Source: a virus (Duplodnaviria > Heunggongvirae > Uroviricota > Caudoviricetes). Taken from it: a DNA stretch of 41,177 nt. Location: positions 1-41,177 of the IMG/VR virus record IMGVR_UViG_2534681997_000004; one strand, given 5' to 3'. Positions 1 to 41,177 of this stretch are shown here, piece by piece. The notes under the pieces are model-generated. The model searched no databases, was not told the DNA's origin, and saw only the letters and a list, made by a program, of their open reading frames with translations. Positions within the stretch are counted from its first letter, which is position 1; each line of letters begins with the position of its first letter. A program made the translations under genes and the position numbers.

Positions 1-1194
1 ATGATCACCGACACAAAGCTCAGGAAGGCGCTCGGCAAGAAAAGAGATGATATCGAGATTATTTCTGATTCGCACGGGCTCAACGCCAGAATCAGCCAAG
101 CCGGAAAAATATCATTTTTCTATCGGTATCGCTGGGCCGGTAAAGCGGTAAAACTCAATGTTGGTGATTATCCTGCAATGAGTATCACCCAGGCAAGAGA
201 GCGTCGCCAACAATTCAGAAACTGGTTAACTGAGGGACTGGATCCGCGAGAGCAGGTGAAGCTGGATAAGCAGACCCGACAGGAAGCGATGTCCGTTGCC
301 GAAGCGTTCAATTACTGGATTGAAAGGCACTGTATCGCTAACGGGCTAGTTAAAGTCGATTACTATCGCCAGGTGTTTGAGAAACATATCGCCGAACCGA
401 TGAAGAATGTCAAAGTCGATAACACAGCGAAAATGCACTGGATCAACGTCTTCGATTCTATAGAAAGCAGGGTGATGGCTCATTACATGCTTTCGCTGTG
501 CAAACGGGCGTTTAGGTTCTGCGTTAACAGAAGTGTGATCGCCTCAAACCCACTCGAGGGATTACTGCCATCTGATGTCGGGCAAAAGCCTAAAAAGAGA
601 ACTCGCAGGATGGACGATGACGATCTGCGCAAAATCTATCAGTGGTTGAAAAGCCATATGTCGATAGAGTCCGTTTTCCTGGTGAAATTTATTATGCTTA
701 CCGGATGCCGTACGGCTGAGATTCGACTTAGTGAGAGATCATGGTTTCGATTGGATGATAATGAGTGGGTCGTGCCTGCGGGCAGTTATAAAACTCGGGT
801 ACATATTAGAAGGGGACTCTCAGACGCCGCCGTTAACCTGGTCAGAAATCACCTCAAGAAAATAAACACCAATCACCTGGTGACTTCACAACGTAAAATT
901 GATGGCGGGATCAAAGATTCGCCCGTTCATTCACCTGTGGCATCCAATTACGCCCGTTCTATTTGGAATGGAACAGGTATGGCAGAGTGGTCGCTTCATG
1001 ATATGAGGCGGACGATAGCCACAAATCTCTCTGAGTTAGGTTGCCCGCCGCACGTAATTGAAAAGCTGCTCGGGCATCAGATGGTGGGGGTTATGGCGCA
1101 TTACAACCTTCATGACTATATCGATGATCAGAAACACTGGCTCCGCGTTTGGCAGAGCCATCTTGAAGAGATCATCGGAGAGCCCTTCAGTTAA
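1..1194 (+). CDS. int: Tyrosine recombinase / phage integrase (P4-like family)
   Basis: 397-aa ORF; C-terminal catalytic region with LHDMRRT (HxxR) and LGHQ...MAHY motifs typical of tyrosine integrases; ORF begins at window position 1 so the true N-terminus may lie upstream. Confidence 0.85.
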
Positions 1195-1433
1195 TTTATC
1201 TTCTTTTTATCCTCCCACTCTTTGATTGACTCAGAGCGCCAGCGGTTAGGGTTGCCGGGCCAGTCAGGGGGTGGGAACGGGCATACGAAGCCCCGAGGCA
1301 TTGTGTCTGCACTTTGCCATGACCAAAGGGTTTTGCGTGAAATTTTGTAGCGACTGGTCAGGTCTGACGTTACCAAAATATCATCCATAGCTCTCTCCAG
1401 TTGCCCGTTCGGGCCATTCAAAATCTTTTTCAA
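1191..1433 (-). CDS. AlpA-family excisionase / small HTH regulator
   Basis: 80-aa ORF overlapping the int stop; [21 protein letters not shown] resembles the AlpA/Xis HTH; start codon ambiguous (internal Met at 1388 possible). Confidence 0.55.
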
Positions 1434-1672
1434 CCAACCTGCCCGGGCAGGGAGCGGAGACGGCGCATGCCGGTCATCGCTGTGGCCACGTAGCTCGCCT
1501 TTCGGTTCACCACCTCCACCCAGACTTTCACGCCTTCAACCTTCACCGTATAAGTCTCTTTCATCTTGCTTCGCCCATAGTCGCCATATGTTTGCAAGTG
1601 AGCTGCCAGCGCGATGTCGCATGCTTGGCGAGCTAAAGGTGATTGCTTACTTCCTCGATTGATCAGTCGCAT
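1430..1672 (-). CDS. Hypothetical protein
   Basis: 80-aa ORF between recT-like gene and excisionase, overlapping the downstream start by 4 nt. Confidence 0.35.
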   Translation of the reverse strand: MRLINRGSKQSPLARQACDIALAAHLQTYGDYGRSKMKETYTVKVEGVKVWVEVVNRKASYVATAMTGMRRLRSLPGQVG

Positions 1673-1710
1673 ATAATCTCCTTGAGGGAGGGTTACCCCT
1701 CCCGGTCTCG

Positions 1711-2829
1711 TCAGGCCACGTATTCCGGTTTCATATCCGCCAGGGTGATGCTGAATTGATCGTGCAGTTCATCGCCTAAGTGACGCTTTGAAGATGCAAG
1801 CATGCGCTCGGCTTCAGCGAACCGTTCGGCTGCATGCGGCTCGTCGGGCTGGGGCAGGGATTTAATAGCCTCCTCAACCTTGTTGCGTGCATCCACTAGG
1901 TAATAACGCTTTACGGCTTTGTTTTTCAGCTCGGTGAATAGTGCGGATCCCAGCGTAGCTTTCGCCGTTTCAATGTCGGCACGCAGCGATTTGGCGCTAT
2001 CCACGTCCTGAGCAGATTCGATGCGTTCGCGGAAATCATCGGCAAGAGAGCCGACATTTACCGACGATTCCTGTGCGCTTTGCGTGGTTGTGACGGTGTC
2101 ACCTGAGATATCAGCCAGGCTAACGCGTTGCGGCGTTGGGTTGATCTCTTTTTCTGTGCGCTGTTCAATCTCATCAGGGGTGTACACACCAAGAACAACT
2201 GCAGGGCAATACAGGCGCGCCCAGTATTTGAGTGCCAGATAAGCGATCTGCTGTTTCGGGTTTGATACCCAAAGTGGAGAATTACGTGTGATTACGCTGG
2301 AGAGGAAAACAGGCTCTCCCCAGGTGATATCACTTTCACCGCGAATAACGGCACCTACCCGTACCGACAGTCCTTGTTCATCAGCACTTTCCCAACCGCG
2401 TACCATTTCTTTCTTGTCGTACGTCCCGCCACCTTTCGCAGGCTTTTTAACGGTTATCTCGCGGCTGCTGGCACATTTCGACCAGTCGCCCTCGTACTCA
2501 TAGTGAAAGCGGCCAACGATGGCGTTTGAGCTGGAGATCACCGCATTAACCAGTTGCGCTTCGTATCCCAGGACACCGTTAACCAGGTGCGTCTTTTGCG
2601 CCACGGCGTAAGGGTTCATACCCCACTGCATCGCCTGCATGATGATGGCCATGCAGTCTGCCGGATTGCCGCGGAGGTGCTCAGGCACCGTTACGGCTGC
2701 CTGTGCCATCAACCCGGCGACAGACTGAAGCTGGGTTAAAGCCTGCACGTTGAAAATGGCATTGCTGGCTGAGATCGTGTTTGGAGTCTGCTGTTCAGCG
2801 GTTACGATATTCGTGTTTTCCATCATCAT
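1711..2829 (-). CDS. recT: RecT-family single-strand annealing protein
   Basis: 372-aa ORF immediately downstream of the RecE-like gene; central region (GNPADCMAIIMQAMQWGMNP...) resembles the RecT core; recE-recT gene order. Confidence 0.65.
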   Translation of the reverse strand: MMMENTNIVTAEQQTPNTISASNAIFNVQALTQLQSVAGLMAQAAVTVPEHLRGNPADCMAIIMQAMQWGMNPYAVAQKTHLVNGVLGYEAQLVNAVISSSNAIVGRFHYEYEGDWSKCASSREITVKKPAKGGGTYDKKEMVRGWESADEQGLSVRVGAVIRGESDITWGEPVFLSSVITRNSPLWVSNPKQQIAYLALKYWARLYCPAVVLGVYTPDEIEQRTEKEINPTPQRVSLADISGDTVTTTQSAQESSVNVGSLADDFRERIESAQDVDSAKSLRADIETAKATLGSALFTELKNKAVKRYYLVDARNKVEEAIKSLPQPDEPHAAERFAEAERMLASSKRHLGDELHDQFSITLADMKPEYVA

Positions 2830-2834
2830 TCCCC

Positions 2835-5669
2835 TTATGCCTGAGTACGCAGCGCTTCAAGGCGGCGCAGGTCGAAGTCGTTCAGTTCGTCGGTGTAGTC
2901 AGCAGTGATTGGCGCTGGCCATTCACCTGTGTCGAATCCGGTTGCGATATTGCGCATCGCTTTGCGGTACTCGAGCATACCCAGCTCCAGTAGTTCAGCG
3001 GATGCCTCGATGATGGCGATCCAGTGGTAGTTCTCGTCTTTGTTGACGAAAATCCAGAAGAACTGATCCAGCGCTGCGGTTTCGCAGTACATAGCCGCGC
3101 TCAGGTGATAATCACGTTCAATAATTTCCCGGTGTAGCCTGGCGCGCAGGCTTTCCTGCTTAACATTCCACATGCTGATGGTTTTCAGGTCAGCACCGAT
3201 ACGCACGCCGTCTAGGTCGATCTCAAGGTCAGGGCGCACACGAACTTCCAGTCCCGTCTCCTCGTCAAAGCCAAAGTAGCTCACCTCAACGGCGCGGCTC
3301 GGGTGGGTTAGCAGCATGCCTGCGGTCGGGTGTGCCAGCAGGGCCGACTGGATGGCCTGGGCGGTCACCAGCTGCTGGCGCGTCACCAGAATCTTGTCGC
3401 CCGGATTTTCTCGCCAGGCGTCCAGCAGCTCGTCGGCGAATACGGCATCGGGTTTAACCGACTTAATCGCTTGGATCATTTCCGCTTTGCTGCCGGACAC
3501 CTTAAGCGGTGCCGGCTTCTGGGCTTCCTGCTCCACCAGGTCAGGGTTGATGATTGCCAGCTGTTCAAGCAGCGCATCGCGGCTGCCGCTGGTTTTAACC
3601 GGCGCGGGCAGGGTGGCGTTGTACTCTTTGATGCAGGCTTTCATAGCTGCTGCGGTCTGCTTCTGGTCTGGCTCGATGCGCTGGTACTCTGCCGGCAAAG
3701 CCATATAGCTCTGGGCCGTTTCCTCCAGGCTGGCGCCCAGCGGCAGCTGCGCGGGCAGGGTGGCGTTGTGCTCTTCAAGCAGCGCTTTGATATCGTCAGT
3801 GCTCAGCAGTGCCGGCAGGGTGGCGTTGTGCGAATCGATGAACTCGCGCAGGGTGGCGGTGGTAGTAAAAGCATCTTCCGGGATCTCCGGCTCCACGCTG
3901 AACTCTGCCTCAAGGTTTTCAGGCTGCAGCGCCAGGGCGTGAACCAGATTACCCATGTCCAGCACCTTGGAAGGGGCCCGCGGGATAGTTTTGGCGACGT
4001 GGCGCGCGTTGAAGTACATCAGGCTGACCCTGGCATCCTTCACCTGGGTGGAACTGATCCCGTTCGCCGCGTGATAAACGTCATTCGGCACGCCTTCATA
4101 GCGGCCCGGTTCGAAGTACGCCGGGTATTCCGGGACCGGTTGTGAAGGTTGCTCTTCCGGCGCGCTCGCTTTCTCCTCTGATGCTTCGGTGGTCAATTCC
4201 TGCGTAGTGGCGTTCGCCAGCTCCGGCGCCGCGGCGGAGAGCACCTCAGCCGGGTTCAGGGTATCTGTTTGCGGATCAGTTGCATCAGCGCTTTCGCCTG
4301 GTGGTACCGTATCAACAGTTTTGTCTTTCTCTGGCTGAGTCGCTTCCATCTGCACATCGCTGGTGGTCTCCACTACGGTTTCCGGTTTTTCTGCTTCATT
4401 TGAGGGAATATTGATGACCGGGTTAGTATTTCCACTCAACAGGCCATTGATGGAGAACATGCCACCGCCGAGGTTCGCGACCTGCGGCTGAGCTGTTGGT
4501 TCCTCAACCTCTACTTGCGTCTGAACCGCGGACGCGCGCAGGGGCATCAGTTCAGTTGCGGCGTTAAACTCAGCGGTCATGGTCTGGTTAACGAACTCCA
4601 GATGGGCCGCCGGCGTACGATGAATGTTTTCCGGTGCGATCCGTACCAGGTTGAAAATGGCCGCACGGTTTACCGACAGAACGCCAGGCTGGTTACGCAG
4701 AAGGGCGCTCCATGATTTCCAGGGCTCTTCTTTTTTCGCCACGATTTCTTTGGCGCGACGGTGAATGCTGCCCGGGATCTCAAGGTGGTTGAAATCCATC
4801 GGCAGCAGGGCACAGGCGATCTCCAGATCCAGTGTGTCCAGCGTGTGATGCGCACCTTCGCCGCGGTCGGTGACATATCCACCATCGGCATTGGTACCTG
4901 CGTCAGTGCGCTGAACACTACTGATGTGATTACCGGCAGCCCATTCACGCGCCAGGATGCCACGGTCAATGTAATCAGTCGCCGCCCACATTCTGGTGAA
5001 ACGGAGTACCAGCGCGAGTTCGTGACGCTTGTCCTGGCTGAACACTTTGCGAATGGCATCGGTGTAGCGCCACAGGTCTTTGGTGTCGTAACCCTTCACT
5101 TCCGGGCAGTTCTCAGCAGCTAACAGCAAGTTCTGGACGTAACTGTTATCAGTGTCCATCTCCAGCGCGCCGATAGCTTCGTACTCTTCGCGGGTTACGT
5201 GGTGGCGCAGTTCGTCGGCGGTGAACTGGGAAAGCAGTTGCTTACGAAACGGCATCTGCACTACCGGGTAGAGGGTTGAGTCGTCGTCGTGTTCGTCCAG
5301 CGTGATGCCAGCGGTTTCTGGCAGCGTTGACTCAGTAGTTATGTGACTATCAACGGTCTGAGCCGTTTTCTCGTCAGAGTTTTCAGCTGTGACTTTTGGC
5401 AGCCAGGTGCGGTCATCGTTCTGCAGTTCGTAGCGTTTGCACCAGGTGTAATCCACTGCGCCTTCTTCCGGCAGGTCGTCATATACCGGGAAATCGGTGC
5501 GGATTGGTTTGGCATAATCTTTACCGCGGCCAGTTTCTTCAATTCCGGCTTCTTCCAGTGCCACATCGAGTTGGAGATTGGCGCGCGCTACACTTTTCGC
5601 AGTGAACCAAATCACTGCATCTTTCTTGCCAGACTTCTGACTGGCTTTTATCAGATGGAAAAATTCCAT
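2835..5669 (-). CDS. recE: RecE-like exonuclease VIII
   Basis: Long ORF; N-terminus (MEFFHLIKASQKSGKKDAVIWF...FPVYDDLPEEGAVDYTW) resembles RecE; C-terminal nuclease-like domain; start chosen at ATG 5669 preceded by AGAGGA RBS (ORF track extends to 5774 via an alternative start). Confidence 0.65.
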   Translation of the reverse strand: MEFFHLIKASQKSGKKDAVIWFTAKSVARANLQLDVALEEAGIEETGRGKDYAKPIRTDFPVYDDLPEEGAVDYTWCKRYELQNDDRTWLPKVTAENSDEKTAQTVDSHITTESTLPETAGITLDEHDDDSTLYPVVQMPFRKQLLSQFTADELRHHVTREEYEAIGALEMDTDNSYVQNLLLAAENCPEVKGYDTKDLWRYTDAIRKVFSQDKRHELALVLRFTRMWAATDYIDRGILAREWAAGNHISSVQRTDAGTNADGGYVTDRGEGAHHTLDTLDLEIACALLPMDFNHLEIPGSIHRRAKEIVAKKEEPWKSWSALLRNQPGVLSVNRAAIFNLVRIAPENIHRTPAAHLEFVNQTMTAEFNAATELMPLRASAVQTQVEVEEPTAQPQVANLGGGMFSINGLLSGNTNPVINIPSNEAEKPETVVETTSDVQMEATQPEKDKTVDTVPPGESADATDPQTDTLNPAEVLSAAAPELANATTQELTTEASEEKASAPEEQPSQPVPEYPAYFEPGRYEGVPNDVYHAANGISSTQVKDARVSLMYFNARHVAKTIPRAPSKVLDMGNLVHALALQPENLEAEFSVEPEIPEDAFTTTATLREFIDSHNATLPALLSTDDIKALLEEHNATLPAQLPLGASLEETAQSYMALPAEYQRIEPDQKQTAAAMKACIKEYNATLPAPVKTSGSRDALLEQLAIINPDLVEQEAQKPAPLKVSGSKAEMIQAIKSVKPDAVFADELLDAWRENPGDKILVTRQQLVTAQAIQSALLAHPTAGMLLTHPSRAVEVSYFGFDEETGLEVRVRPDLEIDLDGVRIGADLKTISMWNVKQESLRARLHREIIERDYHLSAAMYCETAALDQFFWIFVNKDENYHWIAIIEASAELLELGMLEYRKAMRNIATGFDTGEWPAPITADYTDELNDFDLRRLEALRTQA

Positions 5670-5807
5670 GTGAGATCCTCTTTTTTGAGTGTTAGAATCC
5701 CCGGGCCAGAGATAGCGCCCATTGGATGTTTTTTGGTTTGGTATAAATTCCGGTGTAACTTTGGTCGGTGGCACCGGACGTGAATCCCGCCTTGCGCGGG
5801 GTTTTCG

Positions 5808-5969
5808 TTATGCTTCGTGGGCCATCTGGTCGAACGAAGCGCAACGTACTGAACAGTAATCACGTTGCTCGCGTTTCAACTGCGTGCCGTGGATAAAGAG
5901 CAGTTCGTTTTTAACTTCCTTCCCTTGCTTGATCGGCTTGCGGCAGTACGCGCATTTTTTCTCCTGCAT
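5808..5969 (-). CDS. Small zinc-ribbon protein (CxxC...CxxxC), 53 aa, absent from ORF track
   Basis: ATG at 5969 preceded by GGAG RBS; translation MQEKKCAYCRKPIKQGKEVKNELLFIHGTQLKREQRDYCSVRCASFDQMAHEA with two Cys pairs. Confidence 0.5.
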   Translation of the reverse strand: MQEKKCAYCRKPIKQGKEVKNELLFIHGTQLKREQRDYCSVRCASFDQMAHEA

Positions 5970-5980
5970 AACTCACTCCG

Positions 5981-6331
5981 TTAATGGCTAAGGCCATGTC
6001 CTAAACCGTTTAGATAAACCTCAACCAGCAAATCTTTGGTGTAGGTACGTTCGATGCCACGGTGAAGATACAGGCGACCGCGTGCGTTAGCAGATGCGGT
6101 CCAGGTTGAGTCTTTGTGTTTTACAAGCATCCCCGGCTGAACTGCGCCGCGGTTTACTGTCTGTGTACCGTAGTGCTGATGAACCATGATGTTCTCCACT
6201 ATTGCTGAGTGAACTTCGCTGGTGGTGCCGTGACGCTGATCTTCACAGTTGAGCGTTTTAACTCTGCAATTCACCACCGCGAAGCTCACTTCTGTGTTTG
6301 CCCTTGTCGCCAGGCTGGCGGAACGTTTCAA
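5981..6331 (-). CDS. Hypothetical protein (first gene of leftward early operon; start uncertain)
   Basis: 116-aa ORF with TTG start and weak RBS; no recognisable motif. Confidence 0.3.
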   Translation of the reverse strand: MKRSASLATRANTEVSFAVVNCRVKTLNCEDQRHGTTSEVHSAIVENIMVHQHYGTQTVNRGAVQPGMLVKHKDSTWTASANARGRLYLHRGIERTYTKDLLVEVYLNGLGHGLSH

Positions 6332-6439
6332 ACCTACTGCGCGTTAATATCACCACCTCATTCCGGTTTTCGTATGCCCCGGACGGCTACTTCGTGGGCT
6401 CCATGCCTGGGTGGTTCGTGGTGCGTCTTGGTGAGTTAG

Positions 6440-6469
6440 ATTAAATCACTGGTTTATATACATGTCAAC
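6440..6469 (-). promoter_or_regulatory. Putative leftward early promoter (PL-like) with overlapping operator motif
   Basis: On minus strand TTGACA (6469..6464), 17-nt spacer, TTTAAT (6445..6440); spacer contains TAAATC-ac-TGGTTTAT, a motif that recurs in the repressor/cro intergenic region. Confidence 0.35.
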
Positions 6470-6542
6470 TTAAGGTTAGTGTTAATTGTAAATCTGAGGT
6501 TTATGTGGCTGGGTTTTGTGACACGTCTGCAGAATCGCAGGC

Positions 6543-6569
6543 AAAAAAAATCCCGACGCGTGGTCGGGA
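6543..6569 (-). terminator. Intrinsic terminator ending the repressor-side operon
   Basis: Stem TCCCGAC / GTCGGGA with 5-nt loop; read on the minus strand it is followed by an 8-nt U run. Confidence 0.6.
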
Positions 6570-6642
6570 TGAGAAGGTTCGGGGAAGGCGACAGAGTTAG
6601 TAGCTGAGAGCCTTATAACTCAGGCGTATTGACCAAATCTGA

Positions 6643-7164
6643 CTAAAAGAAGTGCATAAAAGCTTTGTACAGCCCTGTACCAATGGCGATAATCGCAGGG
6701 ACACCTAAGAGAATCGCCAATTTAGCATCAGAGATTTTCTTGTCCACTGTGTCTGATGAGGGCTTTTTGTCTACAGACTCTTTGATACTAGACAGCCTCT
6801 CCAAAACTACAGCCATATTTTTGTCCAGTGAATTCACTGTCGTATCAACTTTTGAAACTGTGTTTTTTATCTCGGCAACATCTTTCTTGATGTGGGCAAC
6901 TTCAACCTCAAGAATAGCCAATCTCTTTTCCATGTCGTCACCTCCATCTTCAGTTGACGTATGAATGATTTCAGTATCATCCATAGCAACTGATGTGACA
7001 ATCCGTTTTTGTTTATCCGAAGCGGCAAAACTACAAGCACCCATAAGGAAGGTTGCTTGGCTCGAAGCTACTGATGAAAACTCTAAGCCTACTGTAGCTC
7101 CGCTATGGTCTGAATATGCAATCAATAACTTCCCTTCACCAAGAGATGATTGAGCCGCATCCAT
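6643..7164 (-). CDS. Hypothetical coiled-coil protein with C-terminal transmembrane helix (candidate exclusion/abortive-infection effector)
   Basis: ATG at 7164 lies 3 nt after the upstream stop (coupled); AT-rich codon usage; heptad-like stretch EKRLAILEVEVAHIKKDVAEIKNTV and C-terminal AKLAILLGVPAIIAIGTGLYKAFMHFF. Confidence 0.55.
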   Translation of the reverse strand: MDAAQSSLGEGKLLIAYSDHSGATVGLEFSSVASSQATFLMGACSFAASDKQKRIVTSVAMDDTEIIHTSTEDGGDDMEKRLAILEVEVAHIKKDVAEIKNTVSKVDTTVNSLDKNMAVVLERLSSIKESVDKKPSSDTVDKKISDAKLAILLGVPAIIAIGTGLYKAFMHFF

Positions 7165-7170
7165 CAATTA

Positions 7171-7452
7171 TTATTCCTCAAACATACTTTTTAAGGATTG
7201 ATAAAAATCATAAGCCTTTTGTTTGCTTAAAGTCACAGACACAACTTTGGTTCGCTGCATGCCCTTGACGACTATATCCGCATTATCCGTACCGATGATC
7301 GGGCTGCTATTCAGGAACACAAAATTGTAAACTTCGTAACCGGCATTTTGTGTGCCGATTGTTACGACACCGTCAGCATTGGTCTCGATGAAATTTTTCG
7401 CTTCGATTACATCATTAAGATGCATAAGTTCGACGGTTGTTTCTTTAGACAC
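7171..7452 (-). CDS. Hypothetical small soluble protein (93 aa), first gene of immunity-region cassette
   Basis: GTG start at 7452 with GGAGGA RBS 5 nt upstream; AT-rich; co-oriented with and directly downstream of the repressor gene. Confidence 0.5.
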   Translation of the reverse strand: MSKETTVELMHLNDVIEAKNFIETNADGVVTIGTQNAGYEVYNFVFLNSSPIIGTDNADIVVKGMQRTKVVSVTLSKQKAYDFYQSLKSMFEE

Positions 7453-7516
7453 CGAATCCTCCAGAAGATATTAAATCTTGAAATATTTTTATTACATGGA
7501 ATTAGATACTACTGGT

Positions 7517-7906
7517 TTAGGTTTGCTCACCTTGCGATCGAATCCGACCCTTCATGTACTTCTCGTACAGCTCATCTAACTCTTTCAGGCGAAGCGCAAA
7601 AATGCGGAGCATGTTCTGCTGCTCTTCTTCCGGTAACTGGCGGTAGAGCTCGAGCAAACGCTGTTCGTCCGGTTTGAGACCGTCTTTCTCCCCAACGTCT
7701 TCACCGAGTAGCCAGGCGACAGAAATACCAACAGCGTCGGCTATGGCCAGTGCCGATTTCTTACTAATCACGCCTTTTTTGAACCAGCCGTTTACGGCCT
7801 GAGGGGTGACTCCAGCTATTCTTGCCATGTCTGCTTTGGTAACGCCGCGATCAGTGATCTCAGTAAGGCGCTCCACCAGAACGAGGTTGGGTTCTTCTTT
7901 TCTCAT
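7517..7906 (-). CDS. Phage repressor, short HTH (XRE/CI-like, RacR-like) without peptidase domain
   Basis: About 129 aa from ATG 7906; HTH region ADMARIAGVTPQAVNGWFKKGVISKKSALAIADAVGISVAWLL; divergent from a Cro-like gene. Confidence 0.7.
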   Translation of the reverse strand: MRKEEPNLVLVERLTEITDRGVTKADMARIAGVTPQAVNGWFKKGVISKKSALAIADAVGISVAWLLGEDVGEKDGLKPDEQRLLELYRQLPEEEQQNMLRIFALRLKELDELYEKYMKGRIRSQGEQT

Positions 7907-8008
7907 ATGGTCATTGTAAATATTTGGTTTATGCACGCAATAAATCCAAAGTTTGCATGAAGTATAAATCTGTGGTTTACTTCTGCTATCAATAAGCAGG
8001 AGAAGCAC
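7907..8008. promoter_or_regulatory. Divergent promoter/operator region (OR-like) between repressor and cro-like gene
   Basis: 102-bp AT-rich intergenic region with TGGTTTAT-N7-ATAAATCC (7925..7947) and ATAAATC-tg-TGGTTTAC (7964..7980) repeats. Confidence 0.5.
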
Positions 8009-8227
8009 ATGTCCGCACTCGATAAAGCAATTAAAGCCGCTGGCTCTGCCAGAAAGCTCAGCATCGCGCTTGGTGTGACGAGTATGTCTGTAAGTCATTG
8101 GAAGAATCGTGACCAAGGGATCGTCCCGCCAAGCTATATCTTCCCGATTTTCAAAATGACAGGCGTAACCCCCCACGAGCTGCGCCCTGATCTCTATCCA
8201 AATCCCACTGACGGATTACCAAAGTAG
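8009..8227 (+). CDS. Cro-like HTH regulator (YdaS-like)
   Basis: 72-aa ORF with AGGAGA RBS, divergent from repressor; HTH ARKLSIALGVTSMSVSHW. Confidence 0.6.
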   Translation: MSALDKAIKAAGSARKLSIALGVTSMSVSHWKNRDQGIVPPSYIFPIFKMTGVTPHELRPDLYPNPTDGLPK

Positions 8228-8238
8228 GAGCACTGACA

Positions 8239-8796
8239 ATGCAAACACTTTCTTTTCAACAGAATAACAGAGCGCCATCAGAGCACCTGAAATTCCAGTA
8301 TCAACACAGTGAGGCTGAAGGCCAGCCGGTCGATCACCGGGCTATCTGTTCTGCCGTCCGCGCCTGGGCGGCGGCAGAGGGCCGCGTGGCGGTCGCTCTG
8401 GCGATTAAAGAGGCTGCCGAACAGGCCGAGCTTGACAGCATTGACATGACCGGCAGCGCCGATGTGTGGAACGTGAAGCTGTTTCGCTGGCTGGACAACC
8501 ACGAGAAATCACCGGCCTACCGGGCGAACGTCGAGCAGCTGGCGCCGGTAATAATTTCGGTTCTGCCGCTGGCGTACCGGGATCGCGTGATTAAGCACGA
8601 CTGCTTTGCGGTTCGTGTCGCCAGGTCGGTGAAAGAAGACGCTGAGGCGATACAGGCTGTCGTCCTCAAAGCCCCCAGACACGAACGGATGAAGGAAATC
8701 AGCGAGAGCATCGTAGCCAAGCTCTACCTGGACGGACCTGATTCTGTGGCGCCCATTATGGCGATGGTTACAACGATGCTGGGTGGTGCGCTATGA
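8239..8796 (+). CDS. Putative CII-position regulator (YdaT-like)
   Basis: 185-aa ORF immediately after the cro-like gene with GGAG RBS; assignment by position and vague family resemblance. Confidence 0.4.
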   Translation: MQTLSFQQNNRAPSEHLKFQYQHSEAEGQPVDHRAICSAVRAWAAAEGRVAVALAIKEAAEQAELDSIDMTGSADVWNVKLFRWLDNHEKSPAYRANVEQLAPVIISVLPLAYRDRVIKHDCFAVRVARSVKEDAEAIQAVVLKAPRHERMKEISESIVAKLYLDGPDSVAPIMAMVTTMLGGAL

Positions 8797-8880
8797 CGGG
8801 CTCAGAAATGGCGAAAGCCGCGGTGCTCGAACACCAACGGCTTTCAGGTGCAAAAACTGTGCGTAATTGCGGAGAACAGT

Positions 8881-9792
8881 ATGTCAAATACCGCTGAAAT
8901 ATTCAAATTCCCCACACAGCAGGGGAAACAGGAGAGCAGCATGGCTGAACTGGAGAAAGGCTATTTGCGCCTGGCCAACCAGATTCAGGATGCCCTGTGT
9001 ATCGTCGAACTATCCGGGCGCGAGTTCCGGGTGCTGAATGCTATCGTTCGTCTGACCTATGGCTGGTCTAAGAGTTCTGACCGCATCGCCAATAGCCTCA
9101 TTGCAGATAAAACGACGCTGAAGGTGAAACACGTCTCTGAAGCCGTGTTGAGCCTTGCCTATCGGAACATCATCATCCTGCGCCGCATTGGGCAAACCAG
9201 ATACATAGGGATTAATACCAGCCTGGATAAATGGGCGTATACCAAGCCAAATTGCATGAAGTGTCCAGCGGTGTTTCCTGCTGCTGAAGTTGTCACATGG
9301 GTTATTACCATCCCTGAATTCAGGGATAGCAATTTTACCCCTTCAATCATCCCTGAAAACGGGGATAACCATCCCCAAAAACAGGGAGAGGTATCCCTGA
9401 AAACAGGGAACACCAAAGACATTCTTCCAAATACAAATATAAATACAGATCTAACCCCCTCTAATCCCCCAAAGGGGAAGGGTAAGTTTGACCCGCTGAC
9501 GATTCCCGTTCCTGAGTGGCTTGATTCTGTGTCCTGGAGTGAGTGGGTGGCCTACCGCCAACAGTCTGGCAAAGCCATCAAGACCGAAATGACGGTCACC
9601 AAAGCATTCAAGTTGCTCAAGGCTTGCCTGGACGCTGGGCATGACCCCGTTGATGTGATCAACACCAGTATCGCCAACGGGTACCAGGGACTGTTTAAAC
9701 CGAAGTTCGCTCTCAACGCTCGCAAAACGGGCAGGGATGTGAACCGCATTTCTGAGCCAGACAAAACAATCCCACCCGGATTCAGGGGGTAA
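8881..9792 (+). CDS. Replication initiation protein, lambda O N-terminal domain-like
   Basis: N-terminus (LRLANQIQDALCIVELSGREFRVLNAIVRLTYGWSKSSDRIANSLIADKTTLKVKHVSEA) resembles the phage O N-terminal DNA-binding domain; ATG 8881 with GGAG RBS (alternative ATG at 8848). Confidence 0.6.
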   Translation: MSNTAEIFKFPTQQGKQESSMAELEKGYLRLANQIQDALCIVELSGREFRVLNAIVRLTYGWSKSSDRIANSLIADKTTLKVKHVSEAVLSLAYRNIIILRRIGQTRYIGINTSLDKWAYTKPNCMKCPAVFPAAEVVTWVITIPEFRDSNFTPSIIPENGDNHPQKQGEVSLKTGNTKDILPNTNINTDLTPSNPPKGKGKFDPLTIPVPEWLDSVSWSEWVAYRQQSGKAIKTEMTVTKAFKLLKACLDAGHDPVDVINTSIANGYQGLFKPKFALNARKTGRDVNRISEPDKTIPPGFRG

Positions 9793-9794
9793 GC

Positions 9795-10133
9795 ATGCCA
9801 AGACCAAATACACCAGAAGAGCAGGCGGCACTTATCCGGGTGATCATCGAAGAGGTGAAAATCCGTGGACGCTTAACCGTTAGCGAGGCATCACAGATGT
9901 TGTCGCTGCATCGTCAGACTGCTGAGAAGTATTTCCGCGTAGCAGCCGAACGCGGCGAACTCATTCGTTACGGTCGTCTAGGTTTGTTCAGGGACCCAAA
10001 GGCTGTAATTGATTTCGATCTCCAACGATTCTCATACGGTTCGAGTAAGCCTCTGATTGAGTTACCAGCAGATTTTCGGGGAAGTGCGGTTATGCGTCGG
10101 GTTATAGATATCGTGGGGAGGATGCCAGCATGA
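9795..10133 (+). CDS. Hypothetical HTH-containing protein
   Basis: 112-aa ORF with AGGGGG RBS; HTH-like LTVSEASQMLSLHRQTAEKY. Confidence 0.4.
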   Translation: MPRPNTPEEQAALIRVIIEEVKIRGRLTVSEASQMLSLHRQTAEKYFRVAAERGELIRYGRLGLFRDPKAVIDFDLQRFSYGSSKPLIELPADFRGSAVMRRVIDIVGRMPA

Positions 10134-10324
10134 CAACCGAAAAACTGGCGTTGAATTATGACCCAGCCGATCCCGACAAGATGCGATTACCGGCTGGCAT
10201 AACATGTGGTAATTGCCACCATATCCATCGTTGTAAAGCAATTTTTGGACACACGGAGTCGAACACATATTGCGATTGGTCACCGTCGCGATTTACTGCT
10301 GGCATTGGCGTGAAGGGGGATTGA
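10130..10324 (+). CDS. Hypothetical small Cys-rich protein
   Basis: 64 aa, ATGA overlap with upstream gene; CGNCHH...C...C pattern. Confidence 0.4.
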   Translation: MTTEKLALNYDPADPDKMRLPAGITCGNCHHIHRCKAIFGHTESNTYCDWSPSRFTAGIGVKGD

Positions 10325-10325
10325 G

Positions 10326-10532
10326 ATGATTGCTGCAAACTACATAGTCAATCTCTACTGCGACTGCGATGAGTGCACCGGTAAGCAATGGGGAAGCCCA
10401 GATTTTGCCGAGTACATTGGAAATTCATGGTCTGGCTGCGCTAAAGAGGCGCGGCCACATGGCTGGCGTATCAGCAAGGATAGAACGCGAGCGTTCGCGC
10501 CAGGTCACAAGATTTCGAGGACTAACCCATGA
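10326..10532 (+). CDS. Hypothetical small Cys-rich protein
   Basis: 68 aa starting 2 nt after the upstream stop; YCDCDEC motif. Confidence 0.35.
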   Translation: MIAANYIVNLYCDCDECTGKQWGSPDFAEYIGNSWSGCAKEARPHGWRISKDRTRAFAPGHKISRTNP

Positions 10533-10900
10533 CAACTATTACCAAAAAGCAACGCGCAGAGCTACGCATGAAGTTTGGCGGTCGCTGTGCTTATTGTGGA
10601 TGCGAACTACCAGAGAAAGGCTGGCATGCTGACCATGTAAAACCGGTCATTCGTTTTGATGGAAATATGCTTCACCAGGAACGTGACGATATATCAAACA
10701 TGGTTCCAGCATGCCACCCATGCAATCTGCACAAGCATTGCAGTAGCCTGGAAGATTACCGGCGAATTATCGGTGATGGTCGTCGTGAATTCCTTGTGTC
10801 CGGGAAAGGCAAAGCGCTGGTTCGTATGGGATTGGTTGAAATGAAATCTGACCCAGTGGTGTTCTGGTTCGAAAAATATCAAGAAGGAGCGTCAGCATGA
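10529..10900 (+). CDS. HNH endonuclease
   Basis: CAYCG...HADHVKP...N...PACHPCNLHK matches the HNH Cys/His/Asn signature; overlapping start/stop with neighbours. Confidence 0.7.
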   Translation: MTTITKKQRAELRMKFGGRCAYCGCELPEKGWHADHVKPVIRFDGNMLHQERDDISNMVPACHPCNLHKHCSSLEDYRRIIGDGRREFLVSGKGKALVRMGLVEMKSDPVVFWFEKYQEGASA

Positions 10901-11376
10901 CAACTAACAACCACCCGGCGCACGGTCCTGTATCACTCGATCGCCTGCACCAGATACGTGAAATACTCAGCAAAGCAGCAGCACAAAGCGACGGCGGTAA
11001 TGTCGGCTATGCGATGGCTGATGCTGTGAAGGTGATCAATGGAGTTCTGGAGTCGATGGCCCGTGAGCAAGTACGCCGTGAGCATGCTACATGGTCACAG
11101 GCTACTTTCGGCGATGTCGGTCCAGTTGGTCCTCTGAAGCACCTTTCTAAAGAAGCGCTCGAGGCTGCTGCTGAACCTGGCGACCTTAGCGAATGGGCTG
11201 ACATGCAATTCCTGTTATGGGATACGCAGCGTCGTGCCGGTATCAGTGATGAACAGATTACCCAAGCGATGGTAGAGAAGTTGGCGATTAACAAACAGCG
11301 CAAATGGCCTGAGCCGAAAGACGGTGAGCCATGTGTACATGACAGAATGAATCATGAGCGTATTGATTTTAGCTGA
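10897..11376 (+). CDS. Hypothetical protein, possibly nucleotide pyrophosphohydrolase-like (MazG/DUF550-like)
   Basis: 159 aa, translationally coupled to the HNH gene; family assignment from memory only. Confidence 0.35.
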   Translation: MTTNNHPAHGPVSLDRLHQIREILSKAAAQSDGGNVGYAMADAVKVINGVLESMAREQVRREHATWSQATFGDVGPVGPLKHLSKEALEAAAEPGDLSEWADMQFLLWDTQRRAGISDEQITQAMVEKLAINKQRKWPEPKDGEPCVHDRMNHERIDFS

Positions 11377-11504
11377 CTCACCGTAGCAACAATGAATAAT
11401 GTTTCGAGTGTATTTGATTATGCATTGTGAGATGGACATTACTGAGAGTGTAAATCTTAGTTTATGATAATGGACAGCAATGAAATTATACCCGGAGAGC
11501 GATA

Positions 11505-11972
11505 ATGGATACTAAGAATGAAGTTGTGCAACATTCATCACCCCAGCAGGCAGTGAGAGTATTTGCCGAGGCCCTTGAACAAGCCGTTAGGGAGAACACT
11601 ATAGAAGATTCGAACTCTCGGTCGCCTGGAAAAACTGTGCTTGATTCAAATTCAGAAATAAAATCTTCAACAATTGTCGGTGCTGGTGGATTGATCGGAA
11701 CTGCTGGCGTTGCAGCCACTACAGCTTCGGCCGTTACTGGTGGGTCAGCTGCTACTATAATGTCTGCAACAGCTGGAACAGTTGGAGCCAGTGTTGCATC
11801 TTTAGCAGGCGCAGCAGGAACGGCAGGGGCTGCGTCGATCTCATCCGGAATGGCAGCCGTTGGTTCGGTTGTTGGAGGAGGAATGGCCGCCGGGGCAATA
11901 ATCACAGCGGTGGCACCTGTCGCAGCAGTCGCAAGTGTTGCTTACTTGGCTTTTAAGCTTTTTGAAGATTAA
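11505..11972 (+). CDS. Gly/Ala-rich hydrophobic (glycine-zipper-like) membrane protein
   Basis: GGAGAG RBS 6 nt before ATG; C-terminal about 100 aa is almost entirely G/A/S/T/V with GxxxG/AxxxA spacing. Confidence 0.55.
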   Translation: MDTKNEVVQHSSPQQAVRVFAEALEQAVRENTIEDSNSRSPGKTVLDSNSEIKSSTIVGAGGLIGTAGVAATTASAVTGGSAATIMSATAGTVGASVASLAGAAGTAGAASISSGMAAVGSVVGGGMAAGAIITAVAPVAAVASVAYLAFKLFED

Positions 11973-12175
11973 CTAACCTTTCATAAAGGCTGTTTAAGCA
12001 GGCTAATTTTCATATCTTAGTAAAGTTTCTGCTGGTTCATAATTAGCAGATACAAAACAGAATCCCGCGATTTCACGGCGGAGCCAGCGATGTTTGCTGA
12101 AGCACTGGTGCGTGCAAATTTGCCAGAGCTTTGTCAGCAGAAACAAATAGCGGCTTAATAAAACATTGCTAATTC

Positions 12176-12203
12176 AACCCGCTACGGCGGGTTTTCTTTT
12201 TTT
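12176..12203 (+). terminator. Intrinsic terminator
   Basis: CCCGC-tacg-GCGGG stem-loop followed by TTTTCTTTTTTT. Confidence 0.6.
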
Positions 12204-12265
12204 ACTACTGACAGAAAATTAACAATTTGTGCTCTTAAAACGTTGATCATTTCCGTGCATAGGTA

Positions 12266-12285
12266 TACTGTATAAAAACACAGTA
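12266..12285 (+). promoter_or_regulatory. LexA (SOS) box
   Basis: TACTGTATAAAAACACAGTA = CTGT-N8-ACAG palindrome, 18 nt upstream of the dinI-like start. Confidence 0.7.
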
Positions 12286-12303
12286 CATGCAATGGAGGCC
12301 ATT

Positions 12304-12537
12304 ATGAAAGTTGAATTAACCATTGATCGCATGAAAGAACTTCCTAAAGGCGCGGTACCAGCACTGGAGAAAGAATTGCTTAAGTGCCTGAATGATCACT
12401 ATGACAATTGCAGGCTCACAATCCGCCGTGCCGGGTCCGATGGGTTAAGTGTTTTCGGTGGAGACAAGGACGATAAAAAGAAAATCGAATCCATCCTCCA
12501 GGAAACCTGGGAAAGCGCTGACGACTGGTTTTATTAG
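12304..12537 (+). CDS. dinI: DinI-family DNA-damage-inducible protein
   Basis: GGAGG RBS; C-terminus ...KKKIESILQETWESADDWFY matches the DinI signature. Confidence 0.8.
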   Translation: MKVELTIDRMKELPKGAVPALEKELLKCLNDHYDNCRLTIRRAGSDGLSVFGGDKDDKKKIESILQETWESADDWFY

Positions 12538-12654
12538 AATTGCGCTTAAGGCTGGCGCGCATTTATCAGAATACCGCAATTTGCGTAACCCTCTGATGCT
12601 GCTGCCGACAATCTTTAATCGCGTCTGTTAGTCGCTCGAAGGGAGAACATAAAT

Positions 12655-12903
12655 GTGAGTGATTCAGCTTTGCAAACGTCAGATGACAACTGGTATGACA
12701 TTGTAAGAAGGTCTGACGGCTGCGTGGTGTTTAGCTTTCCTTCATCGGGCAGGCATCTAATTTATCGCGTCAATGGCATGGTTTCTATGCGGCCTTTGCT
12801 GGATGATGAAGAGGTCTTTACTCCTAATGGTTTTATGCAGTTTATTCACCGTCTCGGCTACCGGGTAACCCCACCTTCTGATAATATGAAATCAACGGTC
12901 TGA
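12655..12903 (+). CDS. Hypothetical protein
   Basis: 82 aa, GTG start with AAGGGAG RBS. Confidence 0.4.
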   Translation: MSDSALQTSDDNWYDIVRRSDGCVVFSFPSSGRHLIYRVNGMVSMRPLLDDEEVFTPNGFMQFIHRLGYRVTPPSDNMKSTV

Positions 12904-12937
12904 ACAACCGTAACCTACTGCGCCACGGAGAGAAACC

Positions 12938-13537
12938 ATGGCGCACGAACTACAACTCATCAAGCAGTCATCAGGAATCCTGATCCCCGCGACGCCGGAG
13001 ACCAGCGATATTCTGCAATCAAAAATCAAACTCGGCGCCGTGCTGGTAGCCGAATTTCGCCAGGTGAGGAATCCCGCATTCCATCGCCGTTTTTTTGCGC
13101 TCCTGAATCTCGGGTTTGAATACTGGGAACCTACTGGAGGGGCGATATCCAGCAATGAGCGTAAGCTCGTAAATGGTTATGCTAAATTCCTCGCGGCATT
13201 TGGTGGAAACGAAGGCGCACTGCTGGATGCTGCCGAGCAATATCTGGACCGCATCGCCGATAAGCGCGCCGGTAGCATCAGCATCTGCAAATCCTATGAT
13301 GCTTATCGCGCCTGGGTGATCGTCGAGTCTGGTCACTATGACGCTATTCAGCTTCCTGACGGAACACTTCGCAAACATCCCCGCAGTATTGCCTTCGCTA
13401 ACATGGACGAAACCGAGTTCCAGCAGCTGTACAAAGCCGCGCTCGATGTTCTGTGGCGATGGATACTCTCCCGATCATTTCGCAGTTGTGAAGAGGCAGA
13501 AAACGCCGCCGCCCAGCTGATGAGCTTTGCGGGGTGA
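12938..13537 (+). CDS. Nin-region protein, YbcN-like (DUF1367-like)
   Basis: 199 aa with GGAGAG RBS; position upstream of ybcO-like and rusA as in DLP12-type nin regions. Confidence 0.4.
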   Translation: MAHELQLIKQSSGILIPATPETSDILQSKIKLGAVLVAEFRQVRNPAFHRRFFALLNLGFEYWEPTGGAISSNERKLVNGYAKFLAAFGGNEGALLDAAEQYLDRIADKRAGSISICKSYDAYRAWVIVESGHYDAIQLPDGTLRKHPRSIAFANMDETEFQQLYKAALDVLWRWILSRSFRSCEEAENAAAQLMSFAG

Positions 13538-13743
13538 TGGCGATGAAATTTTCCTGGTTCCACCATCACGAATGCACCACCGAACAGGCCGACGAGCTGG
13601 TGGAGAAATACCGGGCGCGCGGTGTAAAGACAGAGCGCAGCCTGAATCGCGACAACATCACCTGGACCGTCAGCGCGCAATTGCCGGAAGGCGACAACGC
13701 GCCTCGCCCGAGCCGGGTATGGCAAAGCAAGGCGTGGGGGTGA
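13537..13743 (+). CDS. Hypothetical small protein
   Basis: 68 aa; TGATG stop/start overlap with upstream gene. Confidence 0.35.
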   Translation: MAMKFSWFHHHECTTEQADELVEKYRARGVKTERSLNRDNITWTVSAQLPEGDNAPRPSRVWQSKAWG

Positions 13744-13745
13744 GC

Positions 13746-14036
13746 ATGGCAAATTTACGCAAAGAGGCTCGTGGTCGTGATTGTCAGGTTCGAATTCCCG
13801 GCGTCTGCAACGGTAACCCGGAAACGTCTGTACTGGCGCACATTCGCCTGGCCGGGTTATGTGGCACCGGAATCAAACCGCCTGATCTGATTGCCACCAT
13901 TGCATGCTCTGCCTGTCACGACGAGATCGACCGCCGTACACATTTTGTCGATGCTGAGTATGCTAAAGAATGCGCGCTGGAAGGTATGGCGAGAACGCAG
14001 GTTATCTGGCTGAAAGAGGGGGTAATCAAGGCGTGA
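13746..14036 (+). CDS. YbcO-like small nuclease (DUF1364-like)
   Basis: [35 protein letters not shown]...[15 protein letters not shown]; located immediately upstream of rusA as in DLP12. Confidence 0.6.
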
Positions 14037-14395
14037 ATACTTACAACATCACATTGCCCTGGCCGCCGAGCAATAACCGCTACTACCGCCATAATCGCGG
14101 GCGCACGCACATCAGCGCAGAAGGGCAGGCATACCGCGATAACGTCGCCCGAATCATTAAAAACGCAATGCTGGATATCGGTCTGGCTATGCCTGTGAAA
14201 ATCCGCATTGAGTGCCACATGCCGGATCGCCGTCGCCGTGACCTGGATAATCTGCAAAAGGCCGCTTTTGACGCACTCACCAAAGCAGGTTTCTGGCTGG
14301 ACGATGCTCAGGTCGTTGATTATCGCGTTGTGAAGATGCCCGTTACCAAAGGTGGAAAGCTGGAACTGACAATCACCGGGCTGGAGGCCGTATGA
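14033..14395 (+). CDS. rusA: RusA Holliday junction resolvase
   Basis: 120 aa from GTG 14033; [95 protein letters not shown] closely matches RusA. Confidence 0.85.
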
Positions 14396-14529
14396 CATTT
14401 GAATCCTGTTTTTCCGATCACCTCCGCGTTCGCTGGCAGCGGCTTCGCTTATACCACTTTCCCGGCTCTGTGCTAACGGATTACCGAATACTGAAGAACT
14501 ACATCAAAACCATAGGCGGTGCAGTATGA
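14392..14529 (+). CDS. Small ORF (45 aa) coupled between rusA and the Q-like gene (YlcG-position)
   Basis: ATG overlaps the rusA stop (ATGA) and its stop overlaps the Q-like start (ATGA); not in ORF track because under 60 aa. Confidence 0.4.
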
Positions 14530-15215
14530 ATACTCAATTTCTCGAATACGTGCGCCAGCAGTTGATGGTGGCGACCGCAGACCTCAGCGGGGCGACGAAA
14601 GGGCAGCTGGTAGCTTTCGCCGAGAACGCGCAATTCACCGCGACGGCGCGGAGTCGGGGCCGGAAAAAGGTATTCGACAAGGATAAGCAGCGCATGGTCA
14701 ATCCTGACGGCCAGCCGATGAGCGGCAACCAGTCCCGCGCTAAGGGCTCGTCTATCGCGCTGGTGGGCCCGGTAGAGTACGGGACCGCATCGTGGCGCCG
14801 CGCTGTTCTGTCGCTTGAAGACCATCAGAAAGCGTGGCTGCTATGGAACTATAGCGAGAACGTGCGCTGGTGCTATCAGGTGGAAATCACTCAATGGGCG
14901 TGGGCAGAGTTCCGGGAGCAGCTCGGCGCGAAGAAGGTGGCCGGCAAAACGATGGAGCGCCTGAAGAAGCTTGTCTGGCTCGCGGCTCAGGACGTGAAAG
15001 CAGAGCTGGCAGGGCGTGAGACGTACGAATATCAGGCGCTGGCGTCGCTGGTTGGCGTAACGCCAAAAAACTGGTCAGAGACCTTTACTGACCGCTGGGT
15101 TGAGATGCGCAGCATCTTCCTGCGACTGGATAGCGGGGCTTTATTGCAGGTTACGCGATCACGTTCACAACAAAAGGCGACAAATTTAGACTCAAGTCTT
15201 GCAAAACTGGATTGA
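14526..15215 (+). CDS. Putative late-gene antiterminator (Q-like)
   Basis: 229-aa ORF between rusA and the lysis cassette, followed by a promoter-like element and intrinsic terminators; assignment mainly positional. Confidence 0.5.
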   Translation: MNTQFLEYVRQQLMVATADLSGATKGQLVAFAENAQFTATARSRGRKKVFDKDKQRMVNPDGQPMSGNQSRAKGSSIALVGPVEYGTASWRRAVLSLEDHQKAWLLWNYSENVRWCYQVEITQWAWAEFREQLGAKKVAGKTMERLKKLVWLAAQDVKAELAGRETYEYQALASLVGVTPKNWSETFTDRWVEMRSIFLRLDSGALLQVTRSRSQQKATNLDSSLAKLD

Positions 15216-15235
15216 AACGCATATATTTCATGTAA
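15207..15235 (+). promoter_or_regulatory. Putative late promoter (PR'-like)
   Basis: TTGCAA-17 nt-TATATT at the 3' end of the Q-like gene, upstream of tandem terminators and the holin gene. Confidence 0.35.
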
Positions 15236-15281
15236 ATCTGATATCGTCGCCATAGCTTCGTAGGTCGACAAAGAATTAAGA

Positions 15282-15311
15282 GCCTCGCCATCGTGCGGGG
15301 CTTTTTTATTT
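15282..15311 (+). terminator. Intrinsic terminator (tR'-like, first of tandem pair)
   Basis: 7-bp stem GCCTCGC/GCGGGGC with 6-nt loop followed by TTTTTTATTT. Confidence 0.55.
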
Positions 15312-15385
15312 GCGGTACGCAGCACACAGAACCCACTACCTGGGACCCTTCGGCCAGAGAGCCGACATTGCCTTACCCTCACATT

Positions 15386-15412
15386 GCCAGCCTGTCGCTG
15401 GCTTTTTTATTT
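15386..15412 (+). terminator. Intrinsic terminator (second of tandem pair)
   Basis: GCCAGC-ctgtc-GCTGGC stem-loop followed by TTTTTTATTT. Confidence 0.55.
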
Positions 15413-15484
15413 GCGATGTCCGGTCGTTGTTTCCTGGCATCCTTCCACTCTACACAAACAGCACCCCGTTCTTTCGGAGGTGAT

Positions 15485-15802
15485 ATGGCAAAGCGTATGA
15501 ATGACGACCATAAAATTGTAGGCCTGTCCTGGTTAGTCCTGCTCGGCATTGCATGCTGGGGCGGTTTAGTTCGCTACCTGATCGACGTAAAGCAGAATAA
15601 AGCGACATGGAGCTGGATAAACGCGCTGGCACAGATCGCTGTCTCCGGCTTTACCGGTTTGATTGGCGGGTTGATAAGCGTGGAGAGTGGGTTGAGTTTT
15701 CACATGATCCTTGTCACGTCCGGCATTAGCGGGGCGATGGGTTCAGTGGCTCTGACCTATTTCTGGGAACGCTTGACGGGGATGAAGAATGCAAACCAGT
15801 GA
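15485..15802 (+). CDS. Holin
   Basis: 105 aa with GGAGGTGA RBS; hydrophobic transmembrane segments; immediately upstream of and overlapping the lysozyme gene. Confidence 0.7.
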   Translation: MAKRMNDDHKIVGLSWLVLLGIACWGGLVRYLIDVKQNKATWSWINALAQIAVSGFTGLIGGLISVESGLSFHMILVTSGISGAMGSVALTYFWERLTGMKNANQ

Positions 15803-16229
15803 TAAAGGCATTGCCCTGATCAAAGAGTTCGAAGGTTGCAAGCTCACTGCCTATCAGGACAGCGTCGGCGTTTGGACGATCGGTTATGGCTGGACTCAGC
15901 CCGTCGACGGGAAACCAATCCGTGCCGGGATGACAATTAAGCAGGAAACGGCAGAACGCCTGCTGAAGACAGGAATGGTCAGTTACGAAAGTGACGTGTC
16001 ACGACTGGTTAAAGTTGGCCTGACTCAGGGGCAATTCGATGCCCTGGTGTCGTTCACGTATAACCTCGGTGCGCGGTCATTGTCGACATCGACTCTCCTG
16101 CGAAAACTCAACGCCGGAGATTACGCTGGTGCAGCCGATGAGTTCCTGCGCTGGAATAAAGCTGGTGGGAAGGTGCTGAATGGGCTGACACGTCGGCGGG
16201 AGGCAGAGCGAGCTCTGTTCCTGTCATGA
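15789..16229 (+). CDS. Endolysin, lysozyme (GH24 / T4-lysozyme-like)
   Basis: N-terminal LIKEFEGCKLTAYQDSVGVWTIGYGWT catalytic motif. Confidence 0.85.
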   Translation: MQTSDKGIALIKEFEGCKLTAYQDSVGVWTIGYGWTQPVDGKPIRAGMTIKQETAERLLKTGMVSYESDVSRLVKVGLTQGQFDALVSFTYNLGARSLSTSTLLRKLNAGDYAGAADEFLRWNKAGGKVLNGLTRRREAERALFLS

Positions 16230-16612
16230 TTAGCGCACTGGTTAAGCGTTACTGGCTGCAGTTGCTGGTGCTGGCGTTAATCGGCGTGCTGGCGTTCTTC
16301 GTGAACCACTACCGCGACAACGCCATCGCCTACAAAGACCAACGCGATAAGGCGACGGTCCGGGCAGACACATCAGAGGCGATCACCAGCAACGTGATCA
16401 CCACGATGAACCTCATCCGTGACATCTCACAGGCTACCCAGAATGCAAAGAACGAACTGGCTAAAAAGGGCGAGACGCGCATTGTCTACATCAGGCAATG
16501 GCTTGAAGGCGATCCGTGCGCTAAGCAGCTTGTTCCTACTGCCGCTACTGACAGCCTGCGGGAATTCGCAGACAGTTTACGTTCCGGCCCCAGTGGTGCC
16601 GATAAGCGCTGA
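16226..16612 (+). CDS. Rz-like i-spanin
   Basis: 128 aa with N-terminal TM helix and coiled-coil-rich periplasmic part; directly after lysozyme gene. Confidence 0.6.
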   Translation: MISALVKRYWLQLLVLALIGVLAFFVNHYRDNAIAYKDQRDKATVRADTSEAITSNVITTMNLIRDISQATQNAKNELAKKGETRIVYIRQWLEGDPCAKQLVPTAATDSLREFADSLRSGPSGADKR

Positions 16613-16766
16613 CCTGACCGCAGACACACCGATCCCCGGAATGGTGGTTCCGTTCACATGGCAGGCAAGTCTCGAGTTAAACGCTCAGCTCTACACGGCG
16701 CTGGGGCAGTGCAATCTGGATAAGGCAGCAATCAGGAAAATCGAATCATCAAGAGCCTCGCAATAG
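16419..16766 (+). CDS. Rz1-like o-spanin lipoprotein (overlapped with Rz in a different frame)
   Basis: Alternate-frame ORF starting inside Rz; lipobox LLPLLTAC-G; start codon ambiguous (GTG 16419 or ATG 16443). Confidence 0.5.
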   Translation: MTSHRLPRMQRTNWLKRARRALSTSGNGLKAIRALSSLFLLPLLTACGNSQTVYVPAPVVPISADLTADTPIPGMVVPFTWQASLELNAQLYTALGQCNLDKAAIRKIESSRASQ

Positions 16767-16779
16767 CGGGGCTTTTTTA
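16755..16779 (+). terminator. Intrinsic terminator after lysis cassette
   Basis: GCCTCGC-aata-GCGGGGC stem-loop plus TTTTTT; near-duplicate of the 15282 terminator. Confidence 0.55.
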
Positions 16780-16927
16780 CGCCTGCAGTAAACCCGCGCA
16801 TTCTCGTGCGCATATCAACCAAGAGCCTTTCGGGGTAGAGCTTGAGATAGGGCAGTGGTAACGCTGACCGCTCTTGGGCTGCCCATATCTACGAGAACAG
16901 GCTCAACCACCAAAAGGTATCAGCGAA

Positions 16928-17425
16928 ATGAAATCATTAACCCTCTTCAATCAACCAATCCGTGTCGGGGAAGACGGCATGATCTGCCTCACCGATATGT
17001 GGAAAGCCAGTGGCAAAAGTGATGCTGAGTCGCCTTACCACTATCTGCGAAACAAGCAGACAAAAGAGTTCCTGGCCGAGCTGGAGAAAAACCACGAATC
17101 TGTGGTTTTCACTGAGCGCGGTGTACACGGTGGAACATATGGCGGGAAGTTTGTTGCTTACGATTATGCGGCTTGGTTAAACCCCGGGTTCAAGTACGCG
17201 GCCTATAAAGTCCTCGATGACTACTTCACTGGAGAACTTCAGCATCGCAACAGCTTAAGTGCGCAGCTCAACATGAAGTGCCATGAGTTTGACCAGAAAA
17301 AGGACATGGCGAGCTTCTGCGGACAAGGACTCGCAGCATGGCGTTATACGAAGCCTGTATTGGTCGCTGAGATTAACACCCTTGCTAACCAGCTGCAGAT
17401 TACGATCCCAGGGCTTCAAGGATGA
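16928..17425 (+). CDS. KilA-N domain protein
   Basis: N-terminal region (ICLTDMWKASGKSDAESPYHYLRNKQTKEFLAEL) resembles the KilA-N DNA-binding domain; alternative upstream ATG at 16874. Confidence 0.55.
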   Translation: MKSLTLFNQPIRVGEDGMICLTDMWKASGKSDAESPYHYLRNKQTKEFLAELEKNHESVVFTERGVHGGTYGGKFVAYDYAAWLNPGFKYAAYKVLDDYFTGELQHRNSLSAQLNMKCHEFDQKKDMASFCGQGLAAWRYTKPVLVAEINTLANQLQITIPGLQG

Positions 17426-17679
17426 ATAATCGCGTCATCGAATGCGCCTCCAGAGCGGGGCGAGACTTCTCTGAGTTCATGAAAGGCGAGAAGGGCATGA
17501 TGGAAGTGCTGGCCTCGGTTGATCAGTTTGGCGAGCAACTCCGTCTCAACGGCTGCGTCAATCATCACTTTGTCAGTTACATGATGAGGAACTCGATCAT
17601 GCAGGCATTTATGGACATGGCAAACGCTGAGAAGAAAGAAGAGCGTCGCCGTAAACGAGCGGAAGCAAAATCAAGGTAG
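17422..17679 (+). CDS. Hypothetical protein
   Basis: 85 aa, ATGA overlap with the KilA-N gene stop. Confidence 0.4.
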   Translation: MNNRVIECASRAGRDFSEFMKGEKGMMEVLASVDQFGEQLRLNGCVNHHFVSYMMRNSIMQAFMDMANAEKKEERRRKRAEAKSR

Positions 17680-17817
17680 CCATTACAAAGCTCATCGCCG
17701 GGTGGGCTTGATAATGGAAAAAATTAAAGCTTATATTGTGGTTGACATAATCCATTGTTTTGCAATGGTTATTTTGTTGTTGGTATAATTAACTCGTTCC
17801 ACAGATAGGGGGTTAAT

Positions 17818-18096
17818 ATGCTGACAATAATTCTGTTTGACGATGGGAAGCCTGGCTTGATTTGGCCTATCGAAGAAATTGGCAAAGTGGTAAAAGTCCC
17901 TGACTACCAGTTTAAGGCTCGAGAAATGCTCGGTGGTGTGGCGGTCATGCCTGATGTGGAGTATCAGGTCTATGAGTTCCAGATGGATGACGAGATTTAT
18001 CTTATTGGAGTAAATGGGGGCAGGCCAAGCGACGATGTAATTAAGTCTCACATCAAGCATGGCGACCCCAAGCCGGAACCATACAAAACACTGTAA
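17818..18096 (+). CDS. Hypothetical protein (AT-rich moron with own promoter and terminator)
   Basis: 92 aa with GGGGG RBS; extended -10 TGGTATAAT at 17782..17790 upstream; intrinsic terminator immediately downstream. Confidence 0.5.
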   Translation: MLTIILFDDGKPGLIWPIEEIGKVVKVPDYQFKAREMLGGVAVMPDVEYQVYEFQMDDEIYLIGVNGGRPSDDVIKSHIKHGDPKPEPYKTL

Positions 18097-18118
18097 CCGC
18101 CTCCGGGCGGTTTTTTAT
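18097..18118 (+). terminator. Intrinsic terminator
   Basis: CCGCC-tccg-GGCGG stem-loop followed by TTTTTT. Confidence 0.6.
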
Positions 18119-18172
18119 TGTCAACTTTATGAGCAAACTGATCTTAATTACTGTAACTAGGTGGTCAATGAT

Positions 18173-18811
18173 ATGGCAACGCTTAAGGACCTTTCCAGTC
18201 AGTTAAGACAGCTGCAGAAGCAAATACCGTTTGCGACTGCCCAGGCTATGACTAAAGTGGTTCGCCAGATAGAAGCGGCCCAAAAAACAGCATTTGAGCG
18301 GAATCTGGATAATCCAACACCTTTTACAGTTAAATCGGTTGGGTCAGTTGGTGCCAGGAAAAACAGCCTTCGTGCGAAGGTGTTTGTTCGTGATACTGCT
18401 GCTGGTTACCTTGAACCCTTCGAGTTCGGCGGAGAGCACAAGCTTAATGGTAGTGCTTTGCTTAACCCGAAAGACATAAAGCTTAATAAATACGGCAACC
18501 TGCCGCGTAATAAGCTCTCTCAGCTCAAAGCAAAGGAAAATGTATTCGTAGGTGAGGTGGATGGCGTTAACGCTGTCTGGCAGCGTAAGAAACCGATGAA
18601 AGCTAAGAAGCGACGGGCCAAGCGCTCCGCTAATGGGACGCGAAGACCGAAACGTAAACAGCGTTCTCCAAAGCTTTTGATCCGGTTTGGTGATGCGCTA
18701 CCTGTGACTCCAGTGCTGGGGTATATGGATAGGGCCCGTACCATGGCGAACGCACTGCTACCGTCTGCTTTAAATCAGGCGATAGCAGAAGCCATCAGGA
18801 CGGCAAAATAA
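18173..18811 (+). CDS. Hypothetical protein with Lys/Arg-rich segment
   Basis: 212 aa from ATG 18173 (AGGTGG RBS); basic stretch KKPMKAKKRRAKRSANGTRRPKRKQRSPK. Confidence 0.45.
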   Translation: MATLKDLSSQLRQLQKQIPFATAQAMTKVVRQIEAAQKTAFERNLDNPTPFTVKSVGSVGARKNSLRAKVFVRDTAAGYLEPFEFGGEHKLNGSALLNPKDIKLNKYGNLPRNKLSQLKAKENVFVGEVDGVNAVWQRKKPMKAKKRRAKRSANGTRRPKRKQRSPKLLIRFGDALPVTPVLGYMDRARTMANALLPSALNQAIAEAIRTAK

Positions 18812-18821
18812 AAGCAGTAAC

Positions 18822-19325
18822 TTATAAGTTAATTTCGCAAGCTTTTATGAAGCTGTTTACTGCAGTTGTCGATCCAGAAACATTGGCTGACATGGAATGC
18901 TGGTTTCCGCCATCCTTTGTTTGCACACCAACTAACACTTTGGATTTCGCCCCCTGAAGCTGCTTAAGCACTGTTTTTAGTTGGTCCGCGTCATCCGATT
19001 GAATCTGGAGGCTCTGAACATTACGTCTTGAAAGGGTAGCATCGAGCTTCACTGCGGTATTCCCGTCGACCTTCATTATCAGGTCCATTGGTACCTCTGA
19101 TAGTGATTCGGTGCTTTTATCCATTTCAACGTATGCCGCCGATAGCTTTTCTTTAGTGCAGTCAAACACAATGGCGCCATTGTCGGATGAAACCTCGCCA
19201 AGCATCATTGCTTTCTTACCACCAGAGAAAAGGTCATCTTCAGTATTAGTTACCCACTGGGCATGAGCAATTGGTGATGCCAGCACTGCGGCTACGAAAG
19301 TTATTTTGATTATATTGTTACCCAT
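18822..19325 (-). CDS. Secreted/periplasmic hypothetical protein (signal peptide), opposite-strand moron
   Basis: AAGGAG RBS 7 nt before ATG 19325; N-terminal signal MGNNIIKITFVAAVLASPIAHA-QW; AT-rich. Confidence 0.55.
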   Translation of the reverse strand: MGNNIIKITFVAAVLASPIAHAQWVTNTEDDLFSGGKKAMMLGEVSSDNGAIVFDCTKEKLSAAYVEMDKSTESLSEVPMDLIMKVDGNTAVKLDATLSRRNVQSLQIQSDDADQLKTVLKQLQGAKSKVLVGVQTKDGGNQHSMSANVSGSTTAVNSFIKACEINL

Positions 19326-19468
19326 TACATTCTCCTTGTATTGAATAGGAATAATCATAGTCGGAGCGAATGGTCGAAGCCATTAAAAAAATGGGTCCTT
19401 CCTGAGACTTTTGTAAGGTACGGGCATTGCGCGCCGCGGTGTTTTCCTAGCTACAACTTTCAGATTTG

Positions 19469-19618
19469 TGTCCCATGTCCCACCTCTGGCGATCATTACG
19501 GACACCTCGCCAGCTCTGGCTATTCCAGTTTATTCCAGTGGGACATTCTGGTGGGACATGGCAAAAATGTCCCAGGCGAATGTCCCACCCCAGAAAATGT
19601 CCCAGGTGATGTCCCATG
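19469..19618. repeat. Array of about 8 TGTCCCA repeats (6 direct, 2 inverted); candidate cosB-like terminase binding sites
   Basis: TGTCCCA at about 19469, 19476, 19569, 19581, 19599, 19611 and TGGGACA at about 19539 and 19551, ending at the Nu1-like start codon. Confidence 0.55.
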
Positions 19619-20185
19619 ACCACGATGAACCAGAGTCAGTACGCACAACATTCAGGTGTGGATCGCAAAACAATTGGTCGGTGGATTAAAGCCGGGCGCT
19701 TCATTGTGATGGACGGAGACCTGATTGACGTAGAGGCCAGCGATGCGGCATTGAAGAAAAACCGCGATGGCAAAGACCCGCGCGCCTCGAACGCGAAGAA
19801 AAAGAAAACTCCCGTCGTTAGCGATAACGATGATGACGGTGATGAAATCAATAAAACTGTCCGCCAGATAATGCTCACTGAAGGGGCAGATCTTTCGAGA
19901 GAGGAAGCGGGACGTATCCGCGAGAATTACATGGCCCTGCAGGCAAAGCTGCAGTATGAAAAAGACAGCGGCCAGCTTATTGAGCTGACAGCAGCCGAGG
20001 AGGTTTTATTCAACGCCTTTCGCCAACAGCGTGATGCCTGGCTTAACTGGCCGTCCAGGGTGGCGCCGCTAATGGCTGCTGATCTGGATGTACCGGCGGA
20101 CAGGATGACAGAGGTGCTGATTGAACATGTCCACAAACACATCTCAGTCCTCGGAGAGCCAGAGTTTAACCCGGCAGAAGATTGA
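19616..20185 (+). CDS. Terminase small subunit (Nu1-like)
   Basis: 189 aa; N-terminal HTH (QYAQHSGVDRKTIGRWIKAG); immediately upstream of and overlapping the large terminase gene. Confidence 0.6.
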   Translation: MTTMNQSQYAQHSGVDRKTIGRWIKAGRFIVMDGDLIDVEASDAALKKNRDGKDPRASNAKKKKTPVVSDNDDDGDEINKTVRQIMLTEGADLSREEAGRIRENYMALQAKLQYEKDSGQLIELTAAEEVLFNAFRQQRDAWLNWPSRVAPLMAADLDVPADRMTEVLIEHVHKHISVLGEPEFNPAED

Positions 20186-22250
20186 GCGTCTTGAATTAAG
20201 CGTCCGCAAAGGCTGGACACCCCCGCCGCGTATCAGTGTGCCGCAGTGGGCAGATGACTATCGTAAGCTGGCAAAAGAGGCTGGGAGCACTTCGGGAAAC
20301 TGGGAAACATCGACGGTAGAAATTGCCCGCGGACCGATGCTTGCCGCGACGGAGTCCGGGGTTCATATCATCACTGTAATGTGCTGTACCCAGTTGATGA
20401 AGACAGCACTGCTGGAAAACCTTTTTGGCTATTTTGCCCACCTCGATCCTTGTCCGATACTGCTGCTGCAGCCGAAAGAAGAAGCCGCTGAACAGTTTTC
20501 GAAAGAGCGTATTAGCCCGCTGGTAAGGGTGACGCCGGTACTGCGTAAAATCATCGGTGATTCGAAACAGAAAAGCTCGAAAGAAACCATTCTTTACAAG
20601 GCATTCACTGGCGGATTTCTGGCGCTGGCGGGTGCTGGTAGCCCTGATAACCTTGCGCGTCGTCCGATTCGTGTCCTGCTGGCGGATGAAGTGGACAAGT
20701 ACCCGATAACCCGCGAAGGCGATCCAATTGCGCTGGCCGAAGAGCGTACAGCGACATTTGGCCTGACCTGGCTGTCTGTACGCGCCTGTTCGCCGACGGT
20801 GGAGGATGAGAGCCGCATTGCTGACAGCTACGCCGACTCCGATCAGCGCCGGGCATCTGTGGTTTGCCCGCACTGTGGCCACCGCCAGTTCCCCGACTTT
20901 TTCAAACACGTTCAGTGGCCGAAAGAGGGAGATAAACACCTGACTAAATCGGCGATGCTCTATTGCGAATGCTGTGGTAGTGGCTGGTCCGAAGGACAGC
21001 GCCTCAGAGCTCTGCACACTATTCGATGGCATCAGACGCGCCCATTTGAGTGCTGCGGGGAGCGGCACTCACCGCTGATGGATTATGACCTTGCCTGGCG
21101 GGCGGCAGACGAGGGCAGCGTTGAAAAGGTCTGGCAATGGTCAGAGTCGGAACGGCATGCGGTCTATCGCGCAATCTGCCCCTCCTGTGGAAAGGAGGCA
21201 GTCGATAACCACCACGCGGGGTACCAGGCATCCAAGCTTTTCAGCCCCTGGCAAAAAGATAAGCCGTCGGATATTGCGAAAAAATATATCGATGCGAAGG
21301 GCGATCCGGATAAGGAACAGGCGTGGTGGAATACCCAGATGGGGCTTCCGCACCGACCTAATCATGGGAAACAGCTCCCTGTTGATGTTCTGCTGGCGCG
21401 CCGGGAAATATTTCCGGCCGTCGTTCCGGACGGGGTGGCATTGTTAACAGCTGGAGTTGATACCCAGGACGATCGCTTCGAAATTACGATCACCGGCTGG
21501 GGGAGAGATGAAGAATCGTGGTCGGTCGCGCATGACGTTATTTATGGTGACCTTGAGACGGAAGAACCCTGGAAGCGACTGGATGCATACCTGAAACAGA
21601 TCTGGCGACGTGGTGACGGGCGCGGCCTGAATATCATGGCAACGTGCATGGACTCCGGTGGCCACCATACGCAGAAGGTATACGAATTCGCCAAAGAGCG
21701 TCTTGGCCGTCGTGTCTGGGCAATTAAGGGGGAGTCTGCACAGGGAGGTAAACGCAATCCTGTCTGGCCGACCAAACGACCATCATCGAAAAGCAAAGCC
21801 AGTTTCCGCCCTGTCATTCTGGGGGTTAACTCAGCGAAAGACGTGATACGCGGTCGCCTGCATCTTGAGCCACCCAAACCTGGCGCCGCCGCTGCGGGTT
21901 ATATGCATTTTCCTGACGATCGCGATCTCGGGTACTTCAATCAGCTGCTGGCGGAGCGACTGGTTTACAAAGTCATTTCCGGGCAGCGGTACAGTATCTG
22001 GGAAGCAATACCAGGACGAGCTAACGAAGCGCTTGACTGCCTCGTTTACAGCTATGCCGCGCTGTGCGGTCTCAAACATATGGGGTTAAAACTCAACGTC
22101 CGGGCCGCCAACCTCGAAGCCGATCCGGATAAGTTCCTGCCAGCGCCAGTTGGACAGGAAGAAAAAATCAATTACGAGCTGCCGGGTGCGGTTATTGAAG
22201 AACCAGCGCCGGTCAAACGTAAGCGAATATCGCAACTCCTGCCGAAATAA
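20127..22250 (+). CDS. Terminase large subunit (lambda GpA family)
   Basis: About 707 aa; ATPase region (ITVMCCTQLMKTALLENL ... VLLADEVDKYP) and C-terminal nuclease region typical of GpA-type terminases; TTG at 20121 alternative start. Confidence 0.85.
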   Translation: MSTNTSQSSESQSLTRQKIERLELSVRKGWTPPPRISVPQWADDYRKLAKEAGSTSGNWETSTVEIARGPMLAATESGVHIITVMCCTQLMKTALLENLFGYFAHLDPCPILLLQPKEEAAEQFSKERISPLVRVTPVLRKIIGDSKQKSSKETILYKAFTGGFLALAGAGSPDNLARRPIRVLLADEVDKYPITREGDPIALAEERTATFGLTWLSVRACSPTVEDESRIADSYADSDQRRASVVCPHCGHRQFPDFFKHVQWPKEGDKHLTKSAMLYCECCGSGWSEGQRLRALHTIRWHQTRPFECCGERHSPLMDYDLAWRAADEGSVEKVWQWSESERHAVYRAICPSCGKEAVDNHHAGYQASKLFSPWQKDKPSDIAKKYIDAKGDPDKEQAWWNTQMGLPHRPNHGKQLPVDVLLARREIFPAVVPDGVALLTAGVDTQDDRFEITITGWGRDEESWSVAHDVIYGDLETEEPWKRLDAYLKQIWRRGDGRGLNIMATCMDSGGHHTQKVYEFAKERLGRRVWAIKGESAQGGKRNPVWPTKRPSSKSKASFRPVILGVNSAKDVIRGRLHLEPPKPGAAAAGYMHFPDDRDLGYFNQLLAERLVYKVISGQRYSIWEAIPGRANEALDCLVYSYAALCGLKHMGLKLNVRAANLEADPDKFLPAPVGQEEKINYELPGAVIEEPAPVKRKRISQLLPK

Positions 22251-22258
22251 GGAAAATC

Positions 22259-22522
22259 ATGTTCAACCGGAACACCAGCCTGCTTGCCGGCGCAATGACT
22301 GACGATCAGCTCAGGGATGCGCTTGCGAAAGCTCAGCAGGCGTACATTGATTTAGCAACCGGGAGCCACGGTGTTTCGTTTTCCTATACGCAGGGAGACG
22401 GGACGCGATCAGTGTCCTATCAGCAAAGCACCCTGGCTGATCTGCTGGCCCTGATTCAACTTCTGCAGGCGCAACTGGGGATTATCTCTCGTCCCCGGAA
22501 ACCAGCGAGGTTTAGATTCTGA
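22259..22522 (+). CDS. Head-tail joining protein (lambda gpW-like)
   Basis: 87-aa ORF between terminase and portal genes; size and position as lambda W. Confidence 0.55.
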   Translation: MFNRNTSLLAGAMTDDQLRDALAKAQQAYIDLATGSHGVSFSYTQGDGTRSVSYQQSTLADLLALIQLLQAQLGIISRPRKPARFRF

Positions 22523-24159
22523 TGAATAAAGTACAGATACTGGGCTCTGATGGGCAGCCGTTGCGACAGCAGCGTCCCTCTATGCTGGTGGGGGGGAGCC
22601 GCGTACCTTATGACGCAGCTGACTCTTTCAGCGATCAACTGGCGAACTGGCAACCCGCGCTGTGGTCCCCGGACAATGAAATTAACATTTACCGGGATCG
22701 CATCGTGTCCCGCGCACGCGATCTGGTCCGTAATGACGGCTGGGCAAACGGTGCGGTCACACGTCTGCTGGATAATGCGGTTGGTGCCAACTTCCGCCCC
22801 ATCATGAAACCCGATTACCGTGTTCTCAGAATGATCACCGGAAACAAGGCGTTTGATGCGTCCTGGGCGGAAGAGTACGGAAAAGCACTGGACGGGCACT
22901 GGCGGACCTGGAGTAACGATCCTGGCCGGTATTGTGATGTTGAACGAAAACTCACCGTGTCGCAGATGTTACGCCTGGGATTTCGTCACAAGCTTATTGA
23001 CGGGGATGCTCTGGCCATTCTCCAGTACAGAACTGACAGGCTTGGTCCCGGAAGAGGGCGTTACGCCACCACGGTACAGATTGTCGATCCTGACCGCCTC
23101 AGTAATCCTCAGCAGAATTTCGATATGCCAAATGTCCGTGGTGGCGTTGAAATTGATGCGGACGGTGCGCCGGTTGCTTACCACATCAGGGAGGCCCATA
23201 TCGGTGACTGGTGGAGCGGGGCTAAAACCATGACGTGGCAGCGTATCCCGCGTGAAACTGACTGGGGCCGCCCGCATGTGGTTCACGATTTTGATCATGA
23301 GCGTGGCGCGCAGCACCGTGGTAACGGCATCCTGACTCCGGTTATTCAGCGTCTGAAAATGCTGGTGAAGTATGACCAGAGTGAGCTTGAGGCAGCAATT
23401 CTTAATGCCATATTTGCCGCTTACATTGAGTCACCCTATGACCCTGCGATGGTTCAGTCTGCCCTGGGCGAGACCTATGACGAGTCGGAGTTAGGCACTT
23501 ATCAGGACGGGCGTGTTGAGTTCCATAACGATCGGCGTCTGACACTTCAGAATGGTGCCCGAATGCCCATTCTTTATCCTGGTGAGAAAATCACGACGGT
23601 TAACGCGGCGCGGCCCTACAGCAATTTTGAAGTCTTCGAATCTGCTGTTCTCCGTAATTTTTCTTCAGGAACAGGGTTGTCCCCACAGCAGGTCACCCAG
23701 GACTGGTCTGACGTTAACTACAGTTCTGCACGCTCCTCGTTGCTGGAGGCATGGAAAACACTGACTCGCCGCCGGGACGATTTTTCTACCGGCTTCGCTC
23801 AGCCCATTCTCACCGCCTTTGTTGAAGAAGTTCACGACAATGAGGATTTACCCCTGCCCGCAGGCGCACCTGATTTTGTTGACGCCAGAGCCGCGTATTC
23901 TCGCGCGCGCTGGATGGGGCCAGGGCGCGGCTGGGTGGATCCGGTTGCAGAGAAAAAAGGCGCCATTCTTGGTCTGGATGCCGGACTTTCCACCCTCGAG
24001 ATTGAGGTGGGTGAAAACGTCGGTGAAGACTGGGAAGAAGTGCTTGATCAGCGCCAGAGAGAAATTGAGTCATGTCTTAAACGCGGATTACCGCTTCCGA
24101 GCTGGGCACAGGCTGACCAGTTTGCGAGCCAGACCATTACCGATCCGGAGGAAAAGTGA
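22522..24159 (+). CDS. Portal protein (lambda gpB family)
   Basis: 545-aa ORF following the W-like gene; portal-like size, position and sequence character. Confidence 0.8.
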   Translation: MNKVQILGSDGQPLRQQRPSMLVGGSRVPYDAADSFSDQLANWQPALWSPDNEINIYRDRIVSRARDLVRNDGWANGAVTRLLDNAVGANFRPIMKPDYRVLRMITGNKAFDASWAEEYGKALDGHWRTWSNDPGRYCDVERKLTVSQMLRLGFRHKLIDGDALAILQYRTDRLGPGRGRYATTVQIVDPDRLSNPQQNFDMPNVRGGVEIDADGAPVAYHIREAHIGDWWSGAKTMTWQRIPRETDWGRPHVVHDFDHERGAQHRGNGILTPVIQRLKMLVKYDQSELEAAILNAIFAAYIESPYDPAMVQSALGETYDESELGTYQDGRVEFHNDRRLTLQNGARMPILYPGEKITTVNAARPYSNFEVFESAVLRNFSSGTGLSPQQVTQDWSDVNYSSARSSLLEAWKTLTRRRDDFSTGFAQPILTAFVEEVHDNEDLPLPAGAPDFVDARAAYSRARWMGPGRGWVDPVAEKKGAILGLDAGLSTLEIEVGENVGEDWEEVLDQRQREIESCLKRGLPLPSWAQADQFASQTITDPEEK

Positions 24160-25022
24160 ATCTACCCCATCTGGCCCAGCGATTATTTAACACCCCGCTG
24201 GCGCTGCACCCGAGTAAAGCCGAAGTCATCATGGCATCCGTAATGGACCGATTTGGTATCAGTAAAATCGAATCTTCTCTTGCCATGGAGGATGACTGGT
24301 ACGGATATGACGATAACCGGGGACGTGAATCCCGTAGTGATCCGGGTTATGACAATGTGCTGGGTGTCGCCGTCATCCCGATATGCGGAACGCTGGTGCA
24401 AAAACTGGGCAGTCTGCGTCCGTACAGTGGAATGACAGGGTATGACGGCATTCGTCAGGCGTTTCTTACTGCGATGGAAGATCCCGACATTTCGGGCATT
24501 TGCCTGGATATCGACTCACCCGGCGGCGAGGTCGCTGGATGCTTCGATCTGGTTGATGTCATTTACGGCTCCCGGGGGAAAAAGCCTATCCATGCCATTC
24601 TGACGGAAAGCGCTTATTCCGCTGCGTATGCCATTGCCAGTGCAGCGGACCGGATTTCTGTTCCGCGCACCGGCGGAGTGGGTTCTGTGGGTGTGATCAC
24701 CATGCACCTTGACTGGACGCAGCGGATTAAAGATGACGGTCTTAAAGTTACGATCATCACCTATGGATCCCGCAAGGCTGAAGGTTCGCCGCTGAGAGAG
24801 TTGTCAGATGAAGCTCTGGCCGCCATCCAGCAGGACATTAATACCATGGGCGAATTGTTTGTGAACACTGTTGCCAGAAACCGGGGGATTAGCGCAAAGG
24901 TTATAAAAAGTACCCAGGCCGCCTGTTTTATGGCTGCTGATGGCGTTGAAATTGGACTGGCTGATGAGGTGTGTCCTCCTGACGCTGCGTTCAAAAACTT
25001 ACTTGAAAAAACAGGAGCCTGA
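24156..25022 (+). CDS. Prohead protease, S49 (ClpP/SppA-like) family
   Basis: GICLDIDSPGGEVAGCFDL ... SAAYAIASAADRISVP resembles the S49 peptidase core. Confidence 0.8.
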   Translation: MNLPHLAQRLFNTPLALHPSKAEVIMASVMDRFGISKIESSLAMEDDWYGYDDNRGRESRSDPGYDNVLGVAVIPICGTLVQKLGSLRPYSGMTGYDGIRQAFLTAMEDPDISGICLDIDSPGGEVAGCFDLVDVIYGSRGKKPIHAILTESAYSAAYAIASAADRISVPRTGGVGSVGVITMHLDWTQRIKDDGLKVTIITYGSRKAEGSPLRELSDEALAAIQQDINTMGELFVNTVARNRGISAKVIKSTQAACFMAADGVEIGLADEVCPPDAAFKNLLEKTGA

Positions 25023-25023
25023 A

Positions 25024-25614
25024 ATGGCAAAGAAAAAGACGTTTAGTTTTGCTCACCTCATTGGTCTTGGCCCTTCCGCTTCTGAGGAAGAAGAGGATAA
25101 AAAAGCCAAAAAAGCGAAAGCCCGTCGCGCGGAAGAGGACGAGCGCGAAGATGATGCCGATGATGATGAGCGCGACGACGACGCGGAAGAAGACGAACGC
25201 GACGATGATGCTGAAGATGACGGCGATGATCCGGATGCGTCAGAAGATGATGATTCTGAAGACGACGGCGACGACGATCGCAAAGAGAGTAAGGCGGTAA
25301 AAAATGCACGCGCTGCTGAGCGTAAACGCTGCGCCCGTATTTTCGGCAGTAAGCATGCAGCTGCGAATCCTTCACTGGCCGCGTCACTGGCTTTCAATAC
25401 CGGGATGAGTTCTGCGGCAGCAATTAATGTCCTAGCCTCTTCGGCTCCGGCCGCAGCCGCATCTCAGCCATCCCGTAAACGCTCTCTCGATCAGCGTATG
25501 CAGGAAAGCCACCAGGTCCGGCTTAATCCGGATAGCGGACAGAAAGAGACCGGAAAGTCTGCGCTGGTAAGTAAAATGACCGGCCTCTACAACTCCACAA
25601 GAGGAGAGAAATAA
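25024..25614 (+). CDS. Acidic repeat-containing protein in the scaffold position
   Basis: AGGAG RBS; Asp/Glu-rich tandem repeats (EDEREDDADDDERDDDAEEDERDDDAEDDGDD); located between protease and decoration genes. Confidence 0.45.
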   Translation: MAKKKTFSFAHLIGLGPSASEEEEDKKAKKAKARRAEEDEREDDADDDERDDDAEEDERDDDAEDDGDDPDASEDDDSEDDGDDDRKESKAVKNARAAERKRCARIFGSKHAAANPSLAASLAFNTGMSSAAAINVLASSAPAAAASQPSRKRSLDQRMQESHQVRLNPDSGQKETGKSALVSKMTGLYNSTRGEK

Positions 25615-26018
25615 TGGATCAGTTTGGTCAGAATGCGTTTGCGCCTGGCATGAAGAGCGCGCTGTTTGTTCCGGATCAGCTTGTCGCTGGCACGCTCCAG
25701 CTGGTGACTGACACCGGGATCATTACGGGCGGTGCCTTTAAGCGTGGTACTGTCCTGGGCCTGGTGGCTGCCAGCGGGAAATACACGCAATGTGTGAAAA
25801 CGGCTGAAGATGGCAGTCAGTTACCCGTTGCTATTCTGGTTGATGATGTTGATGCATCGTCTTCCGATCAGAACGGCGGCCTGTATCTGATGGGGGAATT
25901 CAACCAGCACCGAATTATTTTTGATAACTCCTGGACGACCGCTGACCTGAAAAAAGCGCTCCGACCGCTGGCTATCTTCCTGAAAGACAGTGACCAGGCA
26001 CCTGTAACCACCTCCTGA
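25614..26018 (+). CDS. Head decoration protein (lambda gpD-like)
   Basis: 134 aa directly upstream of the major capsid gene; gpD-like size and position. Confidence 0.5.
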   Translation: MDQFGQNAFAPGMKSALFVPDQLVAGTLQLVTDTGIITGGAFKRGTVLGLVAASGKYTQCVKTAEDGSQLPVAILVDDVDASSSDQNGGLYLMGEFNQHRIIFDNSWTTADLKKALRPLAIFLKDSDQAPVTTS

Positions 26019-26115
26019 TTTCCCCCACGGCTCTCCTGACGAATGCTTTAACCGGCAGGGGCTGGCTCGTTTAAATTTTTTGCCAGCTGCGGCTGGCACT
26101 ATCAAGAGACTGAAT

Positions 26116-36219: not shown

Positions 36220-36653
36220 GTGACATCGCTTCATTCTGGAATGTGGATGAGATGTTTGCTGACTGGCAGAAAGGGCTGGGTGAACTCACCACGGGGAACG
36301 ATTTACAGACTGCAATACTGGACAGCCTGTTTACCGACAGGCTGGCGCGCGCTGACGATGATTATGAGGATAGCGATCGCCGCGGCTGGTGGGGGGATTC
36401 CGGGGAGGAATCCCAACTGGGATCCCGGCTGTGGCTGCTACGGCGGAAAAAACTGACCCCGGATGTAGCAAAAAAAGCGGAGGAATACTCGAGTGAAGCG
36501 CTCAACTGGTTAAAGGTTGATGGCGTTGTCAGCGAGGTTATTCCTGTTGCAAGGATCGTCCTGCCTGACCGGCTCAATCTCATTATCCGCTATCAGGCAC
36601 CGGGGAAGGACTGGCAGGAATTCAGGTTTTACTGGATATGGGAGCAACGTTAA
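36216..36653 (+). CDS. Baseplate protein, GP46 family
   Basis: 145 aa; position before the baseplate J-like gene. Confidence 0.6.
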   Translation: MSDIASFWNVDEMFADWQKGLGELTTGNDLQTAILDSLFTDRLARADDDYEDSDRRGWWGDSGEESQLGSRLWLLRRKKLTPDVAKKAEEYSSEALNWLKVDGVVSEVIPVARIVLPDRLNLIIRYQAPGKDWQEFRFYWIWEQR

Positions 36654-36655
36654 TA

Positions 36656-37797
36656 TGCCGTTTAAACGACCGACGCTGAGCGAACTCCGCGACGGAAACC
36701 GGAAATTTATGCAGGCGGAGCTTGAGGATGTTGGTGCGCTCCTGCGCTTCGCGAACCTGAAGGTACTGGCTGACATGGATGCGGGGATGGGGCATCTGCA
36801 TTACGCCTACCTTGACTATATTGCCCTGCAGACAAACCCGTTTACCTCTACCGATGAGTATCTCGCCGGGTGGATGGCCCTTAAGCAGGTATTCAGAAAA
36901 CCAGCTGCAGCGGCGAAGTCGCCTGCGGTACAGGCTAGTGGCAGTGTTGACTGTATTATCCCTGTTGGCTCGATCATTAACCGCGGGGACGGATACCAGT
37001 ACCGGACGGATGCAGATCTTAAAATTCAGGCAGATGGATTTGGTATCGTCGCGGTGACGGCCATCCTGCCGGATATTACCAGTGATGTAACGGGTGGAGG
37101 CGCGCGCGGTAACGCTGATGCCGGGACCATAATGACCCTGGACGCGAATATTGCTGGCGTGGATCCACAGGTAACGTTACTGTCCGCTGCGACCGGCGGA
37201 GCCGATATTGAAACGGAAGAGGATTTTCGCAGTCGTGGCTTGCTGGCATGGCAGAATCCGCCTCAGGGTGGAAGCGACGCCGATTATAAAAAATGGGCGC
37301 TTGAGGTTTCGGGCGTCACCCGCGCGTGGGTAAAGCGGCGTCTGAACGGGGCCGGGACCGTTGGCGTGTATATCATGTGTGATCGGAATGACAATGGTGG
37401 GTTTCCGGTCGGTACCGACGGAATATCCCAACTTGAGGACTGGGGGGCTGTTAAAGCCACCGGAGACCAGCTCGCTGTCGCCGACCACATCTATCCGCAG
37501 CAGACAGACACTGCCATTGTTTTCGTATGTTCCCCGATCAAGAAAGTCATCAATATTGAAATCTCTGGGATCAAAAATGCCGACAGCACCACAGTTCAGG
37601 GGATAAAAGACGCGCTGACGGCGCTGTTTTTTGATGAAGCTAACCCTGATGGTTCCGGGAAAGTTTACCTCTCTGATATTAACGGGAGTATCGGCGGTGT
37701 TAGCGGCACGACGGGCTATATCCTTAACTCTCCGACGGCCAATATCACCTTTGCTGTTGGCGAAATTCCGGTGCTTGGCGGGGTGAATTTTGTATGA
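36656..37797 (+). CDS. Baseplate J-like protein (Mu gp47-like)
   Basis: About 380 aa from ATG 36656; baseplate J family character and position. Confidence 0.7.
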
Positions 37798-38387
37798 GCC
37801 TCTTTTCAAAAAATGATTATGCCGGTGCGCTTGGTGCGCTGCTACCGACGGGCAGGGCGTGGCCCCGGTCGCAAAGAACGGTACAGGCTGCGGTATTACG
37901 GGCACTGGGCAGCGCGTTTCAGCGTTCTGACAACGATGCGCAAAGCCTGATTACTGGTGCTTTTCCCCCTACAGCGACGGTAATGTTGTCAGAATGGGAA
38001 AGCTCTCTGGGGTTACCAGATGATTGTGCGATTGGTGAATCCGGTGGCGTCAGCGATCGCCAGCGCGCCGTGGTGGCAAAGTTAATCAGCACCGGCGGCC
38101 TGAACCGCGATTATTACATCCGGGTGGCTGCAGCTCTTGGTTATACCATCACTATCACACAGTTCCGGCCCGCTATGAGTGGCATGTCAGTATGCGGTGA
38201 TGCGCTTAACGGTGACGAGTGGCCATTTACCTGGCGGATAAATGCGCCACAAACAACGATCAAGTATTCGCTTGCTGGCGCGTCCTACTGCGGAGATCCG
38301 CTCGCATCGTGGGGCAATAAACAACTGGAGTGTTCAATCAACAAAATTGCCCCATCCCATCTGAACATCATTTTCAATTATTCATAA
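37794..38387 (+). CDS. Tail protein, Mu gp48-like (DUF2313/YmfQ-like)
   Basis: 197 aa immediately upstream of the tail fibre gene. Confidence 0.55.
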   Translation: MSLFSKNDYAGALGALLPTGRAWPRSQRTVQAAVLRALGSAFQRSDNDAQSLITGAFPPTATVMLSEWESSLGLPDDCAIGESGGVSDRQRAVVAKLISTGGLNRDYYIRVAAALGYTITITQFRPAMSGMSVCGDALNGDEWPFTWRINAPQTTIKYSLAGASYCGDPLASWGNKQLECSINKIAPSHLNIIFNYS

Positions 38388-38438
38388 CTGATATTTCCCC
38401 CTCTGATTTTATCGCTTAACACTAAGTGAGGATTAACT

Positions 38439-39101
38439 ATGCTCCGAATCGGGCAAGTCGAAGCCACTGCAACGCAGGATGGCAAATATACTGATGGAAG
38501 TGTTGCTGGTGGTATTGCCGCAACGAGGCTGCGGGCCGCAGCGTTTAACGCCATGCAGGAAGAGTTAGCGCATATTGTAGAGTCGGCAGGATTGGCGCTC
38601 GACATTAACGATATGACGCAGGTTTTAAAAGCAATTCAAAAACTGACACTGAGCCGTATAAACCCATTCGCTGATATCAAATCAGATGGTGCAGCGGCGA
38701 TTTCTACGGCTCTCGCAAACCTTGATTTGGGAGAGGCGGCAAAACGGGATGTAGGGACAGGGGAAAATCAGATACCGGACATGAACGCATGGAGCCATAG
38801 CGGCCCAGCAACTGGCCGCTGGAGAAAATCACCTGACGGACTTATTGAGCAATGGGGAAGTGCTGGTATATCAGATGCATACGGCAACGCGGCAGTGACA
38901 TTCCCTATTGCCTTCTCTTCCGAACCTGATTTTGTTTTATTTGGGCCGCGAAACGTGACAGCACCTACAAGGATGACGTCTATCGTGCTTGACGAGAGCC
39001 AGTTACGTAATACCGGATTTACATGCAGATGCTTTGACCATTTAGATGGATCTACTACGCCAAGCACAAGTAACTTTTATTGGTATTGCAGGGGATATTG
39101 A
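38439..39101 (+). CDS. Tail fibre protein (constant N-terminus plus variable C-terminus, currently expressed orientation)
   Basis: 220 aa; followed by a tail fibre assembly gene and an inverted second fibre/assembly pair. Confidence 0.6.
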   Translation: MLRIGQVEATATQDGKYTDGSVAGGIAATRLRAAAFNAMQEELAHIVESAGLALDINDMTQVLKAIQKLTLSRINPFADIKSDGAAAISTALANLDLGEAAKRDVGTGENQIPDMNAWSHSGPATGRWRKSPDGLIEQWGSAGISDAYGNAAVTFPIAFSSEPDFVLFGPRNVTAPTRMTSIVLDESQLRNTGFTCRCFDHLDGSTTPSTSNFYWYCRGY

Positions 39102-39103
39102 TA

Positions 39104-39544
39104 ATGAACGTCTATTACTATAGTGCCATGAACAACGCCTTTTACCTGGCGGAGAACATTGATCTCTACAAAGAACAAAGCACCTGGCCATCTGACGCGA
39201 TAAAAGTTGAAGATAGTCTGTTTGATGAATTTAATTCACCACCGCCAGGGAAAATTCGCGCAGCGGGGGAAAATGGTTTGCCAGTATGGATTGACATTCC
39301 ACAGCCAACACCTGGCGAGATTATTGCAATTGCAGAATATAAAAAGAAGATTCTGATTTCTGATGCTAATAGCTACATCAGCGCCAAACAATGGCCAGGT
39401 AAAGCCGCCATTGGTCGTCTGAAAGGTGATGAACTGGCGCAATATAATTTGTGGCTGGATTATCTGGACGCACTGGAGCTGATCGATACTTCCGGTGCGC
39501 CAGATATTGAATGGCCTACGCCTCCGGGGGAACAGGCCAGTTAA
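39104..39544 (+). CDS. Tail fibre assembly protein (Tfa)
   Basis: N-terminal MNVYYYSAMNNAFY motif typical of Tfa chaperones. Confidence 0.7.
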   Translation: MNVYYYSAMNNAFYLAENIDLYKEQSTWPSDAIKVEDSLFDEFNSPPPGKIRAAGENGLPVWIDIPQPTPGEIIAIAEYKKKILISDANSYISAKQWPGKAAIGRLKGDELAQYNLWLDYLDALELIDTSGAPDIEWPTPPGEQAS

Positions 39545-39869
39545 CATTCTCGGGATCGGTTTTGACCTCCCACGCCTTAACCTCATTTTTATAATCCAGC
39601 CACGCTGACAGCTTAGCTTTGTTGGCGTCGCTGATTTCACCCAGCATCAATTCCGTACGCCAGTCGAGCATAACAGCGTCTGCATGGGTCAGTAGTTGCT
39701 GACGCTCGTATTCGGCTGCGGCAATTAATTCCTCTTTGGTAGGAGGCGGATTCAATATTTCATTTGCTTCATTTTCTGTTATTAGCGTTAATCCTTCGGC
39801 AATGAACTCTTCATCACACTCATCTTCATACGCGTAAATATTATTTTCGTCATCAATATAATATTTCAT
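39516..39869 (-). CDS. Alternative tail fibre assembly protein (inverted copy)
   Basis: GGAGGG RBS before ATG 39869; MKYYIDDENNIYAY Tfa-type N-terminus; convergent and overlapping with the plus-strand tfa. Confidence 0.65.
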   Translation of the reverse strand: MKYYIDDENNIYAYEDECDEEFIAEGLTLITENEANEILNPPPTKEELIAAAEYERQQLLTHADAVMLDWRTELMLGEISDANKAKLSAWLDYKNEVKAWEVKTDPENVNWPVPPEA

Positions 39870-40576
39870 CGTAATTCCCTCCACGTGAACGTTGTAATGC
39901 CAGATACGTTAACTCTGTAAGTGGAACCCGGAGGAATAACCGGGCAATATCCACCGGCACCCGATGGCGTTAATCCATCTACCACAATATTTAAAACCCA
40001 TGATGTTGTTGGTCGGACAAAGTCCAGCAAAAGCTGTATCGGTTTTCCGGTGGTGTTTGTATAAGTGACACCTACTGAACGCTGTGACGTCACATCAACC
40101 CATGACTGACCGTGTCCGAGTAAAGGAAGATTGATATCTTTACTGCCATCAAAAGAAACGCCATTAATTAACCGTGCAACAGAAAGCTTTGCTGCAGCCA
40201 CCGCGACAGCATTCGACGCAAGTGCGCCAATGTCTGCAGGAGTTGGTTTATGGTTTGTTCCATAAAACTCAGTCCAGGGCTTCCACGGTCCCCCTGTCGT
40301 TTCAAGCCCCCTTACAAATTTTCGTCCAGAGCCGAAAGCGGTGTACTCCTGCTGGCAACCGTAGGCGCTGGGGGTGACTAACAGCGTACCGGCTTCTTTG
40401 ATGGGGTAATGATGCTCGGACGTGGCATTCTCATCAAGAGACTGAAAATACACTCCCGCACTGGAAAAATCGTAAAGCGTATTCAGGTCAATGGTTAAAG
40501 CTGACTCTTTAACCTGAAACGCATTTGCCGCCAGTTTTACTGTTTCTTCCAAATGAACCTTTTTTATAACCATCAA
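39866..40576 (-). CDS. Alternative tail fibre variable C-terminal segment (not fused to the constant part in this orientation)
   Basis: 236-aa ORF on the opposite strand upstream of the alternative tfa; its frame stays open only 11 codons upstream of the first Met. Confidence 0.55.
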   Translation of the reverse strand: MMVIKKVHLEETVKLAANAFQVKESALTIDLNTLYDFSSAGVYFQSLDENATSEHHYPIKEAGTLLVTPSAYGCQQEYTAFGSGRKFVRGLETTGGPWKPWTEFYGTNHKPTPADIGALASNAVAVAAAKLSVARLINGVSFDGSKDINLPLLGHGQSWVDVTSQRSVGVTYTNTTGKPIQLLLDFVRPTTSWVLNIVVDGLTPSGAGGYCPVIPPGSTYRVNVSGITTFTWRELR

Positions 40577-40597
40577 AAATCTGGTGATGCTTCGCCG

Positions 40598-40623
40598 TTT
40601 CTCCTGTTTTCATAACAGGAGAA
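40598..40623. promoter_or_regulatory. Palindrome overlapping the invertase ribosome-binding site
   Basis: TTCTCCTGTT-ttcat-AACAGGAGAA, perfect 10-bp arms; right arm contains the AGGAGA RBS 7 nt before the invertase ATG. Confidence 0.4.
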
Positions 40624-40628
40624 ATCCC

Positions 40629-41177
40629 ATGATTTACGGTTATGCCCGAGTATCAACAAACCACCAGGACACTGAATTGCAACTAACGGCGCTCAAGTCA
40701 GCGGGTTGTGAGAAAATTTTTGAAGAGCATGCCAGCGGGAGGAAATCGAATCGGCCGGTTCTAAAACGGCTGATCGCCACTATGCAGCCGGGGGATGAAC
40801 TGGTGGTCTGGAAGCTGGACAGGATAGGCCGCAACGTTCTGCATGCGCTGTTGATGTTCCAGCAGTTACAGGAAAAGGGTATCAACTTCCGCAGTATTAC
40901 CGATGGCGTGGATCTCAAAACAGCCAGCGGCCGCTATAACTTTCGTAACATCCTTTCCGCAGCACAATATGAATCTGATCTTAATAGCGAACGTACCTTA
41001 GCAGGGCTGGCCGTAGCCAGGGCAAAAGGGCGAGTTGGTGGTCGCAGGCCTAAGTTCACGGATGAGCAATGGCGGGAAATGGGGGAGCGGATGGCAACCG
41101 GTGAATCACGACAAAGCGTATCAAAAACGTATGGAGTAGGGCTCTCAACTCTGTATAAAAAGTTTCCAGCTAGCTGA
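40629..41177 (+). CDS. Serine recombinase, DNA invertase (Hin/Gin/Pin family)
   Basis: MIYGYARVSTNHQD catalytic N-terminus, VVWKLDRIGRN, and C-terminal HTH ending ...STLYKKFPAS; stop coincides with the window end. Confidence 0.85.
   Translation: MIYGYARVSTNHQDTELQLTALKSAGCEKIFEEHASGRKSNRPVLKRLIATMQPGDELVVWKLDRIGRNVLHALLMFQQLQEKGINFRSITDGVDLKTASGRYNFRNILSAAQYESDLNSERTLAGLAVARAKGRVGGRRPKFTDEQWREMGERMATGESRQSVSKTYGVGLSTLYKKFPAS

Follow-up and report, generated by a model that had tools for sequence, protein, structure and literature searches.

A probable tail-fibre inversion cassette of the e14 P / Mu G type, with a PinL-type invertase, at the 3' end of an E. coli prophage

The 3' end of the E. 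coli prophage described here very probably holds a switch of the e14 P / Mu G type that works by site-specific inversion and is served by an invertase of the PinL type. This is a known type of device, and the mechanism of such switches, as already understood, is unchanged by it. Dimers of the PinL-type invertase would bind two inverted 26-bp sites (38710-38735 and 40544-40569), cleave them at the central TT/AA dinucleotides and, following strand rotation and religation, leave the 1,836-bp stretch 38722-40557 inverted. Because the cores fall on codon positions 2-3 in both fibre frames, the constant N-terminus (residues 1-95) would be in frame in either orientation. As found in the window (i.e., the whole 41,177-base stretch of DNA analysed), it would carry a 125-residue gp53-like tip, followed by the chaperone gene tfa; after inversion, it would carry a 229-residue alternative tip to give a fibre of 324 aa, with tfa' next in line. 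Since the tips are unrelated in sequence, a virion population would be of one receptor specificity or the other.

Anatomy of the Cassette

The prophage, whose sequence is 100% identical to NCBI GCA_000305175.1, has a Mu-like baseplate and is integrated beside yciI, with the cassette standing at its 3' end. The open reading frames of 38439-41177 comprise a fibre gene, tfa, tfa', a minus-strand fibre ORF and an invertase gene, all five at the places and on the strands that an earlier note on this DNA had assigned to them. The features of the region are as follows.

38439-39101, plus strand: whole fibre gene (Pfam Gp53-like_C, E=7e-10)
38439..38721, plus strand: constant fibre part Sc (residues 1-94 and the first base of codon 95), outside the invertible segment and expressed whichever way the segment lies
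38710..38735, plus strand: left crossover site, CTCTCGCAAACC TT GATTTGGGAGAG, a 12-2-12 dyad with core TT at 38722-38723
38724..39101, plus strand: present variable tip Sv, gp53-like C-terminal domain (residues 96-220; PF21882 over residues 130-220)
39104..39544, plus strand: chaperone tfa, 146 aa, partner of the expressed tip (Caudo_TAP, E=3e-27; phrog_188, tail fiber assembly protein, E=2e-55)
39516..39869, minus strand: chaperone tfa', 117 aa, partner of the silent tip (Caudo_TAP, E=1.5e-17)
39866..40555, minus strand: silent alternative tip Sv', 229 codons plus stop (ORF list; PHROG tail-fibre matches)
39866-40576, minus strand: headless fibre C-terminal ORF in its full mechanical extent, with ATG 40573 and TTG 40576 both in constant DNA beyond the segment
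40544..40569, minus strand: right crossover site, reading TTATAAAAAAGG TT CATTTGGAAGAA on the minus strand, with core AA at 40556-40557 on the plus strand
40598..40624, plus strand: 11-bp perfect hairpin (RNA fold) over the ribosome-binding site of the invertase gene (AGGAG, 40617-40621)
40629..41177, plus strand: PinL-type serine invertase, 182 aa (Resolvase and HTH_7), its stop codon ending at the last base of the window

The order Sc - [Sv, tfa, inverted tfa', inverted Sv'] - invertase, in which Sv' has no N-terminal fibre domain of its own, is the layout of the annotated e14 and Mu cassettes, and tfa' is convergent with tfa, overlapping it by 29 bp. The central claim of the earlier note, a cassette of the Mu G / P1 C / e14 P type, is borne out by the gene order and by a fibre N-terminus and crossover motif that are homologous to those of e14 P. 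The minus-strand fibre ORF has no match in a Pfam search; it does match tail-fibre families of PHROG, in their internal and C-terminal parts, and, by tblastn, distant tail fibres. NCBIfam offers no specific model for any fibre or tfa protein, and its matches to the invertase are all sub-threshold. An earlier count of 11 codons open upstream of the first Met in the minus-strand frame was near the mark, the TGA at 40612-40610 lying 12 codons before TTG and 13 before ATG 40573.

Crossover Sites

A search for inverted repeats, proposed in the earlier note as a check, returned 71 pairs, and although the true pair was the longest of these (32 nt, 72% complementary), its length was unconvincing by itself, and a site model was needed. 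Other loci and Mu gix were the only sources of a half-site matrix, with which every 12-2-12 dyad of the 41,177 bases was scored. The left site proved to be the best dyad of the whole window, at 25.2 bits, and the right site the second, at 18.5 bits, a score that is partly circular since its outer half is identical in relatives that went into the matrix; the third dyad reached 12.6 bits. Over 30 shuffles, the maximum averaged 12.5 +/- 2.5, with 18.5 as the highest value, and exactly two sites in the window stand above background. The same matrix recovers the annotated boundaries of the Mu G segment (gix) and the pix sites of e14.

The two sites are inverted relative to each other, and both have a core TT when read in the direction of the fibre. 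They agree at 16 of 26 positions, and at 10 of 14 over the core and inner half-site, and the repeats are more degenerate than usual. Directly beside the core, the inner half-sites deviate from the family's usual GGTTTGGGAGAA, opening with GA in the left site and with CA in the right. The left site falls in the codons for ANLDLGE, a fibre motif shared with e14 pix and Mu gix.

The earlier note had put the crossovers at 38620-38645, around the codons for QVLKAIQKL, and at 40557-40583. The first of these lies about 90 bp upstream of the real left site and in the wrong codons; the second is misplaced as well, but overlaps the real right site by 13 bp. Its proposed sites do share 14 of 26 positions in inverted orientation, as it had said, but crossover there is effectively refuted by breakpoint mapping. 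The left stretch scores below all twelve top dyads (the lowest at 7.4 bits), it belongs to a constant block in which all relatives are collinear to about 38722, and homology to e14 and Mu puts the site in the NL(G/D)LGE codons.

Breakpoints, Orientation and Use of the Silent Tip

BLAST comparisons place the ends of the variable segment at the same two points as the matrix. Relatives from E. coli and IMG/VR match the constant part of the fibre collinearly, at 96-99% identity, as far as 38727-38742, beyond which similarity ends unless the same tip module comes next, and in many loci the breakpoint lies exactly at 38722, the left core. On the right, the block conserved with relatives begins at 40544-40557, and similarity ends or starts at these two places in dozens of loci. 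The first 62 bp of the gp53-like module (38722-38783) adjoin the constant part in some relatives, and in many others they abut the core of the right site on the other strand.

Both orientations occur among relatives that have the same invertase and outer sites as the window. For example, between E. coli AREA_C483 (L005) and a prophage from IMG/VR (L031), the whole 1,849-bp segment from core to core is reverse-complemented at 97.4% identity, and both of its flanks are collinear. Short-read assemblies tell of the same boundary; two contigs (L011 and L015) start exactly at 40557, and the first of these (1,962 bp) has TT and an inner half-site at both of its ends. That these contigs end at the cores suggests populations that are mixed, or more than one context. 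We infer from its sequence and from these relatives that the present copy inverts as well.

Inversion of the segment in silico yields an in-frame, open fibre of 324 aa, with the predicted recombinant junctions ...CTCTCGCAAACCTTCATTTGGAAGAAACAG... and ...CCTCTCCCAAATCAACCTTTTTTATAACC... The alternative tip is in use elsewhere at just such a junction. In three proteins (P0002-P0004) it is fused to three unrelated fibre N-termini at ...L|HLEETVKL..., and in a fourth (P0001) a variant of it is joined to the StfP N-terminus of e14. The same 117-aa tfa' follows the expressed alternative tip in three other phage backbones, and the pair of tip and chaperone occurs in expressed form, joined at the very same place, in backbones of the e14-like, Mu-baseplate and P2-like kinds. 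The crossover codon is thus a junction for fibre-tip exchange among e14-like, Mu-baseplate and P2-like phages. In the window, the reading frames of the silent tip and its chaperone are both intact, with 95-97% identity to the expressed copies. The two tips are unrelated in sequence, one gp53-like and the other of a family named for the "pyocin knob", and each has its own chaperone; by homology with known switches, they probably bind different receptors and set host range.

Searches for this exact segment in the inverted state yielded no example. The predicted 324-aa fusion is absent from a set of 5.8 billion protein clusters, in which the best full-length match is 81% identical and carries the e14 N-terminus. 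Nor do the recombinant junctions occur in IMG/VR, JGI metagenomes or GTDB genomes, an absence that says little, since the parental junction is missing there as well. A pattern for the expressed and silent junctions of the alternative tip gave 0 matches in IMG/VR and JGI metagenomes and one chance-like match among GTDB genomes, in a Planctomycetaceae MAG, and six metagenome matches to the corresponding pattern for the gp53-like tip were all to unrelated sequence. Complete E. coli genomes lack the silent tip, their best matches covering <=53% of the region.

The Invertase and Its Regulation

The earlier note had assigned the invertase to the Hin/Gin/Pin family of serine recombinases, and this assignment holds. 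Its residues 1-181 align gapless to the Gin structures 3UJ3 and 4M6F (E=1e-56), and it matches Resolvase (PF00239, E=4e-39), HTH_7 (PF02796, E=1.5e-9) and the DNA invertases of phrog_125 (E=7e-75). Family membership was judged by a resolvase domain with a nucleophilic serine (S9/S10) and equivalents of R8, D67, R68 and R71, and the protein has such a domain and serine, along with a C-terminal helix-turn-helix and a length (182 aa) within the family's range of about 180-195 aa. In an alignment with Gin, PinE and PinL, a comparison of the kind that the earlier note had called for, R7, S9, D64, R65 and R68 are invariant, the catalytic serine being among them.

Identity is 52% to Gin, 55% to PinE and 100% to phi80 PinL over the 172 residues of the latter, and on its sequence the invertase is of the phi80 PinL type and not e14 PinE proper. 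An orthologue of PinE was considered and ruled out by the 55% identity and a different outer half of the right site.

A Fis-bound recombinational enhancer is usual in the 5' part of the Hin, Gin, Cin and Pin invertase genes, and this cassette presumably needs Fis and an enhancer as well. A crude consensus scan for an AT-rich G-N13-C pair 48 bp apart gave no convincing Fis-site pair for the 5' part of the invertase gene, but it is uninformative, since it recovers no clear pair in pinE either. The position equivalent to the gin Fis site at +94 reads GAAGAGCATGCCAGC, with a GC-rich centre. In addition, helix E differs from that of Gin, with R106, I108 and Y114 here versus H106, M108 and M114 in Gin, and we take these three positions to be where Fis-independent mutants map.

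The hairpin ahead of the gene folds at -20 kcal/mol (z=-3.7), a stability reached by 0 of 200 shuffles, and in phi80 the same element stands in the annotation as IR3, upstream of pinL. To judge from its position, it would bury the ribosome-binding site of the invertase and may have a regulatory role. Scans of the region for promoters and terminators gave counts at chance level.

These features bear on an alternative, that the cassette derives from an invertible segment that no longer flips, with the minus-strand tip and tfa' carried as silent cargo, whether because the sites have drifted apart, because the invertase is barely expressed or because the enhancer is missing. The agreement of the sites at only 16 of 26 positions, relative to identical stretches of 14-16 bp in e14 and most relatives, fits such a loss, as does the stable hairpin that hides the ribosome-binding site. 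All contigs that join this segment to its flanks show the window's orientation, so that only one orientation is on record for it, and one Logan contig (L013) runs through the right site unbroken; moreover, phi80 and HK225 show that the invertase can survive as an orphan with a single site. The single recorded orientation is weak evidence, however, because the independent observations are few, and in two other samples the contigs that carry this silent module end precisely at its core. Further, the invertase ORF is intact, with all catalytic residues kept, and 99-100% identical to copies in relatives seen in both orientations; both core dinucleotides are TT, as religation requires; and the silent tip and its chaperone have stayed intact and close to the expressed copies (95-97% identity). 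On balance, loss of inversion is an unlikely account of the cassette, and a working e14 P / Mu G type switch remains the preferred one.

Possible Roles of the Headless ORF

The ORF in the silent position (MVIKKV...) might serve host defence instead of, or besides, host range, as a headless tip that masks the receptor. The precedent is the e14 P segment, whose inversion is reported to create StfE2, a protein that blocks the adsorption of T2 (Kirigo et al. 2025; PMC12529663). Here, the silent OR­F has an in-frame ATG (40573) beyond the segment, the outer DNA is constant in relatives, and in either orientation the ORF in this position would begin at that ATG. This start has no recognisable ribosome-binding site before it, however, and the only promoter-like match in its direction is at the level of chance (4 found versus 4.1 expected). 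Unlike e14, the prophage also looks complete, its 41 kb extending from the integrase by way of the baseplate genes to the fibre, and a function in the virion is for this reason the simpler reading. We therefore consider a defensive role quite improbable.

Lower still in our estimation, and indeed very improbable, is the idea that the PinL-type cassette is more than a two-state switch, combining a differently regulated invertase with a headless receptor-masking fragment. Room for it is left by a helix E that diverges from those of Gin and Pin at the positions of Fis-independent mutants, together with the lack of a recognisable enhancer, by the conserved hairpin over the ribosome-binding site and by the in-frame outer ATG, which might allow either tip, when silent, to be produced as a free receptor-binding fragment. 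If it were true, an invertase that is perhaps enhancer-independent and translation-gated would be paired with a lysogen-protecting, StfE2-like protein, and one flip would couple host-range switching with superinfection defence.

Comparison with Known Systems

The two-state fibre switch preferred here closely resembles the e14 P segment with PinE (stfP-tfaP-tfaE-stfE-pinE), from a cryptic prophage of E. coli K-12. The genes follow one another in the same order and on the same strands, downstream of a YmfQ/gp48 gene, the overlap between the tfa genes is 29 bp in both, and the constant fibre part (the StfP N-terminus) is homologous over 95 residues up to the crossover codon. The core is TT in both, the crossover motif is ENLGLGE in e14 versus ANLDLGE here, and e14 pixL (CTCTCGAAAACC TT GGTTTGGGAGAA) differs from the left site at 3 of 26 positions. 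On the right, the outer half-site of e14 reads TTTTCATAAACG versus TTATAAAAAAGG here. The systems differ in that the e14 repeats are perfect over 16 bp (versus 10 of 14 for the core and inner half-site, and 16 of 26 for the whole site, here), both variable tips are different, and PinE is only 55% identical to this invertase; e14 is also a 15-kb remnant at icd, whereas the present prophage is full-length at yciI. The e14 repeats, TTGGTTTGGGAGAAGG with 1797 bp between them, are published (PMC12529663) and are recovered by our matrix, and inversion of the P segment has been shown experimentally (PMC4272514; PMC12529663).

The Mu G segment with Gin shares Mu-like baseplate genes (gp44-48) followed by Sc, [Sv-U-U'-Sv'] and the invertase, as well as 26-bp 12-2-12 dyads inside the fibre gene (in the codons for QNLGLQE in Mu) and an invertase that aligns without gaps. 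In Mu, however, the core is TC/GA instead of TT, the gix sites are identical over 34 bp, Gin is only 52% identical, the constant fibre part has about 170 residues versus 95, and the tips are unrelated. The phage described here has a lambdoid integrase and early genes, whereas Mu has transposition genes.

The invertase gene itself is that of the lambdoid siphoviruses phi80, HK225 and mEp237 (95-99% nucleotide identity), which also share with the window the IR3 hairpin, the right site, the attP/int module and integration at yciI. There, the invertase is an orphan, accompanied by only the right site and a fibre-module remnant that is either 62 bp or a pseudogene; no second crossover site was found in these three phages, in contrast to the full two-site cassette in the window. 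The orphan PinL of phi80 and HK225 thus comes from a complete inversion cassette.

The P1 C segment with Cin, Min of p15B and Hin of Salmonella belong to the same enzyme family and follow the same logic of site-specific inversion, although Hin flips a promoter and not the end of a gene. Min of p15B works on six sites, whereas exactly two stand above background here.

For the prophage family that is common at E. coli yciI, the value of these results to annotation lies in exact crossover points and a hidden second fibre of 324 aa. In the automatic annotation, the invertase appears only as a "recombinase family protein" and the silent tip as a separate "phage tail protein".

Organization of the cassette

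An invertible tail-fibre cassette of the e14 P / Mu G type, with an invertase of the phi80 PinL type, occupies the final 2.7 kb of the window. Such cassettes are already well known; the surprise is low, and the result is of use for annotation. ORF calling gave five genes, which are listed here with the two crossover sites.

Features of the cassette
38439-39101, plus strand: fibre gene, 220 aa; tip Gp53-like_C (Pfam)
38710-38735, plus strand: left site, CTCTCGCAAACC TT GATTTGGGAGAG, 12-2-12 dyad
39104-39544, plus strand: tfa, tail-fibre assembly gene, 146 aa; Caudo_TAP (Pfam)
39516-39869, minus strand: tfa', 117 aa, convergent with tfa; Caudo_TAP (Pfam)
39866-40573/40576, minus strand: silent tip ORF, 235/236 aa; PHROG tail-fibre matches
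40544-40569, read on minus strand: right site, TTATAAAAAAGG TT CATTTGGAAGAA, 12-2-12 dyad
40629-41177, plus strand: serine invertase, 182 aa; Resolvase and HTH_7 (Pfam)

A Mu gp48/YmfQ gene (Pfam) lies upstream of the fibre gene, and the window's final base is the end of the invertase stop codon. A Pfam search with the minus-strand tip ORF returned no match; the ORF resembles many PHROG tail-fibre families over their internal and C-terminal portions and, by tblastn, distant tail fibres. A TGA that lies 12-13 codons 5' of its start codons closes the reading frame. The anatomy described in the earlier note, with five genes on these strands and a minus-strand fibre frame that closes shortly upstream of its first Met, is correct.

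A 13-nt perfect inverted repeat (GTGGCTGGATTAT; 39451-39463 / 39591-39603), encoding WLDY in both chaperones, brackets the 29-bp overlap of the convergent tfa genes (39516-39544). Several short-read contigs end at 39498, so that assemblies often break at this conserved tfa end, which might also be a substrate for homologous module exchange.

Crossover sites

The earlier note's reading of an invertible fibre cassette is right apart from the positions of the sites, which it wrongly placed at 38620-38645 and 40557-40583; the supported dyads are those at 38710-38735 and 40544-40569. The longest pair from a generic repeat search was 38717-38748 with 40531-40562. When all dyads in the 41-kb window were scored with a half-site matrix built from other loci and Mu only, the left site ranked first (25.2 bits) and the right site second (18.5 bits), the third-best dyad reaching 12.6 bits; in a shuffle control (n=30), the maximum per shuffle averaged 12.5 +/- 2.5 bits, with a highest value of 18.5 bits. 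The same matrix recovered the annotated boundaries of the Mu G segment, as well as the e14 sites; the cores of the latter mark the ends of the 16-bp repeats published for e14, and the distance between these repeats is exactly the published 1797 bp (PMC12529663). The left site falls in the fibre codons ANLDLGE, the position homologous to that of the Mu gix site (TTATCCAAAACC TC GGTTTACAGGAA, in QNLGLQE) and of the e14 sites (CTCTCGAAAACC TT GGTTTGGGAGAA and TTTTCATAAACG TT GGTTTGGGAGAA, in ENLGLGE and INVGLGE, respectively).

In some IMG/VR loci, L054, L070 and L075 among them, the core is TC/GA, as in Mu, rather than TT/AA, and the invertases of these loci are ~84-95% identical to that of the window. 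A few IMG/VR loci have three or four candidate sites, a hint that the cassette also exists in multi-segment (Min-like) forms.

The invertase

Alignment bears out the Hin/Gin/Pin-family assignment of the earlier note: the protein aligns gap-free to Gin crystal structures (E=1e-56), shares 52% of its residues with Gin and 55% with PinE, and has retained the catalytic serine and arginines. By sequence it is of the PinL type, with 100% identity to phi80 PinL over the latter's 172 residues. Its DNA is 95-99% identical to phi80, HK225 and mEp237; these phages retain just the right site and a fibre-module remnant, so that their invertase is an orphan, whereas the cassette in the window is complete. 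Helix E (residues 103-118) reads YNFRNILSAAQYESDL in the window versus FFFHVMGALAEMEREL in Gin and PinE, and the differences at 106, 108 and 114 are at what we take to be the sites of Fis-independent mutants in Gin. A crude consensus scan for a Fis enhancer in the 5' part of the gene picked up no convincing pair of Fis sites, and it likewise missed a clear pair in pinE. An 11-bp perfect hairpin (40598-40624; TTTCTCCTGTT / AACAGGAGAAA), conserved and annotated as IR3 in phi80, covers the Shine-Dalgarno 5 nt before the invertase ATG (RNA fold -20 kcal/mol, z=-3.7) and may serve as a translational brake keeping invertase levels low.

Inversion among relatives

Where E. coli genomes or IMG/VR prophages share the constant fibre part and the invertase with the window, similarity to it ends at 38727-38742 and restarts at 40544, and the contents in between vary. 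The first 62 bp of the expressed tip (38722-38783) are found again in many loci, adjoining the constant part in some and, in ~20, lying on the opposite strand and ending exactly at the right-site core. Between L005 (E. coli AREA_C483) and L031 (an IMG/VR prophage), a 1,849-bp core-to-core segment is reverse-complemented at 97.4% identity within collinear flanks. Further support comes from L011, a contig of 1,962 bp from another assembly, in which the window's silent tip recurs at 99.9% identity. The contig starts TT-CATTTGGAAGAA and has TT-GGTTTGGAAGAT as its other-strand end; this is exactly the unit that an assembler gives if the segment joins its flanks two ways, and L015, a contig of a second sample, begins at the same base. 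Two prophage copies with shared flanks would also give this picture, which is supportive but less than decisive.

In L014 (ENA scaffold WUHA17-1...scaffold_5316, 1435 bp), a tfa' 98.7% identical to that of the window is followed directly by a same-strand invertase (87% identical), with no recognisable crossover site between them. This arrangement, unlike that of the window, may stem from a deletion or from sites laid out differently.

Product of the inversion

The core occupies codon positions 2-3 in both fibre frames, and a simulated flip of 38722-40557 yields an open 324-aa fibre with constant residues 1-95 followed by HLEETVKLAAN.... The exact fusion protein was absent from the searched collection of 5.8 billion protein clusters. 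The silent tip (95-97% identical) is found joined at exactly ...L/HLEETVKL... to three unrelated fibre N-termini, and a variant of it to the e14 StfP N-terminus; these tip-bearing fibres sit in e14-like, Mu-baseplate and P2-like tail modules, with the same 117-aa chaperone next in their contigs. Because the same tip is fused at this very point, with the same chaperone, in other phages, the silent ORF is predicted to be a working receptor-binding module, with the crossover codon as its natural junction.

Activity of this copy

Recombinant junctions were absent from IMG/VR, JGI metagenomes and GTDB genomes, but so were the parental junctions. All contigs joining the segment to its flanks share the window's orientation, and one passes the right site unbroken. 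Since serine invertases require matching cores and not identical arms, the cassette is rated probably active, although inversion may be infrequent. A frozen relic that no longer flips in this prophage would account for the missing inverted state of this very copy in contigs and junction searches, and would suit two sites alike at only 16/26 positions, with inner halves departing from the family's usual GGTTTGGGAGAA beside the core; the arms need no identity, however, and we consider such a relic unlikely. As a rival or added function, the silent-position protein might act as in e14, where it blocks T2 adsorption after inversion (PMC12529663), and the window's silent ORF does have its own ATG in constant DNA, but no ribosome-binding site or promoter is visible for it.

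The prophage and its location

The prophage combines lambdoid integration genes and a Mu-like baseplate with the cassette at its right end. Window positions 35516-41177 are 100% identical to contig JH970556.1 of GCA_000305175.1, where the invertase is followed, after ~120 bp, by yciI-tonB-yciA, a flank 99.9% identical to E. coli chromosomes. Together with the integrase/excisionase block at the window start (99.4% identity to phi80), this flank indicates that the element is a prophage of E. coli, integrated at the attachment site that phi80 and HK225 use.

Both ends of the window (1-4118, integrase/excisionase, and 40546-41177, invertase) are 95-99% identical to phi80 (L001) and HK225 (L002), pointing to an invertase-attP-int module common to siphoviruses and Mu-baseplate phages that use the yciI site. 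In phi80 and HK225 the three elements of this module lie side by side, and a single crossover site and a 62-bp fibre remnant are left.
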